From positions 26,288,001-26,352,000 of the forward strand of contig NW_027361788.1 of NCBI RefSeq assembly GCF_039654945.1: a stretch of DNA of 64,000 nt. The letters run 5' to 3'. Under the pieces are notes generated by a model. It was given only the letters and a program-made list of their open reading frames with translations, searched no databases and was not told the DNA's origin. Origin of the DNA: Dendrobates tinctorius. Its lineage: Eukaryota. Within the stretch, counting starts at the first letter, position 1, and each line of letters starts with the position of its first letter. Positions 1-64,000 of this stretch are shown piece by piece. The position numbers were made by a program, and so were the translations under genes.

Positions 1-1329
1 TACCTGTAGTAATGGCACCTGTTTAAACTTGTTATCAGTATAAAAAGACACCTGTGCACACCCTCAAACAGTCTGACTCCAAACTCCACTATGGTGAAGA
101 CCAAAGAGCTGTCAAAGGACACCAGAAACAAAATTGTAGCCCTGCACCAGGCTGGGAAGACTGAATCTGCAATAGCCAACCAGCTTGGAGTGAAGAAATC
201 AACTGTGGGAGCAATAATTAGAAAATGGAAGACATACAAGACCACTGATAATCTCCCTCGATCTGGTGCTCCACGCAAAATCCCACCCCGTGGGGTCAGA
301 ATGATCACAAGAACGGTGAGCAAAAATCCCAGAACCACGCGGGGGGACCTAGTGAATGAACTGCAGAGAGCTGGGACCAATGTAACAAGGCCTACCATAA
401 GTAACACACTACGCCACCATGGACTCAGATCCTGCAGTGCCAGACGTGTCCCACTGCTTAAGCCTGTACATGTCCGGGCCCATCTGAAGTTTGCTAGAGA
501 GCATTTGGATGATCCAGAGGAGTTTTGGGAGAATGTCCTATGGTCTGATGAAACCAAACTGGAACTGTTTGGTAGAAACACAACTTGTCGTGTTTGGAGG
601 AAAAAGAATACTGAGTTGCATCCATCAAACACCATACCTACTGTAAAGCATGGTGGTGGAAACTTCATGCTTTGGGGCTGTTTCTCTGCAAAGGGGCCAG
701 GACGACTGATCCTGGTACATGAAAGAATGAATGGGGCCATGTATCGTGAGATTTTGAGTGCAAACCTCCTTCCATCAGCAAGGGCATTGAAGATGAAACG
801 TGGCTGGGTCTTTCAACATGACAATGATCCAAAGCACACCGCCAGGGCAACGAAGGAGTGGCTTCGTAAGAAGCATTTCAAGGTCCTGGAGTGGCCTAGC
901 CAGTCTCCAGATCTCAACCCTATAGAAAACCTTTGGAAGGAGTTGAAAGTCCGTGTTGCCAAGCGAAAAGCCAAAAACATCACTGCTCTAGAGGAGATCT
1001 GCATGGAGGAATGGGCCAACATACCAACAACAGTGTGTGGCAACCTTGTGAAGACTTACAGAAAATGTTTGACCTCTGTCATTGCCAACAAAGGATATAT
1101 CACAAAGTATTGAGATGAAATTTTGTTTCTGACCAAATACTTATTTTCCACCATAATATGCAAATAAAATGAAAAAAAAACAGACAATGTGATTTTCTGG
1201 ATTTTTTTTTCTCAGTTTGTCTCCCATAGTTGAGGTCTACCTATGATGTAAATTACAGACGCCTCTCATCTTTTTAAGTGGTGGAACTTGCACTATTGCT
1301 GACTGACTAAATACTTTTTTTCCCCACTG
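1..1329 (+). mobile_element. Tc1-like DNA transposon (DD34E); left end lies outside the window
   Basis: Transposase ORF followed by a long right TIR region ending ...AAATACTTTTTTTCCCCACTG|TA at 1329. Confidence 0.93.
91..1113 (+). CDS. Intact 340-aa Tc1 transposase, DD34E
   Basis: Paired-like HTH N-terminus, [14 protein letters not shown]...SPDLNPIE with 34 residues between D2 and E; no stops. Confidence 0.95.
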
Positions 1330-2832
1330 TATATACACATAGAATACATATACAGGTATATATATATATTCACACACACACACACACGTCATTGAGACAC
1401 ATATATATATTTATATTTCACAGAGTTCTTCATAGCAGAATAGCCGCTAATTCAATTGCCGGCTTCTGTCAAATCATTCCCCAACCCGACATGAAATGAC
1501 ACATGATTTACAAACAGTAAACCATTTCATTTCATGTTTTTTTTTTACATGTTCCTGACTAATAATTAGATGAGGGTTTGTGTGCAAAATTTGGGAGGTG
1601 GCACTTATCCTCTCTATTCCCACTGCCCTGTTGCGGTGGCGAATGGGTTAATATAACAAAGGGTTAATGTCACCATTCGATTGTAAGGTGACATTAAGCC
1701 GATTAATAATGGAGAGGTGTCAAGACACCGATCCATTATTAACCCTATACTAAGAAAGGGTTAAAAAAACACACACAGACATTAATTAAAAAGTCTTTTA
1801 ATGAAATAAATACACCAAGTTTTTGACAAATTTTTATTACTCTGGTAATCCAAAAAAAAACATGACCTGCAAAAAAACCCCTTAAAAAAATCACCAATAT
1901 CCTTACCTCTCCGCCGTTCAGTCATGTCCCACGCTGCAATCCATCAGAAGGGGTTAAATAGTTTACAATCAGGACCGGTGCTAATGAGACCAGCCTCACT
2001 GTACTCTACTACAAAATGAATTGATTCAGCTCTGCGCAGTCTCAATGGCTGCCTGTAGATGATCTAATTATCCGTACATTCCTCAACCAAGAATCTGCAA
2101 AAACCCTAGTCCATGCCCTCATCATCTCCCACCTTGACTACTGCAACCTCCTGCTCTGTGGCCTCCCATCTAACACTCTCGCACCCTCCAATCTATTCTT
2201 AACTCTGCTGCCCGACTAATCCACCTATCCCCCCGCTATTCCCCGGCCTCTCCCCTCTGTCAATCCCTGCACTGGCTCCCCTCCCCATTACCCAAAGACT
2301 CCAGTTCAAAACCCTAACTATGACATACAAAGCCATCCACAACCTGAGTCCACCGTACATCTGTGACCTAGTCTCCCAGTTCTTACCTGCACGAAACCTC
2401 CGATCCTCACAAGATCTCCTTCTGTACTCCCCTCTTATCTCCTCTTCCCACAAACGTATACAAGATTTCTCCCGCGCATCCCCTCTACTCTGGAACTCTC
2501 TACCACAACATATCAGACTCTTGCCTACCATGGAAACCTTCAAAAAGAACTTGAAGACCTACCTCTTCCGACAAGCCTACAACTTGCAGTAACCACCGAT
2601 CCACCAAACCAGCTCTTCCCTCTCCTACTGTAACCTAACCCATCCCGTTGTAGATTGTGAGCCCTCGCGGGCAGGGTCCTCTCTCATCCTGTACCAATCG
2701 TGACTTGTATTGTTTAAGATTACTGTACATGTATGTATTATGTATACCCTCCTCACATGTAAAGCGCCATGGAATAAATGGCGCTATAATAATAAATAAT
2801 AATAATTATATATATATATGTGTCTCAATTAC

Positions 2833-2866
<34 letters not shown>

Positions 2867-3110
2867 TCTATGTGTCTAGATCTATTCTTTCATTTGGATT
2901 TAAAAACCTGTCATTGGGCTCCATTATATGTCCGTTTTGCAAGCCTGCGAGAAAAAAACGGTATACGGATGCCATACGGATTACATACGGATGCTTACAT
3001 GAGAAAAATAAGCGTCCACACCCTGACAACAGATGACATACGGGGCACTATTTAGGGACCATTTATGCGGATTACGGCTATATAATACGGTCCATATTTC
3101 TATATGTTGT
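1330..3110. mobile_element. Partial copy of the large foldback non-autonomous element family also found at 46310-52114, interrupted by an L2 fragment
   Basis: 1390-1700 matches 49415-49770; 2865-3070 is the reverse complement of 46375-46560 (shared pseudo-peptide PYGLHTDAYMRKI); contains TA tracts. Confidence 0.75.
2060..2808 (+). mobile_element. 5'-truncated L2-clade LINE (RT C-terminus, 3' UTR, (AAT)n tail)
   Basis: Translation LVHALIISHLDYCN...YKAIHNLSPPYICDL...RNLRS...FSRASPLLWNSLP...FKKNLKTYLF; tail GTAAAGCGCC...GGCGCTATAATAATAAATAATAATAAT. Confidence 0.9.
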
Positions 3111-4110
3111 GTGTGACTACAGCCAAAGGCTGCAGAAAGTTTCCATGTGGTGTAGACTGAATGACGATCTTCTCCATTGATTTAGTGGGCAGGTCAAAAA
3201 TCAGCAACAAAATCTAACAATTACATATTTTATTATGGATTACCTGGGGATAAAATGTACAAATCTAGTCTAAAATAGGTAAAGAAAACGCTACATAGTC
3301 AGCAAGTTAGTTTCTGCATAGATATTGCTTATGCACCCTATCATTTAGTATCCGGTCAGCTATAATGTGCACTAATGACATAGGGTCAGTCGCGGTGACA
3401 GGGTCCCTTTAAATCTCCATACTCCTAACCTCATACAAATAATCATCAGAAATTCAGTGATGATTCTGTTTTGTGTAAAGGATGAGTTTCCTCTGAATAA
3501 ACATTTTTTTTTACTATGTCCTGGGCACAGAGCACATTTAGATCATCCTGCATTCCTGCCAAGTAAAACTACTTTTAATTTGCAAGTTTACAGAGCTTTG
3601 GCGTGTGAATGGCTGTGTGCAATGGACAATGAGACAGACATAGGACTGTGCTTGAGACCTACAGATGCTTTAGGGGGCTGTTGGGGAGGGCTACCCAGCT
3701 GCTCTGTTGAATTTTGTGCAGTATCAATACAGCTGTAAAATGCCTGTGATGTCCAGCTCAGATGTTATTCGTCTGTCAGCAGCGTGACGCTTGATGAAAC
3801 CATGTAGTGTGGCCCCTGGAAGGTCTGCTGTCCCTAATGTCATTAATAGTCATCCAGATTCCCACTGATATTACAGATAATGCTCTCCCACACAGAACAC
3901 GTGGATGGATTCATTACATTTAAAGGAAAAGCATTACAGCAGCTTGGAATTAATATTCAGGTTCTGACTCCACAGTGAATCATAAACCACAAAAATCGTA
4001 TTACAGCTAGTAGAGGCAGAGCTGGATATATTCCTGGAAGCTGCCCCAGACTAGTACGATATTTAGACACCTTAGATTTCCATCTTCCATCCATTACGGT
4101 AAGTACTCAC

Positions 4111-4218
4111 TCTGACACCTGGGATCCCATTGAAACCGGGAAGTCCATCTTTTCCTATTAAACCAATGGTGCCTTTTTCTCCCCTTTCCCCGTCAGGTCC
4201 TGGTTCTCCTTTTTCACC
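4111..4218 (-). CDS. col27a1: Collagen XXVII alpha-1 triple-helix exon, 108 bp (last exon in the window)
   Basis: aatag|GEKGEPGPDGERGEKGTIGLIGKDGLPGFNGIPGVR|gtgagt; aligns with recalled human COL27A1 [36 protein letters not shown]. Confidence 0.88.
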
Positions 4219-4958
4219 CTATTGCCACATATGAAAAAAGCAGATTAGAATATATGTAAATTCCAGATCTTCACTTTCCAAATAAATTCCTACTTTTTAA
4301 CAAAAATTGCATACTGGTATCTCTCTGACTGTATTTGCTATAAGCTTGCAGAGATGTGACTGGGGATGTGACATATACAGCACTGACAGCCATGGAGAGC
4401 CGGTAAGCGGACCTATGTTTGTGTGTTGAAGATGAACGGATGACCTGAAGCATCAGTTAACTCTGACTGACCATGTCACGATCATGGAAGTAGGAGAAAT
4501 GGCTCTGAAGCAGAAACTGCAACTAAAACACCGAACAGACGAATGAAACATGAATGAAACACACACGTGCAACAATTGCAAATATATGACTTTTTTATCC
4601 CCCCCAGATGCACGATACTTCCCATTCTCTATGGCACAAAAGCGCACAAGTAGCCCTAAGAGTACAGGAAGGGTTTCTTCACATCATGTCCCATTTGCCA
4701 ATCTGACATGTATTCAATACAGGATTTGTGGCAGAAATCTAGGATTGATGCATTGATTTCTGCCACAGTCACATGCCACTTTTCCAAAGCCATGGACCAA
4801 ATTCTCAACCGATTTTGTTTCCAGTGCTTGTGAACGGGGTTACAGAGAAACCATTACCATGTATTGACTAAAGATTACTTACAGAGTGGATGGGGATTTT
4901 GGTGTGAAATCTGCGTCAAAATTCTCATCAAATCCTGAATGTGTGAATGGAGCCTTAA

Positions 4959-5900
4959 AGGGTTTTTTTTACCATGAACAAAAATTGTTTTTAATCAAAT
5001 GATTTTGGAATAATAATAATTTCCACAATTGGATGTGTTTCAATAAAATGTTCCTGTGCTGAGATAATCTTATAAATGTGCCCCTGCTGTGTCATGGCTG
5101 TGTCTGACTGCGCAGGAACATGGTCTGATCATACCACAGCTCCTGTGCAGGAAGGGAGCATAAGGGTCAGTGTTGGAAGCGCTTTAGACGCAGCACATGT
5201 CCGCTCCGTCCAAAGCGCTGCCGGCTTTTGTACGCGCGGTGATTCCGCATGTGATCATTGAACACATGCGGAATCACCGCTTCCTATACATAGGACGGTG
5301 CTATTTATCTTGTGGAGATGGAGCGTCTCCGCAAGATAAATTGACATGCTGCGGTCTAGAAAGAGGGACCGCTTTCTCCGGTTACACAGGGAAGCTGGAG
5401 GGGTCCCTGCACGCATAGTGGAGATGGGATTTCATAAAATCTCATCCACTATGCTGTCTGTAATATCTGACCGCTGTGGGTTGGACGCTGTGGATGTACG
5501 CAGCGTCCAATCTGCAGTGTTTACTAACCGTGGAAACATACCCTAAGAGTATACAGACATTACACAGCATGGGATCAGCAGATTCTTATTATGAGGTAAA
5601 ACATTTCCCTGCCTGTTTTTAAGCAATGTTTTATTTCAAACAAAGAATCATTTGTGCTCCCGTGCTGTAATGTCTGTACGCTTCCCCACCCCCCAACCTG
5701 CCCAGGAGCTGTGGTATGATCAGACCATGTTCCTGCACGATCAGACACAGCCATTACACAGTACACAGCAGGGGCACATTTATAAGATTATCTCAGCACA
5801 GAAACATTTTATTTAAACACATCCAATTGTGGAGGAAATTATTATTATTATTTCAAAATCAATTGATTAAAATGAACTTTCGTTCATGAGGAAAACCCCT
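4959..5900. mobile_element. T2/Kolobok-type palindromic MITE with a nested Harbinger-type MITE (5164-5543)
   Basis: TTAA|AGGGTTTT...AAAACCCCT|TTAA; ~200-bp arms are inverted repeats; inner element flanked by TAA on both sides. Confidence 0.8.
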
Positions 5901-6485
5901 TTAAGTTGTATTCAGAAGATTGAAGTAAATCTCCAGTGAAAAATGCACCATTTTCTATCTGCAATGAATAGGTTTTGTGTACACATGCTGTTTTTCACAC
6001 AGTCACTGATACATCCTTGAATGGAGTCCTGCATGATCTTTTTGACACAGAATGCATAGAAAACTGCTAATGTGAATTGTCCCATTGACTCCAGTGCTGT
6101 GCGATCTGTGCTCACATGTGAAAATACTTTGTACACAATTGACCCTAAATCACTTGTAAGTATCTACAATAATGTGTGAGATCTTATATGTAATTCTTCT
6201 GTCTGATCTCACTCCATATAGTGTTATCGTACCCGACCATGTAACCCTCCATTACTCATAAGGCTTTGCCAGAGCAGACATAACATCTGTGTGTGTGACA
6301 TCTCCAGCATACTTCAGAAATGTGGCCTCCATCACAAGGGGATTGTACTTGCCAGCACTTCCTCCAAATTACAAATGGACAAGTTCTTGCTGGTAGATGT
6401 TTCTGCAAATGAAACCTTTGAGCGAATGCACCTGGTCTTCAGGAACAACAAAACCAAATCGTCAATCCATAATGGGGACACTCAC

Positions 6486-6539
6486 CTTCAGTCCGTCAGG
6501 GCCCATTAACCCGCTGTCACCTTCTAGGCCTGGTTCCCC
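6486..6539 (-). CDS. col27a1: Collagen XXVII exon, 54 bp
   Basis: ctgcag|GEPGLEGDSGLMGPDGLK|gtgagt; near-identical to recalled human GEPGLEGDSGPMGPDGLK. Confidence 0.92.
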
Positions 6540-6974
6540 CTGCAGATACAGATCGTAGCATCAGAAAGTGGACAAACTAGTAAGAAATGACTGTAGGATT
6601 GTCAATTGCATCAGGTTTCCAATGGGATTATGAATCGTTCTGGTCTTTAGCTAGTATTAAGCAAGTACAAAACCCATCCCTGTGCTCAGTATTATTATTC
6701 ACAAACTTGTGCTTCATTGTGCCTACCTGCGGGAGGCACTATAGGACTAGTAAAGAAGGTTATTCACCCCGACATGTTGCTTGCCTGACAGTAATAGACA
6801 AAAGAGTTGCATGTCATCAGTCTAAGGCTATGTGCACAAGTTGTGTACTTGCAGCCGTTTTTCTACAGAAAAACCACAGTGTTGGTAGGAAAAATGCATG
6901 AATGGGTAAAAAATGCTGAAAGAAATGACAAGCTGCAGATGTGAAAAAATGCTTTAAGAGTTTTTGATACTCAC

Positions 6975-7028
6975 TCTCTGGCCTATGAGACCTTGTTCTC
7001 CTGGTATTCCCAGTGGACCAATATCTCC
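6975..7028 (-). CDS. col27a1: Collagen XXVII exon, 54 bp
   Basis: catcag|GDIGPLGIPGEQGLIGQR|gtgagt; recalled human GDLGPLGTPGEQGLIGQR. Confidence 0.92.
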
Positions 7029-9081
7029 CTGATGACAGAAATATAGACAAGATCAGTGTTAAAGTAAACTCACATATCTAAACAATGGTTCAGAACTGAA
7101 GACAGAATTAACACCTCCAGAGCTGTACTGTGAATTTAAAGAGACACTAACTTTAATGTGAGGTAGGCTAAGAAAACGTCTCTAGATAGACGGTGTTTTC
7201 ACGCTCTTTGGATTGACGTCCCTTTAAGAAACAATAGAAGACTCGAAAATAGACCTAGTTCCCATTCAGTTTTGGAAACAGCTGAAGCCCTTTTCCAGGC
7301 TTGGGTTTATATTTCATGCCATTTTCTATTCTAAAGCCCAGGTCCAGACTTTTCTGTTTTCCTACTATAAATATTCCTCGGTTTGTTGCTTGTGAAGCTC
7401 TGACCCTTTGTTCAGAAAACAAACTACTGCTGTTAGACAACAGGGAACACGATTGGGAAAGACATCTGGGTCCAAACCGGGACTTGACGTCTCATGTAAA
7501 TGTGCAGGGCTTGGAGATGGAGGGGTCTTGTTCAATACACCAAGAGCTTGTCCTCTGTCCAGCTGAGATAAGAGCTGCGCCCTGGCAGCCGCTGAGAGCT
7601 GTCAGCTACTGTGAGCCTCGCATTTCCAAATGGCAGGACAGCGCACATCAATGGGGTTTTGTTCCCAAAGAAAAGAACAGGAGGAGAGGACGGTTTAGGT
7701 TTCATCTCTGTCACAAAGTGGGAACAGTAGCTTCTGTCATAAGCCAGGGATGGCTTGCCAAAAACAATGAGGTTGGGGTGGTGGGGGGCTAACATAAAAT
7801 GCAGAGATACAATAAGAAGTATGAAAGCGGCAAGATTTACCCTCCAAAATAAACAGGATGACATTAAAGCAAAAATTCCTTTGGGAGAAGAGCAAAACTA
7901 GATCTGACGGACACTCACAATGGTCTCAAGCTGCTCTGATCCTGGGTATATTAGGCTGCCCTTGTCTCCTCCAGCTGTAATAGAGGCTCAGGGAAAAACA
8001 AAGACTTTACACTGTGTGGGCAGATTTATCTCAGTCCTACCTGGCTACAGAAAACTGAGTGGCCCAAAATACTGATATCTTGCCACATTCTTTGATCTCA
8101 GTCTACAGCTCCTATGCAAACCTGTGGGTCTCCAAGGTAACAGACGACAAACAAACCTTGTGTAGTCATGTCAGGTGTTACCATGTACCATCTTGTCTCT
8201 TACTTCTCACTAACCCACCCAAATGTATGTACATTACCAACAAATAGGGGGAGAGATGGAAGGGAGCATTACTTCAGGATCGTAAGAAAAAAGGGTAAAA
8301 AACCTTTAAACAATGTCATCACAGTACTGCACATTATTCATGTACTTAAAAATGTAGGATACTACACATCTCGACATATAGATGGTAGTGGTAATCTAAC
8401 GGATGTTTTCAGCACCCCAGAAAATTACCTGATGAATACTGTCATTAAGACTAGTATTATAGGGGACATGATGTTGCATACTAATTACTCAGAAATCGCA
8501 ATCTACACATCTTCATTTCATTAGTTAATTGTGGCCTAAACACGTGCGCCAGTTTGAGAAGGGAAAACATGGTTAAGTGGTCTGATGAACATTCACTATC
8601 TACACCTTGATGAGCACATGAATGAATATAGCGCCGAGCTGTTAGTGTACATTATATCACTCCCACACCATAATGCCGGGAGTAGAACTGGTGTGACATT
8701 CCCTTGTGAAGGTCTGTACATGGGGTGGCTCAAAACCTAATGTAGTGAAAACGCCTTTTGATGGATTGTGTAGACGCTACCTGATACATTGGGCTCAAGA
8801 TGTGATGTCCAATCTCACTTGCAAAAGAGAATAGATCAATAGCAGAACCATTGGTACGGCCATTCTCCAAATTCAACAGGACAAAATCCTGTGATTTCCA
8901 TGAGTGCACAATTTTTCCTTCTTGGTGTTGCATATGCACACACACAATATAATATTATACACTGCTCACAAAAAGTCTGGGATAATTGGCTTTTCGGGTG
9001 AAACTTCAGGATGACCATAAAGTGCACTCTAACTTTTTCAGGTGACCTTAATGTGATGTCTCTAAACTTTTGAATACACTA

Positions 9082-9868
9082 TGTGGTGTAATGACCGCTG
9101 TGTCCACTAGGGGGCGCTGTGCGGATGTCCTAGGAGAAAGGATGAATGGCAGAACCATGAAGGACCGTTATGTATCTCAAGGTGGGTGGCCTTGAGATGG
9201 AGACTGATGCATGTATTGACCAGCAGTAATACTGCTGAGGTGTCGTTTCTACGTATTAGGGAGAAGTCTCCAGGTAACTAGAGAGTTGGGAGGGCCTGGT
9301 TACCTACAAACCCACCCAAGGGATGTGTCTGGAAACGCCTGTAGTAAAGATGTGTGAGTGCTTGAAGGACCTGTGATGAGGTCATAGCCATGTGACCCGG
9401 TGGGCGTGGCTACAGACCATATAAGGCGGCCAGGGTAGGTCACATAGGGTGAATGCTGGGACCTGGTTGGTCCAGTGTGGAAGGTCCCGCTAGGAGAAGC
9501 ATCTCCTGGCTAACAGCCTGTGGAGTGGCTGTGTGTCATGGCTGCCAGCGTCTGAGTGTCCCAGAGAAGAGAGTGGATGTCTGCAGCGTGGGGAAACAGC
9601 CATTGGGGAACCCTGATGTGGGTGAGATAATGATGAGGCTGAAGAGCCTGAGTATGGACATTGAGTAACCTGTGTGACCACAGGCTTAACCAGAGTAAAG
9701 CACTATAATGGACGCTATGCTGTAATGCTGTTTATGTTGCTTCTATGGGTTTATGAAGGAGGAATAAACCTCATGGACTGTGTTATGCCTTATGGAAACC
9801 TGTGCCGGACGTGATTATTCGCTGCCAAGCGAGTGTTCCCCAACCCTGAACTACAGCGCTACCTCACA
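9082..9868 (+). repeat. 5' LTR (787 bp)
   Basis: TG...CA ends; TATA-like CATATAAG ~9418; AATAAA ~9763; differs from the 3' LTR by about 6 substitutions and one 14-bp indel (counted by eye). Confidence 0.95.
9104..9118 (+). promoter_or_regulatory. CTCF consensus motif in 5' LTR (second copy at 13134-13148)
   Basis: CCACTAGGGGGCGCT matches the CTCF core CCASYAGRKGGCRS. Confidence 0.6.
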
Positions 9869-9870
9869 TA

Positions 9871-9881
9871 TGGTGGAGAAT
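9871..9881 (+). promoter_or_regulatory. Primer-binding site, tRNA-Ala type
   Basis: TGGTGGAGAAT 2 nt after the LTR is complementary to the tRNA-Ala 3' end (...ATTCTCCACCA). Confidence 0.75.
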
Positions 9882-10727
9882 TGCAAAGGGCAAATTTGTA
9901 GCCTTATTGCTAGGGGCAACGGAAAAGGACTGCAAAGTTTCGGTTGCTAAGGGCAACGGGTTCCAAAGGCACATGGTGCAGTGAGACTGTGGATTGTGAT
10001 AGGGTGCCTCTGCGGATAAGAGGTACCCGAGGACCTGTGTGGCCGACACAAGTAACGGACAGGTGTTCGTTGTTGTACTGACCTGGGTCAGTGAGCAAGG
10101 TCCTGGAGGGTCAGTGTTGGGAGGTTCTGGGAGAAGAATCGGATCCCTGGAACACGTGGTATGACCTTGGACATGGTGAGGCGTGAATGTTGGGCAGTCT
10201 CAGGCGGAGACGGATGTCCTGAATAGCACCCGCTGAGCCCTGAACCTGGTGAGGTCGGTGTGTTGGGAAACCCTGGGAGGAGGGTCGGCTCCCTGAATAG
10301 CACCCGGTGTGTTGGACGGTCTCAGGCAGAGATGGTACGTCCCGAATAGCACACAGCCAGGACACGCAAGTTTTTTTTGTGTGGTGGTTTTTTTTTTCTC
10401 AACTCAGCTTGCGGTGGCTCAGTGGGAGTCACGAAGGTGACAAGCGGCTTCCTGTAACTCGGCGGGGTTAGGAAGGTGACAAGCGGCTTCCTGTAACTTG
10501 GCGGGGTTACGAAGGGGACAAGCGGCTTCCAGTGGATCGGCGGGTCCACGAAGACGGCGCAGCAGGAGCTGCAGTGACACCAGCAGCTGGGTGTGAACAG
10601 CAGCCGGTGGTGCTGGTGATCGATGACAGCAGGAGCTGTGGTGGTGCCAGCAAGGACTTGTGTGGTATCGTAAGAGACATAAACTGTACTGTGTGAACTG
10701 TGGCATAAGAAGTTCTGCAGAACAGAC

Positions 10728-11462
10728 ATGGGGAAATCCCGAAAGGGGGTGGTGGCCCAAATTGGAGTGGTAACCCAAAAAGGGGTGAAGTCCCAGGAGG
10801 GGGCGGCGACCCAAATTTGGAAGGTCCAGGAAATAGCAGCACTGGTTGCCTCAGTGGGTATGTCTGGGGAACCGCAGTGTGGGTGTATGTCTTGGGAGGA
10901 ATGCGGTGTGTCTTTTCCTGATGATGACGAGCCACAGGTGTGTACCGTGATGCTGCACCGGGAAGGAGTCCCTGGTAGGCTGGACTCAAAGAGTCAGGTG
11001 ACTCTGACAGGAACTCCGCTCGTTTTAGCTCTGACCGAGAAAAACGTCAGAGTTTGCTGCGTCCACGGGGTCATTGTGAATTATAAGGTAGACAGAGTCC
11101 TGATTGAGATGACAAAGGGGGACTGCCAAGGTGGTAGTATGTCACCAAACCTAGTGCATACCTTTGAGAGGCGCCGGGACTTTGTCATGTTTAAAGATGT
11201 AGGGCTAGCAGACACTGAGACGCTGACGCCTCCTAACGTGGACAGGCCAGAAATAGGGGCGACCGGAGAAAGAATTGCGTCAGACGAATTTACTGACCTG
11301 ACGTCACCTGAAGGGTACCACAGTGTGAATGAGAATGGTGTGGTAAACAAAAAGAGCGGAGCTGACACACAGATAGAGAGTGCCCTGGGGGTTCACCGTA
11401 CGATGTGGTGTGACTGTGACGTGTTGTTGCCAGTAGCCACCACTAGGACAGAATCAATCTAG
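10728..11462 (+). pseudogene. Degenerate gag zinc-knuckle and aspartic protease remnant
   Basis: VCTVMLHREGVPGRLDSKSQVTL...VRVCCVHG...Y...VLIE...PNLVH...RRDFVMF follows the Gmr1-type protease pattern (LDSG.S.VTL, CVHG, GRDF) with DSG changed to DSK. Confidence 0.6.
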
Positions 11463-11466
11463 TGCT

Positions 11467-11961
11467 GTGCTGACTGAAACTCATGACAGGACTGAAGGTA
11501 ACCTAATCGAGAAGATAACGGGAGTAGAAACACGGTCAGAGGGTGACTGGAGGGTTCACTCGACTGACGGGACTGACTCAGCGGTACCTTTTGACAATAT
11601 AATCAAAGAATTAGTGGTGCGACACGTGCTGGCCAAAAGAGAACAAGATCAGGAGATACAGTTAATAAAAGAGACAGTGGAAGAACATGTCAAACGAGAA
11701 GGAATCTTGAGACAATTGGCCGAGCACAAGGTGGAGGGGCTCGAGAAAGAAGTCTTGGAGCTCAGAGGTCACCTGTCCACCTGGCAAAGTGTGTACAAGG
11801 GCCTTAAAGAAGAGATGGAAGAACTTAGAGGAGTAGTAAAAGGTCTTCTGCGGGAGAAGAAGTTGGACGAGGACTTACCGTGGGTGAGCGCGAGTGCCAA
11901 CAAGACGGAACTGCCAGTATCCATCGTGGCCAAGGGTCATGAAGAGATCAAAGTGTGTTAA
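11467..11961 (+). CDS. Coiled-coil ORF of unknown origin, same frame as the downstream KH ORF
   Basis: Heptad-rich E/K/L segment (LRQLAEHKVEGLEKEVLELRGHL...YKGLKEEMEELRGVVKGLL); only one TAA (11959-11961) separates it from the next ORF. Confidence 0.45.
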   Translation: MLTETHDRTEGNLIEKITGVETRSEGDWRVHSTDGTDSAVPFDNIIKELVVRHVLAKREQDQEIQLIKETVEEHVKREGILRQLAEHKVEGLEKEVLELRGHLSTWQSVYKGLKEEMEELRGVVKGLLREKKLDEDLPWVSASANKTELPVSIVAKGHEEIKVC

Positions 11962-12012
11962 GTTTGTAAGTTAAGAACTGAAGAAGACAGTCACCCGGTT
12001 GGGTCAACTGTA

Positions 12013-13140
12013 GTGAAGGAAGTGTCCGTGGTAAAGCCAAAGCCTTCGGTCCAGGAAGAGAGCAAGACCACGACCTTCAAATCTATGATTGAGGTACCCG
12101 AAGACATGCAAGAAGCCTGTGTGGAGGAAGGTGTACATGAGGCTTTCAAAGAGGCAGTCAAAGCGTGTGAGGTGCACTGGGCACCTGAGACTCTGCAGTT
12201 GGTGGTAATATCAGCCAGAGAAGATACATCAAACCGAGTAGCTGTCCTGAGGGAAATGCATTTACAATGTCTCCACGCCAAACAGCTGGTCAGGCGGAGT
12301 AATATGAAGGCTGCTCGTCGCCTAGAGTTGGCGAAGGAGGCTATGGATCGGCTGAGTTTGCGGAAAGGTGTGGTCCCGATACCCAAAGCTCTGATTGGAA
12401 GAATCATTGGAAGGTCCGGGAAGGTAATGCAAGACCTTGTGAATATCTCCGGTGTGGTGAGGGCGAGGGCGAGGATCCCTCCTGATGATGAAGACCTGGT
12501 ATCCAGTGAAATGGATAGAGTTCCCATCATGGTGGTTGACTCCGTGGAGAGCTTGAGAAACTTTCGGATGCTCGTGGAGTACCTGCAAGAAATTGAGCAG
12601 TTGAGGCTGGACCATCGACGAATCAATAAAGAAATACGGGATACCAGGTGGCAGCCGCCTCCAACCCAAGATGTAAGGACCCGATCGGTTCCTCCAAGAA
12701 GTGACATGGCAGATGATAGAAGAGTGTCAGCACGGGGTAGTTCGACTGGCAGGATGACGTTGAAAGACCATAGTTCCTGTGAGACGCTGAATGGGTCAGA
12801 CTTTGGCCAGACAGTAGGTCCGATTAGAACTGATGACCGTACCAACCGGGAGAGCCGGTCAGTGAGAGAAAGGTCAGGTGACGAAGCGCACTATAAGAGT
12901 GTGGTGACTAAACAGTGTCTGATGACGCAGACAAATCGGGACTGGAGGATCAAAGACAATGACCAGTATTATGACCACTGGGAGCGGGGGAGGCCGTATG
13001 ACAAATGGAGACGGTTCTCTCGACCCAGGGGGCAAGGTGTAGTGAGTGCCCGGTCTCGAGAACCGTTATGCTGTGTGTTCAACCCCACAGGTTTGAACAT
13101 AGGGGGAGGTATGTGGTGTAATGACCGCTGTGTCCACTAG
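12013..13140 (+). CDS. Retro-captured FXR1/FMR1-family KH-domain protein (KH0-KH2-NES plus R/S/D-rich tail)
   Basis: [15 protein letters not shown]...[11 protein letters not shown]...PETLQL...EMHL vs FXR1 FKCTVDVPEDLREAC...HKDFKKAVGAC...PETTQL...DMHL; [28 protein letters not shown] vs [38 protein letters not shown] vs YLKEVEQLRM. Start codon is GTG, so the true start is uncertain. Confidence 0.85.
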   Translation: [375 protein letters not shown]

Positions 13141-13884
13141 GGGGCGCTGTGCGGATGTCCTAGGAGAAAGGATGAATGGCAGAACCATGAAGGACCGTTA
13201 TGTATCTCAAGGTGGGTGGCCTTGAGATGGAGACTGATGCATGTATTGACCAGCAGTAATACTGCTGAGGTGTCATTTCTACGTATTAGGGAGAAGTCTC
13301 CAGGTAACTAGAGAGTTGGGAGGGCCTGGTTACCTACAAACCCACCCAAGGGATGTGTCTGGAAACGCCTGTAGTAAAGATGTGTGAGTGCTTGAAGGAC
13401 CTGTGATGAGGTCATAGCCATGTGACCCGATGGGCGTGGCTACAGACCATATAAGGCGGCCAGGGTAGGTCACATAGGGTGAATGCTGGGACCTGGTTGG
13501 TCCAGTGTGGAAGGTCCCGCTAGGAGAAGCATCTCCTGGCTAACAGCCTGTGGAGTGGCTGTGTGTCATGGCTGCCAGCGTCTGAGTGTCCCAGAGAAGA
13601 GAGTGGATGTCTGCAGCGTGGGGAAACCCTGAAGTGGGTGAGATAATGATGAGGCTGAAGAGCCTGAGTATGGACATTGAGTAACCTGTGTGACCACAGG
13701 CTTAACCAGAGTAAAGCACTATAATGGACGCTATGCTGTAATGCTGTTTATGTTGCTTCTATGGGTTTATGAAGGAGGAATAAACCGCATGGACTGTGTT
13801 ATGCTTTATGGAAACCTGTGCCGGACGTGATTATTCGCTACCAAGCGAGTGTTCCCCAACCCTGAACTACAGCGCTACCTCACA
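13112..13884 (+). repeat. 3' LTR (773 bp)
   Basis: Direct repeat of 9082-9868, preceded by the polypurine tract at 13101-13109. Confidence 0.95.
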
Positions 13885-15360
13885 ACATGTCCAACTATTC
13901 AATGTTTCAGTACTTCTTGCACAACTTGCTGTTCTCTAACAAGGAACTTAATGGCAAAATTCACAATAGGTGTTTGATCCATGAAACACCTAATACATTT
14001 CAAGGTACAATTAGAATTGGTATTAAGCAGTCCCCCACATCATGCTGGTCACATTTTGACATCTTGAGACCAAGACTACAGCTAACAATAGATCAACAGT
14101 CTCTCGACAAAACACGCATAGAGGTGCTGGGCAGCGTGGTTCTACTAACGACAATGGCACATGGCCTGTATTATTGAGCTATGTCTGGGTAAATATTCTG
14201 CTGCTCCACAGGGGTTACTGCCAGTGCAATTTACCAACACCCAGTAGCATCAATAGGTTTTCGTTCTCTACAATGATCCCATTGCCTTGTAATTTTTAAC
14301 ATGGCTATGTACCTGTATACTCGATGTATTGTTTGTAACCAATTGTAATTTATAATGTGTACATGAAAGTTGCACTATGTTTGAAACATGCTGTTCCACC
14401 TGTTTTTAAGGGGCTTGTTTGTACTGTTAAGTTCTTCTGCTGTGTGATTTTTTTTTTTTTTACTATAAAGATTATTGTTTGATTAATTATGATATCATTC
14501 GAATTTATACATGATATACCTTAAGTGGCGGTATTGGTCTGAATTAATCTCTATAGTGGTTACCCCCACGTTATTATTTTTTGATGTACTATGGGTCTGC
14601 AAACCATTTTCATTACATTAACTGCACTTTCTCCAGACCTGAATCCCATAGAAAACCATTGGGATCAGCTGAGTAGAGGCTCGCAACTCAGTACCCCAGA
14701 ATGTTACTGACCTGAGAGACCTCAGGAGACAATAACTCCACTTGTGAACAGCACGAGACGTCGTGGTCAAGCTGTAATTGATGCTCAAGGCCACATTACA
14801 AATTATTGAGACATTGACATTTTTTGAGGGGTATACCCACCACTGTTGTTGACTTTTGTTTCAATAAATTGTTTGAGGTGAGGAAATCACCATTGCATTA
14901 TACTTAAATGCCTGACGTTCATGACAAAATAGCAATGTAGTGTGAACTTTTAAAATTTTCCATAAATTTCACCCGAAAGCCTTTGGCTTTTGGGTGAAAT
15001 TTGTGGAGAACCTAGAAAGTTCATGCTACAGTGATACATATTTATATATGTATCTCACGCTGAACCAATCCATGGGACTCAATTTACCAGACTGAAGCCT
15101 GAGTTTCCTCTGTACTCATCAGCATACTATTATCTTGCAGTATGGATGGAATGGTACATCATGGCAGATGTCACTATTCTCCATACAAAGGCATTGAATG
15201 AAAAACAGGAAACAAATATTGGGGCACTTCCCTTTTTTCCCCCCCCCACAAGGGGAGCATTTGGGTGACATATGCCACTGTATGGGAGGATACATCCAAG
15301 CCATAGATGTAACAAACGTCACGCATTTTGCAATGATTATCCACATAGGAGGTCACCTAC

Positions 15361-15414
15361 CTTCATTCCTAGTTCACCTGGAGGCCCGGGCTCTCCCTTT
15401 GCCCCTGGAGGTCC
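15361..15414 (-). CDS. col27a1: Collagen XXVII exon, 54 bp
   Basis: ttttag|GPPGAKGEPGPPGELGMK|gtaggt; recalled human GPPGAVGEPGLPGEAGMK. Confidence 0.9.
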
Positions 15415-16330
15415 CTAAAATGAAAGACACAAAAAAACCATGCTAATATTAATTGTATATTTCAACAGACTCTGCCATAAAGCCTTACACATATTGTGTA
15501 ATATTTTAAGTTAAACTAGAAAAGGAGAGGCCTGAGAATGTAAGTCATGTAACGGGGGAGTTACAATGACTTTATCTTGCATTACTAAGACTCTGTGCAC
15601 ACTGTATTCAAGTATTTCATCATGATGAGTTGCATATGTCATCCATTGGTCACAATGTAAAAAAAACCTCACAGGAAACCACAGTATTTTTGTGGTGTTA
15701 CACTGTAGGGAAACGTACAGTCAGCTTTACAACAATCCTCTATCAGGTCCGTGCTGCCCCAAAGAAATCATCACTTTCCCAAAGAGAACAGATCTGGGCT
15801 GTACCGGACCTTCACCTAACGTGGGGCCATTACTACCCAGCTCATTCATGGGTTCTCATCTAAGGTCTATGCTTCTGCTACAGCGTAAGTTCATGCAATT
15901 TGTACCAAAGCCAATACTCTAAGCCAGAATCTAATTCCTGACCCCAAATTGCCTTTTTGGGCTGAATCTCCACAGTGTAATGAGTTTATAATGGTTTTGA
16001 CATTTGTTTTGTAAGTTCAGATTATTTTGGATAAACTCAAGAATGTAGAAACAACGCTCCTGAATACCAAGCCGACCATGTGTAGAAGGCTATGTAGGCA
16101 GGATGGATTTGGGACATCTTACACTTCATCTAAAGTGGTCAGTCACCTACCTATGATAAAGTGAACAGTGGCACCAGAGATTGTGACTGGGAAACATTTA
16201 TCAAAAGTGAAAAGTAAAGTGCACTATTAACGATGGCATCCGCAAATATTCAGAGAACCTCCAAACACAAAAATGTTTAAGTGAACCACAGTCAATAGTC
16301 TAATAAGTAGCATAAATCACACAAATTTAA

Positions 16331-16950
16331 AGGGGTATTCTCATCTTCTGCTTTCATTCATATCCCATGGATAGGTCATATCACATGGACAGAAACTCCA
16401 ACACCTCTCCAATGAAAGTGGGGTGCATAAGGACCCAGTTCTCGAGATATATGCAAGTCTGCTAGTAGGATCCTCGTGTACTATACTTTTATGCCCTACC
16501 ATGTCGATATGTTATAAATGTACAAGATGGGAATACACCTTTAAAAGGGGTTATCAACTACTTGCACAATCCCGAGTAAAATAAAGAAAACCCTTATATT
16601 CTCATTACTCACATTGGCTCCATTCCAGAGCTGTCAGCACCAGATCTCCAGCAGCTTAGCATGACTTTATGTCATGTCACATGAGCGCTGCAGTCAATCA
16701 GTGGCCACTAATGAGCTGCAGCACTCACACCCCAACCCCCTGACCTCTCTGGAGGTCAGAATTTCATCTGATGAAAGCGTAAGCAAAGCAGCCCATTATT
16801 GACCACGGATTGGCTGCAGCACTCAAGATATAACAATGTCACGCAAGCATCCGGAGACCTGGCACCAACAACGCTGGTGTGGTAGGTAACAAGGTTTTTT
16901 TGTTTTTTGTTCTAGGGGGTACTACACTTATGTAGTGAACAAGCCCTTTA
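16331..16950. mobile_element. Two adjacent T2/Kolobok-type MITEs
   Basis: TTAA|AGGGGTATTCTCATCTT...AAGATGGGAATACACCT|TTAA then AGGGGTTATCAACTAC...GTAGTGAACAAGCCCT|TTAA. Confidence 0.65.
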
Positions 16951-16983
16951 AGGACAATACATTACATTTATCTTTCAGTATAC

Positions 16984-17037
16984 CTTATGTCCAATTTCTC
17001 CAATTGACCCTATAGGTCCTTGTGGTCCTGGTGGGCC
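16984..17037 (-). CDS. col27a1: Collagen XXVII exon, 54 bp
   Basis: ttgcag|GPPGPQGPIGSIGEIGHK|gtatac; recalled human GPQGPQGPIGPPGEMGPK. Confidence 0.88.
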
Positions 17038-17548
17038 CTGCAAAAGACAGTGGAGATTCACAATTACATTTGGCAAGTGATGTAGGAATTTTGGCAAAGG
17101 AAGAAGAAACTGAAAATGACAACAATAAAGGAATTGGCTTTAAATATGTACTTCAATGAACCCAATTAGTTAGGTGCTTTTGTAATGTGTCATGATGTGA
17201 CCTCCGCATACTAACTATAACCCCGTCAGGAAACGACTAGTGAGCTGAAGCATTAACAATATAAAGAAAATAAAATGGCTTCCGGATGGAGATGGATCAG
17301 GACAAAATACACACATACTGTATATAACGGTTATATGCAACTTTTGAGACACAGTACATGGTGAAACAAAGCCTAAGAGGATATCTAAAAGTCTTCTAAA
17401 GAATATAAAAGACATTTAAAAGATCTGCATGGGCCTAATGTGTTGTACTAGGCCAATACCATGTTACGGAGTATAACTCTGATGTTTGTCATCAAAAGCG
17501 GCACATGCAAGCCAAAAAATACCAAATATAAGAAAGCATGATCCTTAC

Positions 17549-17602
17549 CGCGTTCCCTGGGATTCCCTTTTCCCCCGGTGAGCCGGAGGGCCCTGGAATT
17601 CC
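17549..17602 (-). CDS. col27a1: Collagen XXVII exon, 54 bp
   Basis: ttacag|GIPGPSGSPGEKGIPGNA|gtaagg; recalled human GIPGPSGPPGTKGLPGEP. Confidence 0.88.
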
Positions 17603-17676
17603 CTGTAATAATAGTATGTATGAATAACACTGATTGAGAAAAAGATCACAACTGACATTGCTGTCTGGTCACTTAC

Positions 17677-17721
17677 TGGAAAACCACGTGGCCCGACAAC
17701 TCCTCTCTCTCCTATCTTGCC
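17677..17721 (-). CDS. col27a1: Collagen XXVII exon, 45 bp
   Basis: gttcag|GKIGERGVVGPRGFP|gtaagt; recalled human GVAGERGHLGSRGFP. Confidence 0.88.
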
Positions 17722-17821
17722 CTGAACATATAAACATCTTACTGTGAGTGTCTCATATTCAGTGATATTGTGCCCTATGTTTATTTGTCATTTACAAAAC
17801 AATTTTATATGAGTTACGTAC

Positions 17822-17866
17822 CTGAGGTCCAACTAGTCCTTCTTTGCCCTGCACTCCTTGAGGTCC
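17822..17866 (-). CDS. col27a1: Collagen XXVII exon, 45 bp
   Basis: ttatag|GPQGVQGKEGLVGPQ|gtacgt; Gly-X-Y in phase, position matches recalled human GPPGPQGRPGRPGQQ. Confidence 0.85.
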
Positions 17867-17954
17867 CTATAAACAGGTTTTGCAAGCGGTGAATAATATG
17901 ACATATCAACATGGCAAAAAGTTTAGGTTACAGATAGAGATACATATTATTATC

Positions 17955-19148
17955 TAAATCCCATCAATATTTGGTGACCGCCCTTTGCCTTCACCAATTC
18001 TTCTAGGTACTTGTAAACAGTTTTTGAAGGAACTCGGCAGGAGGTTGTTCCAAACATCTTGGAGAACTGACCACAGATCTTCTGTGTACGAGGCTTGTAA
18101 AAATCCTTCTGTCTCTTCATGTGATCCCAGACAGACTGGATGATGTGAGATCAGGGATCTGTGGGGCCGGATCATTACTTCCAGGACTCTTTGTTCTTAT
18201 TTACCTTGAAGATAGTTCTTACTGACAGTAGCTGTATGTTTGGGGGTTAATGTCTTGCTGCAGAATAAATTTGGAGTCAATCCGATGTCTCCTCGATGGT
18301 ATTACATATTACTGTTTTTCTCAGCATTTAGAACACCATTAAGCCTGCCCATAATGACTCATTTTTGTGCTGCTCTCCAGACTGTCAGCGAACAAACTGC
18401 CTTCTGTTTTAGCCAAATATTTCACATTTTAACTTATCAGTCCAGAGCACCTGCTGCCATTTTCCTGTACCCCAGTTCCTATTTTTTGTGAATATTAAGC
18501 AGCTTGGCCTTCTTTCCATGTTGAAGGTATAGTGATTTGGCCAGAATTCTTTTATGAAGACCACTTATGAGCAGACTTCTTCGAACAGTAGATGTAGCTG
18601 GGTCCCACTGATTGCAGCCAGTTCTGAGCTGATGGCACTGCTGGACATCTTCTAAGTTTGAAGGGAAGTAAGCCTCATTTGTCTTTCATCTGCTGCATGT
18701 TTCCTTGACTAACTACAACCTGCATTTACAGTCCTCATCGTTCCCATTTCTTATTGCTTGAACAGCGCATCTGTAACCCCGGTCTGCATGGAAATATTTA
18801 TCAGTGTAACTACCTTGTGTCTTGTTGCTCTGTTTAACTTTGCCGTGGTGTTTGACCTGTGATATGGAAAAAGATCAAGCAGTTCTGGATGTGATGATAT
18901 GACTGCTTCAGAGCCCTGATCTTTACAGAGTTTCTTCAAAAAACTATGTGCAAGTGAACCTAGAAAAAATTTTGCTGTTGTGACAGCAATGGGTGTTCAC
19001 CCCAAATATTGATGAGATTTACATTTATATTTTGTTCATTCACTTTTCACATTGTTAATTGATAAAAAATAAACTATTAACACTTCTATGTAAGAAGCTT
19101 CTTTCTCAGCAATTTTCCACACTTGTGTAAAACCTTTTCAGAGTACTG
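17955..19148 (-). mobile_element. Heavily decayed Tc1 relic
   Basis: Remnant peptide SLISHHPV...EDLWSVLQDVWNNL; terminus AAAACCTTTTCAGAGTACTG|TA. Confidence 0.55.
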
Positions 19149-19653
19149 TATGACATTTAAATTATAACACCAAAAAGCGAAAGTCATGCAATTATGAAAA
19201 TCATTGTATCTATAAATAATGTTAATTATTTGCAATTGATGAAAAAAATGAAACAAAATTTTCAAAACATTTCAATTTAATCAGTATCAAGTATGAGTGG
19301 CACATGCAGAAATACACACAATCTGTTTTTTAACACAACTCTAGGCCGCAGCTTTCTGGTGTTAATGAGAAGAGCAAAAAACAATCACACAGCCAAAAAC
19401 ATATGTGCAGCTTGTCTACACCTTGCTATTGAATGACTATTTTGGAGCTGTGCTTTAGCTGTAAAAAAAATTACCAAATTGCAGACAAGTTGCACACGCG
19501 CCAGAGTCGCATGTGACTTGCATTAAAGTCTATGGCAAGTGAGTCGCATGTGACTTGAGAGTTTTGCAGTTGCAGGAGGTCACAGTGTGACATCATAGGA
19601 AATCATTAGATGTGATGTTGCGTGACACATGTTGCAGTGTAGAAGTGGTCTAA

Positions 19654-20005
19654 GGCTGTGTGCACACGCTGCGGATTCTGCTGCAGTTCCGCAGCGGATT
19701 TGGCCCTGCGGATCCGCAGCAGAAAAGCTGCGGTGTACAGTACCATTATTCCCTATGGGAAATGGAAACCGCAGTGCAGATGCTGCAGAATTTTCCGCGG
19801 TTTCTAAACCGCAGAAAGAATTGACATGTCAATTCTTTCTGCGGATTCCGCAGCGGTTTCCAACTCCTCCATTGTGGAGATGGTAAAACCGCAGGGAAAA
19901 ACCGCAGGATATTCTGCAGGTCTTTTGACCTGCGGATTTATCTGCGGATTTTGAAAATCCGCGCGGATCAATCCGCAGCAGATTCCACAGCGTGTGCACA
20001 CAGCC
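19654..20005. mobile_element. PIF/Harbinger-type palindromic MITE
   Basis: TAA|GGCTGTGTGCACACGCTG...CAGCGTGTGCACACAGCC|TAA; related copy at 60532-60889. Confidence 0.85.
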
Positions 20006-20184
20006 TAAGGGTTTTTTCCACTAATTTGCCTACCTGACAATGTCTTTGCTAGTAAATACTTGCCATTACTCTGTTATTTCTTCTATAAATTTATTAATAA
20101 TTTGACAAGTAGGCGCTGCCAATTGGAGGCATATTCCTGACACCAATCAATGCTGACTTGATAGGGCCACACCCCTTTTATTAA

Positions 20185-21510
20185 AGAAAAGAGGGGAGAA
20201 GCCAGCGCTGCCTACGGTCAGAACGCAATACATAAAGTGCATATACATATATTGATTTCTAACTGTACTTTAAAATGAGACAATTAGCAAACAATTGATC
20301 AATTCTTTGAGCCACCCCACCACGTCACTCTCATATGGGGCAGTCCTACTCTGTTTTTTATATTCGCTGTGTCATTATGGCCTCCTAAAAGCAAGACTAT
20401 ATTAAATGCAAAATGTACCTGAAGAAAAGAATTGATCAACTGTTTGCTAAATATCTCATTTTAAAGTACAGTTAGAAATCAATATGTGCATATGCACTTT
20501 ATGTATTGCGTTCTGACTATAGGCAGCGCTGGCTTCCCCCCTCTTTATTTGATATTGGTTTGTGGCTGGCTACCACTTTTGCTGTGCGCGCTTGGTTATG
20601 CATGCCATTCTCTATCTGTCTTTATTAAGATTGATCTAGGCTACTGTTCACACATACAGCAGCCCTTCCCTCCCCCAGGCTCTATTTCATTATGCACCTG
20701 TGTCTGGACCTGCTTCACCCTTCATCTATGGTTGTTGGTATGGCAGTGTGGTGGCCAGATCTGAAATGTCCATGTCCGGACCTGGTCGGCCTTTATCTGC
20801 GCTTGCCCTTCTGGCGTCATGGGAGTGTTTTAGAAATGCTTCAGGTATGATTGCATTTAATATAGTCTTGCTTTTAATACATTTAGGAGGCCATAATGGC
20901 ACAGCGTATATAAAAAACGTAGAGTAGGACTGCCCCATATGAGAATGTCTTGGCGTGGCGGCTCAAAGAATTGATCAATTGTTTGCTAAATGTCTCATTT
21001 TAAAGTACAGTAAGGCTAGTTTCAGACTAGCGTTCGGAGGCGCAGCGCAGGGCCGCCACTAAGCTCCGCCCCTGGTCGCTCCTCCTCCGGTCAGCTCCTC
21101 CTCTGATCGCATGACGCTGCATGAGATCAGCATACCCTATATTTAGCGTTGGGTACGCTGGCCGTGCGCTGGGCTGATTTTGCCAGCGCTTGCGAACTCT
21201 TGGCGCTGCGCGAGCGCACAAAACCGTACTGTGTTGCATTTTTGTGCGCTCGGCGCAGCGCCAGCAAAATCAGCCCAGCGCACGGCCAGCGTACCCAACG
21301 CTAAATATAGGGTACGCTGATCGCATGCAGCATAATACGATCAGAGGAGGAGCTGACCGGAGGAGGTGCGGCCGGGGGCGTTGCTTAGTGGCGGCCCTGC
21401 GCCTCCAAACGCTAGTCTGAAACTAGCCTTAGAAATCAATATGTGTATATGCACTTTATGTATTGCGTTCTGACCATAGGTAGTGCTGGCCTCCCCCCTC
21501 TTTATTTCCT
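20185..21510. repeat. Three copies (one forward, two inverted) of a ~130-220 bp segment; Penelope-like terminal repeat debris
   Basis: 20185-20390 is reverse-complementary to 20425-20550 and to 20885-21010 + 21430-21510. Confidence 0.6.
21014..21428. mobile_element. Harbinger-type near-perfect palindromic MITE
   Basis: TAA|GGCTAGTTTCAGACTAGCGTT...AACGCTAGTCTGAAACTAGCC|TTA; empty site visible in the sister repeat at 20463-20485. Confidence 0.88.
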
Positions 21511-21705
21511 TTTATTAAAGAGAATGAATCTAAATAGCTGTAAAGTTATATTTACATTTACAGGAGGAAAAATAAAAGAACACCACAGTGCAGAATTATG
21601 AGTAAAGATGTTCTAGAATTATGGGGAGTAAAAACAATTACTAAAACAGGACATACAAGACGTGCGGAAAGCACCTCTTTGAATGATATTACATATTTAT
21701 TTAAC

Positions 21706-24700
21706 ACACATTGCTAAAAAAAATAAAGGCAACACTAAAATAGCACATCTTAGACATCATTACATAGTGGAATACGTTTAGAACAATAAAACTGATAAAA
21801 ATAATCAATGTAAATCAAAATTAATATCCCATGGAGGTCTGGATTTGGAATGATTCTCAAAGTCAAAGTGAAAAATCAAATTACAGGCTGATCCAACTTC
21901 ATCGGAAATGCCTCAAGACAAGGAAATGATGCTCAGTAGTGTGTGTGGCCTTTACGTGTCTGTATGACCTCCTTTCAATGCCTGTACACATTCCTGTGGA
22001 GTGGGCGGATGTGCTCCTTAGACTGGGATTACACTTGCGAGAAACTCGCACGAGTCTCATACCTCAATATCCGACACTGCCACCAGCACTCGGGACCGGA
22101 GTGTGCGGCAGCATGTATTTCTATGCAGCCGCACACTCCGGTCCTGAGTGCTGGCGGCAGTGCCGGATATTGAGGTGCGAGACTCGAGCGAGTTTCTCGC
22201 AAGTGTGATTCCGGCCTTAGGGTTCTCCTCCCAGATCTGGATTATAGCATCTGTCAACTCCTGGACTGTGGTACAACATAGTGTTAGTGAATGGAACAAG
22301 ACATGATGTCTCAGATGCGCTTGATTGGATTCAAGTCTGGGGAACGGGCAGGCTAGTCCATAGCATCAATGCATTCATCATACAGGAACTGCTGAAACAC
22401 TTCAGCCATGAGGCCTAGTATTGCCATGCATTAGAAGGAACCCAGGGCCTACTGAACCTGTACAGTCATATGTTAAAGTTTGGGCACCCCTATTAATGTT
22501 AACCTTTTTTCTTTATAACAATTTTGGTTTTTGCAACAGCTATTTCAGTTTCATATATCTAATAACTGATGGACTCAGTTATATTTCTAGATTCAAATGA
22601 GGTTTATTGTACTAACAGAAAATGTGCAATCTGCATTTAAACAAAATTTGACCGGTGCAAAAGTATGGGCACCCTTATCATTTTCTGGATTTTAACACTC
22701 CTAACTACTTTTTACTGACTTCCTGAAGCACTAAATTGGTTTTGTAACCTCATTGAGCTTTGAACTTCATAGCATCATGGGCTCCTCAAAACAACTCTCA
22801 AATGATCTGAAAACAAAGATTATTCAACATAGCTTTTCAGGGGAAGGATACAAAAAGTTGTCTCAGAGATTTAACCTGTCAGTTTCCACTGTGAGGAACA
22901 TAGTAAGGAAATGGAAGAACACAGGTACAGTTCTTGTTAAGCCCAGAAGTGGCAGGCCAAGAAAAATATCAGAAAGGCAGGGAAGAAGAATGGTGAGAAC
23001 AGTCAAGGACAATCCACAGACCACCTCCAAAGACCTGCAGCATCATCTTGCTGCAGATGGTGTCACTGTGCATCGGTCAACAATACAGTGCACTTTGCAC
23101 AAGGAGAAGCTGTATGGGAGAGTGATGCGAAAGAAGCCGTTTCTGCAAGCACGCCAGAAACAGAGTCAACTGAGGTATGCAAAAGCACATTTGGACAAGC
23201 CAGTTACATTTTGGAAGAAGGTCCTGTGGACTGATGAAACAAAGATTGAGTTGTTTGGTCATACAAAAAGGTGTTATGCATGGATGCTAAAAAACACAGC
23301 ATTCCAAGAAAAACACTTGCTACCTACAGTAAAATTTGGTGGAGGTTCCATCATGCTTTGGGGCTGTGTGGCCAATGCCGGCACTGGGAATCTTGTTAAA
23401 GTTGAGGGTCGCATGGATTCAACTCACTATCAGCAGATTCTTGACAATAATGTGCAAGAATCAGTGACGAAGTTGAAGTTACTCAGGGGGATGGATATTG
23501 CAGCAAGACAATTATCCAAAACACCGCTCCAAATCTACTCAGGCATTCATGCAGAGGAACAATTACAATGTTCTGGAATGGCCATCCCAGTGCCCAGACC
23601 TGAATATCATTGAACATCTGTGGGATGATTTGAAGTGGGCTGTCCATGCTCGGCGACCATCAAACTTAACTGAACTGGAATTGTTTTGTAAACAGGAATG
23701 GTAACAAATACTTTCATCCAGGATCCAGGAACTCATTAAAAGCTACAGGAAGCGACTAGAGGCTGTTATTTTTGCAAAAGGAGGATCTACGAAATATTAA
23801 TGTCACTTTAATGTTGAGGTGCCTATACTTTTGCACCGGTCAAATTTTGTTTAAATGCAGATTGCACCTTTTAAGTTAGTACAATAAACCTCAATTGAAA
23901 CCAGAAATATAACTGAGTCCATCAGTTATTAGATATATGAAACTGAAATAGCTGTTGCAAAAACCAAAATTGTTATAAAGAAAAAAGGTTAACATTAATA
24001 GGGGTGCCCAAACTTTAACATATGACTGTATATGGTCTCACAATAGGTCTGAGGATCTCATCCCAATAGGTAATGGCAGTCAGGTTACCTCTGGCTAGCA
24101 CATGGAAGGCTGTGCAGCCCTCCAAATAAATGCCTCCCCACACCATTACTGGCCCATTGCCAAACCAGTCATAATGGAGAATGTTGCAGGCAGCAAAACA
24201 TTCTCCACGACGTCTCCAGACTCTGTCACATGTGTTTGGCGTGAACATGCTCTCATTCGTGAAGAGTGCAGGCCGCTAATGCCGAATCTGCCAATCTTGG
24301 TATTCTCTGTCAAATGCCAATCGCTGTGCAAGGGTGTTGGGCTGTAAGCACAATACCCACTTGTGGACGCCCTCATACCACCCTCATGGAGTCAGTTTCT
24401 GACAGGTTGAGCAGACACATGGATGTCAGTGGCCTGCTGGAAATCATTTTGCAAGTCTTTGGTACTGCTCCTCCTTGCGCAAAGTAGGAAGTAGTGAGCC
24501 TGCTGCTGAGTTGTTGCCCTCCTATGGTCCCCTCCACGTCTCCTGGTGTACTGGTCTGTCTACTGGTAGCTGCTCCATGCTCTGGACAGTGTGCTGACAG
24601 ACACAGCTACTCTTCTTGCCCCAGTTCGCATTGATGTGCCATCTTAAATGAGCTGCACTACCTGAGCAACTTCTGTGGTTTGTAGATATCGCCTAATGCT

Positions 24701-24975
24701 ACTGTACAGTACCTCTAGTTGTGAGAGCAATGACAAAATGCAAAAGTGACCAAAAAAACAGTCAAGAAGGAAGAGAACAGAGAAATGGTCTGTGGTCACC
24801 CCCTGCAGAATCATCAGTATATAGGGGTTGTGTGGCTAACTGCCTATCATTTCTACCTGTTGTATGTCCCTATTGCACAACAGCAGGAGAAATTGATTCA
24901 CAATTGGTGTTCCTTCATAACTGGACAGGCTACTTTCACAGAAGTGTGATGGACTGGAATTACGCTGCGTGTATA
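21706..24975 (-). mobile_element. Old Tc1 relic hosting a MITE (22021-22216) and a younger Tc1 (22463-24028)
   Basis: Remnants DRVWRRRGECFAACNI...GPVMVWGGI...YWDEILRPIVRPY and TVQELTDAIIQIWEE; MITE has TTA TSD. Confidence 0.7.
22463..24028 (+). mobile_element. Full-length IR/DR-type Tc1 transposon with disabled transposase (ATG 22777 to ~23800)
   Basis: TA|CAGTCATATGTTAAAGTTTGGGCACCCC ... GGGGTGCCCAAACTTTAACATATGACTG|TA, ~210-bp TIRs; frameshift near 23490 and stop at 23702. Confidence 0.93.
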
Positions 24976-27122
24976 AATATAATACGTTGTGTATATTAGG
25001 TGATACTAACCTGGTAAGGATGTGAATCAATCAACAATGAAGGAGCATGAATATCTAGCTACTGCAAGTCCACAGGTCATCCGACCATAACCACGCATGT
25101 AGAAATCTGAGCTGCTGATAATTGGAAATGCAGATCCAAAGCCAGTAGCTGTAATGTGTTTTTTAATTGACGCGTTTTGAAGTATACACACTTCCTCCCC
25201 AGGATATAACCGCATAATTAAAAAAAACATTAATACAGCTCCTGGCTTTGGATCTTCATTTCCACTTAGCAGCAGAGGAGAAAAAAATCCATGAGTTCTG
25301 AACTACCTCTTTAAAAGATGTTTCTCAATGGCTAAAATTATTTTTATTAAAAGGGCTCAGATTGTTTAATAAACATTAATAGTCTCCTTCATTAATCTCT
25401 TGAAGGCACTAATTATTGGCTCTGTTTGGGTAATTCCAAAGTGTCGAGATGAGACCACAAAGTAGTGACTTGCAGGGACCGATCATGAATCTAAACAAGA
25501 GCTGTAGGGGATCAGTGAAATCTGAAGAGTCCTTAGTGTGAACTAGTCAACAATATAAGCGGACTCTGCTTCATGATACTGTAGGGTAAATAGGTGGAGC
25601 AGCGGTCAGCGTGTGTTCTGGGGGCGATTATTACAGTGGATAAAGGGCTTGTCCCCAGCATTACTGCATCTGCCTGGAGGCATCATGGTGTCATACAGAC
25701 TGTCTGCAGACAGCTTAGCGATTCAATGACAGAGAACAACACCTCTGTGGGAACAGGAAGAAGGGAGACCCTCGCCGCATCCTCTGTACACAAGGCCCCT
25801 CCCAAACAAGGGTACGCAAGATCTGCTCTGTCACGGATAATGCAATTCTGCAACATCCCACCGGGGTTGGAATGTTAAATTTACAGCCGCACGTGGGAAA
25901 AGGTGCTGTACTTGTACCCTTATCATGTCTGACTACTGCCTGTACTTACAAATCAACCACATCCATCTAGACCGCACAGCTTTCATCTAGCAGGTGCCAT
26001 TCACCGAAGGCATTCTGGGCTGGTCAGTAGCAGTGTTGGGTCACAGGGCAGAACTCTTCTACAATTCCCAATTCATTCAGGGAGCGAAGGAGAAACACGA
26101 AACATCTTCACTGTAAAACACATTTAATGTTTCTTTGATTTAAGAGAAATCCTAACCATTTGGAGGGAATGAGGGGGGTCAGTGACCCTATTACTACACT
26201 AACTGCTGTGTTACAGGAACAGCCTCCAAAAAAAGCATCAAAGCCTAATGATCACGATTCCAGGTGCCACCTGGCGAGATTTCAGACAGAAGGCAAGGAA
26301 TAATGGGAGCTGGGTTTAGAAACAGACTGGCACCCAATAAGCCAACATATAAGATAGATGGGTTGACATTTCTTTTAATGACAGAGTTGGGCACCTATAT
26401 TTTGAAATTCAATATGAGAGTGGAGGCATCTACAGTGGCAAACCGTTAATATTTTTGTAATCAGATTTGTGTGATGCATCAGCACTAAATAGTCTAAGTT
26501 GGTGAAGTGAGAAAAATACAACCCCTGGCAAAAATTACGTAATCACCGGCCTTGGAGGATGTTCATTCAGTTGTTTAATTTTGTAGAAAAGAAGCAGATC
26601 ACAGACATGGCACAAAACTAAAGTCAATTCAAAATGGCAAATTTCTGGCTTTAAGAAACACTAAAAGAAAACAAGAACAAAAAGTGTGGTAGTCAGTAAT
26701 GGTTACTTTTTCAAACCAAACATAGGGAAAAAATTATGGAAACACTCAATTCTGAGGAAAAAATTATGGAATCACCCTGTAAATTTTCATTCCCAAAACT
26801 AACACCTGCATCAAATTAGATCTGCTTGTTAGTCTGCATCTAAAAAGGAATGAGCACACCTTGGAGAGTTGTTGCACCAAGTGGACTAACATGAATCATG
26901 GCTCCAACACGAGAGATGTCAATTGAAACAAAGAAGAAGCTTATCAAACTCTTAAAAGAGGGTAAATCATCACGCAGTGTTGCAAAAGATGTTGGTTGTT
27001 CACAGTCAGCTGTGCCTAAAATCTAGACCAAATACAAACAACATGGGAAGGTTGTTAAAGGCAAACATACTGGTAGACCAAGGAAGACATCAAAGCGTCA
27101 AGACCAGAAACTTAAAGCAATA

Positions 27123-28659
27123 CTAGCTATGAACCCGTTCTACGCCCGGGTGGCGGGCATTTTTATTGCTATATGGGCTCCCATCCTGGTATGTGCTGCA
27201 CCCCTCATCCCTATACTGGTATGTATTGTACCCTTACCCCCCAAATCCTGGTATGCATGGTACCCCCTAATCCATATACTGGTATTCATGGCTCCCTCAC
27301 CCCCCAATCCTGGTATGCATGGCACCCCCTCACCCCTATCGCGATATGCATAGTGCCCTCACCCCCCAATCCTGGTATGCATGGTCCTCTCAACCCCTCA
27401 ATCCTGGTATGCATGGTCCTCTCACCCCCCAATCCTGGTATGCATGGTCCTCTCACCCCCCTATCCTGGTATGCATGGTCCCCTCACCCCCCTATCCTGG
27501 TATGCATGGTGCCCTCACTCCCCAATTCTGGTATGCATGGTCCCTTCACCCACTTATCCTGGTATGCATGGTCCTCTCACCCCCCAATCCTGGTATGCAT
27601 GGTCCTCTCACCCCCCAATCCTGGTATGCATGGTCCTCTCACCCCCCAATCCTGGTATGCATGGCCCCCTCAACCCCCTATCCTGGTATGCATGGCCCCC
27701 TCAACCCCCTATCCTGGTATGCATGGTCCCCTCACCACCCAATCCTGGTATGCATGGTCCCCTCACCCCCCAATCCTGGTATGCATGGTCCTGTCACCTT
27801 CCAATCCTGGTATGCATGGTCCTCTCACCCCCCTATCCTGGTATGCATGGTCCTCTCACCCCCCTATCCTGGTATGCATGGTCCCCTCATCCCCCTATCC
27901 TGGTATGCATGGTCCCCTCACCCCCTTTTGTGGTATGCATGGTCCCCTCACCCCCCTATCCTGGTATGCATGGTCCCCTCACCCCCTTTTGTGGTATGCA
28001 TGGTCCCCTCACCCCCAATCCTAGTATGCATGGTCCCCTCACCCCCCCTATCCTTGTATGCATGGTGCCCTCACCCCCCAATCCTGATATGCATGGTCCC
28101 CTCACCCCCCTTTCATGGTATGCATGGTCCCCTCACCCCTTTTTGTGGTATACATGGTCCCCTCACCCCTCAAAACTGATATGAATGGTCCCCCTCACCC
28201 CTATTAAACTGCACACATTAAAAAAAACAAAACATTTATACTCACCTTTCTTCCCTATGTCCAGCACTGTCCTGTCTGGGCGTGTTGTGGTGCCGGACTC
28301 GGTGCCTGCGCAGTCCTGGCTTTCCGCCGCCATGTTCTTGAAGACACACTGCAGTGTGTGTTCAACAAGATGGCGGCGGTAAGCGCGGACTGTGCAGGCG
28401 CTGATTCCAGCGCTACAACACGCCCACTCCAGACACCTGAAGACGCAAGACCCCGCCGGCAACAGCAACACCGGGTTCGGTAAGGTGTTGCTGAGATCGC
28501 GGTATGCGTTCAGTGCTTACACATTGCCGCGATCTCCTGGGGGTCTGTGTCACTCTGTGGGGGATGCGTCACTCTGGGTCCAGACTGCGCAGGCGCGTCG
28601 TGCTTGCGCAGTCTATAGAGGCTTCAGACAGAGTGACGCTTAGCCCATTATATTATAGA
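27123..28659 (-). mobile_element. Non-autonomous Helitron
   Basis: Minus strand begins TCTATAATATAA and ends CCCGGGCGTAGAACGGG-TTCATAG-CTAG (GC hairpin + CTAG); inserted between A and T without TSD; removal restores transposase codons KAI|CLQNRK. Confidence 0.9.
27175..28200. repeat. ~32-bp minisatellite (about 30 copies) inside the Helitron
   Basis: Unit ATCCTGGTATGCATGGTCCYCTCACCCCCCW. Confidence 0.95.
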
Positions 28660-31600
28660 TGTCTCCAAAACAGGAAATGCACAACAAAACAAATGAAGAA
28701 TGAAAGGGAGAAAACTGGAGTCAATGTCTGTGACTGAACTGTAAGAAACCGCATAAAGGAAATGAGATTTACAGACAGAAAAGCTAAACGAAAGCCATCA
28801 TTAACACCTAAACAGAAAAAAACAATGTTACAATGGGCTAAGGAAAAGCAATCGTGGACTGTGGATGACTGGATGAAAGTCATATTCATAGATGAATCGT
28901 GGATATGCATTGGGCAAGGTGATGATGCTGGAACTTTTGTTTGGTGCCGCTCCAATGAGATTTATAAAGATAACTGCCTGAAGAGATCATACAAATTTCC
29001 ACAGTCATTGATGATATGGGGCTGCATGTCAGGTAAAGGCACTGGGGAGATGGCTGTCATTGCATCTTCAATAAATACACAAGTTTATGTTGATATTTTG
29101 GACACTTTTCTTATCCCATTAATTGAAAGGATGTTTGGGGATAATGAAATCATTTTTCAAGATGATAATGCATCCTGCCATAGAGCAAAAACTGTGAAAA
29201 TATTCCTAAAAAAAAGACACATAAGGTCAATGTCATGGCCTGCAAATAGTCCGGATCTCAATCCAATTGAAAATCTTTGGTGGAAGTTGAAGAAAATGGT
29301 CCATGACAAGGCTCCAACCTGCAAAGCTGATCTGGCAACAGCAATCAGAGAAAGTTGGAGTCAGATTGATGAAGAGTACTGTTTGACACTCATTAAGTCC
29401 ATGCCTCAGAGACTGCAAGCTGTTATAAAAGCCAGAGGTGGTGCAACAATATACTAGTGATGTATTGGAGTGTTTTTTTGTTGGTTTGTTTTTCATGATT
29501 CCATAATTTTTTCCTCAGAATTGAGTGATTCCATAATTTTTTCCCTATGTTTGGTTTAAAAAAGTAACCATTACTGACTACCACATTTTCTGTTCTTGAT
29601 TTCTTTTAGTACTTCTTAAAGCCAGAAAGTCGCCATTTGAATTAACTTTAGTTTTGTGCCATGTCTGTGATCTGCTTCTTTTCTACAAAATTAAACAACT
29701 GAATGAACATCCTCCAAGGCCGGTGATCCATAATTTTTGCCAGGGCTTGTATAGGCATAAATTAAATATATGGGATCAAATAACTACAAATTGGCAAGGG
29801 GCATATGTATTCACCCCTTTTGACATGAAGCCCCTACAAAATTTTTGTGCAATCAATTCCCTTCATAAGTCACATACTTAGTGACAGATCGTCACTTATA
29901 TACACATTATCTTTTCTGAAAGGCCACAGAGGCTGCAACACCATTAACAAGAGGCACCACTAACCAAATACCATGAAGACCAAGGAGATGTCCAAACAAG
30001 CCAGGGACAAAGTTGTTGAAAGTACCAATCAGGGTTAGGCTATAAAAAAATATCCCAATCTCTGATGATCCCGGGGCACCATCAAATCTATTATCATCAA
30101 ATGGAAAGAACATGGTACCACAACAAATCTGCCAAGAGAGGGCGCTCACCAAAACTCTCATCCTGGGCAAGGGGGGCATTAATCAGAGAGGAAGCAAAGA
30201 GACCAAAGGTAACCCTGAAGGAGCTGCAACATTCCCAAGCAAAGTCTGGAGTATCTGTCCATACGACCACAATAAGCCACACACTGCATATAGGTGGCCT
30301 TTATGGAAGAGTGGGCAGAAAACACCAAGGCTACTTACCAGTAGCCAGTTTTTCTGGAACCCATGAGAGCACACCTTAGAGAGGGATCTGCCCAGCACGG
30401 ATAGGAAACCTACTGAAATAAAAGGGTGGTACCTCTCCCTTGCTTCAGTTGGGATATAGAGCATGAGAGGCCCTCCGGTTAGTTTACACGGAAAACCAAC
30501 ACCACATTATATCAACAAAAGACACCCAAACTATAGTGCACACCCAAGAGGTGAGAAGGGGGGGAATATATGGGTGCTGTCATGGGTTCTGGAAAAAACG
30601 GATACCGGTAAGTAACCTTTGTGTTTTCCCTTCACCCATGACAACACACCTGAATGATTTTTGGAGAAATGAAAACAACTTAGGGAGGGACTACCACTTG
30701 CAGCACCCTTCTACCAAAGGTTAGGTTTGCCGAGGAAGACAGATTCAGTCTGTAGTGCTTAAAAGAAAGTAGATGGTGAGGCCAAGGTAGCGGCCTTACA
30801 GATCTGATCAATCGATACCTCCGCCTTTTCTGCCCAGGAATTGGCCATGGCTCTGGTGGAGTGTGCCTTGATGCCTTCAGGAACCTGAGCGCCACTCGCA
30901 CAGTAGGATAAGCTAATGGGCTCCCTGATCCATCTGGCAAGGGTACCTTTAGATACCCCATAACCCTTTCTGCTACCCTGGAAGGCTATGACAAGGGACT
31001 GATCTTTCCTCCATTGACTAGTCATGGACATGTACTCTAAGATGGACCTCCTCACGTCTAAAGTATGGAATTTTTCCTCCCCTGGATTTTTAGGGATATC
31101 GCAGAGCGAGGGTAAGGTGATCTCCTGGCTACTATGGAATTTAAGACTTACTTTGGGGAGATAAGCTACGGGCTGATGTTAAGGCCACTAGCAACACCGT
31201 TTTGGGCGTGAGGAATTTCACAGATAACTCCTGTAAGGGCTTCAATGGTCCCCTAGTTAGCGCCTCTAAAACTAGGTTCAGGTCCTATGGAGGAATTTTC
31301 AGAACTATAACTGGTCTAGATCAACTACAGGATTTAATAAACCGGGACACCCATCTATTGGATGCTAGGTTGCAATTATACAAGGCACCCAAGGCCGACA
31401 ACTGTACCTTGAGAGTATTAGTTGCTAACCCCAGTTGCAATCCCGACTGTAGAAATTCTAGAATGGCCCCTACCAGAGCTGCATCCTCCAAGGGCTGCCC
31501 TAAAAACCCCAGGAATTTCTTCCATGTTCTACCATAGTTCTTTGATGTAATCGGCTTCTTACTTTTCTACAAGGTGGAGACTAGCCCTGGTGAGAATCCC

Positions 31601-31786
31601 TGCCGACTCAGTAACGCCCTCTCAAATTCCATGTTGCCACATGGAAGCCCTTCACTTGAGAGTGGCATACTGGTCCCTGGGTAAGCAGGTCCGGGATCTC
31701 TGGTAGAATACATGGATCGGTAACAGACATCCACCTTAGAAGGGAGAACCACGGTCTCCCCGGCCAAAATGGAGCAATGAGAAATA

Positions 31787-32608
31787 CTGTATTTTGAAGG
31801 ACTGTAAGACACTTTTCCCCCAAAATATCTTGGGGGAAAATGGGTGTGTGTCTTCTAGTCAGAATATACTTACAAAATACTGTGGAGGTGGTCCACGTCC
31901 GACGCTGCAGGGCGATGTAGCCTCCCTTCCCAGACTGGTGCGGTAGAAGTGCTGTGGGGCGGCGGTCGTGTTCTGTGGTGCGGGGGGGCTCCGCCAGCAA
32001 TTTCTGAAAGCCCAGAGGCTCCCGCAGATCCATTGCTGCGATGCGGTGGCCTCCGGGAAAATGGCCACCGAGGCGGCGAATGCTCAGATTAAGATCTCGG
32101 CACCAAGATCTCGCCCTGAGATCTCGTGAGACGAGCTCTTAGGACAACATCTCAATCTGAGCATACACCGCCCCCTGCGGACATTTTCTCGGGAGGCCAC
32201 CGCATCGTAGCAATGGATCTGTGGGGCCTCCGGGCTTTCACAAAATGCCGGCGGAGCCCCACATGCATACTCAGAGCATCACAGAGGATCTGCACCACTG
32301 TGCCACACCTGTCGCAAAATGCCGGTGAAGCCCCACTGCACCAAGGCCGAACCTGTCGCAAAATACCGGCGGAACCACTGGGAACCCCAGAGCACCACCG
32401 CCGCACCAGCCTGGGATAGGATTTACTGGAGGCCACCACACCAGCCTGGACCACTGAACAACCCCTGTGATCACTCCTCCACCTGTGCCAATCCACTAGC
32501 TAGTAAGATGAATTCAGACTGTAAGATGGACCACCACTTGACACATTATTTTTTCCCCTATTTTCCTTCTGAAAATTTGGGGTGCGTCTTATAGTCCGAA
32601 AAATACGG
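31787..32608. mobile_element. Non-autonomous Tc2/pogo-type element nested in DIRS
   Basis: TA|CTGTATTTTGAAGGACTGTAAGAC ... GTCTTATAGTCCGAAAAATACGG|TA; removal rejoins DIRS peptide EDQARV|FLIAPFW. Confidence 0.8.
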
Positions 32609-33376
32609 TACTCTCGCCTGATCCTCTCTGATCTTTCTCATGACCGCTGGAATCATCGCTATCGGGGAAAACACGTAGGCCATACTGAATTTCCAAGGTG
32701 TCTGAAGGGCATTTACCGCAAATGGATTTTCCCTTAGCTTTAACAAGCAAAAGTTCCTCACTTTCCTGTTGTGTAAACTGGCAAACAGATCTATCTCCGG
32801 CATGCCCCATGCCTGCGCTATTTGCTGGAAAACTTCAGGATTTAGAGACCATTCTCCCTGTCTTAGTTTCTTGCGACTCAGGAAGTCCGCTTTCGTATTT
32901 TCTATACCCCTTATGTGACGTGCCGTAAGAGAGGGCAAGTGTTGTTCTGCTACCTGGAGCAAGATGTTTGCTGCCCCCATAAGGGTATGGGACTTCATTA
33001 CCCCTGGTGGTTGATATAAGCTACCACTGTGCGATTGTCTGACATGACCAGGGCATGGCGACCCCGGAGGAAGGGGAGAAAGTGTCCTAAGGCTCTTTCC
33101 ACAACCCCTTTAAGTTTGAACCCTCATCTCTTTCTAGAGGAGACCAGGTTCTCTGCACTGAGTAGGACCTCAGATGTGCTCCCCATCTAGTACCGCTTGC
33201 GACTGTCGTATTAACATCCTCCACCGGCCTCAACCACTGGACCCCTGATGCCAAATGCTCTCTTATTGTCCATCAGGCAAGGGAGTCTCTTACAGCTAAG
33301 GAAAAATGTACTTTTCCCTCTAAATGCCCTTTTAAAGACCTCTGTGTCATCAGGACCTCCCACTGTAGCTGCCTTA

Positions 33377-33835
33377 AGGCCCCGTCACACACAGCAATCT
33401 CGCTAGCGAGATCGCTGATTTTGTGATGCCACAGTGATCTCACCAGCGAGATCGCTGTGTGTGTGACGGGGATCAGCGACCGGCCCCCCTGCCGGGTATC
33501 GCTGATCGTGCACGGCCGTTTTTTGATCGTTGCTCTCCCTCTGGCCAGCGCGCATCGCTGCGTGTGGCAGCGGGAGCCAACGGTCAGCGAGGCTCCCAGC
33601 GCTCTAAGCAGGCGCTGGGAGCAGGTTTCTAAGGTACACATCGGGTTACTAAGTGACGCGCATCACTTAGTAACCCGATGTGTACCTTAGAAACCAGCGT
33701 CCTCGCTGGTGCTGATCGCTGGTGAAGCTGCCTGTTTGGCAGCTCACCAGTGATCATGTAGCGATGCACCAGCGATCCTGACAAGGTCGTATCGTTGTGG
33801 GGATCGCTGGTGCATCGTTGAGTGTAACGGGGCCT
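33377..33835. mobile_element. Harbinger-type MITE nested in DIRS
   Basis: TTA|AGGCCCCGTCACAC ... GTGTAACGGGGCCT|TTA; removal restores QFHL|RQLQW. Confidence 0.85.
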
Positions 33836-35133
33836 TTAGGTGAAACTGTGCCCGTCTTACTGCCGGTATACAGGATGTTCGCCATCCTAGCAAGGACATC
33901 ACCTTCCTTAATATCATTATAGGCTGCTGCCTTGCTGATAGTCAAAATAATGGTACTGGCACTATCTTGTTCTCTGGTAGGAGACAGACCTGGCGCTTGG
34001 AGTCCAGAGCCAACCTCAGGAAGGATTGCATCTTTTCCAGTCTTTGCTTTGACTTGAGAGTATTTATCACCCAGCCTAGCTCCTTTAGGGCCACCGTCAC
34101 TTCCCTCACTTGTTCTATACAGTGATCTTCTGACCTCCCGACTATAAGGAAGTCGTCCAGGTACGGGATGATAAAGCCCCGAGAACGAAGGTAGGCCATC
34201 ACTTCCGACATTACCTTGGTAAACACCTTTGGGGCCACTGACAGACCGAACGGGAGGGCTGCATACTGATAGTGCCTGACCTGTCCCTGTCCCTGGACAT
34301 ACAGAGCCACCCTTAGGAACTTTTGATGGCCCCAATGGATTGGGATGTGCTAAGAGGACTTTGCACAGAACCCGCTCTTGCTCCAGTCCCAAAATCTCCT
34401 GGTGATTTCCTGTGGGGTGTTGACATAAATGTCTGCCGGGGTGGATGGAAGAAGTCTATCATTAGACCGTCCTTGATGACACTTAGGATCCAGCGACTGG
34501 GGCAGATGTTCACCCAGGCAGGGAGGAAGAGAGTCTCCTCCCTACCTCTGACCTGACGTCATTGGGGGGGGCTTTTCTGATGATGTAGAGGGTCCTCTGA
34601 ACATATATCCAGGCCCCTAACTGTCTTTGAAGTCCCAGCTCTTTCCTTCTCCCGGTGGGACGACCCCTATTAAATTTTCTCCTCCGAAAAGGCTTCCTAG
34701 CCTCCCCCGGGAAACAGGGAAACCCTTTCTTATCCCCTGCCTTCTCTAAGATGTCCTCTAGTTCCTGACTAAAGAGAAACTGTCCGTCACCTGGGATGGA
34801 GCAGAGTCTATTTTTCGAAGGCAGGTCTCCCAAACACCCTTCTAGCCACAAGGCCCGTCTAGCCGCATTGGATAGGCTTGCCACCCTAGCTGCCAATCTC
34901 ACAGAGTCTGCTGATGAATCTGCTAGGAAAGCCGCTGCTCCATGCAACAGAGTCATACTGGCCAAGATTTCATCTCTTGGAACCTTACTCTTCAGCTGTT
35001 TCTCCATCTTTTGCAGGCAGACCACAAGGGAGCGGGCAATACACGTCCCTACTATTGCCGGCTTCCGACCCTCTGCGGCGGCTTCCCAGGTGTGCCTCAG
35101 GAACCATCTGCTTTTTTATCTAATGGGTCTCTA

Positions 35134-35521
35134 AGGGCCCCGTTACATTTAGCGATGCACCAGCGATCCCGACCATGATATGACCCGGTCAGGATCGCTG
35201 GTGCATCGCTAAATGCTCGCTCGTGAGCTGCCAAACAGGCAGATCTCAGCAGCGACGCAACAGCGGTCGTTACTTACCTGTCAGACGCGGCAATGATGAC
35301 GTCCTCCGCCCGCGTCCATGAGTCGCTCGTTGGCACCAGCAGGAAGCCGCCGGCGAGAAACGACCCAGGACGTTCTCGCGCGATCAGCGTTAGCCAGCGG
35401 GGGAGCCGGTCGGAGGTAAGTATCACATGTAGCGATAAAGCTAGCAATATCGCTGCTGCGCCACAAAATCAGTGACGCTTTAGCGATATTGCTAGCGATA
35501 TCGCCATGTGTAAAGCCCCCT
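35134..35521. mobile_element. Harbinger-type MITE nested in DIRS gag (relative at 49841-50244)
   Basis: AGGGCCCCGTTACA...TGTAAAGCCCCCT with TWA-like flanks; removal restores SGTL|RDPLDKKAD. Confidence 0.75.
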
Positions 35522-35712
35522 TTAGCGTGCCGGAGTCCTCCAAGGGCAAGGACAATTTTTTAGATGACTTAGCTACTGCCCAGTCGATCTTAGGGATTTT
35601 ATCCCAATCTTCCGAATCCTTTTCCTCAAAGTGGAAAATGAAGATGAGGGCAGGCTACCGGACCTCTCTGACTTCTTCCACTCCTTCTCTATGAGCGCCT
35701 TTATCCTAGTGT

Positions 35713-36127
35713 TGTCATGATCCGGGTCGGGGTTTGCTTTCTGCTTCCCGACCTGGTCAGGTGGGGGTTAACCTTCTCTGTGTGACTGTTCCCCACAGTG
35801 TATGACCTGGCTTGACTTCTGACCTGCCCTTCCGTTCCTATTTTGGATTGTTCTGTCTGGCTCTGACCTTTGGCGTGTTTCTGGCTGTGCTTTCGTCTCG
35901 TCCTCTTGTTACCACGCTCCCGACCGGCTTTTTGACCTCTGGCTTGCTTCAGACCTTGCTCTTGCGTTCCCCTTGTCACTGTGTTCCTGGCTGTTGCTGG
36001 CTTGGCTTGTACGACCTCTCTACTGCCCCCTAGCGGTGTTTGTTCAGCTCTACAGGTCTTTGCTTGAGGTGTGCTCCTGTTACCTCCCTTCCTCGCCCTC
36101 TGGTGGTTGTCCCTGTATTGCACGACA
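35713..36127. mobile_element. Solo LTR (Gypsy-type) nested in DIRS gag
   Basis: GTGT|TGTCATG...CACGACA|GTGT: TG..CA ends, short inverted termini, 4-bp TSD; removal restores RTFPINT|RIK. Confidence 0.85.
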
Positions 36128-38308
36128 GTGTTAATTGGAAAGGTGCGCTTCCTTCTTTCCTCCAGGCCCGCAAACAACATCCTCTAAGGATTTAGGCGTT
36201 TTTTACTCCTTTAGGCCGATTGTTGACCTGACTGCCCTAACCAGTCTATCCGTGTCCTCAGCCGGAAAGCAAGGTCAGCCGCCTACATCACTGTCCGAGG
36301 AGGAGTAGGAGGATGGGGAGGAGGGAGACGGGGATTGCACATATTCCCCACCGGATTGCGAGGCCTCTGAATCCGTGACGAGCCCTCAAGCTCTCTTACT
36401 TCCCTTTTTCAATGCTGACTTTAGGGAACCTTTCACCTCTGCCCTGATTATGGCCGGCCCTAAGGCTTGTGGCGAAGTCAGGGGTCTCTTCCCGTATTGT
36501 TTTTTGTATGAAGTCAGCGCAGAGATCCTTTTTCCACTGAACTGTCAGCGGGGTTTTACAAAGGGCACACTCCTTATTCCTTGTCTTGGTGCTAGCCTTC
36601 CTAGGCCCCTAGTAATTAAGCAGAAAATGGCTCCTATTAACAAGAAAAGTGATATTCTCGTAGATCACTCACCACCTGCTGTCAATCAAGGGTACCGGAT
36701 TCGGAGGCTGATCAGGGGTACGAACAATGTCTCCTCCTGGATACCGTGGAGTCCCGCGATCTCTGTGTGGGACGACTGCCATTCCTGGCACTCGAGCAGC
36801 TGCTCCTCTTAGTACACCCAAGCTGGTGACCAGGCATAGACACTGGTGAATGCTCCTGCTGCTGTAAGAGCAGCTGCTGCTGTCCACTGTGATCCTCCAT
36901 AATGCGGAGCTTCGGACTTGAGTGCCTCTTCTGTGGACATCCCTCCTTATAAGAGGGATCCACTTTGCTTCTCACCTCCTCCGGTGACCAATCCATGCCC
37001 CTTCCCCCTCCAGCCGCCCTGTCGAGACGTGTCAAGTATTCACGCGCCCCAGCAGGCATTTTCGCTATGGGTGCTGCCATCTTGGCTCTGGCGCACACCC
37101 CATGTCACGCAGGCACACCCATTACCAGCGTGCCTCACGTGCGACGTCAGCTGCGCACTCCCCTGGAAGCCTGGCTCACTATGGAGCGGCAGGCAGAGGA
37201 GGGAGAGCAGCGCGGTAGCCGCAGACTAGTCACTGGGCTCATGACTGCGCCGCTCCATGCCCGCACATACGTCGAGGTCCCATAGGACCTGCGGACGGCG
37301 CTTCCACCACCCGAAGGCTGGCATACAGGCGCTCTGCCTGTTCTTCCAGTGCCTGGATAGGCATGGATGAGTAAAATTCTTCAAACCGCTGAGTTTTCAG
37401 CACGAGGGTCCCCGTCAGGACAGGAAACCCAACTGAAGAAAGGGAGAGGTAATGCCCTTTTATGTCAGTAGGTTTACTATCCTGGCTGGGCGGATCCCTC
37501 TCTCAGGTGTGCTGTCATGGGTGAAGGGAAAAAAAGCTTTACTTAAACACAAAAATTATAAGGCTCATTTTGAGTTACAAAAAGACATGTATGACTCCCG
37601 AAATGTATTGAGGAAGTTGCTGTAGTCAGATGATACCAAAATTTAACTTTTTGGCCACCAAGCTATGTCTGGCGCCAAACCAACACAGTTCATCACCAGA
37701 AGAACACCATCCTCACAGTGAAACATGTTGATGGCAGCATCATGCTGTGGGGATCTTTTCGGCAGCAGGAATATGGTCCAAGTCAAGGGAGAAGATGGAT
37801 GGTGCGAAATACAGGGATATTCTTGAGCAAAACCTGTTTCAGTCTGTCAGTGATTTGAGACCGGGACAGAGGTACAGCTTCCAACAAGACAATGTTGCTA
37901 AAGCAACACTTGAGTAATTTAAAGGGAAAAGTGTAAATGTTTTGGAGTGGCCTAGTCAAAACCCAGACCTTAATCCAATTGAGAATCTATGGTCAGACTT
38001 AAAGATTGCTGTTTACCATAGGAAACTATCTTAGTTGGAGGAACTAGAGGAGTTTTGCCTTGAGGAATGGGCAAAAATCACAGTGGCAAGATGTGAAAAG
38101 CTCATAGAGACTCATCCAAAGAGACGTGCTGCTGTAATTGCAGCAAAAGAAGGCTCTACAAAGTACTGACTTTAGGGGGGTGAACAGATATGCAGACTGA
38201 AGTTTTCATCACTTTTGTCCTATTTGTTGTCCGCTTCACAACGAAAAGGAAACCAAATGATCAGTTGTAGGCATGTTCTTTACATGAACTGATGCAAACC
38301 TGCAAACC

Positions 38309-38341
<33 letters not shown>

Positions 38342-40391
38342 AAATTCCAGGTTGAGAGTTAGCAAAGGGGAATGGAGTGGGGAGGGTGTGTGAATACTTT
38401 TGCAAGTCACTATATATACACATTTTTAATTTTCTTCTAACTTTGCAACTTATAATGTATATTTTAATGTATGTATTTGTATTTTAATAATAAGGGTTTA
38501 ATCAGTTGTTAGACTGAAATTTCTGTGGGGCTTCATACTGAGTGTGTGTGCGGAGGGGTGAGTGGAGGGAGGGGTTGTGTGGTCCTTGAAATTGTGTGAG
38601 GGGGTAGTGGGGCATCATACTGTTTTGGGAGATCTGCGTGAGCATCAAACTGTGTGTGTGTTTGTGGGGGGGACTCTGAGGCATAATACTGAGTGCGGGA
38701 GGGAAATGTGGAGGCATAATACTGAGTGTGGGAGGTCATTATACTGTGTGTGGGGGGCACTTTAGGGGCTTCATAAGGTGTTGAGTTGATGCAAGTTATA
38801 TTAAACCGTATTGGACAGACTTAGTGGGTTTTATGAGGTGTTGGGCACACAGTGGTGGTATCGTGTCAGAGGTACTGTGGGGTATAGAGTGTTGCGGGTA
38901 TTGGCAGCATTATACAGTGTTAGGAGCACTGTGGGGTTAGGATTGGTGAATTCTTTTTTTTTTTTTTTTAAACTGTGAAAGTCTATTACAAACTGAACAA
39001 ACAGAAGAAAAAAATGACATTTATAGGAGACTGATAAATTATTGGTCGCTGGGGGTCCAACTGCTGGGACCTGGCCCGATCTGCAGAATGGAGCACTATT
39101 ATTCACATTGGAATGGAGAGGTAATGCACATGCTTGACCGCTGCTCAGTTCATTCTCTAAGTGGCTGCCGGGTGCTGTGCTTAGCCTATTCCAGCAGTCC
39201 CATTGAGAATAAATGGAACGGTGATTGGGCACCTTGGTTCTAGTTTGCAGCAAGGGATAAAAATTTCCAATTCTACAGATCGGTGCGGGTCCAAGCAGTT
39301 GGACCCCATTGATCAGTAAGTTATCACCTATCCTGTGGGTAGGCAATAGGTTGCCAGGTGAAAGCAAGTTAAGTTTATGTCATGATCAATTTGAATACTG
39401 CAGCAAAGAAATCCTCACAGAGCAATATAGCAGTACTTGTAGTGCCTATAGGCCTGTACTATGGACCCGCAGGTATTGCTATGCATGTTCTACGTCTTGG
39501 CGCTTAGTGGTGTTATGGAAATTTGGCAAGTTCAATCACTGGACACTCCCTATTCTCTCTTGATGGGGTAGGGAAGAAAATCAGGCCGACAATGTAAATG
39601 GGGAGCCTAATCGTCAATATCCAGATACAGAAATCTGTGTGGCAGGGTCCTTACACTGAAAAGTTATGTTAGGTGTCCAGTTACCCGTAATACTGAAATG
39701 AATAGCAATTATAGCACCGTGTAAACGACCTTAACATAAGATTTGCAAACTATTGCTTCTACGAACAGCCTGTGATCAACTGGCAAATGAGCAAGAAGAG
39801 TGCTTGTAGGGTGATCAGATCACTTATGCCAGGAAATAAATTATTATTGTAGGCAGCTATAAATGGGGGATGAGCTGCTGAAAACATTATACAGAATGGC
39901 GATTTCATCGGTCCCTGTGAACGGGACAGTAAATGAGCGCTGATTGATTTCACAATTGTGGACGTGCCCTACACAGGTGCCATTGTCTCATTAATGCTGA
40001 CAGGATAACGACATGATATAATGACAAGAGGAATTGTAATACCAAGTTCATCCCATATTTTAAGGAGGAAATGCACAATGCTGAATTGTATGAAAAGATG
40101 CACCACAATAGTTAGTTATACTGGAAAACAGATTTCAGAAGGGCGGACAAATCCTCTGTGTGTCTGTAAGAGGCAAGTTATGGTTAATAGATTTCTGCAG
40201 TTAATGCAGGAATCTATTCTGATTTCCATATCTGGAATTCCTTAAGGGTTTTTTTCCCATCACAGACAAGATGATGCAGCTGCGGGGTGATCAGCTAATC
40301 CCGCTCCAGGCACCCCTGGCAAACATCCGAATTTAAGGGCGGAAGCTATGGCCAGCCAGGTGTACGATATCACATGACGGGCATTTACTTA

Positions 40392-42000
40392 CAGTGGGTA
40401 TAGAAAGTATTCAGACCCCTTTAAATTTTTCGCTATGTTTCATTGCAGCCATTTGGTAAATTCAAAAAAGTTCATTTTTTCTCATTAATGTACACACTGC
40501 ACCCCATCTTGACTGAAAAAAACAGAAATGTAGAAATTTTTGCAAATTTGTTAAAAAAGAAAAACTGAAATATCACATGGTCATAAGTATTCAGACCCTT
40601 TGCTCAGTATTGAGTAGATGCTCCCTTTTGAGCTAGTACAGCCATGGGTCTTCTTGGAAATGATGCAACAAGTTTTTCACACCTGGATTTGGGGATCCTC
40701 TGCCATTCTTCCTTGCAGATCCTCTCCAGTTCTGTCAGGTTGGATGGTGAACGTTGGTGGACAGCCATTTTCAGGTCTCTCCAGAGATGCTCAATTGGGT
40801 TTAGGTCAGGGCTCTGGCTGGGCCAGTCAAGAATGGTCACAGAGTTGTTCTGAAGCCACTCCTTTGTTATTTCAGCTGTGTGCTTAGGGTCATTGTCTTG
40901 TTGGAAGGTGACCCTTTGGCCAAGTCTAAGGTCCAGAGTACTCTGGAAGAGGTTTTCATCCAGGATATCTCTGTACTTGGTCGCATTCATGTTTCCTTCA
41001 ATTGCAATGAGTGATCTTCTCACTGCAGCTGAAAAACACCCCCATAACATGTTTCACTGTTGGGATTGTATTGGGCCGGTCATGAGCAGTGCCTGGTTTT
41101 CTCCACACATACCGCTTAGAATTATCACCAAAAAGTTCTAAGTTCGTCTCATCAGACCAGAGAATCTTATTTCTCATAGTCTCCAAGTCCTTCATGTGTT
41201 TTTTTTAGCAAACTCTATGTGGGCTTTAATATGTCTGGCACTGATTAGAGGCTTCGATCGGTCCACTCTGCCATAAAGGCCCGACTGGTCGAGGTCTGCA
41301 GTAATAGTTGACTTTGTGGAACTTTCTCCCATCTCCCTACTGCATCTGTGGAGCTCAGCCACAGTGATCTTGGGGTTCTTCTTTATCTCTCTCACCAAGG
41401 CTCATCTCCCACGATTGCTCAGTTTGGCTGGACGGCCAGGTCTAGGAAGACTTCTGGTGGTCCCAAACTTCTCCCATTTAAGGATTATGGAGGCCACTGT
41501 GCTCTTAGGAACATTGAGTACTGCAGAAATTCTTTTGTAACCTTGGCCAGATCTGTGTCTTGCCACAATTCTGTATCTGAGCTCTTTGGCCAGTTCCTTT
41601 GACCTCATGATTCTCATTTGGTCTGACATGCACTGTGTGGTCTTATGTAGACAGGTGTGTGCCTTTACAAATCAAGTCCTATCAGTTTAATTAAACACAG
41701 CTGGACTCCAATGAAGGAGCAGAACCATCTCAAGGAGGATCACGAGGAAATGGACAGCATGTGACTTAAATATGAGTGTCCTAGCAAAGGGTCTGAATAC
41801 TTATGACCATGTGATATTTCAGTTTTTCTTTTTTAATAAATTTGCAAAAATTTCTACATTTCTGTTTTTTTTCAGTCAAGATGAGGTGCAGAGAGTACAT
41901 TAATGAAAAAAAAAAAGAACTTTTTTGAATTTACCAAATGGCTGCAATGAAACAAAGAGTGAAAAATGTAAAGGGGTCTGAATACCTTCCGTACCCACTG
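40392..42000 (-). mobile_element. Full-length IR/DR Tc1 transposon with frameshifted DD34E transposase (40604-41629)
   Basis: TA|CAGTGGGTATAGAAAGTATTCAGACCCC ... GGGGTCTGAATACCTTCCGTACCCACTG|TA; ORF broken into four pieces. Confidence 0.93.
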
Positions 42001-43165
42001 TAAATGTCCGTCCTTGTAATATAAGGACTACTCGAGTCCGCCAGAAAAGAAACTTCTCCAACAGAGTGACTCTCCATTCTGGATCATAGTAAGGGGTCCT
42101 GAAACACTCTGACATCTACATATCCAATTAGGGCATGTGTTCATAAAGCAAGCCTTTAAAATATGGGAACAATTGGCTTTTGCCTCACGGATGGATTTAA
42201 GTTTTTTTCAGCCTTACTATTTTGCTACGTACATTATTCATACTCCTCTCCATGGGTCCTGATCAGCTGCAATGGTGGCCACTTTGGTAATGTGTGCCCT
42301 CGTCACCTTAAATTCCTAGGTAATCTGAACAGATGAGGACTAATCTGACAGCGGAGTTGATTTGTGGAAGCATTATAATCAGGGGTGTAAAACCTGAAGC
42401 GACTTCTGTCTTACCACCAGACATGCACAGGAGATGTCAAACATATGGCATTGTGAATTTCCGTTGCAGACCTGATTGAATAGTAAAGCAGGGAAGCGAC
42501 AGGAGAAGGAGTCTCCGTGCTGTGTGCACAAACATCCCGATGTATGGCTCAGTAATCAGATGTATATCCAAGTCAGCTCATTCTGATCTTCAGTAGACGC
42601 TTGGAGGCCAGGGATGAATTATGCAACGTAATCAAAACATAATATTACTGTCACGTCCCGACTTCTGCTCGTGGCACGGCCAGAAAAAGCACACAGTCAC
42701 CTCGTATCTGCCAGCTGAGTGTTTATCCCACGTAAAGTCTTAGCCGGCGGCTCGGTCCCATAAATGGAAAAGCTTTCTTTATTTCATTTTTTTTTGTTTT
42801 TAAAAAGGCGACTGAAATAAACATTCAGCCCTATTTCTACTGGCAGAGATCTGCAGTCCTGTGAACAGGTCCTTGTTCTAAATAGCGAGCTTGAATATTA
42901 GTTACGAGACTCATCATGGTGGTATAATCTGTGTAGTTGGCATAGAGTACTACACCTCTCACCATCTTCACCAGTCAGCTGGCTGTCATGTTGGGAGGTG
43001 CAGTATAACAGTCAAAGATGCACATCTTAAATAGGACCAGAGGCGCAAAACAAAAAATTAAATGTATATGACAAAAGCTGCACACATTATCTGTATATAT
43101 TGGATTCCCCAATCAGCAGCGCCGATGCGTATTATGGAATAGGTAGCACCTGAAAGGGCACTTAC

Positions 43166-43219
43166 CTTGGTACCTGGTAGCCCAGATCCTCCCGTTGGTC
43201 CATCAGGGCCTCTGGCACC
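43166..43219 (-). CDS. col27a1: Collagen XXVII exon, 54 bp (first exon in the window)
   Basis: tttcag|GARGPDGPTGGSGLPGTK|gtaagt; recalled human GPRGPDGPAGEQGSRGLK. Confidence 0.88.
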
Positions 43220-43899
43220 CTGAAAAAGAGGAGAGATGAGATGTAATATGAATAGTGACCAGCAGGTGTCTCCCATGTTCCACTTATAGCTGCTTTACAT
43301 AGGGCCCAAGTCAAAAGCCCCCTTGTCCTGCAATCCTCCCACTTGTAGCCCAGGCGCTTAACCTTCCTCCCCCACTCCTTTCCCCTCAGTCTGCTTGGTG
43401 AGGGGCGAAGAAAAAAAAAAAAAGAAAAAAAAGAAACTGCTTTCAGGAAAACAAACAGCTGTGTCCTTTTACTCTCATCCAGGGGCCGGCCCCTGATCAC
43501 AGATTTCTCACTAAGCCAGGCTGCAAATTTCTCCTGATCAGCATCACATAGAGAAGACTGAAAAGACGGGAAAAGATATTAAATTAGGGTTAGGTGTCTT
43601 TGAGCGGGTGCTTAGTAGGAGAAGCTAAAGAGAATGACCAAATTACATAGTCAGCATCTACCGAGCCCCAGGGCACAAAGAGGGAGCCAAATATTAAGTG
43701 GCACAGTACCCGCAATAAAAGTTAATATAAAGAGCGAAGAAGGAAGTTGCATAAGTAGTAGTAAAAGTAGTACAATCTGACTTGTGTGACCCTTTTATTC
43801 ATGGCTTCTATAGCAGATGTCAATGTCTAGCCAGGATCTAGCCTAAGAGATGAGCTCAAAACTGAAGATCTGATTGAATATGAAGAAGGGAAATGGGGG

Positions 43900-44060
43900 A
43901 GGAGTTAGATTAGGAAATGTAATAGACCTGCCTAGAGAGATGTGCTTAAAACTGAGGATTTGAATTAGCATAATTGTATGGGGTAGCGCATTCAAGATAA
44001 TCGGTGCAGCACGTGAAGAGTCTTGGAGATGGGAGTAGGAAGTTTGGATTATCACAAAAG
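43900..44060 (-). mobile_element. Short decayed L2 fragment
   Basis: SHLQDSSRAAPIILNALPHTI resembles the L2 C-terminus at 2450-2520. Confidence 0.55.
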
Positions 44061-45502
44061 TTAGTAGCGGTTTTCTAAATAGGCAGTTTTCATTAACACA
44101 CAGGTATGGAAAGAAACATATGAGGGAAGAGACCATCGGGGCCATGTAAGAAAGTTAAAGGCCAGCTGCACCTAGACTGTTTCACTTGAATCCAAGTTCA
44201 TTAACAGATCCTGGGAGCGGACACTAATCAGTGTACAGATACATGCTGTTTTTGCTCCGTGCAGATATTATTTGATCAGTGGGGGTGGAGAGCTCATGCT
44301 TGTCCTGATGAATCCCTTTAAGAATAAGACGTTATAAGCAAAGTCAGCCATTTAATTGGTATTTTCTGTCCTCTCATTCCTTATATGTCTGCGGAGGTTT
44401 CTCCATCAATCCTCTCCTTTGTCAGCTTCACCTCTTCTGACATCCAAAATACATCAATATGGAACATTTTTTTCTTTACTGCATTCTCCATTCCTGGTAT
44501 TCCGCCGAGAAATACATTAAAAAATTGACAACTTGGAGTTAACAATTGGGGATTTGCCCCTACGCAATTTGACATGCTGAGCATTGATTAGAAAGGCTCA
44601 TAATGCACAGGAACACACCATCAACTGGTAACACCCAGTTGTCAGTGTATGTATTTTTATGTTTCCAAAAGAAAATTATATGATAAAGACCAGGACAGAG
44701 GTTGTCACGTTAATCGGTAGAGCCACTTTCCATGTAGCTGAATGGATAACCCCATTAATCTGCCGACTACTGTGACATATATTCTGCTGCTTTATAAACA
44801 TCTGCACAGACTCTGCTACGTCTCAGTATGTCTGAAGTATTTTTGTATGGTATATATTTCCAGCTACAGGGCAACTGATTGAACTGTGACATTTCACTGA
44901 CAGGTCTGTCTGTCTTGCAGGTGGTCTATAAGTGCAACGTGCCCTCTGGCAGTAGAAGGGTTACATGGAGCATTTCAGGGATACGGGCCTCAATTCTGGT
45001 TTCCTTCCTATAGTAAGCCGACGACATTTGGATCCTGCAAGCAGTGAACTCTTTATGGAAAGCATGAGTCGTCCGTGTCTATGCAGGAACATGGATTTGC
45101 ACTTACATAAAGCTGACGGATATATTCGGGGGTCAGGGAGATTACACTTGTACAATTGCTAGGAATAGGAAAATGTACGAAGGCCATCACCTCATCTTTT
45201 CCTGCAAAATACAAATGCCAAGCCATGCATGCCTGGATGCTATAAACCTATAAGGCATGGAAAGAATGAACTAAGCGGTGCTGACGAACTGTGCTCTACA
45301 TGCGTCACAACTCTCATATAATCATCCAACTTATTGCTAGAAATGGTTGCTGATTCTAAACATTTTTCTATTACGGTAATTATGGCAATACTAAGCACTT
45401 GGCATTAGTGTTTTCTTATCATATCATTGGTTTGGTAGATAAAAACAAATTCCCCTGTGTGATGGTAGCGTTACTGAGCATGTGCAATCACTACTCCATT
45501 AA

Positions 45503-45720
45503 AGGGGCTGTCCACTACTCAGGTAACCCCTTCTGGATGCCTAGCTTTTAACCCAGTTAAATAAAAATACATATTCCCCTCCGTTCCTGCGGTGCATTGG
45601 GAGAGCCAGTGCTGACACCGCTAGAGCGACGCTGGCACCAGAGGTGAGTATAAGTGTTATTATTTTACTTGGGGGGAAACAGAGAATCAGAAGGGGTTGT
45701 CAGAGTAGTGGACAGCCCCT
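45503..45720. mobile_element. T2/Kolobok-type MITE
   Basis: TTAA|AGGGGCTGTCCACTACTC ... GAGTAGTGGACAGCCCCT|TTCA. Confidence 0.75.
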
Positions 45721-46559
45721 TTCATGGTCTAAAATTGCAAAAGGCCGCTAATATGCACCAGCTTCAGACTGACAGATTTGCGTGTAGATTCTGCTCAGAA
45801 ATCCATTTCAAATCTAATGTAGGTGAATGGCGTTTCCTTGACCCCATTCACTTGCGACCTAAAAGATTTTTGGTGCCGCTACAGAAAAAAAATTCCATAT
45901 GGAAAAGTCAAAAGTCATTCACCTGCACAATTCGTGGCAGAAATCTGAGGTTCAGTTTCTGATTTCTGCTGTACAAGTACAGATTTGAGATAAATTTTGT
46001 GGAATCTCTAGCAGAAATGCACCCCGATGTTTTAACAAGCCCAACTAGAAATCATACTATAGCTATATTTTGAGCAGGGACAACCAATTTCTCCTGGACT
46101 CTGATGCCCGAGGATCACGGTGTTATAAACGGCACAAGGAATGTGGGGGACCCTAACAGAATTTGCATTGAGGCCTCCAAACAGCCTTTTTTATGGAAGA
46201 AATCATCACTACAGAAATAGGCGATCGTATAATGCTCCTTTCCATATTCTGACAAAACCAAAACCCAGGTGCAAATTTTGGCAAACGTATCTTCCAGAAC
46301 CAAAAGTAAGGCCGGGGTCACACTAACCGGCGCAAAATACGGTCCGTAGTTTACAGGCGTAATACGGATGAATGACCCCTAAATAGTGCTCCGTAGGTCA
46401 TCCGTAAGCAAGGTGTGGTTGCGTATTTTGCGCATGTAAGCATCCGTATGCAATCCGTATGGCGAGATTTTCTCGCCGCCTTGCAAAATGGACATATAAT
46501 GGAGCCCTATGACAGGGTTTTTAACAGAAACGAAATAATAGATATAGACACATAGAATG

Positions 46560-46595
<36 letters not shown>

Positions 46596-46598
<3 letters not shown>

Positions 46599-47815
46599 TC
46601 ACTGGCCACTTTATTAGGTACACCTGTCCAACTGTGTGTTAAGACTTAATTTCTAATCAGCCAATCACATGGCGGCAACTCAGTGCATTTAGGCATGTAG
46701 ACATGGTCAAGACAATCTCCTGCAGTTCAAACCGAGCATCAGTATGGGGAAGAAAGGTGATTTGAGTGCCTTTGAACGTGGCATGATTGTTGGTGCCAGA
46801 AGGGCTGGTCTGAGAATTTCAGAAACTGCTGATCTACTGGGATTTTCACGCACAACCATCTCTAGGGTTTACAGAGAATGGTCCGAAAAAAAAAAAAATC
46901 CAGTGAGCGGCAGTTCTGTGGCCGGAAATGCCATGTTGATGCCAGAGGTCAGAGGAGAATGGGCAGACTGGTTCGAGCTGATAGAAAGGCAACAGTGACT
47001 CAAATTGCCACCCGTTACAACCAAGGTAGGCAGAAGAGCATCTCTGAACGCACAGTGCGTCGAACTTTGAGGCAGATGGGCTACAGCAGCAGAAGACCAC
47101 ACTGGGTACCACTCCTCTCAGCTAAGAACAGGAAACTGAGGCTAAAATTTGCACAAGCTCATCGAAATTGGACAGTAGAAGATTGTAAAAACGTTGCCTG
47201 GTCTGATGAGTCTCGATTTCTGCTGCGACATTCGGATGGTAGGGTCAGAATTTGGCGTAAACAACCTGAAAGCATGGATCCATCCTGCCTTGTATCAACG
47301 GTTCAGGCTGGTGGTGGTGGTGTCATGGTGTGGGGAATTTTTTCTGGGCACTCTTTGGGCCCCTTGGTACCAATTGAGCATCGTTGCAACGCCACAGCCT
47401 ACCTGAGTATTGTTGCTGACCATGTCCATCCCTTTATGACCACAATGTACCCAACATCTGATGGCTACTTTCAGCAGGATAATGCGCCATGTCATAAAGC
47501 TCGAATCATCTCAGATTGGTTTCTTGAACATGACAATGAGTTTACTGTACTGAAATGGCCTCCTCAGTCACCAGATCTCAATCCAATAGAGCATCTTTGG
47601 GATGTGGTGGAACGGGAGATTCGCATCAGGGATGTGCAGCCGACAAATCTGCGCCAACTGTGTGATGCCATCATGTCAATATGGTCCAAAATCTCTGAGG
47701 AATGCTTCCAGCACCTTGTTGAATCTCTGCCACGAAGAATTGAGGCAGTTCTGAAGGCAAAAGGGGGTCCAACCCCTTACTAGCATGGTGTACCTAATAA
47801 AGTGGCCAGTGAGTG
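46596..47815 (+). mobile_element. DD36E (Incomer-type) Tc1 transposon, copy A, 1-nt frameshift in an A-run at ~46890
   Basis: 29-bp TIR CACTCACTGGCCACTTTATTAGGTACACC, TA flanks, 1220 bp. Confidence 0.93.
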
Positions 47816-47831
47816 TATATATATATATATA

Positions 47832-49398
47832 CAGTCATGGCCAAAAGTTTTGAGAATGACACAAATATTATATTTTCACATGATCTGCTGGCCTCTGGTT
47901 TTTATGTGTGTTTGTCAGATGTTTTTATCACATACAGAAATATAATTGCAATCATATTATGAGTAGCAAAAGGTTATATTGACAGTTAGAATGAGTTAAT
48001 GCAGCAAGTCAATATTTGCAGTGTTGACCCTTCTTCTTCAGGACCTCTGCAATTCTCCCTGGCATGCTCTCAATCAACTTCTGGATCAAATCCTGACTGA
48101 TAGCAGTCCATTCTTGCAAAATCAATGCTTTTATTTTGTCTGAATTTGAAGGTTTTTGTTTGTCTACCCGTCTCTTGATGATTGACCACAAGTTCTCACT
48201 GGGATTAAGATCTGGGGAGTTTCCAGGCCATGGTCCCAAAATCTCTATGTTTTGTTCCCTGAGCCATTTAGTTATCACATTTGCTTTATGGCAAGGTGCT
48301 CCATCATGTTGAAAAAGGCATTGTTGATCGCCAAACTGCTCTTGGACGGTTGGGAGAAGTTGCTCTTGGAGGACATTCTGGTACCATTCTTTATTCATGG
48401 CTGTGTTTTTAGGCAAGACTGAGAGAGAGCCCATTCCCTTGGCTGAGAAGCAACCCCACACATGAATGGTTTCAGGATGCTTGACAGTTGGCATGAGACA
48501 AGACTGGTGGTAGCGCTCACCTGGTCGTCTCCGAATAAGCCGTTTTCCAGATGTCCCAAACAATCGAAAAGGGGATTCATCAGAGAAAATGACTTTACCC
48601 CAGTCCTCAGCAGTCCACTCCCTGTACTTCTTGCAGAATATCAGTCTGTCCAAGATGTTTTTCCTGGAGAGAAGTGGCTTCTTTGCTGCCCTCCTTGAGA
48701 CCAGGCCTTGCTCCAAGAGTCTCCGCCTCACAGTGCGTGCAGATGCACTCACACCTGCATGCTGCCATTCCTGAGCAAGCTCTGCAATGCTGGTAGCCCG
48801 ATCCCGCAGCTGAAACACATTTAAGAGACGGTCCTGGCGCTTGCTGGTCTTTCTTGGGCGCCCTGGAGCCTTTTTGGCAACAAGGGAACCTCTCTCCTTG
48901 AAGTTCTTGATGATGCGATAGATTGTTGACTGAGGTGCAATCTTTCTAGCTGCGATACTCTTCCCTGTTAGGCCATTTTTGTGCAGTGCAATGATGACTG
49001 CACGTGTTTCTTTAGAGATAACCATGGTTAACAGAAGAGAAACAATGATGCCAAGCACCAGCCTCCTTTTAAAGTGTCCAGTGGTGTCATTCTTACTTAA
49101 TCATGACAGATTGATCTCCAGCCCTGTCCTCATCAACACCCACACCTGTGTTAATGGAGCAATCACTGAAACGATGTTAGCTGGTCCTTTTAAGGCAGGG
49201 CTGCAATGATGTTGAAATGTGTTTTGGGGGATAAAGTTCATTTTCTAGGCAAATATTGACTTTGCAAGTAATTGCTGTTAAGCTGATCACTCTTTATAAC
49301 ATTCTGGAGTATATGCAAATTGCCATTAGAAAAAATGAAGCAGTAGACTTTGTAAAAATTAATATTTGTGTCATTCTCAAAACTTTTGGCCATGACTG
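47832..49398 (-). mobile_element. DD35E (Traveler-type) Tc1 transposon, full length
   Basis: Perfect 39-bp TIR CAGTCATGGCCAAAAGTTTTGAGAATGACACAAATATTA, TA flanks, 1567 bp. Confidence 0.93.
48009..49025 (-). CDS. Intact 338-aa DD35E transposase
   Basis: ATG at 49025 (MVISKETR); FSDESP; QHD-GAPCH...GPWPGNSPDLNPSE with 35 residues between D2 and E. Confidence 0.92.
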   Translation of the reverse strand: MVISKETRAVIIALHKNGLTGKSIAARKIAPQSTIYRIIKNFKERGSLVAKKAPGRPRKTSKRQDRLLNVFQLRDRATSIAELAQEWQHAGVSASARTVRRRLLEQGLVSRRAAKKPLLSRKNILDRLIFCKKYREWTAEDWGKVIFSDESPFRLFGTSGKRLIRRRPGERYHQSCLMPTVKHPETIHVWGCFSAKGMGSLSVLPKNTAMNKEWYQNVLQEQLLPTVQEQFGDQQCLFQHDGAPCHKANVITKWLREQNIEILGPWPGNSPDLNPSENLWSIIKRRVDKQKPSNSDKIKALILQEWTAISQDLIQKLIESMPGRIAEVLKKKGQHCKY

Positions 49399-50478
49399 TA
49401 TATATATACCCACAAGTCATTGAGATAAACATATATAAATATATATATTTATATTTCACAGAGTTCTTCATAGCAGAATAGCCGCTAATTAAATTGCCGG
49501 CTTCTATCAAATCCTTCCCCAACCCGACATGAAATGACACATGGTTTACATTCAGTAAAGCATTTCATTTCATGTTTTTTTTTATATGTCCTTGACTAAT
49601 AATTAGATGAGGGTTTGTGTGCAAAATTTGGGAGTTGTAGTTGTTATTTAAAGGGTTTAATTCGTTTATAAAAAATGCGTGGGCTTCCCATTGCCCTGTA
49701 GCGGTGGCGAATGGGTTAATCTAACAAAGGGTTAATGTCACCTTACAATCGAATGGTGACATTAACCCTTTGTTAGATTAACCCACTCGCCACCAATATA
49801 GGGCAAAGGGAAGCCCACGCATTTTTTAACAACGAATTAGGGTACTGTTACACCTAGCGACTCACCAGCGATCCCGACCAGCGATATCACGCAGTCAGGA
49901 TCGCTGGTGCATCGCTAGGTGGTCGCTAGTGAGCTGCCACTCAGGCAGATCTCACCAGCGACATCGCAGGGGATGGGGATCGCTACTTACCTGTCAGACG
50001 CGGCGATCCTGCGTCCTCCCGCCCGGCTCCACGCGTCGCTTGTCGGCCCCACAGGAAGCCCAGCAGGAAGTGACCGACGAGAAATGGTCCAGCAGCTTCT
50101 CGCGCGATCAGCGATAACCAGCGGGGGAGCGGTCGGAGGTAAGTATCACATGCAGCGATATCACTAGCAATATCGCTGTAACGTCACAAAATCGGTGACT
50201 TTACAGCGATATTGCTAGCGATATCGCAGTGTGTAACGGGGGCTTTAACCCCTTTAAATTACAACTACAACTCCCAAATTTTGCACACAAACCCGCATCT
50301 AATTATTAGTCAAGGACATATAAAAAAACATGAAATGAAATGGTTTACTGAATGTAAACCATGTGTCATTTCATGTCGGGTTGGGGAAGGATTTGATAGA
50401 AGGCAATTTAATTAGCGGCTATTCTGCTATGAAGAACTCTGTGAAATATAAATATATATATATGTTTGTCACAATGAC

Positions 50479-50529
<51 letters not shown>

Positions 50530-50532
<3 letters not shown>

Positions 50533-51750
50533 TCACTGGCCACTTTATTAGGTACACCTGTCCAACTGTGTGTTAAGACTTAATTTCTAATCAGCCAATC
50601 ACATGGCGGCAACTCAGTGCATTTAGGCATGTAGACATGGTCAAGACAATCTCCTGCAGTTCAAACCGAGCATCAGTATGGGGAAGAAAGGTGATTTGAG
50701 TGCCTTTGAACGTGGCATGATTGTTGGTGCCAGAAGGGCTGGTCTGAGAATTTCAGAAACTGCTGATCTACTGGGATTTTCACGGACAACCATCTCTAGG
50801 GTTTACAGAGAATGGTCCGAAAAAGAAAAAAAATCCAGTGAGCGGCAGTTCTGTGGCCGGAAATGCCATGTTGATGCCAGAGGTCAGAGGAGAATGGGCA
50901 GACTGGTTCGAGCTGATAGAAAGGCAACAGTGACTCAAATTGCCACCCGTTACAACCAAGGTAGGCAGAAGAGCATCTCTGAACGCACAGTGCGTCGAAC
51001 TTTGAGGCAGATGGGCTACAGCAGCAGAAGACCACACTGGGTACCACTCCTCTCAGCTAAGAACAGGAAACTGAGGCTACAATTTGCACAAGCTCATCGA
51101 AATTGGACAGTAGAAGATTGGAAAAACGTTGCCTGGTCTGATGAGTCTCGATTTCTGCTGCGACATTCGGATGGTAGGGTCAGAATTTGGCGTAAACAAC
51201 ATGAAAGCATGGATCCATCCTGCCTTGTATCAACGGTTCAGGCTGGTGGTGGTGGTGTCATGGTGTGGGGAATTTTTTCTGGGCACTCTTTGGGCCCCTT
51301 GGTACCAATTGAGCATCGTTGCAACGCCACAGCCTACCTGAGTATTGTTGCTGACCATGTCCATCCCTTTATGACCACAATGTACCCAACATCTGATGGC
51401 TACTTTCAGCAGGATAATGCGCCATGTCATAAAGCTCGAATCATCTCAGATTGGTTTCTTGAACATGACAATGAGTTTACTGTACTCAAATGGCCTCCTC
51501 AGTCACCAGATCTCAATCCAATAGAGCATCTTTGGGATGTGGTGGAACGGGAGATTCGCATCAGGGATGTGCAGCCGACAAATCTGCGCCAACTGTGTGA
51601 TGCCATCATGTCAATATGGTCCAAAATCTCTGAGGAATGCTTCCAGCACCTTGTTGAATCTCTGCCACGAAGAATTGAGGCAGTTCTGAAGGCAAAAGGG
51701 GGTCCAACCCCTTACTAGCATGGTGTACCTAATAAAGTGGCCAGTGAGTG
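50530..51750 (+). mobile_element. DD36E (Incomer-type) Tc1 transposon, copy B
   Basis: Same 29-bp TIRs; about 6 differences from copy A over 1.22 kb. Confidence 0.94.
50678..51718 (+). CDS. Intact 346-aa DD36E transposase
   Basis: WSDESRF; QQD-NAPCH...SPDLNPIE with 36 residues between D2 and E. Confidence 0.94.
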
Positions 51751-53749
51751 TATATGTATGTATTCTATGTGTCTATATCTATTCTTTCTTTATTAAACCT
51801 GTCAGTGTGAGTTTACTGTATAGCGCACTGAATTGCCGGCTTTGCTAAAAGACACCGGGTGCGTATTTCTCGCAAGTCACATGTGTGGTCCGTGTGTAAT
51901 CCGTATTTTTTGCGCACCCATAGACTTGCATTGGCGTATTACGGGGGTAGTACGCTGACAATCGCAGCATGCTGCGATTGGCACGGACCGTAGAATATGC
52001 CTGAGAAATATACGGCTGTTGGGACCAAACCCATAGAGAATCATTTGTCTGTGTGCAATGCGTGCTTTTAGCGCCAATCACTCGTCCGTATTCCTCGCTA
52101 GTGTGACCCCGGCCTAAGGCAAGTATCTGCCATGCAGGAGTGGAGGCCACACAGCAGGAGTTGAGCCTGGTCTATCCAGTATCTTCTAATACCGTAAACG
52201 TCTAGGAATTGTGATATCTGTATTCTGTGCTAGCAGTGGTCTCCCGGCCAAGCTTCAATCCTCTATATATGAGCACACACATGCAGCTGTATCGATGTCC
52301 TGGGGCTGGAGCTTACAACATGGGAAATTGATTTTTAAAGACACATGCCTCTGACCTGCTGCCGGATTACCAAACATTTCAGATCATCAAATCTGCGGCT
52401 TGCGACTGTCAGGCCATGCTGGGAGTTGTAGTTTCAATGCTGCTGGAGTGGCAGAAGAGTGACATTTACTACTGATTTCTATTGCGGCTCATTGGTACTG
52501 ACTTCATTTTAATTATTTCTAAAATCTGCCGTGTACCCGACATAGGTGCGAATACCCATACGGGGTTAAGCAGATGCAGCAGATGCGGATTTCTAAAACC
52601 TGAAGCTTATGAATGTGCCGCAATTAAGCTTTCAGCTAGGTCTGTCTGTATATGAATGAGGCTCAGGCTTCGTTGACAAAGGAACAATTCTTGAGCAATG
52701 CAGAGTGCGAGGCAGGCGCAGGAAGAGGCTGATGAGGAGGTGAGACAAGAAGCTCCGTGTTTGGAGCCTGTCCACAGCGCCCAGCCTCACACCCATTCAT
52801 CACTGGCTCTGTGTGAACACTAAAAAGTCATCATTCACGACTGAGCAAAAACAAACAGGCAGCAGAAGCTTTTTCCTGATGGAAACATCTCCGATCAGAA
52901 CCAAGGAAGCGCAAGAAAACTCTGACAACTCCACACAACCTCTTCTTTGTCAGTGCCTGACAGAATTCCTTCTTTTCAGAACACATTCCCAAATTTTGGG
53001 TGGGAGTTTCGCTTCCTGGCAGCTGACGGGAATTCTATATAAAAAAAATTATGAAGATATTTCCATAAATACCTTAGTTAGCTTAAAGGGTATGTCCATC
53101 CCCATGTTATAAATATAGATATAAGATAAGCCCAGCAACGCTGTAAATACTCTTCCAGTACTTCTGAGCTGCATGCACAATTCTGCTAGCTGTTATCGGA
53201 AACAATCAACACGTTCATTTCACATAAGCTGAGCTTCTACAGTGCAGTGGGACGGTAAGATATTCTTACATCAGGTTACATACGCCAACCCCCTTTTAAG
53301 CAATGAGTATATACTGTTGTCCCAAGAAAGAAGGTCATTAATAACAAAATATATCTATACAGTCGAGTTTGTACATGCTTTCTGTTCTCTAGGAGATTTA
53401 CATTTGGGCCAAAGACTTAAAGAGAACCTTTAAACACATTTTTACATATGGATTTAGTGGAAAGGCCATGTAGGCCCTTATTCCCCCAGTAAAAACTATA
53501 CCCTTTTTTTTTTGGAGAGATCAAATGTGCTAGTAATGAAAAATCCTTAGTAGTCATATGGAAATCAGGCTGGGAGTACACTGGGGGCGTTCATGCACAT
53601 GGAAGGAGAATAGGTGTACCAAAACGCCCCCAGTGCATCTACAGACTGATTTGCATGACTTCTATGCTAGATTTCGCACATTGATCGCTCATAGATCTAA
53701 CACATTAGATTTCTCCAAAAAATATGTAATTTTTTATTGGGAGATAGAA

Positions 53750-54365
53750 AAATATTCAGAATTGAGAGTCCTCAGAGGTTGATACCTTTTAATGGCTAAC
53801 TGAAAAGATGGTAACACATTGCAAGCTTTCGAGACTACGCAGGTCTCTTCATCAGGTTGGACTAATACAAAATCTGAAGAATCACATATTTATACACAGT
53901 ACAACACAGAAATAATGCAATAGATAAGACAAGTGACATGAAGCAGAATTATGATTATGGGAGAGTGATAGACAGTTATGGCCATAAATATTGGACCAGT
54001 TCATAGATAAGGAGTGAAAGTTTTAGGCTGGGTTCACACGTAGCGAAATTCCCACGGAAGTTACCGCAAGAATCCCAGAATTCCATTCCACAGGAAAATC
54101 GCATTTTAAATTCCCGCGATTTTCCCGCGGAAAAACTAGCGTTTTGCAAGCGTAATTAGCTTGCAGAATGCTAGCGTTTTCCAAGCGATCTGTAGCATCG
54201 CTAGAACTGATTAACAGGTTGGTCACACTCGTCAAGCTTGCAATGTGTTACCATCTTTTCAGTTAGCCATTAAAAGGTATCAACCACTGAGGACTCTCAA
54301 TTCTGAATATTATTCTATCTACTGGCTAACAGAGTACAAAGATATACATCTTTCCTGTATCAATT
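53750..54365. mobile_element. Penelope-like terminal-repeat remnant with inverted arms and a hammerhead-like core
   Basis: 53752-53828 is inverted at 54234-54311; minus-strand CTGATGA-AGAGAC-CTGCGTA-GTCTC-GAAAGCTT at 53821-53856. Confidence 0.6.
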
Positions 54366-54779
54366 ATTGGGAGAAAAGCGCCTATACAGCTGAACCACTA
54401 ATTTCATATGGAAAAAAGTACTGACAGGCTCCCTTTATATAAAAATTGCTTCTAAAGTTTGCAATTTGTAAATTACTTAATACAAAATTATTACAAAAAA
54501 CTTCCCATGTCAGCCTCAAGGTGGCACTGTTGTGGAGCAAAACGTAATTTTGCAAATTAAAAACATTTTCTTCCAATGCAAAATAAATCGCTGTCCACTT
54601 CTTATTGGTTGCACAAATGTAACAGAAGTGGAGCCACGTTAAGTACTAATTACAAACAGAGCAAACAACAAAAAAAAAACATTTTGGATGAAGATTGCCA
54701 AGTGTCAGTGATATTGTGCTGGTGATCCATAAGCTATATTATATGATATAATGCCATATGATCCTGAACCAGGAATCAA

Positions 54780-56885
54780 ACATCAGCGATATGGATCTTA
54801 CCCTGATATCAGCTGCCAACTATATGGTTCTTACCCTGGTACCAGCTGTCAGCGCTATTGTTCTTACCCTGGTACCAGCTGTCAGCGATATTGTTCTTAC
54901 CCTGGTACCAGCTGTCAGCGATATTGTTCTTACCCTGATACCAGCTGCCATTTACACAGTTCTCACCCTAGTATCAGCTGCCAGTGTTACGGTTCTTACC
55001 CTGATATCAGCTGCCAGTTACATAGTTCTCACCGCCGGTGCTGTAGTTCTTACCCCGATATCAGCTGCCAGCGATATGGTTCTTACCCTGATATCAGCTG
55101 CCAGCAATACGGTTCATATCCTGATATCAGCTGCCAGTGATACGGTTCTTATCCTGATATCAGCTGCCAGTGATACGGTTCTTACCCTGATATCAGCTGC
55201 CAGCGAAACGGTTCTTACCCTGATATCAGCTGCCAGTGTTACGGTTCTTACCCTGATATCAGCTGCCAGTTACATAGTTCTCACCGCCGGTGCTGTAGTT
55301 CTTACCCCGATATCTGCTGCCAGCGATATGGTTCTTATCCTGATATCAGCTGCCAGCGATACGGTTCTTACCCTGATATCAGCTGCCAGCAATACGGTTC
55401 ATATCCTGATATCAGCTGCCAGTGATACGGTTCTTACCCTGATATCAGCTGCCAGCGAAACGGTTCTTACCCTGATATCAGCTGCCAGTGTTACGGTTCT
55501 TACCCTGATATCAGCTGCCAGTTACATAGTTCTCACCGCCGGTGCTGTAGTTCTTACCCCGATATCTGCTGCCAGCGATATGGTTCTTATCCTGATATCA
55601 GCTGCCAGCGATACGGTTCTTACCCTGATATCAGCTGCCAGCAATACGGTTCATATCCTGATATCAGCTGCCAGCTATACGGTTCTTACCCTGATATCAG
55701 CTGCCAGCGATACGGTTGTTACCCTGATATCAGCTTCCAGCGAAACGGTTCTTACCCTGATATCAGCTGCCAGCGATACGGTTCTTATCCTGATATCTGC
55801 TTCCACCGATACGGTTCTTATCCTGATATCCACTTCCACCGATACGGTTCTTACCCCGATATCAGCTGCCAGCGATACGGTTCTTACCCTGATATCCGCT
55901 TCCAGCGATATGGTTCTTACCCTCATATCCGCTTCCAGCGATACGGTTCTTATCCTGATATCAGCTGCCAGCGATACGGTTCTTACCCCGATATCAGCTG
56001 CCAGCGATACGGTTCTTACCCCGATATCCGCTTCCAGCGATACGGTTCTTACCCTCATATCCGCTTCCAGCGATACAGTTCTTATCCTGATATCAGCTGC
56101 CAGCGATACAGTTCTTACCCTGATATCAGCTGCCAGCGATATGGTTCTTACCCTAATATCCGCTTCCAGCGATACGGTTCTTATCCTGATATCAGCTGCC
56201 AGCGATACGGTTCTCATCCTGATATCAGCTGCCAGCGATACGGTTCTTACCCGGATATCAGCTGCCAGCGATACGGTTCTTATCCTGATATCAGCTGCCA
56301 GCGATACGGTTCTTATCCTGATAACAGCTGCCAGCGATACGGTTCTTACCCTGATATCCGCTTCCAGCGATACAGTTCTTATCCTGATATCAGCTGCCAG
56401 CGATACGGTTCTTACCCTGATATCAGCTGCCAGCGATACGGTTCTTATCCTGATATCAGCTGCCAGCGATACGGTTCTCATCCTGATATCAGCTGCCAGC
56501 GATACGGTTCATATCCTGATATCAGCTGCCAGTGATACGGTTCTTACCCTGATATCAGCTGCCAGCGAAACGGTTCTGATATCAGCTGCCAGTTACATAG
56601 TTCTCACCGCCGGTGCTGTAGTTCTTACCCCGATATCTGCTGCCAGCGATATGGTTCTTATCCTGATATCAGCTGCCAGCGATACGGTTCTTACCCCGAT
56701 ATCAGCTGCCAGCGATACGGTTCTTACCCTGATATCAGCTGCCAGCGATACGGTTCTTACCCTCATATGGGCAGCACGGTGGCTCAGTGGTTAGCGCTGC
56801 AGCCTTGCAGCGCTGGAGTCCTGGGTTCGAATCCCACCAAGGACAACATCTGCAAGGAGTTTGTATGTTCTCCCCGTGTTTGCGT

Positions 56886-56916
<31 letters not shown>

Positions 56917-59900
56917 ACACTCCAAAGACATACTGATAGGGAATATAGATTGTGAGCCCCACCAGGGACAGTGATGAAAATGTGTGCAAACTGTAAAGCG
57001 CTGCGGAATATGTTAGCGCTATATAAAAATAAAGATTATTATTATTATTATATCCGCTTCCAGAGATACGGTTCTTATCCTGATATCAGCTGCCAGCGAT
57101 ACGGTTCTTACCCCGATATCAGCTGCCAGCGATACGGTTCTTACCCTCATATCCGCTTCCAGCGATACGGTTCTTATCCTGATATCAGCTGCCACCGATA
57201 CGGTTCTTACCCCGATATCAGCTGCCAGCGATACGGTTCTTACCCCGATATCCGCTTCCAGCGATACGGTTCTTACCCTCATATCTGCTTCCAGCGATAC
57301 AGTTCTTATCCTGATATCAGCTGTCAGCGATACAGTTCTTACCCTGATATCAGCTGCCAGCGATATGGTTCTTACCCTAATATCCGCTTCCAGCGATTCG
57401 GTTCTTATCCTGATATCAGCTGCCAGCGATACGGTTCTCATCCTGATATCAGCTGCCAGCGATACGGTTCTTACCCGGATATCAGCTGCCAGCGATACGG
57501 TTCTTATCCTGATAACAGCTGCCAGCGATACGGTTCTTACCCTGATATCAGCTTCCAGCGATACGGTTCTTACCCGGATATCAGCTGCCAGCGATACGGT
57601 TCTTACCCCGATATCAGCTGCCAGCGATATGGTTCTTACCCTAATATCCGCTTCCAGCGATTCGGTTCTTATCCTGATATCAGCTGCCAGCGATACGGTT
57701 CTCATCCTGATATCAGCTGCCAGCGATACGGTTCTTACCCGGATATCAGCTGCCAGCGATACGGTTCTTATCCTGATATCAGCTGCCAGCGATACGGTTC
57801 TTATCCTGATAACAGCTGCCAGCGATACGGTTCTTACCCTGATATCAGCTTCCAGCGATACGGTTCTTACCCGGATATCAGCTTCCAGCGATACGGTTCT
57901 TACCCTGATATCCGCTTCCAGCGATACGGTTCTTACCCTCATATCCGCTTCCAGCGATACGGTTCTTATCCTGATATCAGCTGCCAGTGATACGGTTCTT
58001 ACCCCGATATCAGCTGCCAGCGATACGGTTCTTACCCCGATATCCGCTTCCAGCGATACGGTTCTTACCCTCATATCTGCTTCCAGCGATACAGTTCTTA
58101 TCCTGATATCAGCTGCCAGCGATACAGTTCTTACCCTGATATCAGCTGCCAGCGATATGGTTCTTACCCGGATATCAGCTGCCAGCGATATAGTTCTTAT
58201 CCGGATATCAGCTGCCAGCGATATAGTTCTTATCCGGATATCAGCTGCCAGCGATATAGTTCTTATCCTGATATCAGCTGCCAGCGATTCGGTTCTTATC
58301 CTGATATCAGCTGCCAGCGATACGGTTCTCATCCTGATATCAGCTGCCAGCGATACGGTTCTTACCCGGATATCAGCTGCCAGCGATACGGTTCTTATCC
58401 TGATATCAGCTGCCAGCGATACGGTTCTTATCCTGATAACAGCTGCCAGCGATACGGTTCTTACCCTGATATCAGCTTCCAGCGATACGGTTCTTACCCT
58501 GATATCAGCTGCCAGCGATACGGTTCTTACCCCGATATCAGCTGCCAGCGATACAGTTCTTACCCCGATATCCGCTTCCAGCGATACAGTTCTTATCCTG
58601 ATATCAGCTGCCAGCGATACGGTTCTCATCCTGATATCAGCTGCCAGCGATACGGTTCTTACCCGGATATCAGCTGCCAGCGATACGGTTCTTATCCTGA
58701 TATCAGCTGCCAGCGATACGGTTCTTATCCTGATAACAGCTGCCAGCGATACGGTTCTTACCCTGATATCAGCTTCCAGCGATACGGTTCTTACCCGGAT
58801 ATCAGCTGCCAGCGATACGGTTCTTACCCCGATATCAGCTGCCAGCGATACAGTTCTTACCCCGATATCCGCTTCCAGCGATACAGTTCTTATCCTGATA
58901 TCAGCTGCCAGCGATACGGTTCTTATTCTGATATCAGCTGCCAGCGATACAGTTCTTACCCTGATATCCGCTTCCAGCGATACAGTTCTTATCCTGATAT
59001 CAGCTGCCAGCGATACGGTTCTTACCCTGATATCAGCTGCCAGCGATACGGTTCTTATCCTGATATCAGCTGCCAGCGATACGGTTCTTATCCTGATATC
59101 AGCTGCCAGCGATACGGTTCTTATCCTGATATCAGCTGCCAGCGATACGGTTCTCATCCTGATATCAGCTGCCAGCGATATGGTTCTCATCCTGATATCA
59201 GCTGCCAGCAATACGGTTCTTATCCTGATATCAGCTGCCAGCGATACGGTTTTTACCCTATCAGTTGCCAGCGATACGGTTCTTATCCTGATATCAGCTG
59301 CCAGCGATACAGTTCTTACCCTGATATCCGCTTCCAGCGATATGGTTCTTACCCTGATATCCGCTGCCAGCGATACGGTTCTTACCCGGATATCAGCTGC
59401 CAGCGATATGGTTCTTACCCTGATATCAGCTGCAAGCGATACGGTTCTTACCCTGATTTCCGTTTTCAGCGATATGGTTCTTATCCTGATATCAGCTGCC
59501 AGCGATACGATTCTTAACCTGATGTCCGCTTCCAGCGATACGGTTCTTATCCCGATATCTGCCAGCGATACGGTTCTTATCCTGATATCAGCTGCCAGCG
59601 ATACGGTTCTTACCCTGATATCCGCTTCCAGCGATATGGTTCTTACCCTGATATCCGCTTTCAGCGATACGGTTCTTACCCGGATATCAGCTGCCAGCGA
59701 TACGGTTCTTACCCTGATATCAGCTGCAAGCGATACGGTTCTTACCCTGATATCCGCTTTCAGCGATACGGTTCTTATCCTGATATCAGCTGCTAGCGAT
59801 ACGGTTCTTATCCTGATATTAGCTGCCAGCGATACAGTTCTTACCCTGATATCCGCTTCCAGCGATATGGTTCTTACCCTGATATCCGCTTTCAGCGATA

Positions 59901-60320
59901 TGGTTCTTACCCGGATATCAGCTGCCAGCGATATGGTTCTTACCCTGATATCCGCTTTCAGCGATACGGTTCTTATCCTGATATCAGCTGCTAGCGATAC
60001 GGTTCTTATCCTGATATCAGCTGCCATCGATACGGTTCTTACCCTGATATCAGCTGCCAGCGATACGGTTCTTACCCTGATATCAGCTGCCAGCAATACG
60101 GTTCTTACCCTGATATCAGCTGCCAGCAATACGGTTCTTATCCTGATATCAGCTGCCAGTGATACGGTTCTTACCCTGATATCAGCTGCCAGCAATACGG
60201 TTCTTATCCTGATATCAGCTGCCAGTGATACGGTTCTTACCCTGATATCAGCTGCCAGCGATACAGTTGTTACCCATGTACCAGTTGTCATGATGTTGAT
60301 CTTACCCTGGTATCAGCTGC
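54780..60320. repeat. 33-bp minisatellite, about 160 copies, interrupted by a SINE
   Basis: Unit CAGCGATACGGTTCTTACCCTGATATCAGCTGC. Confidence 0.97.
56769..57049 (+). mobile_element. tRNA-derived V-SINE with L2-like 3' tail
   Basis: A box TGGCTCAGTGG, B box GGTTCGAATCC, V-domain GGGTTTCCTCCGGGCACTCCGGTTTCCTCCCACA, (ATT)n tail, ATAT duplicated at the flanks. Confidence 0.9.
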
Positions 60321-60531
60321 GAGGGATGGGGAGGGTGAGTCACCTACGTAGAATTCTATGCTTGGGACTCTCTCCCTCATGTTTTATCACAGCACTAAAG
60401 AGGTTAACCTGAGATCTGACTTTTCTCTGATCCTTGCAGTTGTAAATTAAGCATGGCTTTGTATTACACCATCATATATGCTGGCCACAGTGTACAATGT
60501 CACGAAGGGCATCAAGTGGAAGACTGCCTCA

Positions 60532-60889
60532 GGCTGCGTGCACACGCTGCGGATTCACCTGCGGATTTTTCCATGCGGATCTGCAGGTAAAACCGCAGGT
60601 AAAGTGACCTGCGGTTTTCCTGCGGATTGGTCAGCGGTTCTCCCCTGCGGTTTGACACCTGGACAATGGAATATGTGTCAAACCGCAGCGGAATCCGCAG
60701 AAAGAAATGACATGCTGCGGATTTGAAACCGCAGCTTTTCCGCACGGAAAAATCCGCAGCGTGTGCACTGTGAATTTGAAAACCCATAGGATAACATTAC
60801 ACTGTACACTGCCTGCGGAACTGCTGTGGTTCCACAGGGCCAAATCCGCTGCGGATCCGCAGCAGAATCCGCAGCGTGTGCACATACCC
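60532..60889. mobile_element. Harbinger-type palindromic MITE
   Basis: TCA|GGCTGCGTGCACACGCTGCGG ... CCGCAGCGTGTGCACATACCC|TCA. Confidence 0.82.
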
Positions 60890-63167
60890 TCAGCGTTCTT
60901 ACAACTTCAGATTATACTGACATACATTTGGAAGCCGTGTTGTGAGACAAAAAAAGTGACATGGATTCCATGGTGCAGAAATATGTTGGATAGCTACACA
61001 CAGATTAGTCCCATTAAATAGGCCTTGACCATGTGTAAACATATGAGCGCTCAAACAGCAAAAATGGCTTGATGTCAGAGGTCCCTCCGGTATGTCTGTT
61101 CTCATTCCACTGCATAAACTCCACAATGTGAACAATCATACTTTCAGTACTTCACATTTTTAAGAGTTTTAATGCTGTCAGTAAATGAAAACTCATACAA
61201 GCCTGATCCTTTTCCCAGCAGTAAGCAGGGTATAATGATCGATAACATGAGGGTTTTTTTCCTAAACTTACCCTGCAGCACCTGTCAGCAGAAGACACAC
61301 TTCTGTTTATGGTCTCTCTCGAGCTGACGGACATCACAAAAATCTGAGTCATCAAAACTGCGTTATAGGTGAAGCTGGTCAAGCAGAATTAAATACTGAC
61401 ATTTTCTGGGACAGATCATACGACATCAATACCAAAGGAAACTGCCCTAAAATGGATCTAAATGAGAGATATATCTAAAAGGTCATGGGAAAACAGGACC
61501 ATATATAATGAAACAATAATATGTTTATTTTTTTCTTACTACCCAATAAATAGACTAATGAAATATTATATTGAATCTTCCTTTTTTTTATCAATATAGT
61601 TCACACCCCTATTATCGCTTAGGTCCCAATCTGGCAACCAAAATTTAATTATTTTTCTCTGGCATGGTGGTGAAACACCCAGGGGAAACTAATGGCAAGA
61701 ACAGAAGCCATAGTTTTCTATAAGATTATACCCAGCATCTGGGCCTGAATCAAAAAAATGTTACATTCAGTGTGTATCTATTTGGCTATAAATTGCGGAC
61801 CAATGCACGATTCCGTCATCATTTGTGTCGGGCTAAGTTAGAAAAAAACCAACGAAGCTTCATATTCCCAGTGCCAGATAATCTTCAGAGGAAATTATAT
61901 GGAGGAAGGTGGAGTTGGGGGCACTTGGGCATATGCCATGAATGGTGATGGTATCAATAATCCACTTTTGTGGCATTTTGACTCAGGGCTTTTGTCTGTT
62001 ATTGTATCTCAGCTCCATTGAAGTGAATGGTGCTTGGCTGGAATACTGCACACAACCTGTAGACCGTTGTGAAGTTGTCTCGGAAAAGGAAAAAATAAAA
62101 TAACCCAACCATGTTTTTCTAATTTTGTACTTAAGACAAATTTATATAGTACACTCTTGAAGATATACTTGATCCCATGTCGCAGTTTTCCAGTAGATAC
62201 ATAAAGACACCTGTCATAATGACTGACACGCTAATTGGTCCACATGTAGCAACATCTAGAAAGACTTTTCACAACCCCACTCAGTAGGTCTCATAACACA
62301 GTGATGTATAGCAGCGAACACTCCCTGGAAAGTGACTTCTCGCCCCACAGGTCTCCCATTTGCTACTATAAGCGTATCGACTCCCTTCAGACATCGCCTT
62401 TGGTCTTGGAGGAGAGGGGGAGCCCATGCTCCATATTAAAGTGAAGGAATGGGATTTAAAATAACAGAAAGGTCTCATTATAAGAAGAAGCGGATACCAG
62501 TGAATTAAAGACTTAGTGTGAGCTGTCATCACCAGAGAGGTCTCCCTCCTTCATGCAGGATGTAACATGTTTGTAAGAGAAGCCGACACTCTCCTAAGAT
62601 GTCTACTGCAAACTAGAAGTGTAGCAAGTTCTAGAAAAGGAAACTGTCCATATCAATTAATATTCTTTATGGAGTCTGATGTTTAAAGCATCACACTGTT
62701 TCTTATTCTCAATATGTTTGGGCCACAGTTTAACATTAGATAATGGCATCAGTGGGTGAGAACACTGGTCCTGGTGCTCAGGGAGACTTTGTGCTTTAAT
62801 GCAAATATTTTTTAATTTGCTGGAATCTCCTAAAGGTCAATTAGACCCATTAAAGTGAATTTGTCACTAGGATAGACTCTCCTAAGCCATTTATATGAAA
62901 GTCATTGACAGTTGAATAAAATTATACCTTGATATCTGCAATCTGAAGTCTTATTCCAGAAAAATCAACATTTTTCTTAATATGTAAATGAGCTATTAAG
63001 ATCTATGGGTGGAACATAGATCTCCCGGAGAATCTGACTCCAGGGGGCAGACTGTCAGGAATTACATGTCTCACGCTGGTAACGTTCCCTTTCATTTAAA
63101 ATAATCTGTGGAGGCAGATTCTCTGGAAGATCTGTGCCCTGCCCATAGATCATAACATCTCACTTTT

Positions 63168-64000
63168 AGACCATTGAACCCATAGCTTTTGTACACTTCG
63201 AGCCGTATCCCTGGCCAAGTGGGTCTCGACCAGAGCCACAATATGAGGGTGATAGTGCCTAATTTGTGAAAATACTTTAATCTTTTTCCGGGGGGCTTTG
63301 ATACCCCTCACATTCCACATAATGCAGATTAATTCAGAACCCATCTCCACTTATCTGGGCATGTTGCGTATCGGTGCCTAAGTAGAACTCAGACATCACG
63401 CAAATAGTAGGACTTCCATTGGCTGCAACCTCTATCTAAGTAACTCTGAAAGCTAAAACTAAAGCTTTTAGAAAAAAAGTCAACAAAATATAAACCTAGT
63501 AACATAGGAGCAAAGTCCCGCTCCTTTATCAAAAAACAAGGGGATACCATCACTGAAAACAGTGTCCGGTATTATAGATCTCTGGGTGTCCGCCAGGAGA
63601 GCGCCGATGAAGCCCGCAATGAAGGGATCCAGATGAAAATAGATACTCTAGGACTCCTTTGCAGGGGATCCTCTATGGGACCGCAGCCACTCGACAGCCT
63701 CCGCTGGATCCGTGAAAAACACGGAGGAACCCCCGTGGACAACCCGAAGCCGAGCTGGATAAATCATGGAATATACAATGTTCTTTTCCCTGAGCCTCTT
63801 CTTGATGTCGATAAATTGCGCATGCTGCTTCTGAAGTTCCATGGAGAAATCCGGGAAGATTGAAATCACGGCGTCGTTGAACTTGATGGGGCTCTTTTGT
63901 CGTGCGAGGCGTAGAATGGTGTCTCTATACTTGCAGTTGAGGAGACGCGCCAGGAAGGGTCTAGGCGGGGCTCCCGGAGGCAGAGGCTTGGTGGGAACTC
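63168..64000 (-). mobile_element. L1 LINE: ORF1 C-terminus (63648 to window end), spacer, and first ~60 codons of ORF2 endonuclease (to 63344)
   Basis: PPRPFLARLLN...ISIFPDFSMELQK...YSMIYPARLRV (ORF1p RRM/CTD); WNVRGI...IVALVETHL (APE motifs I-II). Confidence 0.9.

Follow-up and report, generated by a model that had tools for sequence, protein, structure and literature searches.

A pol-less LTR element of poison frogs carries a shortened fragment of the host gene fxr1

Pieces captured by LTR elements are usually passengers, and the known non-autonomous Ty3/Gypsy derivatives include the LARD and TRIM types and the Gmr1-like elements of fish and amphibians. The element described here, from the poison frog Dendrobates tinctorius, shares with these derivatives LTRs of the TG..CA form, has primer-site-like and polypurine motifs where such an element should have them and, in those copies where one is legible, a 4-bp target duplication, and like them has no reverse transcriptase (RT) or integrase and a remnant of a retroviral-type protease. 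It differs in keeping a long, selected ORF, which in the youngest subfamily spans about 1,100 aa. Superfamilies are told apart by pol domain order and RT phylogeny, and of pol the element offers a protease look-alike only. Gene capture by LTR elements is already known: the accessible part of PMC6431247 describes LTR retrotransposons with captured ORFs after pol or in place of env, among them the planarian Burro elements. In those elements too, host-like sequence lies between the LTRs and has been amplified, but the frog capture replaces pol, stands in frame with the element ORF and occurs in a vertebrate; its editing went step by step, intermediates survive, and constraint on it can be measured.

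The captured piece comes from FXR1. Element and vertebrate FXR1 have in common KH0, coiled coil 1, a KH2 with its GxxG loop and a hydrophobic I304-equivalent, coiled coil 2 and, as remnants, C-terminal exons, and the element branches beside FXR1, apart from FMR1 and FXR2. Unlike FXR1, it has no Tudor/Agenet domain, KH1 core or RGG box, has mostly lost the NES anchor, and carries the piece behind protease-like and coiled-coil sequence, intron-less, in more than 1,500 copies. The in-frame loss of KH1 recalls the rat that carries the Fmr1 delta-exon-8 allele and whose FMRP lacks KH1; according to the accessible part of PMC6458915, 57 aa are lost there by skipping and the protein stands at 20-42% of normal, whereas the element loses 60 aa by internal deletion, and Tudor and RGG as well. 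The literature searched (with Repbase, Dfam and subscription journals outside its scope) holds no report of an FXR1-bearing LTR family in frogs, nor does FXR appear in the main text, as far as accessible and supplements aside, of the D. tinctorius genome preprint (10.1101/2023.11.06.565769), the Oophaga genome paper (PMC6278860) or a survey of anuran TEs (PMC12822217).

The 4.8-kb pol-less element with its FXR1 fragment occupies 9082-13884 (+) of the window, that is, of the whole 64,000-nucleotide stretch of D. tinctorius DNA analysed. Its parts are these:

9082..9868, + strand: 5' LTR, TG...CA, paired with the 3' LTR
9871..9881, + strand: primer-binding-site-like stretch beginning TGG, 2 nt past the 5' LTR
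10728..11462, + strand: 5' piece of the long ORF, with short N-terminal repeats and a degenerate domain like a retroviral-type aspartic protease; frame break at its end
11449..11961, + strand: middle piece of the long ORF, coiled-coil-like (sub-threshold coiled-coil family matches only), ending at a stop
11962-13140, + strand: FXR-bearing frame of 392 aa, matching KH0 and then KH2
12064..12318, + strand: captured FXR1 KH0 (end of exon 5 to exon 7), continuing into the coiled-coil-1 helix; rmsd 0.9 A over 74 residues to 4qvz
12328..12339, + strand: deletion junction with 180 nt missing; three codons of the exon-8 start (12328-12336), then exon 9 from codon 7
12355..12579, + strand: KH2 domain, with its GRSG loop at 12409-12420 and the I304-equivalent Met at 12427-12429
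12580..12645, + strand: helix after KH2 (FXR1 coiled coil 2, the FMRP NES region), with the third NES anchor changed to Arg at 12616-12618
12760..12900, + strand: eroded remnant of an FXR1 C-terminal exon (LKD...DQTV region), weak in this copy and recognised by eye; the RGG box that should precede it is gone
13101..13109, + strand: polypurine tract, directly before the 3' LTR
13112..13884, + strand: 3' LTR, TG...CA; the stop of the FXR-bearing ORF (13138-13140) falls within it

The primer-binding-site-like stretch may be tRNA-Ala-like; a pattern search for a matching tRNA gave 0 matches, and the window itself contains no tRNA. In 11 of 41 elements an exact 4-bp target duplication is legible; for most of the remainder the alignment ran past the ends or stopped short of them. 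That of the window copy is mismatched (ACTA/ACAT). No Pfam match to RT, RNase H or integrase was found in the window frames or in the element-filling frames of 1112 and 894 aa. The interior is a single long ORF consisting of short repeats, one or two degenerate protease-like domains, a coiled-coil-like stretch and then the FXR piece. In a Ranitomeya relative (P0004), the stretch homologous to the protease-like domain resembles RVP and retroviral aspartyl proteases with scores of 0.93-0.95, and the usual catalytic motif is retained there. The element leader contains a 39-bp unit repeated 2.9 times (10431-10544). Elsewhere the window carries Tc1/mariner transposase ORFs at 91-1113, 22777-23613, 28762-29457, 46878-47783 and 50678-51718, two of them full-length (340 and 346 aa), and tandem arrays of 33-bp and 31-bp units (54784-60327 and 27209-28201) with spurious long ORFs on both strands.

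In the window copy the long ORF upstream of the FXR piece is broken by a frameshift and stops, so that a full protein from this copy is unlikely. Within its KH2, 6 nt are inserted near 12459 in this copy alone (1 of 36 subfamily copies), and 12 nt are missing near 12580. Its LTRs differ at 6 of 773 aligned columns, an age of about 1.5 My at a rate taken from the accessible part of 10.1101/2023.11.06.565769, and none of the 55 other elements compared is more than 92% like it in the interior. That LTRs 0.8% apart flank a broken ORF, and that the 12-nt deletion is common to 9 of the 36 subfamily copies, suggests that damaged copies can still be mobilised.

Exact junction motifs found at least 1,369 copies of the window's subfamily (W) and at least 159 of a younger one (Y), and reversed-pattern controls found 0. 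A protein search with a 192-aa query gave 6,362 first-look candidates, and all 150 that were scored had at least 81% identity. The proteins nearest to the window's FXR frame are those of D. tinctorius, and KH1-less relatives also occur in Ranitomeya imitator and R. variabilis. The NCBI annotation presents many element copies as genes, some of them named FXR1-like. Among 20 Y copies chosen for long frames (L088-L107), the open frame measures 1,074-1,231 aa, and the two LTRs of a pair, which 19 of them show, have 0-7 differences. These same copies have two distinct primer-site sequences just 3' of the 5' LTR despite their near-identical LTRs, are inserted into TA/CA-rich simple repeats, and carry a duplicated protease-like domain in the 5' half of the ORF, with the usual catalytic motif in neither duplicate. 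Between L091 and L124/L125 the synonymous distance is about 0.5 in the 5' ORF but reaches 1.4-1.7 in the FXR core, a contrast suggestive of recombination among the subfamilies. No helper (autonomous) element came to light when long proteins were searched with the protease region, a weak search, and a motif scan of the family loci turned up four RT-like frames that have no established tie to the family. The element is covered whole in four of five run contig sets, mostly at 80-95% identity; that these represent RNA is a guess and is not counted as evidence.

The FXR-bearing frame matches FMRP KH0 (Pfam PF17904, E=7e-15; PDB 4qw2, E=8e-15) and KH2 (PDB 2qnd, E=1e-10). An earlier note, written from the DNA letters of the window, had described a captured FXR module with no Agenet/Tudor domain or RGG box, an intact KH2 loop and a hydrophobic residue at the I304 position, and in these respects it was right. 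Neither the window frame nor the element proteins match Agenet/Tudor (a genome-wide search with the Tudor model PF18336 matched nothing anywhere, missing the host genes too); the 392-aa frame contains no RGG tripeptide; the loop reads GRSG (GGAAGGTCCGGG); and the I304-equivalent is Met. I compared 92 KH1-less copies picked by protein similarity (36 W, 18 Y and 38 older). Both loop glycines are present in 85 of the 92, with variable residues between them, the I304-equivalent is Met in 88, and the KH1 core is absent from all 92 copies of this main clade. In 60 further copies, which are the first 60 of the 1,369 W motif matches and were not chosen by protein similarity, both loop glycines occur in 50 and are no better kept than other glycines; within the subfamily, loop glycines and other glycines changed 8% each.

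The same note had held that the NES was kept, and here the helix must be separated from the signal. FMRP residues 423-YLKEVDQLRLERLQI-437 form the NES, and the accessible part of PMC5358978 reports that an engineered version of it depends on its last two anchors. Where the host has LRLERLQI the window has LRLDHRRI: the helix is kept, and the third hydrophobic anchor, a leucine for CRM1, is lost from the window and from both young subfamilies (present in 2/36 W, 0/18 Y and 18/38 older copies). To judge from the sequence, the region is better read as FXR1 coiled coil 2, with the export signal mostly lost. Dimerisation of FXR1 and its mRNA network require both coiled coils, and single prolines break it (PMC10635158, accessible part). 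No proline occurs in either coiled-coil helix among the 54 W and Y copies, and the corresponding figures for the older copies are 2/38 and 4/38.

For an unbroken copy AlphaFold gives a mean pLDDT of 92.9, with a single helix (residues 53-95) spanning the junction; the remainder of KH1's last helix, from exon 9, is predicted to be fused to the helix that follows KH0. The predicted KH0 superposes on 4qvz with Z 15.4 and an rmsd of 1.1 A over 78 residues, and KH2 reaches Z about 11 against KH domains. The KH2 fold is predicted in an unbroken copy, at pLDDT 70-98 over residues 111-150, whereas the same stretch of the window copy, which holds the private 6-nt insertion, stands at 53-61. Part of the confidence in both models is inherited, because the alignments behind them include true FXR proteins. 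Ubiquitin matches to the element protein proved to be repeat-summed noise.

The selective regime was read from pairwise comparison and from shared and private variants. In the FXR core, pairwise dN/dS is 0.18-0.22 between Y and two W copies, 0.32 between Y and the window and 0.16 between Y and the host, values that are rough between subfamilies because dS is 1.1-2.0, near saturation. With CpG columns removed, dN/dS of shared against private variants is 0.23 against 0.73 for the 36 W copies (p=8e-4), 0.28 against 1.25 for the 38 older copies (p=4e-11) and 0.28 against 1.05 for the 60 motif-picked copies (p=3e-7). Region by frame, 24 tests were made in W. The FXR core, read in its own frame, gives a clearly low value (0.25, p=0.001), the coiled-coil stretch is marginal (0.54, p=0.046) and the protease-like part shows no signal (0.75, p=0.47); nor did these tests find a purifying signal in the spacer/linker, leader, tail, LTR or other frames, and two deviate upward (core frame +2, leader frame 0). 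Within the core, constraint is strongest on KH0 with coiled coil 1 (shared dN/dS 0.18), and KH2 stands at 0.42 (p=0.002). The Y subfamily has no purifying signal: its pairwise value is 0.96 on 13 changes, its shared variants are 7 non-synonymous and 0 synonymous (p=0.15), and the N202-equivalent has become Lys in 18 of 18 copies. Purifying selection after capture, which the earlier note had suggested, is thus supported by the substitution pattern; it is specific to the FXR core and is not seen in variation within the youngest subfamily.

I put a probability of roughly 55% on the account as a whole, namely that the window holds a decayed copy of an element that captured fxr1 once, lost KH1 through a 180-nt deletion and kept the fragment for RNA binding and for docking on FXR1. 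Constraint confined to the host-derived core, on lineages that continued to transpose, is the trace expected of a cis-acting protein, and an FXR1 piece under purifying selection makes it likely that the element uses the module for copying its own RNA. Cis action of the protein by way of KH2 and both FXR1 coiled coils is, taken by itself, a tentative proposal to which I would give slightly less than even odds. On this proposal KH2 would bind the RNA of the element itself, and the two helices would dock the protein on FXR1 or on another molecule of its own kind; the RNA would thereby be stabilised, localised or packaged by a helper element, an autonomous element would supply the enzymes, and lineages with a sound module would leave more copies. 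A predicted complex with frog FXR1 scores 0.45 against 0.23 for the best of three controls, with runs agreeing on at least 86% of contacts and a partner pLDDT of at least 78. Scores of 0.60 or less are seen in only 5 of 78 solved pairs, yet in all four passing mismatches, in a calibration that did not extend to close relatives of a partner; a pass in the range of 0.45 is more often wrong than right unless the pairing was likely beforehand, and the predicted complex accordingly lends docking weak support. The more ambitious statement, that an LTR parasite turned an FXR1 module into a functional protein of its own, which took the place of pol, docks on the FXR1 network and has its RNA favoured or shielded, and so reached thousands of copies across poison frogs, is possible rather than probable.

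The same history could have produced a protein that works in trans, as a decoy poisoning the FXR1/FMRP complexes that help to silence transposons. The two helices by which FXR1 dimerises are retained and Tudor, KH1 and RGG are gone, KH0 with coiled coil 1 is the part under the strongest constraint, and the predicted FXR1 complex fits a decoy as weakly as it fits cis action; moreover, Drosophila dFmr1 works with Aubergine and Piwi in transposon silencing (PMC5454977, accessible part). This link to silencing is, however, fly evidence. A suppressor acting in trans would aid every copy equally and be weakly selected in any one lineage, whereas constraint is seen in many sublineages, and KH2 is constrained too. 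A decoy is therefore unlikely. It is less probable still that selection acts on the host, with a few domesticated source loci making a useful FXR1-like protein and the copies being by-products. The annotation of copies as FXR1-like genes would agree with this, as would constraint on the host-derived part and none on the protease-like part, but there is turnover among the subfamilies, whose synonymous differences are close to saturation, a conserved locus is not known, and the constraint on shared variants runs through many lineages and not a single locus.

The ordinary expectation for a captured piece, that it is a passenger, would attribute the low dN/dS to a need for an open frame, to constraint on the RNA or to the choice of copies. 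In its favour, the FXR core is open in only 29 of the 52 motif-picked copies that are fully covered, the youngest subfamily shows no constraint, and broken copies have apparently been mobilised. The signal, however, lies at the level of amino acids, is specific to frame and region, survives the removal of CpG sites and recurs in copies not picked by protein similarity, and both KH folds are still predicted despite near-saturated synonymous sites, all of which makes a passenger very improbable.

The history itself, to which cis action and decoy would equally belong, is far firmer than the function. I mapped the host genes fxr1 (C60), fmr1 (C133) and fxr2 (C2); exons 5-11 of fxr1, presumably so numbered after the FMR1 exon scheme, measure 149, 94, 117, 171, 79, 110 and 87 nt. 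Older copies carry the fxr1 exons contiguously, in order and intron-less from the end of exon 5 through a C-terminal exon (matched at the DNA level in L129, L131 and L144), so what the element captured is a spliced fxr1 mRNA, probably without the Tudor domains from the outset. A KH0 tree of 65 columns places all 26 element sequences in one clade (96/90) adjoining FXR1, the 19 KH1-less sequences forming one clade within the tree (95/95); single-outgroup DNA trees recover the KH1-less and KH1-bearing clades without ordering them. FMR1 and FXR2 are rejected as donors by the KH0 tree and the C-terminal exon match, and the capture of an FXR module that the earlier note had proposed is borne out with fxr1 as its source. 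It is likely that the fragment was captured once and then shortened within the element. In the tree frog Hyla sarda two proteins, P0067 (XP_056378927) and P0041 (XP_056378965), contain FMR1-type KH0-KH1-KH2 pieces without Tudor whose start lies close to that of the poison-frog capture. In one protein a long coiled-coil region precedes the piece, and in the other an RT-like tail follows it; these may represent a second, independent capture, of FMR1, with the same domain span.

Between the exon-7 end and the first Gly in the KH2 loop lie 261 nt in host fxr1 and 81 nt in the window, so the gap is exactly 60 codons (180 nt), in agreement with the drop of about 60 residues first noticed. This span is 81 nt in 87 of the 92 KH1-less copies, five being shorter, and in 58 of the 60 motif-picked copies, for which the motif is blind to an exon-skipped form. 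KH1 was removed in frame as proposed, except that most of its last helix, encoded by exon 9, stays. The breakpoints lie off the exon 7/8 and 8/9 junctions, the first of them 9 nt into exon 8 and the second 18 nt into exon 9: in 89 of the 92 copies the 9 nt past exon 7 are closer to the exon-8 start of a KH1-bearing copy than to the exon-9 alternative, which places the deletion from within exon 8 to within exon 9. The match averages 6.8/9 against 2.6/9 in the older copies; W copies compared with the host alone tie at 3.9. Many older copies have an element-specific His codon within the retained exon-8 start. Host fxr1 has CAAAA at both ends of the deletion, which would fit a template switch.

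An exon-8 search matched 7 of 9 candidates: all three host genes, plus four element-like copies with KH1; a separate search gave a fifth such copy in the D. tinctorius genome, and two Anomaloglossus proteins also have KH1 and share derived residues with the element proteins. The KH1 GxxG is destroyed in all 7 of these relatives, which argues that the deletion of KH1 followed its decay and took place within the element. In the five D. tinctorius copies the second Gly is gone from both KH loops, and RNA binding would then be unneeded in that branch. Four of the five were fetched with 10 kb for context: L128 and L129 have the same N-terminal repeats and protease-like domain as the main family, and L128, L130 and L131 have a piece of LTR at 78-81%. 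A KH1-less element is nested in the old KH1-bearing copy L130 (4630-8305), splitting it, an arrangement that fits the proposed order. On KH0 alone (65 columns) an AU test does not reject a grouping of KH1-less copies with host FXR1 (p=0.35), so the order of events is argued from the junction and from the element parts that both kinds of copy share. Very probably, then, RT template switching put a piece of fxr1 mRNA, from the end of exon 5 onward and without Tudor, in the place of pol; the KH1 GxxG loop and the RGG box would have decayed within the element; and a second switch, at a short repeat common to exons 8 and 9, would have removed the 60 codons and joined helix to helix. The earlier suggestion of selection for a single canonical KH protein is plausible.

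Its companion suggestion, that the missing stretch is exon 8 and that the element captured an exon-8-skipped fxr1 transcript or later recombined with one, can be dismissed as highly improbable: the gap does overlap exon 8 almost exactly, the AU test on KH0 would allow it, and such a skip is in frame and yields protein in the engineered rat Fmr1 allele, where exon 8 likewise encodes 57 aa (PMC6458915, accessible part), but exon 8 of D. tinctorius is 171 nt and not 180, its first 9 nt are retained and the first 18 nt of exon 9 lost, the 90-nt span of a skip occurs in 0 of the 92 copies, and KH1-bearing members of the family exist.

In this high-copy vertebrate element the strongest constraint falls on a module of host RNA granules, whose trimming can be traced through surviving intermediates, from capture without Tudor through a dead KH1 loop and the deletion of KH1 to the loss of the NES anchor. 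Users of poison-frog annotations should be warned that many of the 'FXR1-like' gene models there represent copies of a transposon. Finally, the family offers a natural test of which parts of FXR1 suffice for entry into the FXR1 network, and of whether, in the germlines of vertebrates, FXR proteins hold retrotransposons back or help them, a link that is so far best described in flies.
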